Assembly (NCBI GenBank): GCA_030295235.1
Contig: AP026129.1
Span: forward strand, 372,001 to 436,000
Reading direction: 5' to 3'
DNA from: Fistulifera solaris
Taxonomy: Eukaryota
DNA: 64,000 nt
In this document: one piece after another, positions 1 through 64,000 of the stretch
Numbering within the stretch: position 1 is the stretch's first letter
Layout of the letters: each line of letters opens with the position of its first letter
Program-made: the position numbers and the translations under genes
Notes under the pieces: generated by a model
Told to the model about the DNA's origin: nothing
Seen by the model: only the letters and a program-made list of their open reading frames with translations
The model's database searches: none

Positions 1-2
1 TA

Positions 3-65
3 GATCCCAACCTGAATCTAATTGACGCTGCTATTCCGTTCGTAATCGGGATCGGGGGTGTCTAG
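3..65 (+). CDS. 3' end of a gene truncated by the window edge (possibly ABC1/ADCK-type kinase C-terminus)
   Basis: Frame reads DPNLNLIDAAIPFVIGIGGV* (TAG 63-65), loosely resembling the LDPxxxxxxxAxPY ending of ABC1 kinases; only 20 aa visible. Confidence 0.25.
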   Translation, partial: DPNLNLIDAAIPFVIGIGGV

Positions 66-402
66 AAATTGAATGTAGAGGATAGAGCCAGTTAAAATTT
101 AAGTTGACTTGTTACGGGCATCACCTCCTTTTCTAAATGACCACGCATCATAATCTTTATCGTTGGTTTGATCGTTAAATAATAATGAGTGCCAGCTAGA
201 ACAAATCGTGCGTGACACGTCATCAGGTAATGAGTCTGCTTCCTCCGATCTTGCGGATCTTGTGAATTTTCGCCGACCCGTCTTTCGTCAACCATGCGTC
301 ATGCGTCACCTACCACAGCCACATAAAAACTAAAGAAACCATTCTTCGCTTTTCGACATCCACCGCTTGACATTTCCTACAATACCAATAGTGCTTCTTA
401 CC

Positions 403-1750
403 ATGATCTCCAAGCAATTCATTTCTCGTCTAGGACGACAGTCTCAAAAGTTCTCGACAAGATGGCAGAGTACTAGTCCATTTGCGGCGTACGAGATGGC
501 ACCTTTAGATCCGATTATTGGCTTGAACGAAGAGTTTCAGCGCGACGACTTTCCTCAAAAGGTCATCGTCGGCGTCGGTGCCTATCGTGACGATGCCGGC
601 AAGCCATACGTTCTTCCGTGTGTTCGCGAAGCGGAACAAAGACTCGTTGATCAGAAACTGGACATGGAATATTCCGGAATTGTAAGTTGACGCGTCGTGT
701 CGACCCGTCGTTTTTTCGACACTTTTCAGAATACTTACAAACGCACCTACGGTTATATAGGCCGGAGACCAAAAGTTTGTGGACCTTTCCCTCAAATTTG
801 GGTACGGAGAAGATTCCGGCGCTTTGAAAGAAGGACGAATTCAAGGTGTTCAGGCCCTTTCGGGGACCGGTGGTCTCCGCGTTTTCGGTGAAATGATTCG
901 TCGTCATGGACACAAACACATTTACGTACCCAATCCAACATGGGGAAATCACATCCCCATCTTTCAAAATTCTGGCCTCGAAGTTCGAAAGTACAGATAT
1001 TACGATGCCAGCAATAGCAGTTTAGACTTTGACGGCATGATCAAAGATATACAAGATATCCCTGCCGGAAGTTGTGTTTTGTTGCATGCCTGTGCCCACA
1101 ATCCTACCGGAATGGACCCCACGCTGGAGCAATGGAAGCAATTGTCGGAGCTGTTCAAGAAAAAACAACTTTTCCCTTTCTTCGATGCTGCCTACCAGGG
1201 CTTTGCTTCGGGCGATGCTATTCTCGACGCCGCTTCGTTGCGCATGTTTGTTGACGACGGACATCTTTTGGGCACTATTCAATCGTTCTCGAAAAATTTT
1301 GGATTGTACGGTCATCGTGTTGGTACGCTCTCGGTGGTGGGTAGCAATGCGGAAGAAGCCGCGCGTGTTGTGTCACAGATGAAAATGGTGATCCGTCCCA
1401 TGTACTCGAACCCGCCTCGCCACGGTGCCCGCATTGTCTCCACGATTTTGGACGACCCAAAATTGAAAAGTGATTTCTATGAACAATGCAAGGGGATGGC
1501 CGATCGTATGAATACTATGCGCACGAAACTGCGAGATGAACTAGAAGCAGTCGGGTCGACTCGCAACTGGGACCACATTGTGAAACAGATCGGGATGTTT
1601 GCCTACTCTGGTCTGAACAAAGAGCAAGTAATGGAAATGCGATCCAAACACCATCTGTATTGCACAGCGGACGGTCGTATTAGCATGGCCGGTGTCACGA
1701 CTGGCAACGTTTCATACATTGCGAATGCCATGCATGATGTATCCAAGTAA
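403..1750 (+). CDS. GOT2: Aspartate aminotransferase, mitochondrial
   Basis: Exon 403-681, GT-AG intron 682-760, exon 761-1750. Motifs DPIIG, GVGAYRD, QALSGTG, NPTWGNH, HACAHNPTG, AYQGFASG, PLP lysine in QSFSKNFGLYG, GRIS. R/S-rich acid-free N-terminal presequence. Confidence 0.95.
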
Positions 1751-1890
1751 ATTTATCTATTGCCATACTTTTCGCGTCAATAAAGTGATTGAATAATAGA
1801 CCTCTAATTATATTTTGCTGTAATGGAACTCTGTATTCTATGCATGTATGAAAATCCGATCTAAGCCGCCTTTGCGCGATTTTGGTGCGA

Positions 1891-3427
1891 TTATTCGAAA
1901 CGTTCCGTAAAAGTATTGAGGGTGTCATGAAAAGCCTTTACATCATCTTGGTCAAGCTCGAGCTCGTAGCGAGCAACTACGGAAGGTCTCTTAAGATCCA
2001 TACGACGAGCAATGTCACTCGGCGTGCCGAATATAATGGTGTCGCATTCCACAGCATGGATGGTTGCTTCTAGATCCTTCACTTGCTCCTTACCGTATCC
2101 CATGGCCGGAAGAACATTCTTCAAATGAGGAAACTTTTCAAACACTTTCTTTAAAGAACCTTGCGCACTGGGACGAGGATCGACAATTTCAGAAGCACCA
2201 AGGTCTGTGGCTAGAACATAACCTGCTCCATACACCATGCCACCGTGAGTCAGTGTCGGTCCGTCGTCGATCACGAGGACGCGCTTGCCCTTGACCAAGT
2301 TAGAAGCCTCTTCAGTTTTAAGATCATGGCCCTCAGCTGTGACCACAGACCCCGCCAAGAAGATTGGTGCGTCTGGCTTGGTGATATTCTTCAGTTTTTC
2401 GGCCTGTTTTAGTGCCTTCTCCTTATCGGCTGGGCTATTGACTTTGCAGACTAGAACTACATCTGCCATTCGGACGTTGGTTTCTCCGGGGAAATAACGA
2501 ATTTCGTCGGACGGGCGCAACGAATCTACTAGACAGATGTGTAGGTTTGGCTTGTAGAATGGCAGATCATTGTTTCCTCCATCCCAAATGATAATATCAG
2601 CATCCTTTTCAGCCTCACGAAGAATCATGGGGTAATCAACGCCAGCGAAGAGGAGAGTTCCTTGCTCAATATGACGGAAATATTCTTCGCGCTCCTCAAT
2701 GGTGCAGTCATATTTGTCCATGTCTTCCATCTTTTCGTATCTTTGGCATCGTTGATTCAGCAAGTTCTTGTCGTAAGGCATAGGGTGCCGAATAGCAGCA
2801 ACCTTCATGCCCTTGTCTTTGAAGTACTGCGAGCAAGAGATAGTTTGATAACAGTGAGCACTCATTGTGGCTTTCTCAACCATGATGACGACGTAACATT
2901 CAACGTACCTTTGCCACATATCTTGTCGCCTGTGACTTGCCCACACCCGTCCTACTGGCGCAAACAGAGATGACAGGCTTGCTCGACTCCACCATGGTTA
3001 AGTGAGGAGGAAGTTGGACAAATTTGCATCCAGCAGCGTTAGCCCTCGAAGCGAGAGACTGTACCGTGTCGTAACTCAAGTCCGAGTACGCCATGGCGAC
3101 CGTTGTGGCACCGAAGCGCGCGACGAGTTCTTCCAACTTGTCTTCGGGAAATATTTTGACTCCGTTGGGATAGCGATTGTTGTTCAGGTCGTTGTTACAC
3201 ATTTCGCTGGGGAACGTACGGTCGTCAATGCCTGGAATTTGAGCAGCCGTGAAGCACACCACTTCAACATTTGGCTGTTTCGACCAGTAGGTGATGAAAT
3301 CATGAAAGTCTCGTCCTGCTGCCCCCAAAATAATGACCTTCTCTGTCAACTCATCCTTATGATGGCCAAACGTTTTCACCATAGGGGCGAAGCTCTTTTT
3401 AACTTGTTGGACTGCTCCAGAAAGCAT
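1891..3427 (-). CDS. arcE: Arginine synthetase (ArcE)-like P-loop NTPase, cyclic 2,3-diphosphoglycerate synthetase-like family
   Basis: Exon 3427-2909, GT-AG intron 2908-2827, exon 2826-1891 join in frame (RYVAK|YFKDK). Family motifs KVIILGAAGRDFH, FTAAQIPGI, AYSD, P-loop RTGVGKS, IRHPMPY, CTIEEREEY, AGVDY, WDGGNND, PGETN, DGPTLTHGGM, LPAMGYG, GTP. Confidence 0.85.
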
Positions 3428-3921
3428 GCTGTATGTTTGTTAATGTTTTTCTAATGTTTTCAATTTGTGAGAGGATGATAAAGGAGGCAAAACCTTCCAT
3501 ACATGCCATCACGACTCTTTATGCGAACCCCCTCATTCATTTGTGACATCAAAATGTTGACCCGATGATTACAGTATTTGATTGATGGCTTCTTCTTCGA
3601 TGGGTCTTCTTCGGCAAGGTCGTCGATGGATGGCACGTCTTTTTTGTCAATGCTGCATTGACCCATCGGTACTTATACCACAATGATAATAATATCTTCT
3701 TTCATAATTATGAACCGTCATTTGCGAACTCGAAACGGAAACGCGAACTGAGCCATCAACCACCATCTTGACGAATCATTTGTGTTGTATGAGAAACCAT
3801 TCTTCGGTAAAGAAAGAATGTCGGGTACTTCAGAAATCGGAAGCGACAACCTTGCTTCTCATAAATAATTATTTGATCCTTTTCAAATTGAAACAGAGAA
3901 CATCGGCGTTTGTCATTCATC
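3428..3921. promoter_or_regulatory. Probable bidirectional promoter shared by the arcE-like and carbamate kinase genes
   Basis: ~490 bp between two divergent ATGs (3427 on -, 3922 on +); no convincing ORF. Confidence 0.5.
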
Positions 3922-5044
3922 ATGCTTTCCCGATCGTTGCGAAATGTCGGCCGATTTATGAGCCGTGCAAGAATTCCAGCGGTAACAGCCAAATACATGT
4001 CGTCCAACATGAATGATCATATTGTAATTGCGCTTGGTGGGAATGCTTTGTTAAAAAGAGGAGAAAAACATGACCATATCCAATCAGCGACACAACATCC
4101 GAGACGGCATGCAATCCTTGGCAGACATAGTGCGCAAGCACAAAACGACGATTGTGCATGGAAATGGTCCACAGTAAGTGCCACAACGTATCTCTTTCAT
4201 GACTTGTCGGAGCAGACTTATATTCAAAACCATTAATGTATTCAGGGTGGGCCTGCTCATGTTAGAAAGCGATGCATATGAACGCCAGACGGGTTTGCAA
4301 CAGATATCGCTTGACGTCTTGGATGCCGAGACAGAAGGAATGATCGGTTACATGATCGAACAGGAGTTACAGCCATACCTTTCTCAAGACCAAGGTATGG
4401 TGACAGTCTTAAGCCAGATTGTCGTGTCACCCGATGACCCATCGATGTTGAATCCAACGAAGTTTGTAGGCCCCGTGTACACTAAAGAAGAAGCGAATAA
4501 ATTATCTGTACCCGTCAAAGCTGACGGAAAATATTTCCGGCGGGTCGTACCCTCACCGCAACCAATCAAGTTGGTTCCGCACCAGCTTCAAGTAGTCCAG
4601 AAACTTACTGATGCTGGTTGTATTGTCATTTGCGGTGGAGGCGGAGGCATACCGGTCGTCGAGAAAGAAGGCAGGTACGAAGGTATCGAGGCCGTCATAG
4701 ACAAAGATCGTGCAGCAACAATGATCGGGAAAGCGATTGGAGCGCAAGGTCTCTTAATTCTGACCGACATTCCAGCAGTAGCCATCCATTACGGAACGGA
4801 ACAACAAAAGTTCATTAAAACGATATCTCCCAATCAACTCGAGACTCTGAAGGATCACTTTCCCGCCGGTTCGATGGGTCCCAAGGTAGAGTCTGCCATT
4901 GATTTTGTTCGACTAACAAATGGCTGGGCAGCCATTGGCTCATTGCAGAATGCTGACGAAATCGTCGCCGGAAAGGCGGGAACCATGGTTCGTGACACTC
5001 CAACAGATGATCCCGTTGTATTTTATGAGAAAGGCGACATATAA
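3922..5044 (+). CDS. arcC: Carbamate kinase with N-terminal mitochondrial-type presequence
   Basis: IVIALGGNALL, HGNGPQ|VG across GT-AG intron 4174-4245, AETEGMIGY, NPTKFVGP, RRVVPSP, GGGGIPV, AVIDKD, GSMGPKV. One extra A in the A-run 4064-4068 shifts frame in exon 1 (likely assembly error). Confidence 0.93.
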
Positions 5045-5158
5045 TGAAAGTTAAAGAGCTTCAGCTGCCGAAGCGATAGACGTACAATGTTTACAATCGT
5101 CTTTGCATAATATGTTCGTTTTGCCCGTCACTCAACACTGATCGAATCCATCACGGAT

Positions 5159-5992
5159 TCAAGCCACGGTCTGGATTACCCCGCAACACTGACAAGACAC
5201 GGGCCACATTTCGTCGACAAAGAATCGTTCTTCAGTTAATATACGAGCCAAAGGAAAGGCTTCGTGTATTGTTTGAGCTGTATACCGATGTAAATGGCAG
5301 TTATCCGCGACCGCTTGCTGAAGCGGATCCAAAAGCTGTTGTTGAACACCAAAGAAGGGTTTCCCATCACCCGGTTCTGTCGCTACGTGTTCGACATATC
5401 CCAACGTTCCACCGTTGGGTTTCAACAGACGCTTCATTTCTTGCGCTGCCTTGATGGGATTATTGACACTGCATAGCATGGTGCAAAACACAATCGAATC
5501 AAAAAAGCCATCTGGAAACGGCACCACAGTAGTAATATCCCCAGAAATGAACTGTAAATCCACGTGAAATTTTTTTAATTGCACCTTGGCATCTTCTTGT
5601 ACTTTACGGCTCGGTATTTTGAAGTCTAGACCCACTAATTCCATCGGTACAGGGACTCGTTGTAAAGCTTGATTGTACAAACCGCGCCGTACGAGGCGAC
5701 AATCCGACCCCATGCCGACCTCCAAAATTCGCAAGGGACGTGATGGACCATCGTTGACCACAATATTCTCCAGTGCAGTCGTTAAAGTCGATATAACTCT
5801 TCTCTCATGAGTCTCTGGATAAATGAGATTGCTGGTTAGCTGGATTTTCTGAAACGTTTTTCCGTAATAATACGCAGTTCCTGCGGCGAGCGGTGCCTTC
5901 CAAAACCAGTCGCGCCGCGTCTCTGGTTGCGAGAAAGCTTTGACTGCAGCCCGCGATGTTACCATAACAACGATCCAACAGAAAACGATCAT
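5159..5992 (-). CDS. Class I SAM-dependent methyltransferase (METTL7/type 11-like), probably plastid-targeted
   Basis: ILEVGMG motif I, PFPDGFFDSIV, LCSV, RLLKPNGG, EH, CHLHR; hydrophobic signal peptide followed by VKA-F. Confidence 0.8.
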   Translation of the reverse strand: MIVFCWIVVMVTSRAAVKAFSQPETRRDWFWKAPLAAGTAYYYGKTFQKIQLTSNLIYPETHERRVISTLTTALENIVVNDGPSRPLRILEVGMGSDCRLVRRGLYNQALQRVPVPMELVGLDFKIPSRKVQEDAKVQLKKFHVDLQFISGDITTVVPFPDGFFDSIVFCTMLCSVNNPIKAAQEMKRLLKPNGGTLGYVEHVATEPGDGKPFFGVQQQLLDPLQQAVADNCHLHRYTAQTIHEAFPLARILTEERFFVDEMWPVSCQCCGVIQTVA

Positions 5993-6619
5993 CGTACACA
6001 CACCATTATTCTTTGGTCGGAAATGCTTTTACCGCCGCTGGTACTACGGCAGAATGCGTTTCTTGAAAATAATGGAACTCGACACTCGACGCTTCCTACT
6101 TTATGTTGTGTATCACACAAACAATTATCCGACGGAAATCACTTGCAGTCCCGAGAACTGTTTTAAGGCGTGTATTTGATTCAATACCTCGATCTGTGGA
6201 AGTGCAATGGATGTTGTCACTACTGGTATGTATTTTTGTTGATATTGTTTCCTGGTATCTGCAGTGAGGATTCAAAATAATGCAAAGTTACTTTTTTTTA
6301 ATGGTGCCAGTACTTGTAACTTGTAACTTGTAACGGTAATTGTCTTCGACTAACGTTACGAGTACGAGCTACGCTCCATTATATCGCACCGTCACCAAAA
6401 AAATTTTACGACGACGACGCACATCATCGCGAAAAGCAGGTGTCCTCTGTCCTCTCACCTTCATTCGTTTCTTTCTTGACCATAATAATATTATACCAGG
6501 TACAAGTACTCTTCCCTCAAAGCGTTGGGTCTCTGCAATTGAAAAGTAATCCTTCTCTTTTACTTGTACTTATTACCAACTGATTACTAAAAGAGTCGTC
6601 GTTTTTAGCCGAAAGCACG

Positions 6620-8269
6620 ATGCGATCATCATTATTTCGAGTCCTCCTCTTCGTCGCAGTTGCCTGGTGGAGAATCATCGTTCAAGCCTACACCTTTCCC
6701 TCACTCGGTCGCAAAGCGTTTCATTTCTACGCTTCCTTGTCAAATGAAGAGACAAAGAACAAAACATGGATGAATAAATTAGGCTTTCGACGGGCGTCTC
6801 GTGATGGACGTGTCGCTCGTGAACTGTACAAGTCGAAACGAAGCAAAGACAAACATCGCATCACCGACCGAATCGCATTGGAGGACTATTTTCAAGACAC
6901 GAAAATGCAATTTCGGGATGATAAGGGGGAAATCGACTATTCTGCTTTACTCGGGGCACTCGATGTTCGCGGCGACACACAAATCATCGGCACCGCCAAC
7001 TATACGCACCCCGTCGTGCAATTGTTGCACGAACGAAGACGGAGTATACAACACGGTGCCGCGACAGCAAATGGTACAGCACACACCAAAGTTGCTCTCG
7101 CCATTGAAGGTGGAGGTATGCGTGGATGTGTATCAGCGGGAGCCATATGCGCGATCTATCATCTCAACTTGACAAAATGCATTGATGTTGTGTACGGAGC
7201 ATCGGCTGGTTCACTCATAGGGTCGTATTTGATTACCAACCAGCTGCCGTGGTTCGGTCCTGAACTCTACTATGATAAACTAACTACTGCGGGGCGACAG
7301 TTCATTGATACAAGACGGTTGCTGCGAGCGTTGGGATTTGGTCTGTTGGATCCTCGCCTGCTCAAAGATGTACTCACTCGACGGGCGTTTGGCAAGCCGG
7401 TATTGAACTTGTCATTCTTGTTGCAAAAGACGATGCAAGAAACAAAACCTCTCGATTGGGATACCTTTGTTGCCAAGCAAAGTACAATACCGCTCAAAGT
7501 TGTTGTATCAGATTTGAAATCAGAACGGTCGCGGGCGCTTGACATGGAAGGAGGATACTTTGAGACCCTCTCCGAACTATCACAATGTATGCATGCATCT
7601 TGCTTATTACCAGGGATTGCCGGACCTTTAATGAACATGGACATGGATGTGATCAAAGGTCGCAAAAAAGGGGAGAAATTCATTCTCGGGAATAATTTGA
7701 ATGCCGATGCCATCCATCCGATGGCGGATGCATTGGTATACGAGCCACTTCCGTACCATTCAGCAATTGATGATGGAGCCACGCATGTGATCGTAGTGCG
7801 ATCTAGACCAGATGGTGTCGACGTCTCGGGAAAGTCAAGTTTTTTCGAAAGTCTAATTTTTCGCAGATTCTTTCTGCGAAAGAACCGCCTACCTCATATA
7901 TTCGAGCGATTTCGGAGACAACAACACAAAAAGATTTATGCAAGAGACGTTCTTGAATTGAACGAACACGCCAACAGTCAGCAAGATTATTTAGACACAT
8001 CGAAGCCCCATATTTTGACGATTGCGGCGCCGCCAGGTTCGCCCGAAGTATCTCGGCTCGAAACGGGACGTCAAGCTATTTTTGAAGGTATCCGACGTGG
8101 CTTCGCCAGAGCCTATGACTGTCTCGTGGAGGACCCTTCTCAACGAGGAAAAGGAATGGAGGTTGCTTTAGAGTTCTTCCCGGACGATATTCTGGATTAC
8201 GATCCATTGCTCATCGACACAACAGATGAGTCAGCCTATGAATATTATTTGAAGCAGAGGCAGATATAG
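6620..8269 (+). CDS. Patatin-like phospholipase with signal peptide
   Basis: EGGGMRG oxyanion motif, GASAG nucleophile, catalytic D in MADAL; intact 549 aa ORF. Confidence 0.88.
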   Translation: MRSSLFRVLLFVAVAWWRIIVQAYTFPSLGRKAFHFYASLSNEETKNKTWMNKLGFRRASRDGRVARELYKSKRSKDKHRITDRIALEDYFQDTKMQFRDDKGEIDYSALLGALDVRGDTQIIGTANYTHPVVQLLHERRRSIQHGAATANGTAHTKVALAIEGGGMRGCVSAGAICAIYHLNLTKCIDVVYGASAGSLIGSYLITNQLPWFGPELYYDKLTTAGRQFIDTRRLLRALGFGLLDPRLLKDVLTRRAFGKPVLNLSFLLQKTMQETKPLDWDTFVAKQSTIPLKVVVSDLKSERSRALDMEGGYFETLSELSQCMHASCLLPGIAGPLMNMDMDVIKGRKKGEKFILGNNLNADAIHPMADALVYEPLPYHSAIDDGATHVIVVRSRPDGVDVSGKSSFFESLIFRRFFLRKNRLPHIFERFRRQQHKKIYARDVLELNEHANSQQDYLDTSKPHILTIAAPPGSPEVSRLETGRQAIFEGIRRGFARAYDCLVEDPSQRGKGMEVALEFFPDDILDYDPLLIDTTDESAYEYYLKQRQI

Positions 8270-8558
8270 ATTCGAACTGAACATAAAAATACAACACTTT
8301 TCTATAGATCATCGAATGCCTGATTACACTGTAGCTTTCACAAAAGATCATCTCAATTCGTCATTTCTCGTACTCAAAGCTCTTGAAAGTTCGCGCGGGT
8401 TCACCTTGTTTCCCAGGGAATTGTAATCATTTCATTCCTTTATATTGAAACCCTGACGATGCAAAAAAAATAAGCGTGTAGCTGCTTTCATGTAACACCG
8501 GTGTTTACGGACAAATAATAGATCCGACCGGACTCTTGATAGAAATATCCACGTTGCT

Positions 8559-9542
8559 TCACGGTGATTCACCTTGTTCGCTATCCGAGCGTGGATGTTC
8601 TAAAGAAGGAGATTCCCGTTTCAACAGATCCGCCTCACGACACCCAAACCACGCTGACCAGTTTGTCGGAATCGGCGCTACGAACGTGCGCTGCGAAAGG
8701 TTCAGCACAATCTTTTCTTCTGGTAGGTATAGCCTCCGTGCATGCAAGGCGACTGACGCATCGGGCAGTGCACGTGGCGCGCCATATCGCAAATCACCTA
8801 CTAAGGGACATCCGTGACAGGCAAGCAGTGAACGAATGACATGTTTCGAACCGTTATTGGTCTCAACTTCCAGAACAACGACTGGCGATTGCTTGGAGAG
8901 GAACATTGTCCGATACCGCAGTGCCGAAATCTTTTGCCGCGTGTCATGCAACGACAACGTTTTGCTCGACAAGATAGGTTTCATAATCACCGAGGCACCT
9001 CTTGTAGGACCAGTACGACTTGTTTCTCGTCGATTGGGACTATTTCTTCGTTGTTCCGCACCCCGCAATTCTGTCCATGCCTGTTGCGAAGGCGACAAGT
9101 GCCTTTGCCAGTCGTCTCTTGCAACTACGACGAAATAGGATTTGTGCACTTGTTGCCACTGCGATTGAATCCGACTGGCACTTTTGCTCGATTTCCCATA
9201 CAACAAAACTCCCGTACACGGTTGATCGAGACGATGCAAGGGTCGCAAGAAAGTGTGTTGTTGTAAGCAATACTGCAGAAGGCATTTGCCGTCATCTTGT
9301 CCGTCGTTGGGTATCGAGCGCCATCCGGCAGGTTTGTTGAGAGCCAATAAATGATTACTCTCGAAAAGAATACTGGGTTTCGGAAGAGAGCGCTTCTTAC
9401 CAGCAGTGTTGTAGGCGGTGGCCGAAAAGCGTCTTAACATGCTGTGCAGTAGAAAGAAGCCAAGCACAATGAATTGTCGTGCTCTTTTCAAAGACAGCTT
9501 GTGAACTTGCGACATGATCTCGCGGGCGCGATTACTGATCAA
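8559..9542 (-). CDS. RluA-family RNA pseudouridine synthase
   Basis: LNKPAG, HRLDQPCTG, GSKHVIR, PLVGDLRYG, LHA motifs; true start uncertain (ORF begins at an alternative codon). Confidence 0.85.
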   Translation of the reverse strand: MISNRAREIMSQVHKLSLKRARQFIVLGFFLLHSMLRRFSATAYNTAGKKRSLPKPSILFESNHLLALNKPAGWRSIPNDGQDDGKCLLQYCLQQHTFLRPLHRLDQPCTGVLLYGKSSKSASRIQSQWQQVHKSYFVVVARDDWQRHLSPSQQAWTELRGAEQRRNSPNRRETSRTGPTRGASVIMKPILSSKTLSLHDTRQKISALRYRTMFLSKQSPVVVLEVETNNGSKHVIRSLLACHGCPLVGDLRYGAPRALPDASVALHARRLYLPEEKIVLNLSQRTFVAPIPTNWSAWFGCREADLLKRESPSLEHPRSDSEQGESP

Positions 9543-9936
9543 TTTGACCCTGCAGAGTCTATAGGTCCGACGCAGGAGATCAACTTAACAAACGAGTGTT
9601 TTCTACCAATCGAAAGGAACATACTAAGTAATCGAATAAAAGCGCATCCTTCATTCGTCTCAACCGAAAAAATGGACCGTAATGACAGCACACGCGCGCA
9701 TGACAGACGTAGGTGCATTGCAGGATGAGTCACGTTTGAACCTTCATTCACGCTGGCCAACCCGTTCTCCACCAGAAAGGAACTTCTGAGCCATCGGAAC
9801 GAAAGAATAACGATGAGCCAGAGCGTTCCTTTTCATTCGTTCATTTCTTTTCACTTTTTTTGAAATAGTCACAGCATGAATTGAATCAAAAGTACTAGGT
9901 ATACAAACACAAGAGCGAATCTCCATCGCTGTAAAT

Positions 9937-12521
9937 ATGAGAAGAATAAACAGTCTGCTGGTATTGTTGGCCTTCCGAGAAGCGGCGTCGTGGCTAAGGT
10001 GTAACACGATGAGGACACGACCAAAAATAATGACACACTCACAGCACACAAGACAAACAATCTACAAGCAAAGGCACGTCACGGCCAGGCAAAAAGCCGT
10101 TATAACTGCTGCTACAACAATACAATCCGCCATCGAAAGCGAGGAACCGCTCTTGGACCTCAATTTGCTAATGATTGATTACTACGATTCGTTCACTTAC
10201 AATCTGGTTCACATGCTGGCCAAGTTGTGTCGGAAGCCTCCCTTGGTTCTCACGGCGGACTGTGCCAAATCGTGGGACGAGCTTATGAAACAAATCAACG
10301 CTATGAATATGACTGCGATTGATGGAGTCATATTATCCCCTGGTCCGGGCCATCCGTGTCACGCGCCTCCGTTGGGGATCGATATCATCAAGAACAATCC
10401 TCAGCTTCCTATACTGGGTGTGTGCTTAGGACACCAAATACTAGGACATGTGTATGGAGCCAAAGTTCAAAGTGCACCGGTGCCCATTCATGGGCAAGTC
10501 TGGCCTGTGCGCATCGTTGACAAAGACGATGATGTGTGGCGAAACATATCATCTCCTGTGCCAGTTACGCGCTACCATTCGTTGTGTGTCACCGACTTGC
10601 CTCCTTTACTCACAACAACAGCCGTATCCGATGATGACGACCAGCTGATTATGGGACTGCGTCATAACGAGTATCCTCATTATGGAGTGCAATTTCATCC
10701 CGAATCTATCGGCACCCCGTGCGGGCGAGAATTGTTACGAAATTTTTGCCAAGTCGTGGTAAAGAACAAGGAGACGTCGTCTTTGGGCAAGAAAATGGAG
10801 GAAACGAACAGCAGGCATCAACCCTCAACGAATAGCATCGAACATGATGACAGGACGCGCAATTCTGTGTTTTTGGAGACCGAAGTGTTTGTGTTGCAGC
10901 TCCCAAGAGTAAACGCAGAGCCAGAGGATGTCATGAAAAAGTTCTTACTCGGAGATGAGTATTCGTTCTGGTTAGATTCCTCGGACATTCGCGCGGACCC
11001 TTCTATCTCTATTTTGGGAAGCAGTAAAGAGCGTGTTGAATATTGGGGAAAAGAAAAATCATCGCATCGTCAGGGATTGTATCATTGGCACGATAACGAA
11101 ATGGAACATTTCGAGAACCTTGATATTTTGACTTATATGGAGAAGCAATATACGACCACGACAAATTCTGTGTCTATAGTATCCATCGATGCCAATGGCA
11201 ATTTGAACTTGGAAAAGAAACGGAAATGGACTTAAATCTTCCTTTTCGATTCCGCGGAGGTCATGTCGGTTATTTGGGTTATGAAGTCCGACATGATACG
11301 CTTCGATTTCTGGAACAGCAAGATCACGGTCAACACATCGCGGGGCGTATCCAACCCGATGATTCCACCAATATCCCAACAGCAGCTTTTCTCGTAGCCG
11401 ATCGCTCGTTTGTCTTTGATCATTCTGCTAATTGTTGGTACCTTGTTGGGACAAGCGACTCGTCTAGGTCACGCGAAGAGGTTATTATGTGGTTGAAGGA
11501 TATCTTCGATGAGTTACAATGCTGGACTCCGGTCGTCGATGATGACGATCTCAATCTTGATCTGCGAAGTATTAAGAGCTCATCTACAGATTCTCAATTC
11601 TTTCGTCCGCATCGGTCAGAAACCACTTATAATTTCAATTTTGATGAGTGTATAAAGTGCATTAACCGCGGCGATTCCTATGAGCTGTGTCTGACCAATC
11701 AATTGGAAGCTAAGGTATCTCCTGATCTCGATCCCTTTCAGCTCTATCGACGGCTCCGTCGTCGTAACCCTGCTCCTTATGGGGCTTTCTTCCGCTGGGG
11801 AGAGCAATTCTCCATTTGCTGCTCGAGCCCCGAACGTTTCCTCTCGGTGACGCGAGATGGAGTTGACTTTTGCGTCGAGACCAAACCCATCAAGGGAACC
11901 ATTGCGCGAGCTCTTCCTGCTATTACCAAAGAGCAACAAGAAGCCGATCAGGCGCGTGCTCGTGAACTGCAAAACTCAGTGAAAGATCGTGCAGAGAATC
12001 TAATGATTGTTGACTTGTTGCGGAATGACTTTAGTCGCGTCTGCAACGACGTTTATGTCGCCAAGCTAATGGAGATTGAAACGTTTGCGACTGTACATCA
12101 GATGGTATCAACCATTCGAGGAACGCTGCAAAAGGACAGGAATGTGATTGACGTTTTAAAAGCCTGCTTTCCGGGAGGAAGTATGACCGGGGCACCGAAA
12201 CGGATCACTATGGACATCCTCGACGAGCTGGAGGAGGGTCGCGCACGGGGTCCCTATTCGGGTAGCTTGGGATATTTTAGTCGTAATGGATGCATGGACA
12301 TGAACATAGTAATCCGAACGGCTGTAGTGGAAGGATCTAAGGTAACTGTTGGATCCGGTGGTGCAATTACTGCCTTGAGTCAACAGACGGACGAATACAA
12401 TGAGCTCATGTTGAAAGCAAGTGCCGTTGTCAACACCGTCGAGGAATGGGCCGGAGGGCTCCCCGACGACGCAACGCCGTCTGACTGCCGTATTTCTACT
12501 CTCGAAGCCACTCGTATGTAA
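9937..12521 (+). CDS. pabAB: Aminodeoxychorismate synthase (fused PabA-PabB), folate biosynthesis
   Basis: GATase domain IDYYDSFTYN, SPGPG, GVCLGHQ, QFHPES; chorismate-binding domain GYLGYE, SYELCLT, SSPERF, KPIKGT, ENLMIVDLLRND, FPGGSMTGAPK; frameshift at A-run ~11213-11216. Confidence 0.92.
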
Positions 12522-12681
12522 AGGTGAATTAAGTAAACCAATTTTGAGCTGTAAATGAATAAAACTTATTGGGTATTGGGCAGGATTGTTGCCCCCTGAT
12601 CATTCCTTTAGATGCATTTCATCAAATTTTTGATAAAGAATAAATTCGGAAAGGCTGCTCATATTCTTTCTACTGCTCTTC

Positions 12682-13201
12682 TTACAAGCAAAAGAAAGGT
12701 AGAACGAATAAAAGAGGCAAGAGAAGCGGAATCGCTAACAAGCTCAACCCGCAGGTGCAACAAGACGTGCACACGGCGGCTAAGATCATCATGAGAATAC
12801 TAAAAGACACCATGAAACAGCCTCCTCTGTTCCTGTACGAAACAGAGATTGTACCCTTTGAGTATCCGTAATCTTTCAAAGTCGCATCCTCCGCAAGGGG
12901 CTTTCCGTTCCAGATTAAAAAGAGATCGCGGCTAGCCCAAACAAGGCTCGGGTCCTCTTGTGTCTTTAGTTTGTGAACAACAAGGGCTTCCTTAATTGAC
13001 GCAATATCCATGTCAGGGTCAAGCCACAAGCAGAGGGTCTACCATACGTGATGACGTGAGACGAAAACAGCTATATTGTAGCGACTTACGCGCACTCGAA
13101 ACACTTACTTGACCGTCCACGAAACGAAAGAAGACATTCACATGTTCGAGCGAAACATGCGGAATTGCTTCGACAGAGCGGGGAGCAGCAACTAAAGCCA
13201 T
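12682..13201 (-). CDS. Ubiquitin-like domain protein with RGG followed by a Cys-rich hydrophobic tail
   Basis: Exon 13201-13109, GT-AG intron 13108-13039, exon 13038-12682; beta-grasp pattern VFFRFVDGQTLCL...LIWNGKPLAEDATLKDYG...YRNRGG then a ~45 aa hydrophobic segment. Confidence 0.75.
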
Positions 13202-13658
13202 GGTGGGAAATGAAATATTACAGCGTCACGAAGCAAGATAATGGACCAATGCCAGCACCTTTCTTTGTCGTTTCTGTTCGAATGGGCACGAAAAGATCGA
13301 CGCGTCCTTTTTGCGCCGTATCCTTTCTGTGATTTTTTGGGAGAAAACGAAAAGTTCGAAATATTTCGCTTAATGTCCGGTATACGATCCACCTTCTCCT
13401 CTTATGCATTCCGCTTTTATGAATCTATGTAGCAAACATCAATTCTACACCTTATGCTTATAGACTTGAGAGGGTGGAGAAAGTTTTGCAGTAATCAAAC
13501 GCAAAACGACAACCAACGAAAAAATAACTTTGAAAGCTTTATCGCTGTCATCAATATCTTTCACTTTACCGAGTCTATTATTAACTTTCTTTCTTTTGAA
13601 TGCCTGAAAAACTAGACAAAAGACAAACATAACAATTAACAACAGACTATACACCAAC

Positions 13659-14395
13659 ATGCCGAAACGCCGCAAAGCAGTTCCTCTCATTCCTCCCAAC
13701 CATCCCTCCCGAAAACAAGCACGGCGCATTACGACCCTGTTTCACAAATATACACGGCAATTGGATGCTGCTCGTGCAAATGGAGAACAAGAGAAAGTTG
13801 AAACCCTAGAACGGAATATTGTGGAAATGGGAGGTCGTCCGGCCTACCAGCGCGCGAGTCAAGTGAGCACGTCCTACTTTTCGACCAGCAAAAAGTGGGT
13901 ACTCGGGGTATTGGGCCGTAACGGGTGGCTTCATGGGATCAAAGTGAACGGTGATGTTACGACCGGTGAGCGAAAGAAACCGCGACGAGTTACTCGCTTA
14001 CTGGAAATTGGTGCCATCAACACGGATCTTGTTGTGGATGCGACGCAAAAGTATCCTCTCCTTTCTGTTCGAGCTATCGATCTCAATTCTATGCATCCGG
14101 CTATTGAAGAAGCAGACTTTTGCAGCTACCTTTGGAAGCAACCTTTGATGTTCTGGTTTGCAGTATGGTATTGAATTGCGTGACCACGGCGTCTGATCGA
14201 GGAAGGATGATGTTGCGACTGTCTTATTTTCTGGATAACAATGGAATACTTTTCTTGACAATTCCAAAATCGTGTCTTTCTCTGGCATCGTATATGAGCA
14301 AAGAGAGATTTCAGGAGATTCTGAAGGACTGTGGCTTTGAAATAACAGAATCAAACGAAACACCCAAGATCTCCTTCTTTCAATGCAAAAGGTAG
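13659..14395 (+). CDS. Bmt2-like 25S rRNA adenine-N1 methyltransferase
   Basis: MGGRPAYQRAS, STSKKW, LLEIGA, AIDLNS, EEADF, FDVLVCSMVLNCV, RGRM; frameshift in T-run 14118-14121. Confidence 0.8.
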
Positions 14396-14587
14396 CAAAT
14401 CCATCCGACAACATTGCTACGAAATGGAATGTGGCGACTTCACTCTATCGTGGCAAGAAATATAGGAATGATTTTGCAGTCACTTTCAACACAAAGGATC
14501 TACAAATCACAGCACAGAAGTAGTACGGGCTCTATCTTATTATCGTATTCACTCTACGACTACGAGATGGTTCAGTGATCCGGCACT

Positions 14588-15871
14588 TCAGACAAACAGA
14601 AGTAGTGCAAGGACGGCAAGTGCTAAGGATCCCAATTTGTCGTGTGTGGCGCCAGTCGCCGAATCAGCATCTATCCCGGCTCCTGCACCGATTCCCCCTG
14701 TCACCGGTGTTGAAGAGTCGTCTGGAAAATCATTCGATGGAAAATTCGTCGGGGATTTGGGATTGATTGATAAAGAAGGAGCTTTCGACGGCATATCAGT
14801 TGGTTTGACGGTCGGTGTTCCAGGAATCGAATATGCTATCGGTACAGGTGCTAAGGAGGAAGCGGGGGTCTGCGTATTGGATATCACTTCGGTAACAACA
14901 GTAGGAGCAATGGATGGTACGCTGGAGTCTGCTTCGGAAGTAGATTCCATCGTTGGGATTACTGAGGGAATGATGGTCATTGGCTCGGAAGTCGCTGTAG
15001 CGGGCAGATCTTGGGCTAGATAGGGAGCAGTGGTCACTCTGTCGAAAGTAGCTTCAGGACTTAGAGCTGGCGATAGAGAGGGGACGTAGGTCGTTGCTGC
15101 TACAGGCTGTGGGGTCGTCAATTCACAGCGCCACCGCGCCACAGGAAGGGGGTCAAATATGCCGTTTGAAATAAGTTGTATCGATTGAGGCGCTGGAGAT
15201 TCTGGTGTGGGCTTATCAGTGTACGTAAATCCCGTGCTTGTCCCCGCATCCAGAGCCCAGGTTTCGATGACTAAGTCGCTATACCAGAATCCATCTTGCT
15301 GTGTGCTAAATGCATCAAACCCAGTGAGCCAATCTGGACTTGGCGAAAGACGGGTAACAGCTGTTACGAACGGACGCGACTTGTCTACTTTGGAGTCCAT
15401 TCAATCGGAAAGTATTGACCTGTTTTAAGGGCATGTCGACGCCCTTTTGACATCTTTGATTGCATTTGTCTTGTCGTAAACGGCAATGATATCCATTTCG
15501 AGGTCCTGTGTAATTCCAGCCTTAAAGATTGAGGCTTTGTTGAGTGCAATGATACTCGACTAGAAGATTAAACGAGTTGTAGACTGCACCAGTAAGAAGA
15601 AGCTTACCTCTGCGTATAATTGTAAACCCGTCGATGCTAATTCGTTCAAAACAAACATGGCATATGCGGTACCATGTGAAACGACTATGGGTACTTCAAA
15701 CATAGCGTCGGAAGGAAAGTCTCGTGGATGGCGTTCCGGGGTCCAAAGGCTAGTGATCCGACAATCAAACGATGCAGGAACGGTGACTGGGAGCGACGAC
15801 AGCATCGACGAAATCACATCGTAAGCGGCAATCGACGCTAACAACAGCGGTGAAAGAATTAGTCCTTTCAT
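14588..15871 (-). CDS. Secreted Spondin_N-domain protein with Pro/Thr/Ser-rich stalk and likely GPI signal
   Basis: Signal peptide, LWTPERHPRDFP, ASTGLQLYAE, intron 15607-15521, PSPDWLTG, LDAGT; PT-rich region and hydrophobic C-terminus; frameshift near 15393. Confidence 0.8.
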
Positions 15872-16292
15872 TTGATGTGGATGAGTGTTTTATATGAAAT
15901 AGCTATAAACAATGATCCAGTCGTCAATTTGTTGCTCATTGTTCATGTTGCATCTTTGCTTCGTTTCCCGCAAGCTTGTGCTTTCTTCGCTCGTTCGTCG
16001 TTTTCAAACGAGTACCGCTGGATGTCGGAATAGACAGGACGAAGGTATTTGGTAACGGTACTTTACTTGCGACACTCTTCACATTTTGTACGGCGTGAGT
16101 CGTGAGTGAGGAGTCGGGCCGCTCTCTCGATGATGATTCTTGATTCTCGCCTCGATTTTCCGTCAACGGAAAAGGTCGAACGGACTAAGTCTTGGACTAA
16201 GTACTTGTACTCATTGTACAACCAAATGCCAAATGTGTCAGCTATTAGTTACTACGGAGTATATACCTGTTCAATGTTGAACTTTTGTATTT

Positions 16293-16355
16293 CCCATTTC
16301 CCTACATTTTGCGTTTTGCGTTAAGCCCATTTCCCTACATTTTGCGTTTTGCGTT
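16293..16355. repeat. Direct repeat, 2 x 30 bp (33 bp period)
   Basis: cccatttccctacattttgcgttttgcgtt at 16293-16322 and 16326-16355. Confidence 0.9.
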
Positions 16356-16499
16356 GCATTGAGATTTGAGATTCTACATGCATCCTCAAAGAAAAAGGAT
16401 CATGTATTATGTACTTGTATCATGTTCGACGTTCGTGCCGTGCACCGTCTATCGTGTACTATAAATCTGGCGTACGCACTGCGTCTTCTTTCTTTTTTT

Positions 16500-16866
16500 A
16501 TTTCGTTGAGTGTTGAGTCGCCCGTTGTCCGTTGTCCCGTTGCCCGTTGGACGTGGACAGTGGACCGTGGCACGATTGAGAGTTGAGGGCTATGACCAGA
16601 TGACCAGTGTCAATGATGAAATATCAAACAAGATGTAACATGCGGATTGGATTGCGCATTGCGCACTGCGCACTTCGCATTGCGCAGAGCGCGGAGCGAA
16701 GAACAAAGAACACCCCAATCAATGTCTCACGTCTCACGTCTCACCACTCACCACTCACCATCCATCCATTCACTGACTCTATCAGAAAATGTAGTCTAAA
16801 CTTCCAGAAGTCAATAAGAATAGTTTGTGTTCGACATTCGACATAGAACATACAAAGTACAAAGTA
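16500..16866. repeat. Low-complexity region of mixed heptamer tandem repeats
   Basis: gttgagt x2, ccgttg runs, gcgcaNN x6, gtctcac x3, cactcac x2, tcgacat x2, tacaaag x2. Confidence 0.8.
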
Positions 16867-17110
16867 GACAAACAAATGAGATGATGACGCATGTTTGCCA
16901 AGCGAAAAATTTAATCCCTTATCCCTTAGAGATCCTACCAACTACGAAGTACAAAACAGGCCCTTGTAAATTAAGCGCTGAAGTGCCAACTTCCTGGTAC
17001 ATTTCCTACGAATTCCTTCGGGAAATCAGCAAGCGTTTTTGGCCCTCAACATGTTTTTGGACCTTCTCATACAAGTACTTCTAAAAATCCTGCGATCGGC
17101 CGACAACAAC

Positions 17111-17761
17111 ATGAACTGTTCTGCTGTTTGCAATGCCATCGGATGTCGGACCAGAGCAAAATACCGCTGCAGCGACTGTCAAAAAGTCTGGTATTGTTCA
17201 CAGATGTGCCAAGAGAAGGACTGGAAGCTACACCACAAAGATCTCTGTCCTATCTACAAGATATCCGATGATGAGGGGCCCGCTGGGCTCCTCATGTTAA
17301 TCGAGATGCTTTTTGGAAAAGTTCCGTGGCACTGCGTCTTTAATGACGAAGCAAGATTGCGGCGTTTTGCCAAAGGATCACTTGATATGGGAATCAGCAT
17401 TGAAGACAGCGATGGACGTCCTCTGACCATGGATATCTACGACTACGAACTGTCTCCAGAAGAACGTCAAGCAGCTATGCTTGGCCTTGTCATGTCTCGT
17501 ATGACTGACCTTCTTCCTGACTCTAGCCTGATCGAAAAGATGCTAGGTAAAATCCCCATCAATTGTCATCAGTGCGGCTACCGCGGGGCCAATCAAAACC
17601 TTCGTCCCGATGCAAATCTAGCAGGAACTCGATTTCTGTGCCTCCCTTGTGATTCCAAGAACGAAGTCTTGTATGACTTCAATTGCTTGAACTGGAACCA
17701 GGTTGGTCCAGAGGATCCAGATAAGTTTCCCGAATGGGTCAATGATGTCCTTTTCTCTTGA
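17111..17761 (+). CDS. MYND zinc-finger protein with additional C-terminal Cys pairs
   Basis: CNAIGC...CSDCQKVWYCSQMCQEKDWKLHHKDLC is a canonical zf-MYND; later CHQC and CLPC. Confidence 0.8.
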   Translation: MNCSAVCNAIGCRTRAKYRCSDCQKVWYCSQMCQEKDWKLHHKDLCPIYKISDDEGPAGLLMLIEMLFGKVPWHCVFNDEARLRRFAKGSLDMGISIEDSDGRPLTMDIYDYELSPEERQAAMLGLVMSRMTDLLPDSSLIEKMLGKIPINCHQCGYRGANQNLRPDANLAGTRFLCLPCDSKNEVLYDFNCLNWNQVGPEDPDKFPEWVNDVLFS

Positions 17762-18059
17762 AAGACACGAATACTCCCGCTAAAAATAGTTGTGCTAACC
17801 AAACAAACATAGAATAAAATTGAACAATTCCAGTTAAGAGGTCATCGGGTTGTCGATCGACACCTTCCTACATCATTTTCTGTCATTATTTGTCAATTCC
17901 CACCAACCTGTCCTCGGGACAAAGATCAACGAATGGCCATGCAGTTAGTACCGCTGAGAGAGCACCATAGCCGGTTTTTTCCTTTTTTCTTTGACGATAC
18001 GACGCGAGATGAGGAGCAAATTCTATTCGGTTGCAACATAATAATATCTTGCAGAAACT

Positions 18060-18884
18060 ATGGCAGTGACAAGCGGATTTATTACCCTCTTTACTCGTTT
18101 CCGTCTCTCTCAAAGATCTCCTCCTGGAATCCGCCGCCAAATTATGACGACAACCTACACACATCCGGTCCCAGAAGTTACCGCCATTCCGATTGTCGAC
18201 CAGCCTTCGTTGCACTTTCCGATCCGGCGTATCTATTGCGTGGGTCGAAATTACGCCGAGCACGCACGTGAGATGGGAAGTGATCCCGATCGTGAGCCTC
18301 CTTTTTTCTTCTCCAAACCACGAGACGCGGCTGTTCATTGTCCTGCTCAAATTCCGTACGCTTTGGCCACACACAATCTTCATTATGAAATTGAACTTGT
18401 CGTCGCAATGGGTAAATCGGTGCAGTGCATCAATGTCCGTGACGCTCCGTCCTGTATCTATGGATTAGCTGTCGGTGTCGATCTGACACGGCGTGACTTG
18501 CAGGCCGTGGCCAAAGAAAAATCAAGGCCTTGGGATTGTAGCAAGGGCTTTGATTGGTCCGCGCCGATGAGCTCGATTCAGCCTCTGGATCAATGCTCTT
18601 CTGATTTAAAAGAGATCATACAGGGAAATACGGCAAACAAAGAAACCAGTATATGGCTGGATGTGAATGGAGAACGCAAGCAATTCGGCAAGCTGAGTGA
18701 CATGACTTGGTCGATACCAGAGATTATTTCGATTCTATCGCAGCAGTTTCGTCTAGAACCTGGAGATGTTATATTTACTGGCACACCAAGTGGTGTAGGC
18801 CCTTTACAAATAGGCGATGTTATAGAAGGCGGCGTCGACGGCTTGACAACTCGACTTGAAGTATCGATTGTGGAGTCAGTCTAG
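18060..18884 (+). CDS. Fumarylacetoacetate hydrolase-family protein (FAHD1/fumarylpyruvate hydrolase-like), organelle presequence
   Basis: IYCVGRNYAEH, PFFFSKP, HYEIELVV, DLTRRDLQ, PWDCSKGFD, PGDVIFTGTPSGVG. Confidence 0.9.
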   Translation: MAVTSGFITLFTRFRLSQRSPPGIRRQIMTTTYTHPVPEVTAIPIVDQPSLHFPIRRIYCVGRNYAEHAREMGSDPDREPPFFFSKPRDAAVHCPAQIPYALATHNLHYEIELVVAMGKSVQCINVRDAPSCIYGLAVGVDLTRRDLQAVAKEKSRPWDCSKGFDWSAPMSSIQPLDQCSSDLKEIIQGNTANKETSIWLDVNGERKQFGKLSDMTWSIPEIISILSQQFRLEPGDVIFTGTPSGVGPLQIGDVIEGGVDGLTTRLEVSIVESV

Positions 18885-19088
18885 TTGAATATTTCGAATA
18901 ATGGAGTGCGATCTGCATATTTTAAGTAACTTTTGTAAGTACCAATAGCTTTATAAACTATTATTCTCATACCGCAACTTGTCAGTGAAGACCAGCAACC
19001 TTTAAAGCGCATTTTCACAACATAAAGAACTACTTCTTATCTGCTGTAATTGGTTTCTCCTCGTGACTGGATCTCAGTCATGAAGTTG

Positions 19089-19365
19089 AAAAAATAAATG
19101 GCTATCCCTACAAGAGAACCGGGTCCCGAATACAAGTTAGAGAATTAAACTGACCCAGTGGACATGGCTGGAAATCCGCCGAACACCAAACCACTGCCAC
19201 GTCACTGGTGACCAAGAGGGCTGAGGGCTCCTGTCTGATTCAGACACGATTGTCTCACGACTCTCATCTATAGCGCTGATCGCCAACATCGACCAACCGC
19301 CGTACCAGGTATCGAACCTCGCCCCTCCAGTTTCGGCAACTGGAGAGCAACCATCGAGCCGATTG
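19089..19365 (-). ncRNA. tRNA-derived Pol III element (SINE-like or structured ncRNA)
   Basis: Minus strand: A-box-like CGGCTCGATGG, 8-bp hairpin (19325-19345), B-box GGTTCGATACC (19308-19318), no T4 run until T6 at 19089-19094; no acceptor stem, so not a tRNA. Confidence 0.5.
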
Positions 19366-19748
19366 TTTTGGGCGCTTTAATGCCTTTTCCTTCATCGTTC
19401 CCCGAATGCAATCGCCATTCTATTTGCATAAAGCATCACAAAAAAATCACAGAGAGTGATGACGATGCTTTCTGTAGGTCAGTCATCTCTCGATTATAAT
19501 ATTTCGTCGCGTCGTGCTGTAGCAAGCTTCCTTTTTACTATAGTACTAAAGTGTTGGATCAACTTTTCCATGACTGCTGGATGATTTTAGTCATGAGGTG
19601 TGCGAGGCATGTTTATTGTTGCGCATTATTTCGACCTCACACAAAAACGGGCGGCGTTGCCCTCAAACCATTTGAAATGACCCTCTATAAATAATGCCTA
19701 GCTTTGCACAAATTATTAAAAAAACAAAGTAGAATCCTTTCTTTCATC

Positions 19749-21162
19749 ATGTCGGACTTGACTGTCTACGCCGAAAAGCTTATCGCTACGTTGGCCCGCG
19801 CGTTTTACGACGACGATGTGGTGTGTCTAGTGGACGTACTCATTCGTGACAAATACTTACGCGACGACGATATGGCTCCGCGACTTCAAATACCGGTCAA
19901 AGACTTGCGAAAAACATTGCAGTTCTTGGAAGAAGAGCATTTGGTGGGATCAGAAACAGTCGACGATTTGAATCAGGGAGGAAGCCAGTCTTCGAAATTT
20001 TACTATCTCGATTATTGCCGTGCCGTTCATTCGATCCGATTGCGACTGCATTTACTCAAAAAGAAGCTGCAGGAAGACGAACTCAAAGCGCGGTCGTCTT
20101 CTTTCTATTTATGTCCTGGTTGCAAAGTAAAACGATGCAATGGTCAGTACACAGAAGAGGAAGCCCAGCAGGTGGTGGATGCGCGAACGGGAATGTTTCT
20201 GTGTCATGAGTGCTTTCGATTGTACGAAAACGATCCGGGTGCCCCTTCGATGGACACATATACATTGAAATTGGTGGATAATCGGACGGCATTAAGGGAA
20301 GCTATGGATAATTTACGTCGTTTAAACGTTCAGTTGTCGGCGAAATTCATTGGCAATACTCAACTACGAAGCGGAATTTATGATCTTTTTGCAAAAAGTG
20401 CGTGGTTCCGGCAAGTCTGCTATCACCAGTAATTTACCCTCGGAAAACTTTGCCCTCGGTATTGGTTCGAAGCGTTTGGCCGGAACCGGGCGAACGGCTG
20501 GAATCAAGGCCAAGAAGCTCGAACAACAGGGTGTAGCCACAAGCGCTGCTCAAGCTAAAAACTACCTTGTCGGGTCAGGAGGATCCAAGCAATCAGGAGA
20601 TGAAGATTTAATGTTTCTAAAGAATGCGATGGGTCATGAAATTCAATTCACTGTAGAACGGGGCGGAGGTATCCGGGCACAGCTTTTGGCAACGAAGAAG
20701 CAGCGTACGAGGAAGCTTTTGGATGCTGCCGCTAGTCGGGTTGGGGTAAGTCTTCCACTTTATACGGTACTGCAAGAAGCATCTAGAATTCGCAAGCGGA
20801 AAGACGAGGAAGAAGAAAAGGACGGAGCGCTCAAGAAGAAACAAAAAGTCGCAATCCAGACACTAGAGTTTCTCCGTGACAACATAGGTCGCTATGAAGA
20901 AGATCTCGCTCACGAAGAATTACGAGAAGCAGAAAGACAAGAGTTACGCGAAGACATGTTTGCGGTAGAAGTTGGCGAGGAGCTGGTTTTGTGCGATGAA
21001 ACTGCTGAACTCAAACAATTAGAAGAAGAAGAGAGACTCATTGCCTTTCAAGAACAGTACAAAGTGGAAGTGACACGCCAAGAGGAACTTTTGAAATCAA
21101 AAGGCCTGGGCTCCTGTATAGACGAAGAGCTTTCGATTGCCTGGGAAGAAGGTGCTCTCTGA
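19749..21162 (+). CDS. Transcription initiation factor TFIIE alpha subunit-like
   Basis: Winged-helix N-terminus (LARAFY...LRKTLQFLEEEHLV...YYLDY), Zn ribbon CPGC...FLCHEC, acidic C-terminus; frameshift in T-run 20386-20390. Confidence 0.8.
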
Positions 21163-21501
21163 CGTTGCTGTTGATTTTTTAGACAAAGATATCGTGCATT
21201 CACTGTTGTCTACTATTTTCACGTATATAGCATGAAAAAAGTGAGCGAAAGCATCAGCTAAAGTCTCTAGCATTGTTTCTGCACGTTCCTGAGATTCGTG
21301 ACTAAGATTTATTTCCTCTTCCGGGACCGCCTCCGGTACGTGCCGTATGGTACGTACAGTACACGAACGAGCAACACAAAGTACAAAGTAAGAACGAAAA
21401 AGCTGCGTTGTAATGGCGAAAACGCAAGAACTTGAACGATGTTCGAAGACATTCATTCCATTTCCTTGCCAATCTCATCATTACAACGCAGCAACCAAAG
21501 T

Positions 21502-22683
21502 ATGTTTCGAAAGCTTACCGATCGCGTAACCTCCGCTGCCTCATCCTTGCTGGGCAGAGAGGACAGCAACGTTCAACAGTTAGTTGAATTGGGCTTCGAA
21601 GCAAACCGCGCCCGAGCAGCCTTACAATCCACCAACGGTAACGTCGAACAAGCCGCCGAGCTACTTCTTGCCGGAGATATATCTCAGCAGCATACCGCAA
21701 GCAACGAAGGAGAAGAAGACGCCATGTTACAGCGAGCATTACAAGAAAGTCTCCAGCAACCGAAACCGACACGGACCGCGGCTATGAGGGCTGCGGCCAG
21801 GGCTGCCGAAGAACGCTTCGAATCACAAAAACTACCGTATCAGAAGAAAACGTCTAGTCGTTCCAGCTCGACAGATTCTCGTCAGTCAAAGATTTCCTTG
21901 CCATCCGCTGGAGGGCTGTCAGTAACGCATCCTGACGTTAAGGTCATTCCCAAGTTACAGGACAAGACGAAAGAAGAACAAGTACTACGGTGTGCTGATC
22001 GACTGAAAACGTATCCAAATGCGGTTGATACTTTATTACGAGCACTGACGGCAGTTCAAAAAGATCCCAACAATTTGAACTTTCGAATTATTGAAACAAA
22101 TACACCGGTCTTTCAACGAACCCTGCAAAGCGCCCCTGGTGCCGTGGACCTACTGCGCGCAATGAATTACTATCCTGTCGGAGAAAAACTCATTTTGGAT
22201 CGATCGAATGTTGATGCGGCATTGTTGTTTTTAGGGACTTCGGCGCTAGAGCAATCCAAGCAAACATCTGAGTATCGATCGGAAAAGGCCAAACTGACCT
22301 TTGCGAAAACAATCGAACAAATCCGTCAATCGGCCGACTCGAGTGAGTCGGAAGCTATTCAGCGTTCGGCTTTCATGGCGAAATGTCCGTCGGAGCCTGC
22401 GGCGGGACGTGGGACACTGGTACAAGTGCAAATGGCGGAATCGACGGTATTGCGGAGGTTCGATGGCGACGACACGTTGGACGACATTTTGAATTGGATT
22501 GCCGGTCACGGCATTGCCATTCGCGACAAGCTTTTGTCACAAGAATGGCAACTCGTGGATTTGAACAAGTACCCGTCCACTCCACTAGATTGCCGAGCCA
22601 ATCAACACCATACTTTACAATACATTGGATTATTCCCTAGTGGAAAGCTTGAAATCGTTCCTAACGTAAAATATTTGAAATAA
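21502..22683 (+). CDS. UBA-UIM-PUB-UBX domain protein (p97/Cdc48 cofactor)
   Basis: UBA LVELGF...AL...GNVEQAAELL; UIM EDAMLQRALQES; PUB DPNNLNFRII..N..F; UBX RRFDGDDTL...YP...TLQYIGLFPS. Confidence 0.85.
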   Translation: MFRKLTDRVTSAASSLLGREDSNVQQLVELGFEANRARAALQSTNGNVEQAAELLLAGDISQQHTASNEGEEDAMLQRALQESLQQPKPTRTAAMRAAARAAEERFESQKLPYQKKTSSRSSSTDSRQSKISLPSAGGLSVTHPDVKVIPKLQDKTKEEQVLRCADRLKTYPNAVDTLLRALTAVQKDPNNLNFRIIETNTPVFQRTLQSAPGAVDLLRAMNYYPVGEKLILDRSNVDAALLFLGTSALEQSKQTSEYRSEKAKLTFAKTIEQIRQSADSSESEAIQRSAFMAKCPSEPAAGRGTLVQVQMAESTVLRRFDGDDTLDDILNWIAGHGIAIRDKLLSQEWQLVDLNKYPSTPLDCRANQHHTLQYIGLFPSGKLEIVPNVKYLK

Positions 22684-22797
22684 ACAAGAAGTACTCGTCC
22701 ACTCTACTAGATTGCCGGGCCAATCAACACAATACATTGGATTTTTCCCTAGTGGAAAGCTTGAAATCGTTCCTAACGTATAATATTTGAAATAAAC
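22567..22797 (+). repeat. Tandem duplication of the last ~115 bp of the UBX gene
   Basis: 22567-22685 and 22689-22797 are near identical; copy 2 has a 10-nt deletion and a few substitutions. Confidence 0.9.
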
Positions 22798-22867
22798 CAG
22801 AATTTTTGACAGAGTAAATGGGACATGCATTGAATTGACAAAAATAAGACTCTTAGCGAGCCACCAG

Positions 22868-24547
22868 TCAGCTGATGGGAAAGGAGCCAACGCTGCCACT
22901 AAGTAGCCCCAAGGCTAACGCAAACATCAAAATTTCGGACATGATCTTGATGGACGTATCATTCTTGTTCTTGGGAAGCAAGGTAGGTGCGTATACGAAA
23001 GAAGTCGCTAGAAGAAGTCATGCGAGCAACCAAAAGAAAATTGAATAAAAAATGAAAAGATATCGCTTCGGATCTGAAGCCACGGGTAATCCTTAGCCGT
23101 GGTACAGGTGAAGAGCGACAGCACTAGCAAAACTCTTCCAAGTGAAAGAAGCAACAGACGTGTAAATACCCAGTTGTAGACAATTGAGTTTGCTGCAAGT
23201 ACACGACCCGCGAAGTCTCCCACATTATAAAGAACAAACGTCAAAGGCGTGTACAGGTCGTTGGCCCATCGTTTGGTAGTTGAACACTGTTGAATACTGA
23301 CCAAGAACGAAGTCCAAACCGGAAACATGGTTATCGATGTCAAAAGGTGATATAAATACAAGCTACCGGACTGCGTATCACCCGTATCACTTCCATCACA
23401 TTTGCTTGCGTTGATAAACTGTTGGCTCTCTTCACTTCACAAGATTCTATCGAAGCCGACGACAAGGGGGCGAGAGAAGAATCGGACCATTCATATGTTT
23501 TGCCAGGGAGCAGTCGTGTGGTTTGAGACGGTGAGCCAGGGAGATTGACTGATGCGACGGTTGACGAAAGTGACTCTTGTCGGCTTAGTAATAGCTCCAC
23601 ACCGTTGGCGGAATAAATGATTTCCTCAGTTTCGCAGCACTTCCGCTCCAGTTCATCCTTAAGAAAAGTAATACAGGAAATACCAAGCATACACGCTAAA
23701 AGTACCAAAGATCCGAGAAAAAAGAATCCGAAAACGCTCCAGTCGATGCGAGTGTAACCAACACAATCAGCTTCACGAAGCAGAGAATGAGAGGGACTTG
23801 TCGCTTTTTCCTCACATGTTGTCTCAAAAAAGAGTTCGGGCGATCGAAGCGAAGCAGCTATTAAGTGGACCAGTGACACGACTACTCCAGCAGCGCCTTG
23901 ACCCTATAAAACCGAGTGTTGAGTCTTGGTGATCGTAGATCGTATGACGACGCTAATGTACCTACCATCAGATGTGGGTTCATAGCAACATCAGAAGAAA
24001 ACCAACCAGCGCAAGCTACGCATCCTGCGGACATTAATGAATTTGCAAGTCCACATAAAATCAAAGAGACCTGGGCAACAAATCGGACACCAGGAGCATC
24101 CACAAACAAAACCGACAAAGATTGTAGGCCCATTACGAACGCTGTGACAGAAAAAGGTACCCAAATGAACATTACTGATATATTTGTGACATTTTCTCCG
24201 TCGATAATTTTTTTAGGAGATACAACCCACTGAAAAGTGAGAACTGCTCCCATGGAAAGCACCATAGAGAAGGTGTAAAGAAAGACAAGTTCTGACTCGA
24301 TGTTGTGGCAAGTTCTTGTTTCGAAGTAGTCCTTTGCATTCGTGAACGCATTCCAGGGAACTAAATTTCCAATTCCAAGCAGAGCGAAAATACATTGCAG
24401 AGCAAAACGCGGATTTCGCTTGAAAAGAGGTGATAGAATGTGACGACGCCATGGTCGTGGACGGCGAGGAGTTGGGAATGTTGCGTGATTGCTCGGTAAA
24501 CTCATTCCGACAAAGATCCGGGCGTCATCTTCGGCTTGTCCGATCAT
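22868..24547 (-). CDS. Equilibrative nucleoside transporter (ENT), frame-disrupted
   Basis: LGIGNLVPWNAF, intron 23965-23904 then GQGAAG, SITMFP, YNVGDFAGR, GLLSGS; frameshifts near 23342 and 23019; TGA at 22868-22870 may be premature (TAA at 22853). Confidence 0.8.
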
Positions 24548-25194
24548 ATATCTTATATAAGTAAAAGTTGATATTCATCCACTTAATTAATATACTTTCT
24601 TCCAACCGCTACCGCGTTTCAAATAAAATAAATTGCAAAAGCGAAAACGCACAAAGGAAATTATAGTTCTATCGATGTAGGGGGCACCCGGATATTACTT
24701 CACATTTATTTGACCGCACCATAGTTGGGGCCCGTTTTGCGCCAATCATCGCTCTAACCTTGATTGACATAGATTGTTTGGATTGTGAAAAGCAGCAAGT
24801 AATCGATATCTATACAAAAACAAAGAAACGAGAAAAATGTCATACTACAAAAGTCTACGTGGTAGCCACGTTGCCCCTCGTAGGAAATTTTATCGACGTA
24901 GGTTTCACCAAACCAGCTCTGAGGTTTGGTTTGGGCCAAGCTTCGCTCGTTCAATTAACCAGATAGCTTTTACAATATCGAACAGCAAAGATCAAGCGGT
25001 AAATAAGATAAATCTATGGAATATAGAGGAGACTTACAATGCTTCGAAAGTCTACGTGCTTTACATGTAGCTTCAGTAAGAAATTTATCGATGTAGGGAT
25101 ACCCGGATATTGTCATCCTCGCATCGAACTCGCTCGAACACTTTTTTCAACGCGTTTGTATGTTCATCAAATTGCCTGTTTCATTCAACTCATC

Positions 25195-26364
25195 ATGGCA
25201 TCAAATAGTTTTACTTTAAAGCAGCCGAGTAAGCAGCGTCAAGTGGGCTCATTACGATGGTTTGCGGGCTTGCTCATGGCGTCCACGTTCTCCATGGTCT
25301 ATTTCGTGGCACCGTTTTACATGTTGACCGCTGCTACCATACTTCTTGCTGCTCCAACAAGTGCATTCACATGGATTTATATTATGCCCATACTGGTATC
25401 TGCTTTAGTGAAGCCCGTGCCGATGCCTTTTGTCCTTCGCTGGTTGCGACCGATGGTCCACTATTTTGATTACGAAGAAATCGTGGAAACGTCGCCTATC
25501 AATGTTCGCGAGGAAATTTTGATGAAGGGAAAGAACTATTTATGTGTATTTCAGCCACATGGGGCATTGTCGTTCACCGGAATTGTTTCTGCAGTGACCG
25601 CGGAATCAGCCTTTCAAGGTACAGTCGTGTGACAAAAGAACCAATATAGTGTAGTGAAGACCTGCTGCTGCTTGTGAAACAATTTTTCACGTTCGTTTTG
25701 GCTCTCATATTGTTGCTAATACTCATTCAGGAACTATGCCCACTGCGGTGGCCGATGCGGTTTTGTTGACACCGATTGTGAAGCATGTGTTAGGAATATT
25801 TGGAATTATTTCTGCATCGAAACGAAGCATGCAACAAGCTTTGAAAAGGCCAGGACCCGAAGGCTGCGTTGTGCTTTACGTGGGAGGTATGGCGGAGCTG
25901 TTTCTGAGTTGTGAGAACAACGAAAAGCTTTATTTGATGAATCGAAAAGGATTTATTAAACTTGCCTTGCAAGAAGGTGTCGACGTTGTTCCAATTTACT
26001 TGTTTGGTAACACCACAGTACTTTCTGTGCTAAAGAAGGGGGCTCTGGCTATGATATCTCGAAAGCTTCAGGTGTCGTTGACTTACATTTGGGGAAAATG
26101 GGGACTACCCATTCCACGCGACTGTAAGGTGAGTTTTTTGATAGTGGTGTTTATAAATGCTTTACAGATCACGGCTCATTCTTGTTGCTTTCTTAGCTTT
26201 TATACGTCAGTGGACAACCTTTGGGAATGCCAAAGATTGAAAACCCAACTCAGGAAGATATTGATAAATGGCATGCGAAGTATTGTAGCGAGGTCAAGCG
26301 TTTGTTCGACACGTACAAAGATCGAGTGCCCGAATACAAAGACAAACAACTTGAGATCGTGTGA
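25195..26364 (+). CDS. DGAT2: Diacylglycerol acyltransferase type 2 (DGAT2)
   Basis: Exons 25195-25618, 25731-26128, 26197-26364; FQPHG, YVGGMAE, RKGFIKLA, VPIYLFG, G.P; C-terminus YKDKQLEIV*. Confidence 0.9.
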
Positions 26365-26673
26365 TTCTTACAATGAAGATACCATGTTGATCATAAATTT
26401 TAACTTATTTGTCTCACATTTATGACATTCTTGTAAGTGCGAAAGCATTCGTCATCGTTCATCATGCCCTAGTTTCACGGAACTGTCTTCGATCGTACCG
26501 GTACCCGGTACCGGTTTTCTGCAATGAGAAGCGCGCGTACGAGATTAAAAGATCTCGGAATCGAAATCACTTCATTCATCGTCGCTTTTTACAAAGGACG
26601 TACTCTGGTTAGAGTTTCTCTTAAAGTAACCAAGTCTTGCATCTTTGCCTGTATATCAGCAATAACCATAATC

Positions 26674-27519
26674 ATGACAACGCTGCTCATTATTGACGCG
26701 CAAAAAGACTTTCATCCCGGAGGAAACTTGGCCATTCCTACGGCAAATCAAGACGCCGTTCGTATTGCTCGATTGATTCGTGAGCGCGGCGAGTCTATCC
26801 AACGAATTGTAGCGACATTGGATACTCATCAAAAGCTTCATATCGCTCATCAGTGGTTCTGGAAAGAGCGCCCAGCACCCTTCACGATTATTTCGGCTCA
26901 GGAGATTGCCGACGGCAAGTACAATCCACGCGCATCGATTCGATTATCGAATTCTTTGCTGGACCCTGCTGTTTTTGAAGATAGCAGCAAAGTCCTTGAC
27001 GAAAAAGATGAAATTGATGCTCGAAAGTATGCTCTGGAATATACGAGACGTCTGGAAGAACGAGGAAGGTTTCAACTTTGTATTTGGCCTGAACATTGTT
27101 TGATTGGCTCGCCGGGACATGGGCTTGTGGACGTAATATCAGAAGCATTACACGGATGGTCCGAGCAGACGGGTCGGTCTGTCGAATGGATCCTCAAAGG
27201 CCAAAACCTACTTACCGAAATGTATTCCGCGCTTGAGGCCGACGTGCCCGTATCGGTAGATACTTCTTTTAACCGCGACTTTCACCAAACGTTACTCAAG
27301 TCCGAGAAGTTAATTGTTTGCGGGCAAGCAATGAGTCACTGCGTTAACTACACGGTCCGGGATATTGTTTTACACTGGCCTGTCGATCAAATGTCGAAGA
27401 TTATCCTCCTCACGGATTGTACTTCCGCGGTGCCAGGTTTTGAAGAGGCTGCTTTGAATTTCCGAAAGGATATGGAGAGTATAGGAGTTCAGTTAAAAAT
27501 GTCGACGGCTGAACTTTGA
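26674..27519 (+). CDS. Nicotinamidase / isochorismatase-family cysteine hydrolase
   Basis: LLIIDAQKDF, GNLAI, TLDTH, IWPEHC, KG..EMYSA, CGQAMSHCV, DCTSAVPGF; intronless. Confidence 0.88.
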   Translation: MTTLLIIDAQKDFHPGGNLAIPTANQDAVRIARLIRERGESIQRIVATLDTHQKLHIAHQWFWKERPAPFTIISAQEIADGKYNPRASIRLSNSLLDPAVFEDSSKVLDEKDEIDARKYALEYTRRLEERGRFQLCIWPEHCLIGSPGHGLVDVISEALHGWSEQTGRSVEWILKGQNLLTEMYSALEADVPVSVDTSFNRDFHQTLLKSEKLIVCGQAMSHCVNYTVRDIVLHWPVDQMSKIILLTDCTSAVPGFEEAALNFRKDMESIGVQLKMSTAEL

Positions 27520-27739
27520 GGTGTAGGCGTTTAAATTTTCGCGCTCTGCAGGAGAAAGGTTTTTGTTTTTACGTGCACAAGCGCGACACGTTAGTTACAC
27601 ATGGATCTGGGTTATATGATTGTCTGTTAAAGTCTTTTAGTTACGTGTTGAAGACTATTTCGGATGTCTTGTTCAAAACGACTAGACTGTTACTTTTAGA
27701 AATGATTCAAAAGGAAACTAGAATGTCTAGAACATTTGA

Positions 27740-28465
27740 ATGACCAAAAACACCGTCTTTAGAAATTCTGGAACAACTGCAGAATTTCTGTATGATGATA
27801 TATTGCGTTTTCAGAAGTTCTAGCCCGTACTGGTACAAAGAATTTCTGTAAGATGAAATACACCAAATCCAACTACCAGGTACTCCAAGATAAACCGTTC
27901 AATAATTTCTGAAAGTATGACCGATAACATCGTACTCAGAACTAACTTATGTTTGAAAAGGGTCACCCATACCAGAATTTCTGGAAATCGCACAGAATTT
28001 CTGGTGAAATGCACCGTATCTAGAATTTCTGGAAATGTCCACAGAATTTCTGTAAGATGAAATACACAGACTCAAAAACTTCAGGAACATACACAGAACT
28101 TCTGTATGATGAAATACACCGTGCCTAATATATCTAGAAAGTATAAAGATTTGTGGATGATGAAATACACCGTCTCCAGAATATCTGGAACGCACGCAAA
28201 ATTTCTTTGGACTTGAAACACCGTACTGAGAATTTCAGGAATATACAGAATTTCTGTATGATTTAATACCCCATTCCCAGAATTTCTTGAGCATCCATAT
28301 GTACACAGAATTTCTGTATTATAGAACTCACTATGACCAGAATATCTGGAAGACACATAGAATTTCTGTATGAGTGAATAAACCGTTTCCCGAATTTCTG
28401 GAACAGCAATGACTTCTTTTCCAGAATTTTTGGACTGAAAACAACATTTCCCGAACTTTGGAAAT
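27740..28465. repeat. Degenerate ~50-bp tandem array (minisatellite) rich in CAGAATTTCTG palindromes
   Basis: About a dozen units approximating ccagaatttctggaa-n4-6-cacagaatttctgtatgatgaaatacaccgt; interrupted ~27870-27970. Confidence 0.85.
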
Positions 28466-28856
28466 CACACGGTTCCCCCCCTCATTGGGAAACGGGCTCT
28501 GGACTGGCCCTCTACCAGTACTAGAGCTAGAGCTAGGACCAAAGCCTACTCAGCGAAGTGCCAGATTGGAATATATGTGAAAAAGTGAAACGAAAAATGG
28601 AGAATTCTGTCGAATGCCAAGATTACATTTTGACGTTAGGAAATTAGGAATAAATATTAATAAATGAGTATGGGTTTCTCTATAGAAAGCAGAAAGGTTA
28701 ATACATAGAAGGTGCTCTTGTGTAGTCGTACTGGTTTAGACTTTCACTCCGACGAGCGACAACCGTGCGTCAACCGTCGTTGCCATTCGTTTCGACCATG
28801 ACAGCTTTTGTTATCTCAAAATTGCACGTTACCATTATTTTTTTCTACAATTCACA

Positions 28857-29312
28857 ATGTTTTCTATAATTAAACCTCTTGCTCGAAATCTGAAAGCCTT
28901 CATAAAGCCTTTGGTCTGCACTGCAAGCAACGGAGCAATAACCCCGAGCCTCTCCCCGCTGGTCGATTTGCAACAGCGCTTCCGCAGCAATCGCTCTAGA
29001 CGTGGACTGTACGACGGTAAAGATATTCGTTCCGGAAACAACGTCTCATTCAGTATGAAATCGACCAAGCGAAAGTTCAAACCGAACGTTTTCCTCAAGC
29101 GCGTTTATTCTGAAGTTTTGGACGAGATGGTTCGATTCCATTTGACGACTTCCGCCCTCCGTTCGATTGACAAAGCAGGCGGATTGGATAACTATCTCAT
29201 GAAGAACGAATTCACCGAGGGAGAAGGATTTGAAGTTAAAAGAAAAATTATGAAAAGACTTAAGAATCAAGCCCGATACGAGCGCAAAACAGAAGAGAGA
29301 TCTGCAGCATAA
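28857..29312 (+). CDS. Mitochondrial ribosomal protein bL28m
   Basis: GLYDGKDIRSGNNVSFS..TKRKFKPNV, TTSALRSIDKAGGLDNYL; basic presequence. Confidence 0.9.
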   Translation: MFSIIKPLARNLKAFIKPLVCTASNGAITPSLSPLVDLQQRFRSNRSRRGLYDGKDIRSGNNVSFSMKSTKRKFKPNVFLKRVYSEVLDEMVRFHLTTSALRSIDKAGGLDNYLMKNEFTEGEGFEVKRKIMKRLKNQARYERKTEERSAA

Positions 29313-30040
29313 TCCATCAAAGATAACTAACCGGCCATTGCGATTTCTTTCAGTTCCATTGTTCTTCTCCGACTTTCTAAATATGCCAGATATCTTAGTT
29401 TCCATGTAGGCCGAGTGCTTGCTTCAAACTCCTTCATTCACAGTTTTTCGATTCTTCATGGAGGTCTCGAGAAAACTTCAGTTATCTCTTGTCTATTTCA
29501 AAACCCAGACACTCAATTTATTTCAGTCCTGGAAGTGTCAATTCATTGTAATACTGCGACCTGTAGAAAGACATTTGAATCATGACAGTCTTGCAATAAC
29601 CTCAACTCCCTTCATTTTAACACTGTGATACCTGGTATTGTAATTAATAGCGATCTTCGTGGCGCTCCACGCAGTCGATGAGAATCTTGTGAGGCTGGTT
29701 CCCAGTCAGCCAACCGGATGTCTCTTGAGGCAGCCAGTCTGAATCAGTTACTAGTGGCTTATGTATCGCGAGAGTAAGAACCTATAACGTGGATAGGACT
29801 TCAAAGATAATATCAAAGCTATTACTCCGTATTGTAATAGAGGTGACAATCAAAATTAGTACGGAGTAATAACTAAAAATAATAACTAAAAACCTTACTG
29901 CAGACTGGCAGGTTCGTCGAAGATTCATTCTCACTGATTTCCGAGCATCCCTTCCAGGTCGCTACAAGTATGTTGGATTCAAACAATAACTATCAACGCG
30001 ATGCCTCGTTGATCTGTTTATTTTCAAATAAGTCGACAAG

Positions 30041-31498
30041 ATGCCTTCTGAAGAGGATCCGCTTTTACCTACGCAAAGGAAGGAGGCGCCGGATGAGCAA
30101 TTTAGCAACAGCAAATACGCTATCCTTCGTTCTGTATGCATTGTCCTTGTTTTCTGCTCGCTCCTTGTCCTAGGATTCTTTGCCATTCAAAAGGAAGTGG
30201 TACCCATAATCTGGCGAAGAGCAAAGAGTAGTTACTATGATAACGACGTTCTGGAAATGGAAGATGACGAGTATAAAGGTCGGTACACTGCGACGCAATT
30301 CATCAGTTTCACTATCAACACAATGGGCGGTTCAGCCGAACATGGCGAATGCGAAGGCCTGGATATTGACCCTAAATCAGGGCTTTGTTACTTGGGAAAC
30401 AAGAACATTACCAAAGACGTGTTTCATCGCTATAAAATTATCGAAGAGTCGTTACGGAAGCTCGTCGATCATTCACTGACAAAGAACAGCAAAATCGACC
30501 CCAGTCCCAAAGTCTTGAAGATATTCATGGTGCCCGAGTTCTTCTTTCGCGGCCCTAACGGAGCATATTCTGTCGAGGATATGAGAGATGATCAGGTCGA
30601 TGATTCCAGGGATGGCGTTCTTATTCAAGCATCCGATCGGATGCGGGCCTTTATTGCAGACGATGTCTTTCAAGATTTTCTGTTTGTCTTTGGTACAACC
30701 ATCATCGCCCAGTCACTCGACAACAATCCTGAAGATAATATCGATTCAGAAAAACCATGGATGACCAATAACACGAAAGGTGACCAAGTTCTGTATTACA
30801 ACTTTGCTCCCGTTGCTAAGGGTGGTAGAGGGCACAATCACCACTACTTATTTCAAAAGAAGTACATTAGTGGAGTTGACTTTTTATCGCGAACCAAGCT
30901 ACCCAATCCACGCGATTCGCGTATCAGTCGATACGCGGATACTTGGGAAGAACTGGAAAAGACACTAGCACTGCGGGGAACGACGATTGTCGACAGGAAC
31001 ATTATTGAATTGGATGGGATTCGGATTGGTTTGGAAATATGCCTCGATCACAGGATCGGGGTACTCTGGAATACAATCGCGAGTGAGCGGCACCCACATT
31101 TGGTTGATGTTCAACTCATCACCAGTGCCGGAATGTCGATTCAGCGAGGACCCAATCCGATTGTTCCCGGTGGGGTTGTTTATCTCACCGATGGTGGAGC
31201 ATCATCTGCTGCCTGTGTCAGAACAAGCAAGGCTCCCTTCAATCCTGATACCATTTGTCGACAGAAACCTGATGGGCTCAAACACGTTCCGGTGGGAGGT
31301 CCAGGCTATAGTAATTTCATTGAAATCGCTGGCTGTCTCGATTTGGAAAACACCACTCTTCTACACGATTATTACAGCATCTATCAAGACCAAGGGTGTG
31401 CTTACACGTTGAAAACCTACGGAATTGACGTGATGGATGATTTAAAATTTTATCCGCCGAGCCTAGAGATCTATCCTACGGTTGATCTTCCCCTCTGA
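30041..31498 (+). CDS. Type II membrane protein with carbon-nitrogen hydrolase (nitrilase)-like catalytic motifs
   Basis: Single N-terminal TM; IFMVPEFFFRG (Glu), QKKYIS (Lys), GLEICLDH (Cys). Confidence 0.65.
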   Translation: MPSEEDPLLPTQRKEAPDEQFSNSKYAILRSVCIVLVFCSLLVLGFFAIQKEVVPIIWRRAKSSYYDNDVLEMEDDEYKGRYTATQFISFTINTMGGSAEHGECEGLDIDPKSGLCYLGNKNITKDVFHRYKIIEESLRKLVDHSLTKNSKIDPSPKVLKIFMVPEFFFRGPNGAYSVEDMRDDQVDDSRDGVLIQASDRMRAFIADDVFQDFLFVFGTTIIAQSLDNNPEDNIDSEKPWMTNNTKGDQVLYYNFAPVAKGGRGHNHHYLFQKKYISGVDFLSRTKLPNPRDSRISRYADTWEELEKTLALRGTTIVDRNIIELDGIRIGLEICLDHRIGVLWNTIASERHPHLVDVQLITSAGMSIQRGPNPIVPGGVVYLTDGGASSAACVRTSKAPFNPDTICRQKPDGLKHVPVGGPGYSNFIEIAGCLDLENTTLLHDYYSIYQDQGCAYTLKTYGIDVMDDLKFYPPSLEIYPTVDLPL

Positions 31499-31767
31499 AT
31501 TTTGCACTTACAGGGTGCGCCGTAAACACAAATTTCCGATGTGGTTCTTAAGGCTTTCTGTAAAATAGCCGACCATCGCGTTTGCTAACGCCAACTCCTG
31601 ATTTGATAGCCTATTACATAGGTACTCCATCATCTTGTTACGGCTTTTTAGTTCCATTAAACTAGCTTCGGGAATGAATGCCATAGTAGACGGTTGCATA
31701 TCATTAACGACATTTATTGTTCAAGAAGCTCGCGGAACTTTTTGTAGGCTTGTCTAGGTCAGCTCGT

Positions 31768-31925
31768 GAAAAATTATATTCATGACTGAATCGCAGTCGT
31801 GGAGAAAGGTCGCCTACAATTTGTGTTAGAATAAACGAATGACATTTTGAAAATTATTCATGACTGAAATGCAGTCGTGGGGAAAGGTCGCCTACAACCT
31901 ACAATCTGTGTTAGAATAAACGAAT
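31768..31925. repeat. Tandem duplication of a ~75-bp intergenic unit carrying the CATGACTG-N5-CAGTCGTG palindrome
   Basis: 31768-31840 and 31849-31925 align closely. Confidence 0.85.
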
Positions 31926-32103
31926 TTAACCTTATTTATATTGTAGATCTTGACATTCATGCAGCCGTCACCGTAACTCAATCGCGATGCGTGATGAGCT
32001 GGTTTACAATTAACAAGGAGTTTCGTCGAGAACAGAAAGTATTCATGTCATACATTTTGGTCACTTGTTGCTCTGGGGAAGTGCCCTCGTCGTGAATACA
32101 GAG

Positions 32104-32850
32104 ATGAGATTTGCATTACCCCTGTTAGCTACGCTCTCCTCGGTTGCTGCTAGGCCTTACAACGTTTCTGCCTTTGCCGTCTTCGGCAACGGATCTGCGC
32201 GACAAGTCTACAATTTATCCAACAACAAAATGATGATCGATCCTGATTACCCAGGAACTGCTGTAGAAAGAATGACGAATGCGCGTGAAAGGGTAGCATC
32301 GTTGAGCGCGGAGGATTTGAACGCAAGTTGGCCGACTGTTCGTCGAAAGATCTTGTGGGCGGGTGGTTTGCGTGATTTACCCGATGCAGTCCCTGGTCAA
32401 GGCTATACGGGTCATTCCTTCAATGATTTCAATCATGTTGATTTGACTTGTATGATCGATCAAGCCTCGGATAATGAAAATGACGGATCGGTCAAGGGAA
32501 TTGCGATTGGCAACCGACTCGGGAATGGCATCCGTGTTGCTTCCTTGCCGGAATTAGGTCCAGGAGGTTCCTGGTCGACTTGTGCTCTTGGTTGCAACAA
32601 AGAGCCTCCACAAGATGTTGCGCACATCCAATTTAAAGCACGAATAGCCTTCAAGTTGGTGTGAGTGCCGAACGAAAACTTTGATACATTTGTCCTCGTT
32701 GATGACGATGGAAATCTTCTAGCACAAGGCAAGCCCAGCGGAGGCGAATTACCATCCCTGCGCGAACGACAAATGAACTATCACATTGTGGCAGGTTCGA
32801 AATATGCCAAGGCGGCCGATCTAATTGCCAGTCAAGCAGCATCTGAATAG
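32104..32850 (+). CDS. Conserved hypothetical protein, probably plastid-targeted, with one in-frame TGA
   Basis: Signal peptide plus VSA-F motif; ORFs 32065-32664 and 32665-32850 are in the same frame separated only by TGA (FKLV*VPNENF). Confidence 0.65.
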
Positions 32851-32937
32851 GTAAACATTTTAATTACAACCTTATTCACAAATTGATCATTAGCTCTCAA
32901 CAATATTATGAAGAATGCAGCTGCAGATGGAAAGCCT

Positions 32938-34552
32938 TTAACGGTAATGAAGAAAAGCGTTGCCAGTTTTAGTTGACTGACCATTGGCAACAACTTTCAT
33001 CTTGAGAGGCGGTTCCGACGAACCGCCCGTCACCATAATGCGCAGCAAGGATTCGACTCCTTGAAAGGCTGAGTCGTAGGACCACTCGTGCTTATCACCA
33101 TTCAAGTACAGAACGGGCAATTGGTTATTCAGCTCCTGCGAAAGGAATGTATCGAGAGGACCGAAGAAATGGAAATGTGCAGAAGTAGGATTGGCGTGCC
33201 CGAATATGACGACGCGACCGGTTTCACCAATCGTGGCACTGTATTGACGAATCAGCGCTTTGGTCCACTCCACTTCTTCCGTCAAGCGCACTTCCCATTC
33301 CAAAGCATCGTGAACGGGTAGGCCCACAATGTTCAGGCCGACAAAGAGCGTCTTCTTGTTGACGAAAGCAAAGTTATAAGCTCGTCCGGGCTGTCGTACC
33401 ACATCGAACGTGTGATTCCAATACCGTTTATCAAATTCGAGGAAATGCTTCTTCCAAAAGCCGAGTCCTTCCTCGGGATTGGAGCAATCGATCCACTCGT
33501 TATCGCCAATGATCACAAAGACGGGCACGGGTGATTGCTTGAAGATGTCGGCCGCCAAGATAAACTCTTCTTCGAGACACAAAGGATTGTTCAAGTCGTG
33601 GTTGCGAAGGTCACCCACGTGAATGACGAATTCCGCATCCGAGGGGATATTTCTGATTTGCACTTCAATTTCCTCCGCTTGTTGCGTGGAATACGGAACA
33701 TCTCCAATCGCATAAAAGGTGGTGACATGATCTGTGACTCCTAAATCAACTTTTGGGAATACAGGGTCCGATAGAGTCGGTAACGAAGGAGCAGTGGTAG
33801 CGACAAGTACGCTTGAAGCCGCTATTGACGGAGACAGTGACTGTTGAAGAGGAGGCTTGGATGTGACTTCTGTCGCCAAAGAAGGAGCTTTGGAAGGCAA
33901 TGTCGGGAATATTGTCGGGCGTGGACTGGATCTCGAGTCTACCGGAACCACGGGGAGGTTTTTCTGGTTCCGTCTCGGCTTGTTTCGGTGATGGGGTTGG
34001 CGTCGCCACCATACTAGCCGAGTTTTCATCGCTTTTCGAATACACCATAAAGTAATAGACGGCGCCTCCGCCACCCGCAAGAAGCAAAAGAGCCAGCAAT
34101 CCAATCACGGTCCGTTGTAAACAAAAACAACCACCCGATTTTGTTCTTTCCTGAGGATTGATATCCGTTGCGGAAGAATTGTCTGAAGATGTCTCTAGTG
34201 TGCTATCACGTTGCTGCAATGTACTCTTTTGACTAGCCACTGCCAAAGTAGCTGGTTGGTAATCTGTTGCTCCAGATCGGTTACTTGGCATGGTTGTTTG
34301 TGATGTAAAAAACTCTTGCCTTTGCGCACCTCGTGTTACAACATCCAGTTGATGCATATCATTGAGGATTTGCAGTTGTGCATTGTAGACCGAGCTGCTG
34401 TTCGATTGAGTGCTTCTGTATCTATTAGTGTCTGTAGAACTGATTGTGCTCTCCATTCCTCCGGTGTTGCGTGTTTCAGTGGTCGTCCATGGCTTTCGCG
34501 CATTTGTCTCTGTTCGAGGAGCTGTTCGTCCTTGCTGTGTATCGTTTTTCAT
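32938..34552 (-). CDS. Membrane-anchored calcineurin-like metallophosphoesterase
   Basis: Low-complexity N-terminus, TM segment, PT stalk, then GDVPY, HVGD, GDNEW, FGH, LNGDKH; frameshift in the run at ~33959-33963. Confidence 0.8.
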
Positions 34553-35347
34553 TATCTCGGTTTCTCTGTTGTTTTTACAGTATCAAACACAATATCTGAG
34601 TTCCGTGACCGTGATCCTTTCACAATGATGATTTATTTATGCAGGACAAGATAGCTCCTCCAAGGACAACTTCTTGGTTTTCACCGAAAGGAGCACGCGG
34701 GAGTGTGTGGACGAGTGAATCTCCGTGCTCCGCAAAACGGATCGGATTTCGGTCGTTGGTCGAGCTGGAAGGGGAGAAAACGCCCATGTCGTGCCAAAAT
34801 TCAAACTTGAACAAGGAATTCATAGTAGAAAGTAGCCTATCTTGTTTTGTTAGGGAAATTCTGTTTCTCGTCCATATACAAAGAATACGAAAGTCGAGCC
34901 GGCCAGGTTGGTTAGTCGTTTCAAACCGATCAACGGTACTGGATTCCTACAAAACTGTACAAACCAAAATTCATGTTTTGTCGACAATGGAAGGAGTCGT
35001 CTCGGGAAGAGATGCTCTCACACGAATGTCGCGCACGTCCACGATACCCGGTGCGGTACCTGGTAACGGCGTTAAAATTCTGCCTCGTCGTAGACGCTAC
35101 GTAGAATCTTGTACTGAGAGGCAGAATTTTAACGTCCTTCCCTGGTACTCCGAGTCTTCCAGCGCGTGCGGACGTACGAAATCTAGGTGGACAGGCCTTA
35201 GCTTTCGTGACTCAGGCTAGGTTGTTACAAACGCTCATGGCAAATCATAGTATTACCAGAAAGTATCGAACGATTCTTCGCACGAGCTTCTACGATCTAT
35301 TCAATGAAGTCCTGTGAAACATGTCAAGTAACCATAGCTGCAGCATC

Positions 35348-37126
35348 TCAACATCGTTGATTGCATGAATCTAATTGAATGTCGGTTCCCAGATGTCTTG
35401 CCCAAGTTAATGTTTCGTCATCGTCCTGTAGTAACGATAGACCTTTGCGGACACCATTGATGATCGCTTCTAAATCTTGGGCTGCATGCGAAGATTTACG
35501 GTACAACACATCCTTGTGATGAATTTCGGACGACGTCGTGGCTTTTTTGAAAAAAGGATCGCCCTTTGACCATTTGAACCAGTTTTAAAACTATAGCACC
35601 CTCTGAAACTTTCTCCCCGATATATTCATCGCTTGTTGTTATGCGATCCACTAATCCGATACCCAGTGCATCATAGCCAAGCCAAATATCCCCGGTAGCA
35701 ATTTCCTCGATCGCGGAAGCAACCATTGGCCGACAGGCACTGACATGTTGTTTGAAGGCAACGTGTGTCTTATCTATCATTTGTTGAACTTTCGCCATAC
35801 CATCCCGCGTTACATCACCAATCAATCCGACGGGGCTTTATCTTTGCCGCCTTTGAACACCAATGGACGTATTCCCCAGCCCTCAAGAGTCTTTTGAATA
35901 TTAATTGTTTGACCGAGAACACCAATGCTCCCCAATACAGCGAATGGAGCTGCCAATAAACATCCCGGACTTGACGCACAAGCTATCATGTAGCCACCTG
36001 CAAGCTAAGGTGTGAGATCACGTTCCACGCAACAAAAATAACTACTCCCGGTAATATACTTACCAGATGCAGCTACTTTGTCCACGCACATAGTTACTTT
36101 TATACCCTTTCTTCTCAACCGAAGAATTTGTTGTGATGCGAGAGAATAGTCGGCAGCGCTGCCACCTTGTGATTCGAGTAAAACAACAACTTCTTGAAAC
36201 CGTGGCGAATCACCTGAATTAGTTTGTGTTTCGTAGCTTTTGATCAAGAATGATACTTCATCTCGCATGACATCCATTCTACTGACAGAGGAATCTAAGC
36301 TTGTCCAATCCATTACAACAATTGCTTCGTTGAACGAGGCATGGTTTCCGTTTAATGTAGGCTGCATCACATTCGCCATGGCGGCTGTCACGTTTGAGCT
36401 AGCCTGACTCGGAAAGTTGTTCGCACGCGTGGCCTTCTTATAGGCAACCAAGTCTCTGATATATCGCTCATTGATATTTTCAAAAGTAAAATGCTGCTTG
36501 ATAGACGGTAAATAAACGGAGCTCTCTGGAGACAAGAATTTAGACAGAAAAATAGCCAACACCGGGTTCGAATAACGCCCCATCACCAGAGCAGCTGTCA
36601 GAGGTGAAACACTGGAGTTTCCATTCTCGTTAGGTTGCTGTAAGCGACGAGCTAGTGCGAGCACAAAAAGAAATTGTACAATACGCATAGGAGAGAACGC
36701 AAGAATACGCTGTGTCGATCCAGTGTCAGGGTTCGTTACCGGCTTGGATATCAGACGCCAAGATAAACGAAGAATATCTTTTCGAAACAATGCCACGGCG
36801 ATGAGAATTGTTAACTGGATTTTGTTTTTGCGAACAAATCGTGTGATATCGTTCAGTTTGAGTTTCTGAAGACGGCTGTACGGCTTCAACGCATTCGAAA
36901 TAACACGTTCGTTTTCACTCTTTTCAGCTCGCGTCGCTGGTAGCTTTGGGGTCTTCTTGGGAGGCTTTTTCGATTTCTTTGTTGATTTAGCGGCAGTCTT
37001 ATTCTGGCTTTCACTAAAAGACGAAGACAGAGAGTCGACCTCGTCGCCGGTTTTATCTGAGGCGCTTTGCACTGGCGTAATACTTCCAACAATTGCTATG
37101 CCCAAAATGATCCAGAGATGCTTCAT
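35348..37126 (-). CDS. Peptidase S49 family protein (SohB-like) with signal peptide
   Basis: LESQGG, VDKVAASG|GYMIA across intron 36063-35998, APFAVLGSIGV, ATGDIWLG..ALGIGLVD; frameshifts near 35833 and 35530; 3' end approximate. Confidence 0.85.
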
Positions 37127-37998
37127 TTTCACAGTGCGTATGAGCGAGAAGACGACTTTCAGAACTACAATGAAGGAATAATAATGAATAATGAGGGAAG
37201 CGGCGACGATGAATGCGGATATAGTAGGAGCAAAAATGTTTGTGAAATGAATTTTCCGAACTAGACTACTAAGGTTCAAAGTGTACCAAGTTATCAGCTC
37301 TTCCATGACTGAATTTCAGTCATGAGTGATGATATTTCCAGGATTTCCTAGATAAGCTGATGCCTCATTTCCCATCGTTCTGTCAGCCTAATTAGCTGCC
37401 ATTGACTTTTTGGGAATAATTTTACCTTCAGCACTATTTCTAAGGCAAAAAATAATCATTTGCGTTGAAAAGCGTTGAGGATCGTTCTTTTCCGTATTTA
37501 CCACCCGTCTGTACCAAGTACAATAAGCCCAAAGTGATCGTCTCGGAAGCCACGACTGCATCCAGTCATGAGACAGCTCATCCATTTCTAACTGTTCACC
37601 TAGAAAGACTGCGCATCAAGGAGATGGGACCGCTTCATGCTTGATTTCAAACTCTAGAACGGAAAAAATTTTAGAACGGAAACAGCAACATCTATAGCTT
37701 GGACTATGGAGAGTCGCACCCGTAAATTATGCTATCGTGAAGAGTAATATAGCATCAGCAATAATCTGTTTGCAGGGAGAGATTGTGTACGACAAAAGCG
37801 AAAGACTAAGATGGGAACTAATATAATAATAATATTATAAACGGATTTGCTAAGACCAATTATCGCGCGACGCATAACAAGGCAACCCTTACTGTGCAAT
37901 TACTATCCACATGATATTATAGATCCCGTCCAGCCTCAATTGATGCAAAGCAAACTCTGTCGTTGTCGTACAAAGTAATGTTCCCAATTTCAGAATAC

Positions 37999-38969
37999 TT
38001 ATTGGTAAAAGTAAGCATCCAGATCTGGTATGCCACAGCTGTCTTGTAAATAACCTGCGGTTCGCGTTGGTTGACCGGTTAGATACACGTAAGAATACAC
38101 TGTCGTTCCTTTTTCCGCATAGACGTACCGCTGACCATGAGTTGGCCCCATGCTTGTGAGAGGGTAGGACCTCCACGGTTCTGGCAAAGTTTCACCTTCT
38201 TTTTTAAGTCCAAGTAACGACGTTCGCTTCGACCGTACTCTTTTTTCTGATTCGGCCCGTACGGCGGGATGCCGTGCATCTCTTTTAAGCCTGTGGCATT
38301 GTTCAAAATAACGAAAAAGGAATTGAGGGCTACTCGACCTTCTTCCCATCCTTCTAAAGCAGTCGGAACAAGACTTTTATCCAGTTCGACGGGAAGGTCG
38401 CGTCTTACGCCCGCCGTCGCCTTCGAGATCTTGCCCATGGCGCGTTCGAATGCAAATTGTGCGTCTCGCATTTCCTCCGCATACTCTGGCGGCATACTGA
38501 GTCCCAGAATACGAAATACGTTGGTAAATTCACGCTCGATACGAGAAGGATTCCCTTGCCCGCGGTTGTTGTTTGCCTGAAACAGTTCACCGACTTCACC
38601 CCAAGAATTGATATCTTCCAGCAATTCTCGCAGCTCGAAAATGTAGAAATCAGAAGAAGTCTGGAAAGTAGTATTTATCAGAAACACGAGTACGCGTTAG
38701 AACGAGAGAATCGCGGTTTAACTCCAAGATCGTACCTGCAACGGAATACGGTACTGCAGGTAGGAACGGACTGCCTCGGGTGGTAGTTCAGGCAAATTTC
38801 CATCCGTGGGACCTGTGGCTGCGGATGCTATGGAGGTGGTTGCAATAAAGGGAGTCAAGGCGACCCTGTTGATCCAATCGCGACGAGAACCCTGGAACTG
38901 TGTATTGTAGGAGTGCGCGACTTGTTTGCCGATGACTAGCAGCAAAGACCAGACCAAAATTCGAGCCAT
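37999..38969 (-). CDS. Conserved algal hypothetical protein with signal peptide and twin-arginine (lumenal-type) targeting
   Basis: Exons 38969-38736, 38660-38129, 38054-37999 with GT-AG introns; SRRDW...ASA motif after the signal peptide. Confidence 0.7.
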
Positions 38970-39460
38970 AATGCGCACAAGGTTTCTTAGGAGATACTTA
39001 CGAGAAACGAGTCGACTTTGAATGCGATGGGTAATCCTTACAGCCATGTGTCGGGAAAATGTCATCTTCATCAAACGGTTCGGATACTTTTTGCGCCGGA
39101 AAAATGGAAACTACTCTGTATACGTCATCATTCGACGGACTGGGACACCTGCTCGTTTTTAAAACTAAGGTGAAGAATCAACTTCAGACTGCCCTGTTGT
39201 GGTAGACCAAAACAATTATTTGTTGCTAGATCAAGCATTTGATAAGCAGCAAAGCTGAAAATACTAACATAAAGAACATAATCATCAAAGTAGAGAATCT
39301 TTTTGTGTTGAACATTCGCCAACACCGTACCAGTCTAGACTTTGATGAGCACAACTTGTAGTCGATTGTCTTGGCGTTTCATGATAGCAGGGACTTGTAG
39401 AACTAGGTCTGGTATTTGTATTGTCGGAACCTTGTATCGCACCAAAACAACTTGGACCCT

Positions 39461-42400
39461 TCACATTCTTTCCAAACTTTGGCGAAGGTAATCGGCAGCT
39501 AGACTCCCACTTGTATCCATCAACATCGCCAACGATTGACCTGAAATAGGTGATTCGGTCAACGCATCCTGCAAATCGTTGGTAGAAAAGTTGTTCGGAA
39601 CAAACCTAGCGACGAGAGTGAAGTAGTATCCTTGACACTCGGTCAAAACATATTTGAATCCTTCAATAAGATCCACCTGCTCTGGAGATAGCTTCGTGGA
39701 TTTTTCGCTCTTGTAGAGATTGAGTAATTGACAGACGCGCTGGATCATATGCGAAAGTAGCGGATCAAGGTAGCCCAGAATACTCGATTTCACCAAACGC
39801 ACTTTGTCATCTAATTCATCGCCGCCACTCATTGCATCAGACTTTGAGCTTAGAACATTTTCGATGTGCAGAGAAAGGCCAGTCTTCAACACCTCTCCAG
39901 CCATGTGCCACCACCGGAGCACCAGTGATTTCGTCGACCCGTCAGAAGCTGCCCCGAGACACCACTTCAATATATTCTCCAATGACACATGATTGAGGCG
40001 CAGACAATGCATGACACATCCTTCCACGACACTTCTTGAATATGACGTAGAATCCATGATCAATTCAAGTATTAGCAAATCTCTCGAATCGATAGGATCA
40101 ACTCCATGGGCAATCGTCCCTTCAGCAACTGCTTTTTCCAAGACACCGGCGATCGCATGTTTCAGCTTGTCCATCTTCTCCAAAATCAACGAAAGAGGGT
40201 CGGGGTCTCTGTCTCTAGCAACCATCACCACTTCCAAGTCTTCGCGATTTATTGCCTTTTTAATTTGATTCTTGGTTACTTTCCATGATTTCTTCGCTGG
40301 CGACAAAAGTGCGCCAAACAATACTTTGATTCTTCCAAATTTGTTGTCCGGTGAACTGGCAAGTGACTCGGAAAATTCTTCCGATAACATGTGGTTCAGC
40401 AACATATCCGAATCTAGGCTTCCTCCCCAGATCCGTGATGCCAACTCCTCAGCAAAGGAAGAAATCGCATCGATTATAAGTTCGGGTGGCAAAATCAACT
40501 GACCTGCAATAGCGCTGTTGGTGGGCAGGCAGTCCGTCACAATGGAATCAACGTTGCTTACATTCTCCAGCATTAGTGCCAATGCACTCTTGACAAATGA
40601 GCCGCGACTATTCGACCATCCATATAAAACAAACTGTTCCCAGTGTTTCCAGTATGCACTTGGCCACTGGTAATCTGTGTTCGTTAGATGGAAGGCAAAC
40701 CATTTGCTCAGGTTGTACACCGCCACGGGGACTAGAGCTGGCATGTAATCTTCGAAGAGTGTTGATACCCCTAGGGCAATAGCAGGGGAGAAAGCTGCTG
40801 GCTCTAATCTCGTCAGCTCCAGCAACACACGAGATAAATACATAACTCGTAGACTTGATCCCCGGTCACCTTGCGTTATAAGTGACAAAATCACTTCAAC
40901 AATGCAGTATTCGATGCCCATTGCGTCTTGTCCTGTAAGAACGTGGCGAAGCGCCCAGATTTGTTCGGCGACTCCTGTTGGTGAGCCATGTTCCACTCCG
41001 GTCGGTGTCACCGTGCTTTCGTGGCACAATAAACAATCTCGTACAGCTTCTCCGATAAAAAAAGCGATCGACAATTCCAAACTTTTGGCGATAGCAGTGC
41101 AGACGCTCATTGACGGGTGTATCGTCTTCCATTTCTTCATCGTCTTCATCTTTAGCCTCGGGTGGAGGCCCGAAAATGGGAAGGCGGCCGACAACTATTG
41201 CATCCAAGGACGTTTTCGCTAACTTAGTTTCCGGGGCGACGTCACCTCCGAGCAGCATGGTAAGTGCACGACAAGTCGGAAAGAGCTGTAAGGAAACGGC
41301 TTGGCCGCTGAATGTCAGAGGACTCACAGACGAAGATTCCTCTGCGCTTTGCTCTGCTCCTGCTGTGCCGTCAATGTTCTGTGTGACCGGAGCAGACATG
41401 GCTTGCCAAGGAGCGTCAGTGAACAAGGCGAAGCGAGGCTCAATACCATTATCGCCCAATGAATGCTTAAGCGTACGTAATAGATCCTGAAAGCTATCGC
41501 AAACTGCGCCCGAGTCGTCCTCTTCGTCATCGTCTTCCTCCTCGTCTTCTTCGTCCCCAGTTTCTCCTACATCCTCGTATCGTTCCGCTTTCAGAAGTAT
41601 GGACGAGCTCCCAATACCCGGCGCAAAGGCTGATTGGTAGGCTTCCATTGTTTCCTGAAGTGGATCCACAAGGTTCTCTGAAATCCAGTCGGACGAAACC
41701 ATGTCTCGAATGTAAGGAATCGTGTCCCAAACCAAATGAGCGAGAATACAAGCAACTGATTTATTGGTAGAGTATCGTTCATTGCCAGCTTGTATGGCGG
41801 CTTGTACCATGGCGTCCAAGAGATCCAGTAATGTGATTGGACGCTGATTGGTAGCCGCCAATACGGCGGACTGATCGTTGGTGTCCTGTGCCGCAACAAT
41901 ACCCATTTTTGCCAAGTTCGCTATATAGCGCAACGTTAATCTCATCCGAACTACGGCGCGCGGTCGATCTTGGTGAACTGCCACTGCTGATGTGTTACTG
42001 TCCAAACACGCTGGATCCAACAAAGTATGATCCAAATCACGTGCCAAGAAACGGAGCGCGTATTCGACGCAACGATCACTGACACCCGCAAACGGCGAAG
42101 CGCAAACGGTCGTGTGCTCGTGTACCGACAGCGTTAGCGCCGCGTAACAGGGCGTCTGCAGCGGTAAAACCGATTGACAGTGAATCAAGCTGGAAACGAA
42201 AGGACCGGCCAGTTTGTCGGCTTGTACAACGGAAGCATCGCGTTCGTACTCGAGAAACATTTCCGCTTGCGGGCCGCAGAGAAAGCTGGTCAGTGCCTTA
42301 ATTTTTTCCGTTTGAGAGACCACCACCGGTCGTTGATTCCCTTCTTCTTTAACAGATGACGGTACTTCCAGCTCCCCCACTTTGTTGATCAACTGTTGCA

Positions 42401-42707
42401 GTTGACGCAAAGCGGACAGTTTGGGGTCCTGCTCCTGCACATCGGCCTGAAATCGATTGCCGGTTTCCCGACGCGGCGCGCCTCTACCTCCGCCTTGGAA
42501 GCCTCCTCGACGATAGGGATGATATTGCTGTTGATGGTGTTGATGATGAGACGATGAATACCCACGTCCTCGTCCACGATAATTGCTTCGTCCTCGATAG
42601 TTGTTATGATGACGCCCTCGGCCACCATGTCCATAATGATTGTTCTGTCGATCCGACGAAAAGTCTCTGCGCTCATCGCGTCGATCTGATGATAAAGGAC
42701 GATCCAT
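39461..42707 (-). CDS. NCBP1: Nuclear cap-binding protein subunit 1 (CBP80)-like, MIF4G
   Basis: RGG-rich N-terminus, LPLQTPCYAAL, WFAFHLTNTDYQW...W; frameshift in the A7 run ~41057-41063. Confidence 0.75.
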
Positions 42708-42919
42708 ATCTTTTCAAAGGACCGACTGAATGATCAATCTCTAGTAGTCTTTTAATAAATTATGAAATAATGCTTCTTTGTGGGCCTGCGTCGTATTCGA
42801 CGGCTCTCATCATCATCCTCGTCGCCCCTTGATTCATTCACCATCAAACGAGCGTCGAACAGACAAGATACGGAGTACCAGGTATTGGATGGGTCGGGTA
42901 TTGGGCGGGCGGCGCCCCA

Positions 42920-43040
42920 CACCAGATTTTCTGTGTACAGTGTTACCAGAATGCCCAGAACTTCTGGGCACGAGAAAACACCACACCCCTCTAGATTTTC
43001 TGGGTACGTAAAAATACCACACGCCCAGATCTCCAAATTG
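42920..43040. repeat. Short degenerate array related to the 27.7-28.5 kb repeat
   Basis: ccagattttctg, cccagaacttctggg and ctagattttctggg units with aaatacc/aaacacc linkers. Confidence 0.5.
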
Positions 43041-43232
43041 ATGAGGCGCGGACACGCAAATTTCGACATCCTCAACAAAATTATTATAATACCAGGTACT
43101 TGTACCGTAGCGTTCTAACATTCAATTCAATTCTTTTGAACAAGTCAGGTCCGGAAGCACGCGACAATCGTTTCGCTTTTGAGGAGCTCGACCTATTTCG
43201 CTCACGTACTGTTTTATTTTAATTGCCAGAGT

Positions 43233-43755
43233 ATGCATTTTCCTATCCAATTTAATCACTGCATCATCCTTCTTGCTACAAACTCAAACTGTTTGTTGGT
43301 GACAACAGCATGGCAGAGTTCGTTTGGCGGTCTCGCAATGCCGCGTACGAAACACTCGGGGTCAACCTGGACCATGCGTGACAAGTCCGCGAGTATGGCC
43401 TTTCGTGTCGGAGATCGTGTCCAAGTTACGGAAGATTTGGTCTATCGCGACATGAATTTGAAACATCTTCGGGGGGATTGTCGTGGAAACGTGGGAAAAA
43501 TGTGAAGTCGATCCGACCTGTTGTTGTGCGGAGCAAGTGGACGTCAATATGGCTGTGCGTGTGGAATTCCAGCACGACGATGGCGTCGCCTTTACTCACT
43601 ACTTTGGGGAAGATGAACTATCTTTAGTTGAAAAGAAGAATGAAGCATTCGACGGAATGACATGCACAGCATTCAAGCTAGAGCAGCTCGAAAGTAATCA
43701 GAAACCGAGATCAATCACATTCTTTGATTCGAAAAATCAAGCGGAGAATAATTAA
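43233..43755 (+). CDS. Small probably plastid-targeted protein resembling the ferredoxin-thioredoxin reductase variable chain, with a Cys-rich insert
   Basis: Signal peptide then TTA-W; FRVGDRVQV...G.VVETW EKCEVDPTCCCAE...VRVEF...HYFGEDEL; frameshift in the G-run ~43471-43476. Confidence 0.55.
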
Positions 43756-43868
43756 TATTGTGATGACGAAGACAACCTCGACCCGTCTCTCATTTAATTC
43801 TACAAACTTCATAATTTGTACAAAAATAACTCAGCGTAACTATCTTTTCGTCAATTATTCGAATAAAC

Positions 43869-44774
43869 TTACACTGCTGGCGAGACTTTATCCCTCAAAA
43901 CAGGAACTTCGTAGATAAAATCACCACCTTTCTCGGGACGTTGTGTGACTCGGTGCAAATTGCACAAGAGCAACAACATCGCTCGTGCGGTAGCTTCTCC
44001 GTAACGAAAGAACGAACAATATTGTCGAATCTCTTGTTCGGTGACCCATGAATCACCCGTTTGTTCCAGCAATTGCTCCAAATCCGATAGGGCGTCATTG
44101 AGCATGGCGACCGAAATACCGCTCCGCATGGTCCGAGGAATCGATAATTCCAGTTCGTCTTTCGTGATGCGCTCAAACTGAATCGGCCAGGATTCCAGCG
44201 AAATAGTGTCGACGACGGCTGGAGGCGTTTTTGGTCGTGTTGATAAAAATTGTTGTCGTCGTTCGAAACCGTGTCGAATATCACTACTACCCGGCGGTTC
44301 GTTGGACACGGGTAACTGAGTTGCGGAAGAAGGGAATCGTGTCAAATTAGAAGATTGTTGTTGTAAAATACTGGATGACAGTGAAATGTTTTCACCGCGC
44401 TGTGCTTGGTCCAACATTAAAATTAAAGCGTGTCGTCGTTCAATGGCCCGTTTTTCGAGGAGCTCCATTTCGTGTATCATGGCCGCTTCTTCTTCAAGTT
44501 TTTCCTGTGTCATTTCGACGGTATGCTCCAAAGCAGCAACGCGATCACACAATTGCAACAATCGCTTCCGTATCGCAGGCGAATGTTGCTGTTCTTTCCG
44601 TAGCAGCATCGACGCTAGTTGCCGCGACTCGTGCAGTAGAGCTGCGAGCCCCGCGGCAATATCATGACTCAAGCCATCGATTGTTGGCGATGACTCATGG
44701 GCTTGATCGGACATATTGTTGCATTCTTCTTTAGATTGTTCGTGTGAGTGTTGAATAATAAGGGATGCAACCAT
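43869..44774 (-). CDS. SKA1-like kinetochore protein
   Basis: N-terminal coiled coil, disordered linker, C-terminal ITKDELE..IPRTMRS.I...LND...VTEQEIR...LCNLHRV resembling the SKA1 microtubule-binding domain; start may be 44714. Confidence 0.55.
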   Translation of the reverse strand: MVASLIIQHSHEQSKEECNNMSDQAHESSPTIDGLSHDIAAGLAALLHESRQLASMLLRKEQQHSPAIRKRLLQLCDRVAALEHTVEMTQEKLEEEAAMIHEMELLEKRAIERRHALILMLDQAQRGENISLSSSILQQQSSNLTRFPSSATQLPVSNEPPGSSDIRHGFERRQQFLSTRPKTPPAVVDTISLESWPIQFERITKDELELSIPRTMRSGISVAMLNDALSDLEQLLEQTGDSWVTEQEIRQYCSFFRYGEATARAMLLLLCNLHRVTQRPEKGGDFIYEVPVLRDKVSPAV

Positions 44775-44960
44775 AGGCCATTGACGTACCAGTACCAGGT
44801 ACGCTTTTGAGGACTGCGAATGAATGCGGATGCGCGCAATAACTACTACGTACTGTCATTTTTTTCTCCCGTCGAGGGTTGGGGGTAAAGTAAATACTGA
44901 AGACAAGAAGACAATAACGTTTGTTTCATTCACTGGTAGGTACCGGTACCTGGTACTTGG

Positions 44961-45323
44961 TAGTTTCATCGACGTTACAAGTTGATGCGTGCATTGCGAA
45001 TGATGATGTTAAAATTTTAAAATGGAAATAAAAGCAAATAAATTCCGACACGCTTGCACGACGGATCAAGGTACCAGGTAGTAACTAAGGTAGCAGTCTG
45101 GCTCGGGAGATCATTAAGTCATGACTCAAATGCAGTCGTGTTGAAAAACGTACAACACTTGGGACTATACGGAAAACAACGTTTCATTTAGTTTCATCGA
45201 CGTTACGAGTCGATGCGTGTTGTTTTAAATGCTGCTTATGATATCTGGATCGTAATTGAAGCAAATACATTTTGACAAGCTCGCAGAACGGATGAAGTTA
45301 GTGAGTAAGGTAGCAGTCTGGCT
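44961..45323. repeat. Diverged direct repeat (~140 bp x2) in a divergent promoter region
   Basis: 44961-45103 and 45189-45323 share tagtttcatcgacgttac...gatgcgtg, aagcaaata...acggat, taaggtagcagtctggct. Confidence 0.8.
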
Positions 45324-45607
45324 TTAAAATTTTTTAAAGCAGAAGGAAATTCTGTATGACGTTTCTTTACAATAATTCGACAACGGCTTATCTCTTTATA
45401 AGGTTACCAGTATTGCATGCAAACGATCGTCGCGTGCTAAAGTCGATTCGTTCACTCTTTATCACAACTCTGAGGCATTTTATGTCATTTAGTAATAAAT
45501 CGCATATGATTTGAGACTGAAAAGGCGAAAAAGTTGTGTTCTTTCGTGTTTTTAGAACATCATCGTATTAAGTTCGAACAGGGGCGCGTCTTATCTAGCA
45601 CTCGAAA

Positions 45608-47289
45608 ATGGCGGATTGGTACAAATCATCCGAGTCTTCCGGTCCTGCGAACGACAACGATCTACCGTTCCGTTCGCGTCGCTCGCCTGTTTTGTGTCAA
45701 AAGTTCTGTGTCGCCAGCAGTCAACCTCTCGCCAGCAGTATCGGCTTTCAATTCCTGTACGAAGGAGCGAATGCGGCAGAAGCCGCCATTGCCGTTGCGG
45801 CGGCCCTTGCCGTCACCGAACCTTGTTCCACGGGGTTGGGCGGTGACATGTTTTGCCTTTATTATAGTCAAAACAAAGTCACGGCCATCAATGGGAGTGG
45901 CTGTAGTCCGGCCCAGTTGACGTTGGATCGCGTCCTTGACCATCACACAAGTCCCGAAACCTTCCGAGACTCAGCTCTCAGTGTCACGGTTCCTGGTGCG
46001 GCACGGGGATGGGAAGATTTGCTGCAACGGCATGGCTCAGGAAACTACTCACTGGCTCAACTGTTGGAGCCCGCTGCTCAATTGGCGGAAAATGGCTTTC
46101 CCGTAAGTCCGATTACTTCACACCACTGGAAATCGGGTATTTCGCAAATAGCCAAATGGGTCCCCGAGGGAGAAGCGGTGCCTCTCACTGTTGATGGTGT
46201 TCGAGGACCGCAACCTGGGGAAATCATACGCAATCCGGACTTGGCCCGGGTTCTCCAAGATCTCGGTGAGAAAGGTTCTCAGAAAGGCTTTTATGCAGGT
46301 GAAACAGGCGCCGCTATAGTGGATGCGGTGAATCAACACGGAGGTTGCTTCACTCTGGAGGATTTGGCGGATCATGTATCACTCTTTCCGGATCCTATCA
46401 GCGCCGAATATCGTAACATTCGTTTATGGCAAGTACCACCAAACGGTCAAGGTGTAGCTGGATTGATAGCTTTGGCGGGCCTTCAGCACTTGGAGCAAGG
46501 AGGGCGCATTGCCCCCTTGTCTAATCCAGGATCGGAAGATTGGTATCATGCCTTGATTGAAATGATGCGTCTGGGCTTTGCAGATGCCCGAGCTCACATT
46601 GCATGTCCATCGAAATGCAATTCATTGTGGTTACTTGACTCGGAGCGGATCGGAAATCGAGCACAGAAACTTTTTGATCCTTCCAAGGCAAATATTGCGG
46701 GATTGCCGGACGCTTGCAGTTGCACGGTTAGTTTTCAGGTAGTCGACTCATACGGTGATGCCATTTCGTTTGTGCAGAGCAATTACATGGGCTTTGGAAC
46801 GGGAATAGTTCCAAAGGGGTGCGGATTTACATTGCAGAATCGCGGTTTCGGGTTCTCACTGGATGCCACTCATCTCAACGTTGTTGGTCCCCGTAAACGA
46901 CCTTACCACACCATCATCCCTGGGATTTTGACGCACGCTGACTCGAATGAGCTATATGCTACTTTGTCGAATATGGGGGTTACATGCAACCTCAAGGGCA
47001 CTTGCAGCTCACTCTGAATATGGTAGCTGGTGGAATGGATCCGCAAGCTGCCATTGATATGCCACGTTTTTGCATAGCGGATGGAACTCAGTGCGGCGTA
47101 GTGCAGATGGAAACGGGCATTGATCGTGAGGTGCTCAGAAAACTTCAAGCCAAAGGTCACCGACTGAAAGAGAACGTGGTGGGACATGATCGTAGTGTAT
47201 TCGGTCGAGCCCAAATCATTCAAAAGCGCTCTGGAGTATTCTGGGCGGGTTCGGACGGTCGCGCTGATGGGTGTGCGATGGGATTTTAA
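45608..47289 (+). CDS. ggt: Gamma-glutamyltranspeptidase (YwrD-like)
   Basis: VASSQPLA, GANAAEAA, EP.STGLGGD, VTVPGA, PPNGQG, nucleophile T in CTVSFQVVD, SNYMGFG, RPYHTIIP, MQPQGH, GSDGRADG; frameshift in the G-run ~46975-46979. Confidence 0.92.
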
Positions 47290-48108
47290 ACAATTGGCTC
47301 GATGAAAGAACAGAGAACTAATGGCTGTCGAATAGCGATACTGTGCCCCCTGTTCAAATTCACAAGAGCAGAGGCGACTAAATCATCGATCGAAAGTCCA
47401 TCGCTGGTTACATTCGTCATCCCTTCCCGGTTGTACATGCTAATACCCTAAACGTGATCTTCCCGCCAAAGATTTTGGATTTTCTTGAACTGCCTAGGTC
47501 GGGACGAATTTAACACTACGGCGTCTTTCTGTCGTTTTTCAATTTTGTCGCCCAACTTAGATAGGCAGCATATTTCATCTAGAAACAACAAGCTAGGAAT
47601 AAGATTAGGAGCTGCCATGTAGGATGTAGCTTGCTACTTGGTAATACTTAAAGCGTCAAGTCTTAGATGCTCGTTGAAATTTGCATCTGTTCGCTACGGA
47701 CTACTGTACCACTTGTTTCATTTGCTAAGGCTACCGACAACGGACGGGCGTATACCGCATACTTTGTATGTACGCAAGACGCAAGCACATGTCGATGAAA
47801 CAAAAGAGGAACAAAGAACAAGCAAGATTTCGTGGGATCGACGGTCGAAGTACATAAAGTCCCAGTGTCATAAGTGTTACCGGACTCTCTGCACTCTCTA
47901 AAGTTAGAGTCAGGCCTTTTACTTCTGTTCACACTGAGAAAAGATGTAGTTCGTAGAATTTCACGTGGTTCATGTACCACAATTCAAAAACTGCACAGGC
48001 GGCCGCTAATCTGCATTTCATTATTTCATTCGATCGGCAACAACACCACTAAGCTATTGCTCTTGTGTTATCGTTACTTGTCCTCTTTCTCGTTTACAAT
48101 TTTATTCA

Positions 48109-50197
48109 ATGATTCTTTCAGTTCTTTTAGCTGTTTTTAGCGCCATAGCTGCGGACGCCTCCAAGGTGTTTCATCCTCTCCATGTGTCACTGAGGCAGCT
48201 GGTGAATCAGCATGAGTTTGAACTCATTCGCAAAGATTTCCTTCAAGCTCTTACTCAAGATGGTATGCTAACGATCCGTGGTATTCCGGACCTCTACAAG
48301 CAAGATGTTCTCCAAGCAATGGAGCCGTGCATCAACAAGGCCAAGGCAACTCAAGAGGCCACTCTCCGCGATGGTACGCGACGTCGTACTTTGGCAACGC
48401 ACACTTCGCCTGATGACAGCATTGCCGAAGGATTCAGAAAGGCCAGCGTTCTTCCCGAAGATGAAGTGCATTGTCAAGATTTTGTTGACGCCTCGGAGCG
48501 ATTCCGCGCTGCAGCCGGCGTTGCAACGAACGCGTTCGCTTCCCGGCTTGCGTCTGTACTTCGTGAGGGACAAGATGAGGCTGGCGATCGCCCTCTTCTT
48601 GTTACACGCAATGGATATGCCTTTCATGATTTTTTTGGATGTTGTGGCGAATGGCGATCACCTTGAACACTTTCACTCGTATCATACTCCTGTTAGTCCT
48701 TCATCTCCTTCAAACTTCGGAAAGACTACAGATGAAACAATTGAATGGCACGTGGATCAAGGTCTCTTCATTGTATTCACCCCTGGTACTCTCGTTCGTG
48801 AAGACCCATCGGCAGCAGGCAGTGCCATCGAAGGGCTGACGGGTGGCTTTTATGTTCGATTGAGCGATGGAAGCACGGCAGAAGCAAAGTTCTGCGAAGA
48901 AGACGATTTGGTGATCCTGTTGGGTGACGGTTTCAACCAGTATATTAATCCTCACTATCAGGATAATAATGTTCCCCTACTTCGCGCTGTCCCTCATGCA
49001 CTCTCCATGATTCCTCATCAAGCCAATGAGTCTCGCGTCTGGTACGGTCGCATGGTCCTTCCTCCTGCGAACGCTGTTCACCCTGTCCATGATGAGACGT
49101 TTGGACGCCTTAGAGATATGGTGGTCGGCGAGAACACACCGAAAGATAAGGCCATTGCCCTTGCGTGTTCTTCGTCGGCACAAGCCCGTGAGCTGCAAAC
49201 TACCACCTGCGAAGAAGGAACTCTGTTGTGCTGGCATGAATGCATGAGTCTTGAAGAGCATGAAGTTAGCGAGGACATCTGTGCTCAACAGGGACTGGAC
49301 CTTTGGTGCATCAACCCTCGGGGTCAATTGTGGGATCACAGGCACGGGGATTTCTTTCCTGGTTGTATTGACGCTGCGAAAGCTGAAAATGCGACGGAGT
49401 TTCCCCGCCTTCCAAATTATCCTCGTGATAACGTAACCGCGTGTACTGCCGAGACGTTTCAGAGTTTCCTTTTGGACAATCAGGAAGCGGCCTTTGAAAA
49501 TTCCGTTGATCTTGATGGCGTGGCCGTATTTGAATGGACAGTACTGAATAACAATATCATCCGTGGACGTTTGGCGTACAATGGCTTGTTCGGCTATTTG
49601 GCTTTAGGCTATCCTTCTGCCGGAGGTGACAAGAACGGTATGCACGGCGCCGAGATCATCATGGCTATTCCAGGTGGAAACTATGATGCCGCTATCGGTT
49701 TCGATCTCACCATGCAACCCAGTATTAATGAATACGTAATCGATCCGGAAAAATCCGCATTCCGCTTTTGGGATACGCCCGTTTCCATGACTGATACCAA
49801 CGTTAGTACTTCGTCCTCTTCGGCTAGAAATGGCAACGACATGGGAGACGGCTATTCAATTGCTTACGACGATTGTTTCACTGCCATCACCTTTGAATCA
49901 ATGGGCTTCCATGGAAAGCCTTTTAATGTGAGTGGAAGTGATCATTTCATTTGGGCCGCCAATGGAGAGGATTACTTCGCTGCGTACCATACCAACCGGG
50001 GGCATCTTCATGTGAACTGGCTCGCTGGTGAAGCAAGTGATCATGACCATGCCAACGATGGTGGCCATGATGACGAACCGACTCCGGCCATACCGCCTGC
50101 GTCAACACCTGTCGCTTCTAGCGCTTCCATCGCGATTCTTGCCAAGGCAACATCGCTCGTTACTGCTGCGATGGTCTTGTTGTTGAATCAGGCGTAA
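48109..50197 (+). CDS. Secreted, probably GPI-anchored protein: 2OG-Fe(II) oxygenase-like domain, Cys-rich linker and DOMON-like domain
   Basis: Signal peptide; WHVDQG, VILLGDG, AVPHAL, RVWYGR; DOMON-like FEW...GYLALG...GMHGAEII...WA...YH; His-rich spacer and hydrophobic tail; frameshift in the T-run 48630-48636. Confidence 0.65.
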
Positions 50198-50426
50198 TTG
50201 GCGGTTGTTGACTGAGGTGGACCGACAACTTCTTGAATAATTTAAATTAAAGATATGTGGAATTGCGGATTTGTGTTGATTCTAAGGTCGTGTGCTTATT
50301 GTTATTAGTAGCACGAGAAACATGAAGATTATTCTTACGAACATTACTCTGCAAATACCGACCGGCATATTACTCCGTAGCTCAGACTTTAAACGAACGC
50401 TTTACCTGTGTTAATACCCGGAAAAG

Positions 50427-52817
50427 TTATCCTTGTTCTGGAGGATTTGCTAATGCCTCTCCCTCCTTCGTCAAATCTTGAAGCTTAACTAACCCAATAA
50501 TTGTCTCAGGATTGATACCCACCGAATGGACCTGGTTTAGGAACGCTTGGCAATCCAGATAGAGTTGCAGTTTGACTTTTTCACCATCACTCATCCCCCC
50601 AGCAGTGGTCAATCGGGAAGCTCGACGGTTACGCTGCAAAGCAACCTCCGTACGAGCGACCGTGGTAAGAAGCTCTTCAACGGCTGTTGCATAACGATCC
50701 GCTACTTGTACCACAATCTGTTGTTTCCATCTGAATCCAACCGTGGACGGCGTGCGATTCGCCTCTGAGAATTCTTTTACCGGGCGTAGTATTTGGTCGC
50801 AAAAATGGGAAGGTTGCGTAGGAGGGGGTCGATTTGTCATGCGATATGTAGCCGCAACTCCCTTGACAAGAGCTAGAGGGGTGCAGCATTTTTCAGTCAG
50901 AATCCTGACGATGACTGCATTCCATGCGGTATCAAGAAGCGGCAAAATCTGATCAGCGGCTTCACTTAAAATATCCTTCACAAGCTCAGACAGTTCAGGA
51001 GAAGCGTCAAGCGATTTACAAATGATCGAAGAGTATTCATCACGTAAAAGCCTTCCAGAACCGACAGCTCCCACGTAACAGCAGCTACATTTTCTTCGCT
51101 GTCTGCCCAGCAGTAAGTATGGCTACCTATTTCCTCAATGGCGTCAGGGGCCTCGTTTGCTTCACCCTCGCGTACAGGCTCTTGGCCAAATCGAATTTTG
51201 CCGTCCATCCCCTCTTGAATGAAATGCGTCATACGTCCCACAAGTTGCAGAGCTCCCCTTAAAAATCGATTTGTCAGCGGTGGCAGTAAGACATCACGAC
51301 GCCAAAGGAATAGCAAGATATCGTTGAGCTCCTGAAAGAGGGATAATTCAAAATTTGTTGTTTCAGACTCTCCGCTGTATACTTGGGCGACCCAACCTTC
51401 TTTTGTCGTCGTCTCTATGGCAATGTTTAGTCTTTTCGAACATTCGCCAAAACGGAGCTGATAGTAAATAGGCAAATTCCACTTTTTGGAAAACTCGGCC
51501 GTTTTAGGATGCTCGTATATCCGTTGCTGGGCTAACTTGACAATTTCGGGTTTTGCTTCTCTCAACAAATTGACCGCTAGACTATTTAGAAACGAATCCA
51601 ATGCCAAATAGTTTGTTTGTAAAATTTTCGCGATCCCTGGAGAAAAGATCGCCATCCGGACAGCGGAATCGGTCATCAACGTTGTAGCCAAAGGCACCCA
51701 TACACCTCGAGTGAGTAAATCGATACCAGCGGTTAATAGATAGTCCATTTGAAGAAAGTCACCAAATCGTTGTGCTAAGGTGTTGGAAAGGTCGTCAAGC
51801 AATGAAGTTAATCCAGCACATTCTCCTCGAGCTCCACCCTGGTCCAGACGTCCCATCGAAAGGTGCTCTCGAATCAAAGGCATGATGCTGGTACGTGCAA
51901 AGACAGATTCAGCATCCGTAGCACGTCCTATGAGAGATAGACCACGAACAGCATGGCCGAATCGAAGCAAAAGTATTTCCTTCTCGCTTGCTCCGAGGTT
52001 TTGTTGTGTCCACCGTAGTAGAAGTCTCTCAAGTTCTCCGGCAAGGCTCTGAGATACATCAGCCTCAAGATGACGGATGCGTGGTGCAAGCTGTAGAAAG
52101 AACTGTGCCCGTTCGGTGTCTGGTGGTAGAGATGCATTGATGTTATTCGAAGCCTTGTCATCTGCAATGTCGGTGATGTCATCTTGAGACTGCTGTACCT
52201 CTATGATAAGACTTTGAGCAATATGAGCGGCTCGTTCGAGTGATAACGCATGATCCAAAGCATCTAGGAGAAAGTCGAAGCACTAATGAGATATAACTCT
52301 AAATCGCCGGATTTGAAGAGGAAATAACTACCTACTTACCATCAAGGGCACTGGTGTCGTCATCGTTGGCGCTTCTCTCCTCGTCATCGCCCGACGCTCT
52401 GGCCTCGGCTGCTAGTACGCTTCCGTATTTTCTCATTTGCAAATCAAGCTGCACGATTTTCTCTGCCGCTAATAAATCTTCGAAAGAATCAGCGCACTCT
52501 TGAGCGTGGATAACGCGTCTCTGATGCTTCTTGATCACCAAGGCACGTTCACAGATATTATTCAGCTTGGACGACAAGCTCCCCTCGGATTGCTCCACAC
52601 CTTGGAGTAATGGGTGCAGTTGCGTCAAAAGAAAATGCAAATCAGTAGGAAGAGTGCTCAAACTGCTTCCCATGTGCAGTAGATTCTGTCCAGACTGCGA
52701 ACTAGCGAGCTTTTGAGTCAAAATTTGACCATGCTGCTCCGCTTGATCTTTCAGCTGTTGATATTTGTGCTGCAGCGCCGCGGTCGACAAATTGGATGGG
52801 ATATCGATCGCAGTCAT
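50427..52817 (-). CDS. COG2: Conserved oligomeric Golgi complex subunit 2
   Basis: IFSPG, NY..FL, KKWNLPIYYQLRF, YRMTNR..PT.PS, MSDGEKVKLQLYLD; intron 52339-52264; frameshift ~51047. Confidence 0.85.
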
Positions 52818-53517
52818 GTTTTTGTTATTATTTTTGTTGGAGTATTTTGCTTTGTAACGATATGTAATGAGAATGATAAATGACTTATCGACGAACGACA
52901 TCGTCGGTGCGATCGTCGACAACAATACGAAGTAATAATACAGTAGGGTTAATGTTGTGCGACAGACCCAAAACACAGCGACCCAAAGGGCATTTTCGCG
53001 TGACTGAATTTCGTTCAAAAGTTCATACGAATGGATTTCGCGTTCCGTGTTACAATATGCTGGCACTAGACATTGTCGCTATATTGAAATATGTCTTACA
53101 AAGGCATTTGATTATTGGAGCCCACTTTTGGCCTGTTTACCCGCCGTAAGGGCTCCATTAACAGCTATTATCGATGGTCGCTCTGCTCACTTCGTACTTG
53201 GTACGTTTTGTCCGGTCTTCGTCTGTACATCATCCGTACTAGGAACCGGTTTCATGTGGTACATCCTGGTATATAAAGAGATGGCAGTTACAGAATGAAG
53301 CATACGAAACTCCCATTGAAAAAGTCGCATGACGATGCGCATGTTTTTCACTCGAAGCCTTTTATGGCGATGCAACTAACTGATTGCGTTTGTGAAAGAG
53401 AAAACAATACTGAAGTGCTTTAGCTGGCTGCTCTTCCGCTAGTAGATCAAGTCAGACCTGCTGTAGCAAGAAGTTGCGCTGCTTGTCGATAGCGGCCTTG
53501 CGTAGACTACTTTGCAA

Positions 53518-54970
53518 ATGCGAGTTCAACGCACCGCAACGATTGTTGTCGTTGCGTCATCTGGCGCATACCTTACGTGGAGGCTACTGCAATGGCGCGC
53601 TCGCAAGCGGACCCGGAAAAGTGTGGAGCGAGTAAAAAGCTTGTTGAGAGAAGGACCACTGGTACGTTTCAGTTTCACTTTTGTCGGCATGAAAATAGAA
53701 AAGCCGAGGCTCACTTGTTGTGTGCTATTATTCATCTTTTCGATAAAACCGTGCGCTGAATATAGCTGGCTATCGATGACCCCGATGTACAAAGTAGAGT
53801 CATCAACACAGCTATCAAACGCGCGTCGAAATGGATGCAGCTGCGCGAATCAGCGCAACAGATGACTGGTCAGGTAGGAGGTATAAGTGCCAACAAGAAG
53901 CCTCTGCTGAGTCTAAAGCCAGATTACGTGCTCAAACCACTATACACCGATCACCGCGGGATCCGCGAACTGATCTTTTACGAAGCAATGGTAGCCGCCT
54001 CTCGCACAACACAGCATTATGCTGCATTTTTACGTCCTAAAACCGAAGAAACTAGCAGGATGGCCTGGATCGATACCCTGGCCGTTGCTTTAAGTATATT
54101 GTGGCAAGACCCTGTTGTGATGGAACAAGAAGCTAAATTAAAAGAAGCCTGGCGGAAGGTCAAAAAGAAGCGGATGCACTAGACAAGTTATCCAAGTTTA
54201 CGGCTTCCTATTACGGCGTTATCGGACAAAAGAGGTTCGATCCGGAATTTGAGTTTGGCATTCACGAAGATGCTCACCTCTTGTTGCAAGACATCACAAG
54301 CAATTTCGTCAAGCCATGCGTTATTGATCTGAAAATGGGCTCGCAGTCTTACGAACCCGATGCCACGGTTGAGAAGAGAACCCGTGAGTATTCCAAGTAT
54401 CCTCAGCAAGCTTTGTTCGGCTTCCGGATAGTTGGCATGAGGTATCATGAACCATCGCACCCGGACGCCGACGAATTTGGCTTCGTGCTCGTGGGCAAAG
54501 AATATGGCCGAACGTTAACAACAAAAGATCAGCTACTGGAAGCTTTTCGAATATTTTTCACGGCTGGGATGAGGTCAAGGCCAAATCCCCACGACTCATC
54601 TGCTAACCTTCTCGAATTGGCTGAGTCCCCTGTCGAGGATCGTAAAATCCGCACCAAAACGATAGCGAATCTTTTGCAACTGCTGCGCGGCTTACGGCGC
54701 TGGTTTGACGAGAATGAATCCACTTTTCGATTCTTTGCTAGTTCTGTGTTGCTTGTCTTTGAGGGAGATCTCACCAAGACGAAAGGGAGCGATCTCGGCC
54801 GAGCGTCATTAAAAATGATCGACTTTGGCAGGGTTCGACGAGCTGACGCTGCAACTGACGAATCAAAAATCGGACGAAGGCTATCGAAAAGGTCTACGAA
54901 CGCTGCATGGTCTGTTACTAGACTTACTCGACGAGGACAAAGGGAAAAGCGGGCCAACACTAGTATCTAA
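53518..54970 (+). CDS. Inositol polyphosphate (multi)kinase with an N-terminal TM segment
   Basis: Intron 53662-53765; QVGG, RELIFYE, YYG, LQDIT, PCVIDLKMG, GFRIVG, FFASSVLLVF, KMIDFG; frameshift ~54165 and an uncertain C-terminal frame. Confidence 0.88.
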
Positions 54971-55035
54971 CGGAAGATAGCATAGATTTGATAAAGATCA
55001 CTTATTGTCTACCATTTCGCCTGAACAACCGGGTT

Positions 55036-56777
<1,742 letters not shown>

Positions 56778-57330
56778 GATTGATAATGTAAGAGGAGAGA
56801 AAATGAACAATATTTCGTTACAATCACCAAACTAAAAAGATGTTTTTGCCAACACAAATGGTGAACACAATAACCTTCCTCTCGAAGCAAGTCGAACGTC
56901 GAACGTATTCTTCGCTTCCAGGATTGTACCTCGCTGCGATAAGGATAGGGCTACTACTTAAAGTATCCTACCGCGACACGGTACACTTTTATTTATAGAC
57001 AAGTATCATGATGACGTGGCATTGTTTTAAGGGTGAATGAATCGTATTCCTTCAAAGCAAACGTACCAGGTGCGGGACGCTCTCTCTAAAATAGGTCGTA
57101 GCATCCATTCTTATCTTTAGCTAAACCTCTACTCCGTGCAAGGAATCGATTTTGAAAATGTTTTAAAAAGAAGGTACTTTTTTCTCTAAACAGTAGTAAA
57201 CTTATAAAAAAATACGATGACCAAATGACAAGCTGTTGGAAGAGCAATCGTCAGCTGTGGACAGTCCATTACGTAATCTCTAAAGTAAATACCTTTTCCT
57301 ACGCGACAATTGATTCGTTGAAGGCCAATC

Positions 57331-57785
57331 TTACACGTTAAAAGATTCACCGCAACCACATGAACCCTTCGAATTCGGATTGTTGAACGTAAACTCGCTA
57401 CTCATCTCCGTATCCTCCCAATCCATTGTGGTCCCTACCACATTAAACAGAGCCATGGGTTCAATGAAGACGTTAAGACCGTGCGATTCGACCTTGAGAT
57501 CTTTGGGATTTTCTTCGAAAGCATAATTCAAAGTATACGACAGACCATTACATCCTCGTCTTTTCACGCCGAGTCGGATTCCGATGGCTCCTTTTGCATT
57601 ATCTCCATTTAAAAGTTCTCGAATACGGTTGGCAGCAGAGTTTGTTAAAATAATAGGGTCTTTATCACGTATTTGTCGGCGGCGCGGGGGCTGTTCACAG
57701 CAGCGGCTGAACTGTAAAAACGACAGGTTACTGCTATAGGAATGGCTCGCGTCAGGTGGTGAGCAGTGCGAATGAGCGACAGCAT
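57331..57785 (-). CDS. ISCA1: A-type Fe-S cluster assembly protein (IscA/ISCA1), mitochondrial
   Basis: ILTNSAANRI, GVKRRGCNGLSY, FNNPNSKGSCGCGESF; frameshift in the run 57686-57690. Confidence 0.92.
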
Positions 57786-58408
57786 TAGCAAATTGCTTGT
57801 ATTTTCTTGCAAATAGATTGGATAGAAAAGGGATGTTAAAAATTGTATTGGTATCAACGATAATGCGCTCGTATTGTTTAGAGTGTTCCGCCTTCCGCCG
57901 TTTTCGTCGCTTTCGTCATCCTCGTGACATGCTCTCAATAAGTCGTTTGCCAGTGCGACTTTCAGAGTCGAAAGTCATAATTACTGATCTAGTACTACGT
58001 AGTATCCTCCAAACAGAACAGGTAAAGGTACTGCCTCGAGAGTAAAGAAGTACTCAAAACAGAAATTGGAGATCGGGCTGCTCGGCGCTCCGCCTCCAGC
58101 CTGTTTTCCCTTTTGTTGTTCTTGCGTTGCTGCCTCAGCTGGAGGCCATGACCTGCAGTCTATCGATAAAGTGAAGCAGCAACCTCAATCATCAGATCTT
58201 TTCCTAGCTTGGTAGCCGTGTCAGCAGCTTTTGCAGTCGACAATTGAGCTTTCCCTGCTACGAGACCAGAGATAGACAACAAACCAACGAAACACTCCGA
58301 GCCCCAGGATCGACGCTCGATTATCATCATCTCCTCAGTAGCTTTCTTCAAAACGCGCGGTTTTTGGGTCTAGGTTTCGCTGATTTTTGTCGGCAAAATC
58401 TGCATATC

Positions 58409-61400
58409 ATGTCTTTTTTTAGCTCTGGAATGGCAGGAGACATCTGGTCTACCGGTGCGTTCTCATTCGAATCCCCTCTCAAGGATTTACTGGACTCTGG
58501 CGACTACACGACAGAACAGCTTTTAGCAGAAGATGAACTACTCCAAGAAATTAGAGGACTACATCCGCAGCTTATCAGCTTTTTTCTCGACGCCGGAAGC
58601 TGTAACGAAGCTCGTTCGTTACGTTATACTTCCGTCGAAAGAGAGTCAAACCAGCTATGGAAATGAGGAAAAGACAAACCGAAAGGACCCTGGAGATTGG
58701 TTGAAAGAGCATTTGGATAGGAACGAAAAAGATTCGAAAACGCCTGAAAATGACCCTGAGATTAAGCATGTACGTTTCCCCTACATGGCATGTGAAATTA
58801 TCTGTTGCGAAATAGATTCCATCATAGACGTCCTCGTTGACGGGAAAGTGGCCACGGCGGAACAGAAACTAATAGAAAATCAGCCGTCAAACGACAACGA
58901 AGAAACGAGCGCTGTGGATACATCTAGCGACATGCGTATACTGGACTTGCTGTTTTCTTTACTTTATGACACCAAATCGGGAGAGCTGGATGATTATCGG
59001 GCGGGATACTTTGACAAGATCTTGACCGTACTGTTTCGAAAGCGGCCGGAAGACCTCGTAAATTTCATCAACAAGGGAGGAGCATTGGGTACCAACGCAC
59101 TTATGGAAGCTGTATTTTCTCATCTATATTCCCATTCGATCATGCAAATTGCTCAAAGGCTTATGCTACCAAAAGACCAACACCTCCGCAGCCCCCTCCC
59201 GAAGAAAATGGAGCGGAAATTATTGCGGAAGAACACCAGCTAGAAGATGATTTGGCCGTCTACTGCAACTGGTCGCAGTCGAATGATGCGTTAAACATGT
59301 TGCTTGATATACTGACTGATCCAAAGCCACCATTAGCACCAATGAGCACAGAAGAAATTGATGAGTTTAAATTGGATATGTCCTTGAACGCGTCAGAAGT
59401 GCTCATCACAGTCATTCAAAATTCCATGCTTAGTTCAGAAACTATGCTCTCATTGACGAAATCCGAAACTATCAAGAGACTGGTGCTTGCGGCGACCACA
59501 ATTCGGGTGGACGATGGTGAAGAGTCATTCTTTAGCCCCCACGAATCCCTTTTGACATCAGCAATGAATGTATTAGAGAGTTTGATATTACAGCTCGGTG
59601 GTTACGGAGCCGTGGGAACTATGTTCCTGCTTCCGGAAGAAGAAGGAGGGCAGCTGATGGAAGGTGCGGTTTCTGAAGATCATCAGCATTTGATTGCTGA
59701 CCTGGAATCCGTTCTTGAACACCTACCTCTTTTGCTGTCAGAAATGTCTAATCTTCTACAGCATTCGTCGACTAAAAATGGCGATCGTTCATGCAATTTT
59801 CTCGGTCTGAACCGCAACCTTTACTTGGTAACTCTCGCCTTCGGATTGTAAGAGTACTCGAGTCGCTTGTCCTTCTCGGAGACGCCGAGGTCGACGCGAT
59901 GCTGGTTCAGTCGGATTGCTTAGAATTGTGTCTAAACCTCTTTTGGGATTTCCAATGGGGTTCAATGCTGCACCAATCGGTCGCTAACTTATTGGTTCAC
60001 GTTTTCGAAGGTCACAACGCACGTTTTGCTATGCAAGAATACTTTCTGATAAAATGCAATCTGCTTGGTAGATTGATGGAGTCATTCATGGAACTGCAAG
60101 AGGAAGACAAGGTTTCAGAGGTGGTATCGAATCTGGAAAACATTAATGTTGCGGGGATTGCGGGGGAGAGTGACAAGAGCATCACGAATGATCTACTACC
60201 GGTGTCAGAAGATGATGTCGAAGCAGCAATGGAGAAACAAGAACTGGAAGACGAATCTTCTTCTTCTGCCAAACAAATTCTTTTTTCGAATGTGGAAGAA
60301 CTAGCTACAAATGCTGTCCAAATGGAATGTCGCGATACATCAACTATTGGTGCAGCTGCCCCATCACAGTCGTTCCGTTTTGGCTATATGGGCCATGTGA
60401 TCATCATTTGTCAGGCTCTGGTGCATGCATGTGCTACTGAAGTAGAGCCAGAGGAGCAAATGCTTATGCAAAATGGTGGCTCGCCGGAAAGCCCTCTACC
60501 TGACGAGACCGAGGCCCTCCTTCTGGCGGAGCTCGTTGCGAACCATGCCTTATCTGAAAGATGGACTGAGTTCATATCAACAACTTTAGCTTCAGAAACA
60601 GTGATACAGTCGACCCCACTTGGTGGCTACGGTTCAGGACAGGATCCTTTGCACGCACATCGTCCGGGTCTAGCGGACGATGATGACATCGACGATGATA
60701 ATATGGGACCGCCGGTGCCGCCAAGAGGGATTGGGGGATTTGATATGGATGAAAATGATTTGGACATAGCGGCGAGTATTATGTCGGGCTTTTTCTTCTT
60801 CTCACCAGCGCAGGGACGGTGATGCCGGGACAAACGACACTGGTTCATTGGGGTCGGGCGATTCGGAAAGGTCGTACAATTCTGGAGAAACAGCTAGCGA
60901 GCGAAGTGGCTATGCATTCGATGATCCGTTGGGAAAGGTTGGGTCACTTGGCATTGAATTGGGAAAGCTAACGAAATACAAGGAGAGCGCCGGTCAAATA
61001 TCGAAAGATTCAGGTGACGTGGAGGACGACGACACGTCGTCTGGTTCGTCGTCTGACGATGAACAGATTTCTGGAGAAGGCTCTGATGAAGTTCCTGTCA
61101 TGGATCTTTTTGCTGGAAACTTCGACTACAACCAGACCGATGAAGATGCAGCTAAGCAACCGCAAGTTACTGAATTTACTGATTTCGCTAAATTTGATGA
61201 GGTTGACGAAGTCTTTGGCGAATTCGTTGAGGCAACTGCACCAACATCTCAGGAATCAGAAATTCCATCAAGTCCAGAAGACATCTTTCAAAAGGGTGAC
61301 CATGCAGATTTGCTCGAGACTGAAATCGTCGAGGATAACGGTGACGAAATGAGTCGTGAAAGCGGCGAATCAGGCCATTTTTCAGGTGAAACGAAGCACG

Positions 61401-61426
61401 TGGATATCAAGAGAATGAACAATTAA
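58409..61426 (+). CDS. SIT4/PP6 phosphatase-associated protein (SAPS family)
   Basis: SPLKDLLD..LLAEDELLQE, RFPYMACEI, AGYFDKI, LGNSRLRIV, W.SMLH, GYMGHV, acidic tail; frameshifts at ~58582, ~59170, ~59775 and ~60790. Confidence 0.85.
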
Positions 61427-61595
61427 AACACGATCAAGTCTTCGCGTTATTTCGTAACGACCTTTTACATGTTCTACTATCGTTGTCGACCAGCATTGTT
61501 GAGTTTGCGCCTTAGCTTTCACCGTTACCAGTTGTGCTACAATAGTTTTTTTGCACGTGTTTGCTAGCGACAAAAGCAAACTTTGGTTACATACA

Positions 61596-63260
61596 TTATT
61601 CATATATGTTTTCTATAGGAGCGTACTCCGTTTCAAAAGTGGAGTCTTGCAAGGTCACTCGGTGGTAAACTTCCGACCCCAAAATTAGCAAGATGAGACA
61701 AAGAGATTGAGACCGTCAATGACTGGTCCGTAGTTGAAATCCGGTATATTCATATCGTAAAAGTGCATGCAGAGAACGGAAACAATGATTCCAGCGCTTA
61801 CCCCGCGGTACATTACTTTGGTTGCACCAGCGTTGACAATCTTGTCGACCGCCACTCCCACCAAAACGACCGAAGTCACGTGAATGAGAACCAGAAGCAA
61901 AGAATAGTCACAAAAAGCACTCTCCGGGTATTTGGATTCCTGGTCTGTTTCAGAAAGGCCACCAACGAAGCATTGTACACCATCCGAATAATTCTCGCTG
62001 AATTGCGTCGAAGGGTATTGTTCCGTCCAGTCCCCGTGAGCTCCCAGCCCTTGCAGTACGAATAAAAGAGGAGACATGACAGATGCTACAATGAACTGAA
62101 ATGTCGCCAGTAACAGATTCAAGTAGTTCATATTGACCGGCTGTTTGAACTGTAGAAATACGTGTTCTTTATAAAGCTGAGTGAAGACGGGGATGAGCAC
62201 AGAAATGCAACCATACTATGACACACAACAAACATCGTACATACCGTGACTATAGCAGCTGGAATGCAGCTCGAGACGTATAACAAGGTATTGATAGCGG
62301 TCCTTGTTGGAATCGAATCGGCGTACATGAACTCGTTGGGGTCAATCAGCGTAACAAAAGCTGGAAGGAGAGCAAACATAACGGCGAAAAACAAAATGAG
62401 TGATCCCCACACATGTTCTTTGGCCAGGCCTCCATAACCCGACACGGCTGTCCTCGGGGGTAAATCCGAATCTGCGGTACACGTCTCGTTGGCAAGACTG
62501 TACAAGGCACTGGTCGTTAGACTGCGTTCCGTCGACGAAGTATGACGACCATCGTCCTCATTACTTGCATTGCGGGTTCTACGGGTATCTTGATCAGACT
62601 TGCGGGTGAGCGAACACAGTCCATCCGGATGACCAAATTGAGTGAGAAAAAGCCGTCAGGGGCAGTGTAAATTGTACCAAAATGACGGTCAAAGTGGGAG
62701 GAACACGGTAACCGGAAACAAAAACTAAGAGTATGCAAAGCGTATCGAGGAGTGCCATGATCGCCACATCAATCAAAGGTATTCCCAACTTGATTTTCGA
62801 GCTGGGTGTTTTCAAAAAATATCCTGTCATGACGATAATTCCCAGCAAGAGGGCATGGGCACCTGTGACGGCTTCTACGGTGAGAAGACGAAAGGGAGCG
62901 GTTCGGTCGACTAATAGTTTAAAAGTCGATCGTTCCCCCCGCATACGAGAGGGCCAAAATGACGAACCAAAATAGGACAACGAGATGATTGCGTCGCCTT
63001 TGATCGATAGAGAGCTCCATATCGGAATCCCAAAGGTTTTCGACGTTTGCAATGATCCGTAACGAACTTTTCAGACGATTCCAGACCCAATACACGAAGG
63101 AAGATTGATTACTTTGACTTTGATTGTCATGATCCATCTCGGATTCGTCTTGCCATTGATCATCTAAGGTTTCATCGTACGATTGAGTATCATAGCCATC
63201 CGTCTCGGAGGTAGCCCCGTAATTGCGTATTCGGGTGTCCAGTTGAGAATGTTCGTTCAT
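61596..63260 (-). CDS. CRT-like (chloroquine-resistance-transporter family) membrane transporter
   Basis: Multi-TM; MALLDT, VPPTLTVILVQFTLP, intron 62244-62177 giving LYKEHVF, LLATFQF, DGVQCFVG; several frameshifts. Confidence 0.7.
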
Positions 63261-64000
63261 CCTCAACAGAGTTTGTTGCAGTAGCGGTGATTCTCACAGC
63301 CCAGTACTTGTAACTACAGAAAGACTATCGTTTATCTCTTCGAGATTCGTATTACAGTTTGCTGTATTTTAGCATAGTCTTTTGACTTGTAACTAGGCAA
63401 CGACACAAGGAGAATAATATGTTTTCTCCTTTCTTGTCAACACTCGTGCGCTAGCGTTTGCTGGTGTTTTTGTTGTTGTTCTTGTTGCAGTTGACTTGCA
63501 CTGAGAATGAGAACGAGCAACGTGTGTGCGAGACCGCGATTGGATAGAGCACTTTCTAAGAGATACCGTACCATTTACTCTAGGACAGGAAGCAAATGTT
63601 GTAAGCCATTACGACAAATATTGATGTGAGAATTCTGGTTTGACAGAAAGATATTCCTCCACGCATAGCCCGCATTTCTCGTTTTCAAAGATTCACATTC
63701 ATTTGGAGTTCGGAGTCACATCTATTCCTTAGTTTTGATTACACTTTACGCTCTACAACATAGAGTAATTAGGAGGATGAACGCTGCTCTTTGTTGAGGG
63801 AAGAAAAGCAGCAGAAAGAAAAGTTTGGTGACACAGATTACTCGACTAAGAACATCGACGCTTTCGCCATGGATACAGGTACGTTTTTATTGAGTATTAA
63901 GCCTTTCTTCTCTTTTCACAACGTTCTTACAAGATTTACGTGGCAGAACTGGGCTGGATGCATGCTGTTATTAGTGTCGGATTTCTCTTGCTCGTCGGTG

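Follow-up and report, generated by a model that had tools for sequence, protein, structure and literature searches.

In the diatom Fistulifera solaris, a gene of the ArcE family and a carbamate kinase gene stand head to head and, judged from their sequences, represent a eukaryotic member of the known arginine synthetase pathway. We consider it rather probable that this divergent nuclear arcE (for arginine synthetase, an ATP-forming arginine deiminase) and arcC, with the ornithine carbamoyltransferase (OTC) of the urea cycle, constitute a catabolic arginine route yielding ATP. The ornithine-urea cycle is the core of diatom nitrogen metabolism, and we know of no diatom enzyme that returns arginine to citrulline. 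With an ArcE retained beside the kinase, as in many diatoms, the metabolic map would gain a reversible step between these two compounds that is coupled to ATP.

A spliced gene pair in diatom nuclear DNA

The window, by which we mean the whole 64-kb stretch of DNA analysed, is F. solaris nuclear DNA in which both genes are intact, intron-bearing, transcribed and spliced. The two genes lie on opposite strands and diverge from a spacer of 494 bp (3428..3921), in agreement with the distance of about 490 bp between start codons given by the sequence-only reading. Eukaryotic genes flank the pair, with TFIIE, COG2, SKA1, IPK and DAGAT among the neighbours, and nothing was found in the viral sequence collection searched. 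That reading had also seen no OTC gene in the window, and tblastn and Pfam searches of the 64 kb likewise found none.

The arcE-like gene (3427..1891, minus strand) consists of two exons and has a spliced product of 484 aa. Exon 1 (2909..3427) contributes 173 codons from the ATG at 3427, immediately 5' of which the sequence reads an in-frame TAA, and carries the motif GAAGRDFH and a Walker-A-like RTGVGKS. An intron of 82 nt bounded by GT..AG (2827..2908) precedes exon 2 (1891..2826), which adds 311 codons and the stop. The public protein P0001 is identical to this spliced product, its residues 1-173 being exon 1 and exon 2 matching it at 100% identity, while on the second subgenome the gene model of the arcE homeolog begins at the second methionine. 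Evidence for splicing came from contigs of runs X1-X4, of which X2-X4, from one study, are of RNA type; X5 and X6, with small shares, were left out. In three of the four runs (X2, X3 and X4), RNA-derived contigs join 2826 to 2909 and thereby precisely remove the arcE intron.

On the plus strand, kinase exon 1 (3922..4173) opens with the ATG at 3922 and encodes an N-terminal extension of some 30 residues, basic and rich in serine, followed by the GGNA loop region. It is separated by a 72-nt, phase 2, GT..AG intron (4174..4245) from exon 2 (4246..5044), which runs to the stop codon. This intron is spliced out in one of the four runs, where 4173 is directly followed by 4246 in an X4 contig; in an X3 contig, the loose end at 4246 matches the end of kinase exon 1 in sequence.

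A surplus base in the carbamate kinase frame

In the window sequence, the kinase frame undergoes a +1 shift between 4064 and 4069, so that NCBIfam profile positions 2-17/18 fall in one frame and positions 19-52 in the next. The sequence-only reading had missed it. The shift is due to an assembly error, one surplus base in or beside a run of A (4064..4069, plus strand), and the frame is broken in the window only. One base is omitted at 4064 by the single X1 contig (17/17 depth) and by one X4 contig, and at 4069 by the other X4 contig, which represents a homeolog-like allele. All three contigs spanning the site are one base shorter than the window, none keeps the window's length, and in each of them the frame is uninterrupted, including the N-terminal GGNA region. 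Because the surplus base is absent from all three, the kinase is intact and the public model P0121, of 300 aa, is N-terminally truncated by the error; this model needs correction before the protein is expressed or localised.

The frameshift and the truncated public protein could otherwise have been ascribed to a decayed kinase pseudogene, or the whole locus to bacterial contamination of the assembly. Both explanations were rejected on the basis of the spliced introns in the two genes, the eukaryotic flanking genes, the homeologous copy and the restoration of the frame in every contig over the site, which together leave an artefact of either kind a negligible probability.

On sequence grounds the right gene encodes a carbamate kinase, as first proposed. 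Exon 2 matches Pfam AA_kinase (1.1e-14) and covers positions 54-301 of the carbamate kinase model NCBIfam NF009008 / TIGR00746 (1.7e-85), and exon 1 covers positions 2-52 over its two frames. The pieces into which the extra base splits the protein score 20, 30.1 and 286.9 bits and together span positions 2-301, the curated cut-off of the model being 361 bits. Three full-length relatives that are 66-69% identical to the window's kinase exon 2, P0128, P0133 and P0132, score 373.5, 375 and 365.2 bits, respectively, all above this cut-off.

Assignment of the left gene to the ArcE family

Several comparisons place the left gene in the ArcE (arginine synthetase) family, not among the cyclic 2,3-diphosphoglycerate (cDPG) synthetases, and so bear out the identity suggested by the sequence-only reading. 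P0001 shares 51% identity over 435 aa (E 1e-159) with P0296 from Thermococcus sp., the representative of a cluster of 201 Thermococcus/Palaeococcus members; the characterised T. kodakarensis enzyme TK2200 is not among the 15 of these 201 members listed. Identity is about 50% to 159 prokaryotic ArcE-type loci, and a metagenome scan returned 80 sequences, 79 of them intron-less prokaryotic loci and the last a transcript-like contig of 1,674 nt. Among the 122 alignment columns with 95% conservation or more across 112 prokaryotic rows, P0001 has the conserved residue in 108, and 93 are preserved in no fewer than 90% of the 62 rows of the eukaryotic clade. The P-loop is retained, R159, T160, G161, G163, K164 and S165 all figuring on the list of family-invariant positions.

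The AlphaFold2 model of the ArcE-like protein (mean pLDDT 90.4, pTM 0.88) led Foldseek first to the cDPG synthetase of Methanothermus fervidus (8oru and 8ork) and then to LpxK (4ehx/4ehy), 4EHY being the entry compared with TK2200 in the ArcE paper (PMC11032458). The M. fervidus enzyme is the best structural match (E 5.3e-18), but the structural alignments contain only 15-17% identical residues and the window protein groups with the ArcE rows and apart from this enzyme. At the sequence level, cDPG synthetase chains match exon 2 weakly (E 1.1e-5) and gave no match to exon 1. Pfam and NCBIfam hold no dedicated ArcE model; the diatom ArcE receives a sub-threshold CbiA match and the Thermococcus protein weak P-loop matches. 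In many databases, the ArcE family is labelled cDPG synthetase.

The diatom protein might nonetheless have drifted towards another ATP-dependent reaction on ureido or guanidino compounds, with the kinase drawing on a different source of carbamoyl phosphate, in which case the two genes would be linked without any arginine pathway. The diatom clade has a long branch, 14 of the 122 conserved columns differ in P0001, several of them throughout the clade, and just one family member has been characterised (PMC11032458). Against such a drift speak the identity to the Thermococcus cluster, the preserved nucleotide-binding motif, the retention of most family-invariant motifs, and the specificity of TK2200, which acted on L-arginine alone among the guanidino compounds tested (PMC11032458). 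We regard this change of function as improbable and retain the ArcE assignment.

Ancestry of the two genes and linkage in other diatoms

Both genes are of prokaryotic ancestry, and no common donor emerged from the rows and genomes sampled. Among these rows, the tree gave no specific prokaryotic sister to the diatom ArcE clade, which is separated by its long branch from all prokaryotic rows, and the nearest prokaryotic kinases are proteobacterial. A sample of 401 genomes from the phylum of genome G001 contains 74 with an ArcE match. In four of the five best ArcE-matching genomes of that phylum, which may be incomplete, this query retrieved no kinase; G242, the fifth, contains a kinase match, located on a contig other than that of its ArcE.

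The clustering of arcE with OTC and kinase genes in prokaryotes, stated in the sequence-only reading, was recovered as arcE-(arcB)-arcC operons: 36 of 159 prokaryotic ArcE loci are flanked by OTC, the kinase or both. A kinase is present in 28 of the 159, often 39-400 nt downstream of arcE, and the Coprothermobacter locus L129 has the order arcE-arcB-arcC. The F. solaris pair resembles these arcE-arcB-arcC and arcE-arcC operons in the physical linkage of arcE to arcC. It differs in orientation: the partners lie on the arcE strand in 36 of the 36 linked prokaryotic loci, whereas the diatom genes are head to head and give separate transcripts.

Within F. solaris, P0001 and the annotated kinase P0121 bear consecutive accessions, and in the second subgenome (H) of this allodiploid the pair is adjacent too, again with consecutive accessions. 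The linkage extends beyond this assembly without being universal. In 10 further cases, from diatom-type relatives in both diatom ArcE subclades, arcE and the kinase were matched to the same contig, sameness outside F. solaris meaning an identical contig size in nucleotides and not an identical sequence, and carrying no information on orientation or spacing. The ArcE and kinase match lists share 12 contigs of exactly equal size, all of at least 4,487 nt, where about 1.9 would be expected, and two more contigs, of 74,860 and 48,307 nt, are common to both. In the trees, linkage is seen for kinases scattered across the eukaryotic clade of that enzyme and for ArcE rows of both ArcE subclades. On the other side, Nitzschia inconspicua does not have the two genes next to each other, and in Thalassiosira profunda they occupy different contigs.

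The spacer (3428..3921) is a candidate bidirectional promoter and holds both 5' UTRs; on its kinase side, a contig from an RNA run spans 3800-4104. The 10-nt word CAAATTGAAA has just two occurrences in the window, both in the spacer (0.57 expected; 10 of 100 shuffles reach two). Read in the orientation of the respective gene, one copy (3458..3467, minus strand) precedes the arcE ATG by 31-40 nt and the other (3884..3893, plus strand) precedes the kinase ATG by 29-38 nt. The mirrored placing of the copies is a post hoc observation. X2-X4 leave about 3480-3799 without cover and word depths are unequal between the genes; neither was counted as evidence. Contigs cannot rank expression levels.

Neighbours diverging from short spacers are a frequent arrangement in compact diatom genomes, and a divergent pair in one such genome alone would be within chance. 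The two genes could then be regulated and used independently, their adjacency having no functional meaning, a reading favoured by the broken linkage in N. inconspicua and T. profunda and by the post hoc discovery of the shared word. The pair is raised above chance by its recurrence on the same contigs in the further cases and in both F. solaris subgenomes, and the two families are operon partners in those 28 prokaryotic loci. A meaningless adjacency is very improbable in our estimation.

A proposed ATP-yielding route from arginine

Judging by family membership and by the characterised Thermococcus enzyme, ArcE would convert arginine, ADP and Pi into citrulline, NH3 and ATP. The OTC of the urea cycle, encoded elsewhere, would split citrulline into ornithine and carbamoyl phosphate, from which the kinase would phosphorylate ADP to ATP with release of CO2 and NH3. 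By substrate-level phosphorylation, each arginine would yield two ATP in all. ArcE would fill the arginine-to-citrulline step in diatoms, which appear to be devoid of arginine deiminase, and the route could serve to remobilise arginine nitrogen and to make ATP under limited respiration or light.

The biochemistry of ArcE and the yield of two ATP are described in PMC11032458 and PMC13260591, and OTC is reported for diatoms in the literature. According to the discoverers, organisms with the pathway are without a classical arginine deiminase, in a complementary pattern, and ArcE is present in few eukaryotes (PMC11032458). The sequence-only reading had supposed that such a route would account for the 'orphan' diatom kinase, which fits the available part of Novak et al. 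(2016, PMC5052871), whose authors detected no arginine deiminase (ADI) in Sar, to which diatoms belong, and found carbamate kinase to occur in multiple diatoms. This kinase has been described as of bacterial origin and unsettled role (Vancaester et al. 2020 preprint; Ban et al. 2023, PMC10328945). The F. solaris kinase is the same diatom-type enzyme as that of the ornithine-urea cycle in these two studies, whose available portions mention neither an ArcE-type partner nor the gene pair. ArcE would give the kinase a stream of substrate, suggesting substrate-level ATP formation from a nitrogen store, and the pair may explain why diatoms have retained a carbamate kinase of bacterial type.

The direction of the route deserves consideration. 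The ArcE reaction is near equilibrium, with a Keq of about 10 at 80 °C that favours arginine breakdown (PMC11032458), and in a mesophilic alga it could consequently proceed either way. Run in reverse, the same enzymes would offer a cheap storage of ammonium: the kinase would spend one ATP to combine ammonia and CO2 into carbamoyl phosphate, OTC would form citrulline, and ArcE would add a second ammonia at the cost of one ATP to give arginine, bypassing carbamoyl phosphate synthetase and argininosuccinate synthetase/lyase. ArcE is indeed reversible in vitro and sustained arginine synthesis from citrulline in vivo (PMC11032458), and the diatom kinase has been described as a producer of carbamoyl phosphate (Ban et al., PMC10328945). 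However, the T. kodakarensis kinase gave too little carbamoyl phosphate for growth (PMC13260591), the measured equilibrium lies on the side of breakdown (PMC11032458), and diatom carbamoyl phosphate synthetase already does this job (Ban et al., PMC10328945). Although no feature of the locus separates the two directions, we consider the synthetic one unlikely and the catabolic one more likely.

In a wider perspective, which we advance tentatively but as a serious possibility, the linked arcE and arcC may have been inherited early by diatoms as a group. With OTC, the catabolic route would then be a eukaryotic and, in some lineages, mitochondrial pathway giving two ATP per arginine without respiration; it would close the gap from arginine to citrulline in the diatom urea cycle, explain what the 'orphan' kinase is really for, and possibly underlie survival in darkness or anoxia.

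Comparison with characterised pathways

The pathway of T. kodakarensis comprises ArcE (TK2200), ArcB (TK0871) and ArcC (TK2158) (Michimori et al. 2024, PMC11032458; 2026 follow-up, PMC13260591). The F. solaris pair shares with it both protein families, the ArcE being 51% identical to that of the Thermococcus cluster and having matching predicted fold neighbours, and a kinase-bearing host that presumably has no classical arginine deiminase. Unlike their archaeal counterparts, the diatom genes are nuclear, intron-bearing and divergent, and not scattered or operonic; the kinase bears an organelle-type extension, the urea cycle would have to supply the OTC, and the host is a mesophilic phototroph. 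The ADI pathway of anaerobic protists, Giardia and Trichomonas among them (PMC5052871), is likewise eukaryotic, ATP-yielding and arginine-based, and employs OTC and carbamate kinase. It differs in its first enzyme, since ADI is unrelated to ArcE and hydrolytic, and yields no ATP.

N-terminal extensions and compartments

The relatives of the F. solaris kinase share its basic, serine-rich type of N-terminal extension. Extensions of the same kind, of 38-77 residues, are found in the ArcE relatives P0006-P0009, P0011, P0018, P0019 and P0026. We read these kinase and ArcE extensions as putative mitochondrial presequences. Many centric-type ArcE rows are without one, and that of the F. solaris ArcE, of about 28 residues, is short and poorly conserved, with pLDDT below 50 at residues 1-24. 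ArcE and the kinase may reside in different compartments in F. solaris and, given the mitochondrial-type extension of the kinase against the short one of ArcE, citrulline may need to cross the mitochondrial membrane.

The gene pair and its surroundings

The locus holds as a diatom instance of the module of arginine synthetase (ArcE) and carbamate kinase, part of the arginine synthetase pathway, a function that we infer. The core of the sequence-only reading, which had proposed such a module in a diatom, is thereby upheld, with both genes identified and expressed. The pair is real and is linked in many, though not all, diatoms.

The window is nuclear DNA of Fistulifera solaris. On its minus strand, the arcE-like gene has its ATG at 3427, directly preceded by an in-frame TAA, and consists of two exons (3427..2909 and 2826..1891) separated by an 82-nt GT..AG intron (2908..2827). 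Its spliced product is matched exactly by the public protein P0001 (FisN_21Lh147, 484 aa). The adjoining plus-strand gene runs from ATG 3922 to 4173 and, after a 72-nt GT..AG intron (4174..4245), from 4246 to 5044; its public product, P0121, is named 'carbamate kinase' and bears an accession consecutive to that of P0001. These coordinates confirm the head-to-head arrangement first described, with about 490 bp between the ATGs, and set the spacer at 494 bp (3428..3921). The remainder of the window, with 29 ORFs scanned, holds ordinary eukaryotic genes (TFIIE alpha, COG2, SKA1, inositol polyphosphate kinase, DAGAT, gamma-glutamyltranspeptidase and others). An ornithine carbamoyltransferase (OTC) gene, already noted as missing from the 64 kb, is found there neither by tblastn nor by Pfam on the 29 ORFs.

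A class I/II aminotransferase gene of at least two coding pieces (367-1750, plus strand) lies tail to tail with arcE, 140 bp from its stop codon, and displays no sign of membership in the module. Further along, neighbouring ORFs that carry glutamine amidotransferase and chorismate-binding domains (9937-12521, plus strand) are probably one anthranilate/aminodeoxychorismate synthase-type gene. Within the spacer, the word CAAATTGAAA has its only two copies of the 64 kb, at 3458-3467 (minus) and 3884-3893 (plus), each some 30-40 nt upstream of one start codon and oriented as that gene. With an expectation of 0.57 in the window and two copies reached in 10 of 100 shuffles, this post hoc find is possibly a shared cis element.

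Identity of the left gene

The left gene has no model in Pfam or NCBIfam, and among solved structures its sequence matches only cyclic 2,3-diphosphoglycerate (cDPG) synthetase (E 1.1e-5). Its family was shown to be arginine synthetase by Michimori et al. (2024) (PMC11032458), passages of which give a Keq of about 10 at 80 °C, L-arginine as the sole accepted substrate among the guanidino compounds tested, and homologs previously annotated 'putative GTPase', some of them near arcB and arcC. Thermococcales ArcE members were reached via an Aciduliprofundum relative. Over 435 residues, P0001 shares 51% identity (E 1e-159) with the sequence representing a Thermococcus/Palaeococcus cluster of 201 members, a comparison with close kin of TK2200, the characterised Thermococcus kodakarensis ArcE, and not with TK2200 by name, T. 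kodakarensis being absent among the 15 cluster members listed. In addition, 122 columns show conservation of 95% or more across 112 prokaryotic rows, and P0001 retains 108 of them; conserved motifs kept include GAAGRDFH, RTGxGKS, RHPMPY, TIEEREEY, WDGGNND and DGPTxTHG. This identity and conservation bear out the initial assignment of the gene as ArcE-like. The AlphaFold2 model of P0001 has a pLDDT of 90.4 (below 50 for residues 1-24), and its nearest folds are cDPG synthetase, then LpxK 4EHY, the entry compared with TK2200 by the discoverers of ArcE (PMC11032458).

The kinase gene and its expression

Read evidence consisted of contigs from four runs (X1 to X4) of a single 2015 study. In the window the kinase frame is broken: the NCBIfam carbamate kinase profile is matched at positions 2-17/18 in the frame that ATG 3922 opens, and at positions 19-52 in the following one. 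At 4064-4069, in or beside an A run, all three contigs covering the site have one base fewer than the window (at 4064 in X1 and in one contig of X4, at 4069 in a homeolog-like X4 contig). Since every contig is one base shorter, the extra base is an assembly error and the kinase gene is intact. For both homeologs, the public models (300 aa) begin only at the internal ATG 4070, so that neither the N-terminal extension nor the GGNA region is included. All three full-length relatives scanned exceed the curated carbamate kinase cut-off of 361 (373.5, 375 and 365.2) and carry 34-50 extra residues N-terminal to the profile match. Together with the profile positions, these passing relatives support the first identification of the right-hand gene as a carbamate kinase.

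The X1 contigs leave none of the 30 bins uncovered, span the spacer and retain the arcE intron, and are for this reason considered DNA-like; X1 may be the source data of the assembly. The other three runs are RNA-like, each joining 2826 to 2909 with the arcE intron removed. One X4 contig joins 4173 to 4246, removing the kinase intron, and an X3 contig begins at 4246 with a loose end matching the end of kinase exon 1. From these joins at both introns, both genes are transcribed and spliced as modelled. Over both genes, contigs with about 6% differing letters accompany exact ones and fit a second, homeologous copy of the allodiploid.

Some differences concern the ends of arcE. An X2 contig is without three bases at 1890, at the stop codon (1888-1893). 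Homeolog-type ArcE proteins (P0376, P0002, P0379) are nine residues longer at the C-terminus, and the homeolog model begins at the second methionine. An RNA-type X2 contig departs from the window at 3397, with 29 letters upstream of arcE codon 11 and the frame still open, which may reflect a diverged 5' end of the homeolog or an alternative 5' exon.

The kinase has a basic, serine-rich and acid-free N-terminal extension of about 30 residues, similar to those of its relatives (30-110 residues). F. solaris ArcE carries about 28 extra N-terminal residues, and several pennate-type relatives (P0006-P0009, P0011, P0018, P0019, P0026) have basic, serine-rich extensions of 38-77 residues. Such extensions may be mitochondrial presequences. 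Many centric-type and Nitzschia-type ArcE rows (e.g. P0045, P0058, P0070, P0084) have none; as only some pennate-type rows carry them, the compartment may differ among diatom lineages.

Linkage in diatoms and prokaryotes

The pair is present on both F. solaris subgenomes, as GAX10449/GAX10450 (L copy) and GAX16706/GAX16707 (FisN_21Hh147/148, H copy). Outside this species, linkage was read from identical 'longest contig' values between the 119 ArcE and 114 kinase hits having one. Twelve exact agreements were obtained against about 1.9 expected; the expectation stems mostly from contigs of 1-3 kb, while all 12 matches are of at least 4,487 nt. They comprise two F. solaris-type and ten other contigs (4,487 to 285,053 nt), whose ArcE proteins share 56-89% and whose kinases 49-83% identity with those of the window, declining in parallel. 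Two further shared contigs (74,860 and 48,307 nt) occur among cluster members. Each half of the diatom ArcE clade contains linked rows, and linked kinases are scattered across the eukaryotic kinase clade. The linkage is not universal: in Nitzschia inconspicua the two proteins have non-consecutive accessions and differing longest contigs, and in Thalassiosira profunda the two genes are on different contigs.

In prokaryotes, 159 loci were compared whose ArcE-type protein shares some 50% identity with P0001; the flanks as fetched contain OTC and/or carbamate kinase in 36 (both in 12, OTC only in 8, kinase only in 16) and neither in 123. The linked genes are on the arcE strand in all 36, many of them 39-400 nt downstream. 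Where at least 3 kb is available on each side (n=70), the kinase is found in 14 loci and OTC in 13; a Coprothermobacter locus has the order arcE-arcB-arcC by Pfam. This pattern matches the published pathway.

Relation to earlier work

With the pathway described in 2024, the novelty lies in a eukaryotic member and not in a new kind of system. Literature searches on the pathway name and on ArcE with diatom terms returned nothing beyond the work of the Atomi group and a database paper. The former mentions arcE homologs 'in a few eukaryotes', named only in supplementary figures (PMC11032458). In passages of Novak et al. (2016), ADI is undetected in Sar and carbamate kinase occurs in multiple diatoms, in two forms (PMC5052871). 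Vancaester et al. include the diatom kinase among laterally transferred genes, Ban et al. (2023) report it in diatoms and its absence from Parmales (PMC10328945), and the protein was found in Phaeodactylum and Thalassiosira proteomes. The passages concerned of Novak, Vancaester, Ban and the proteome literature do not mention an ArcE partner.

Phylogeny and origin

In both ArcE trees (FastTree, 174 rows; quick IQ-TREE with LG+C20, 56 rows), a branch with support 100 sets the eukaryote-type rows apart from the rest, and all seven named members are diatoms, split into a pennate type (Fistulifera, Mayamaea, Nitzschia) and a centric type (Cyclotella, Stephanocyclus, Thalassiosira, Skeletonema). Thermococcus and Pyrococcus rows are nested within other prokaryotes, and no prokaryotic group is the specific sister of diatom ArcE in either tree. 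The kinase tree (FastTree, 141 rows) has a single eukaryotic clade, followed outwards by an amoebozoan row as sister, proteobacterial kinases and Chloroflexia kinases of arcE-arcB-arcC loci. An acquisition of each gene once, long ago, would fit these topologies, which give no firm indication of a common donor. One bacterial phylum was sampled with 401 genomes; for the best five ArcE matches among them, the query used gave no kinase in four and, in the fifth, a match on another contig than its ArcE (genome G242).

Two long-branched rows, P0080 and P0081, form the sister of the diatom ArcE clade (60 rows) with support 100 in both trees and may be non-diatom eukaryotes. P0205, a kinase labelled Alexandrium tamarense, is nested in a Thalassiosirales-type diatom group, a placement that could reflect transfer, a diatom-derived sequence or contamination.
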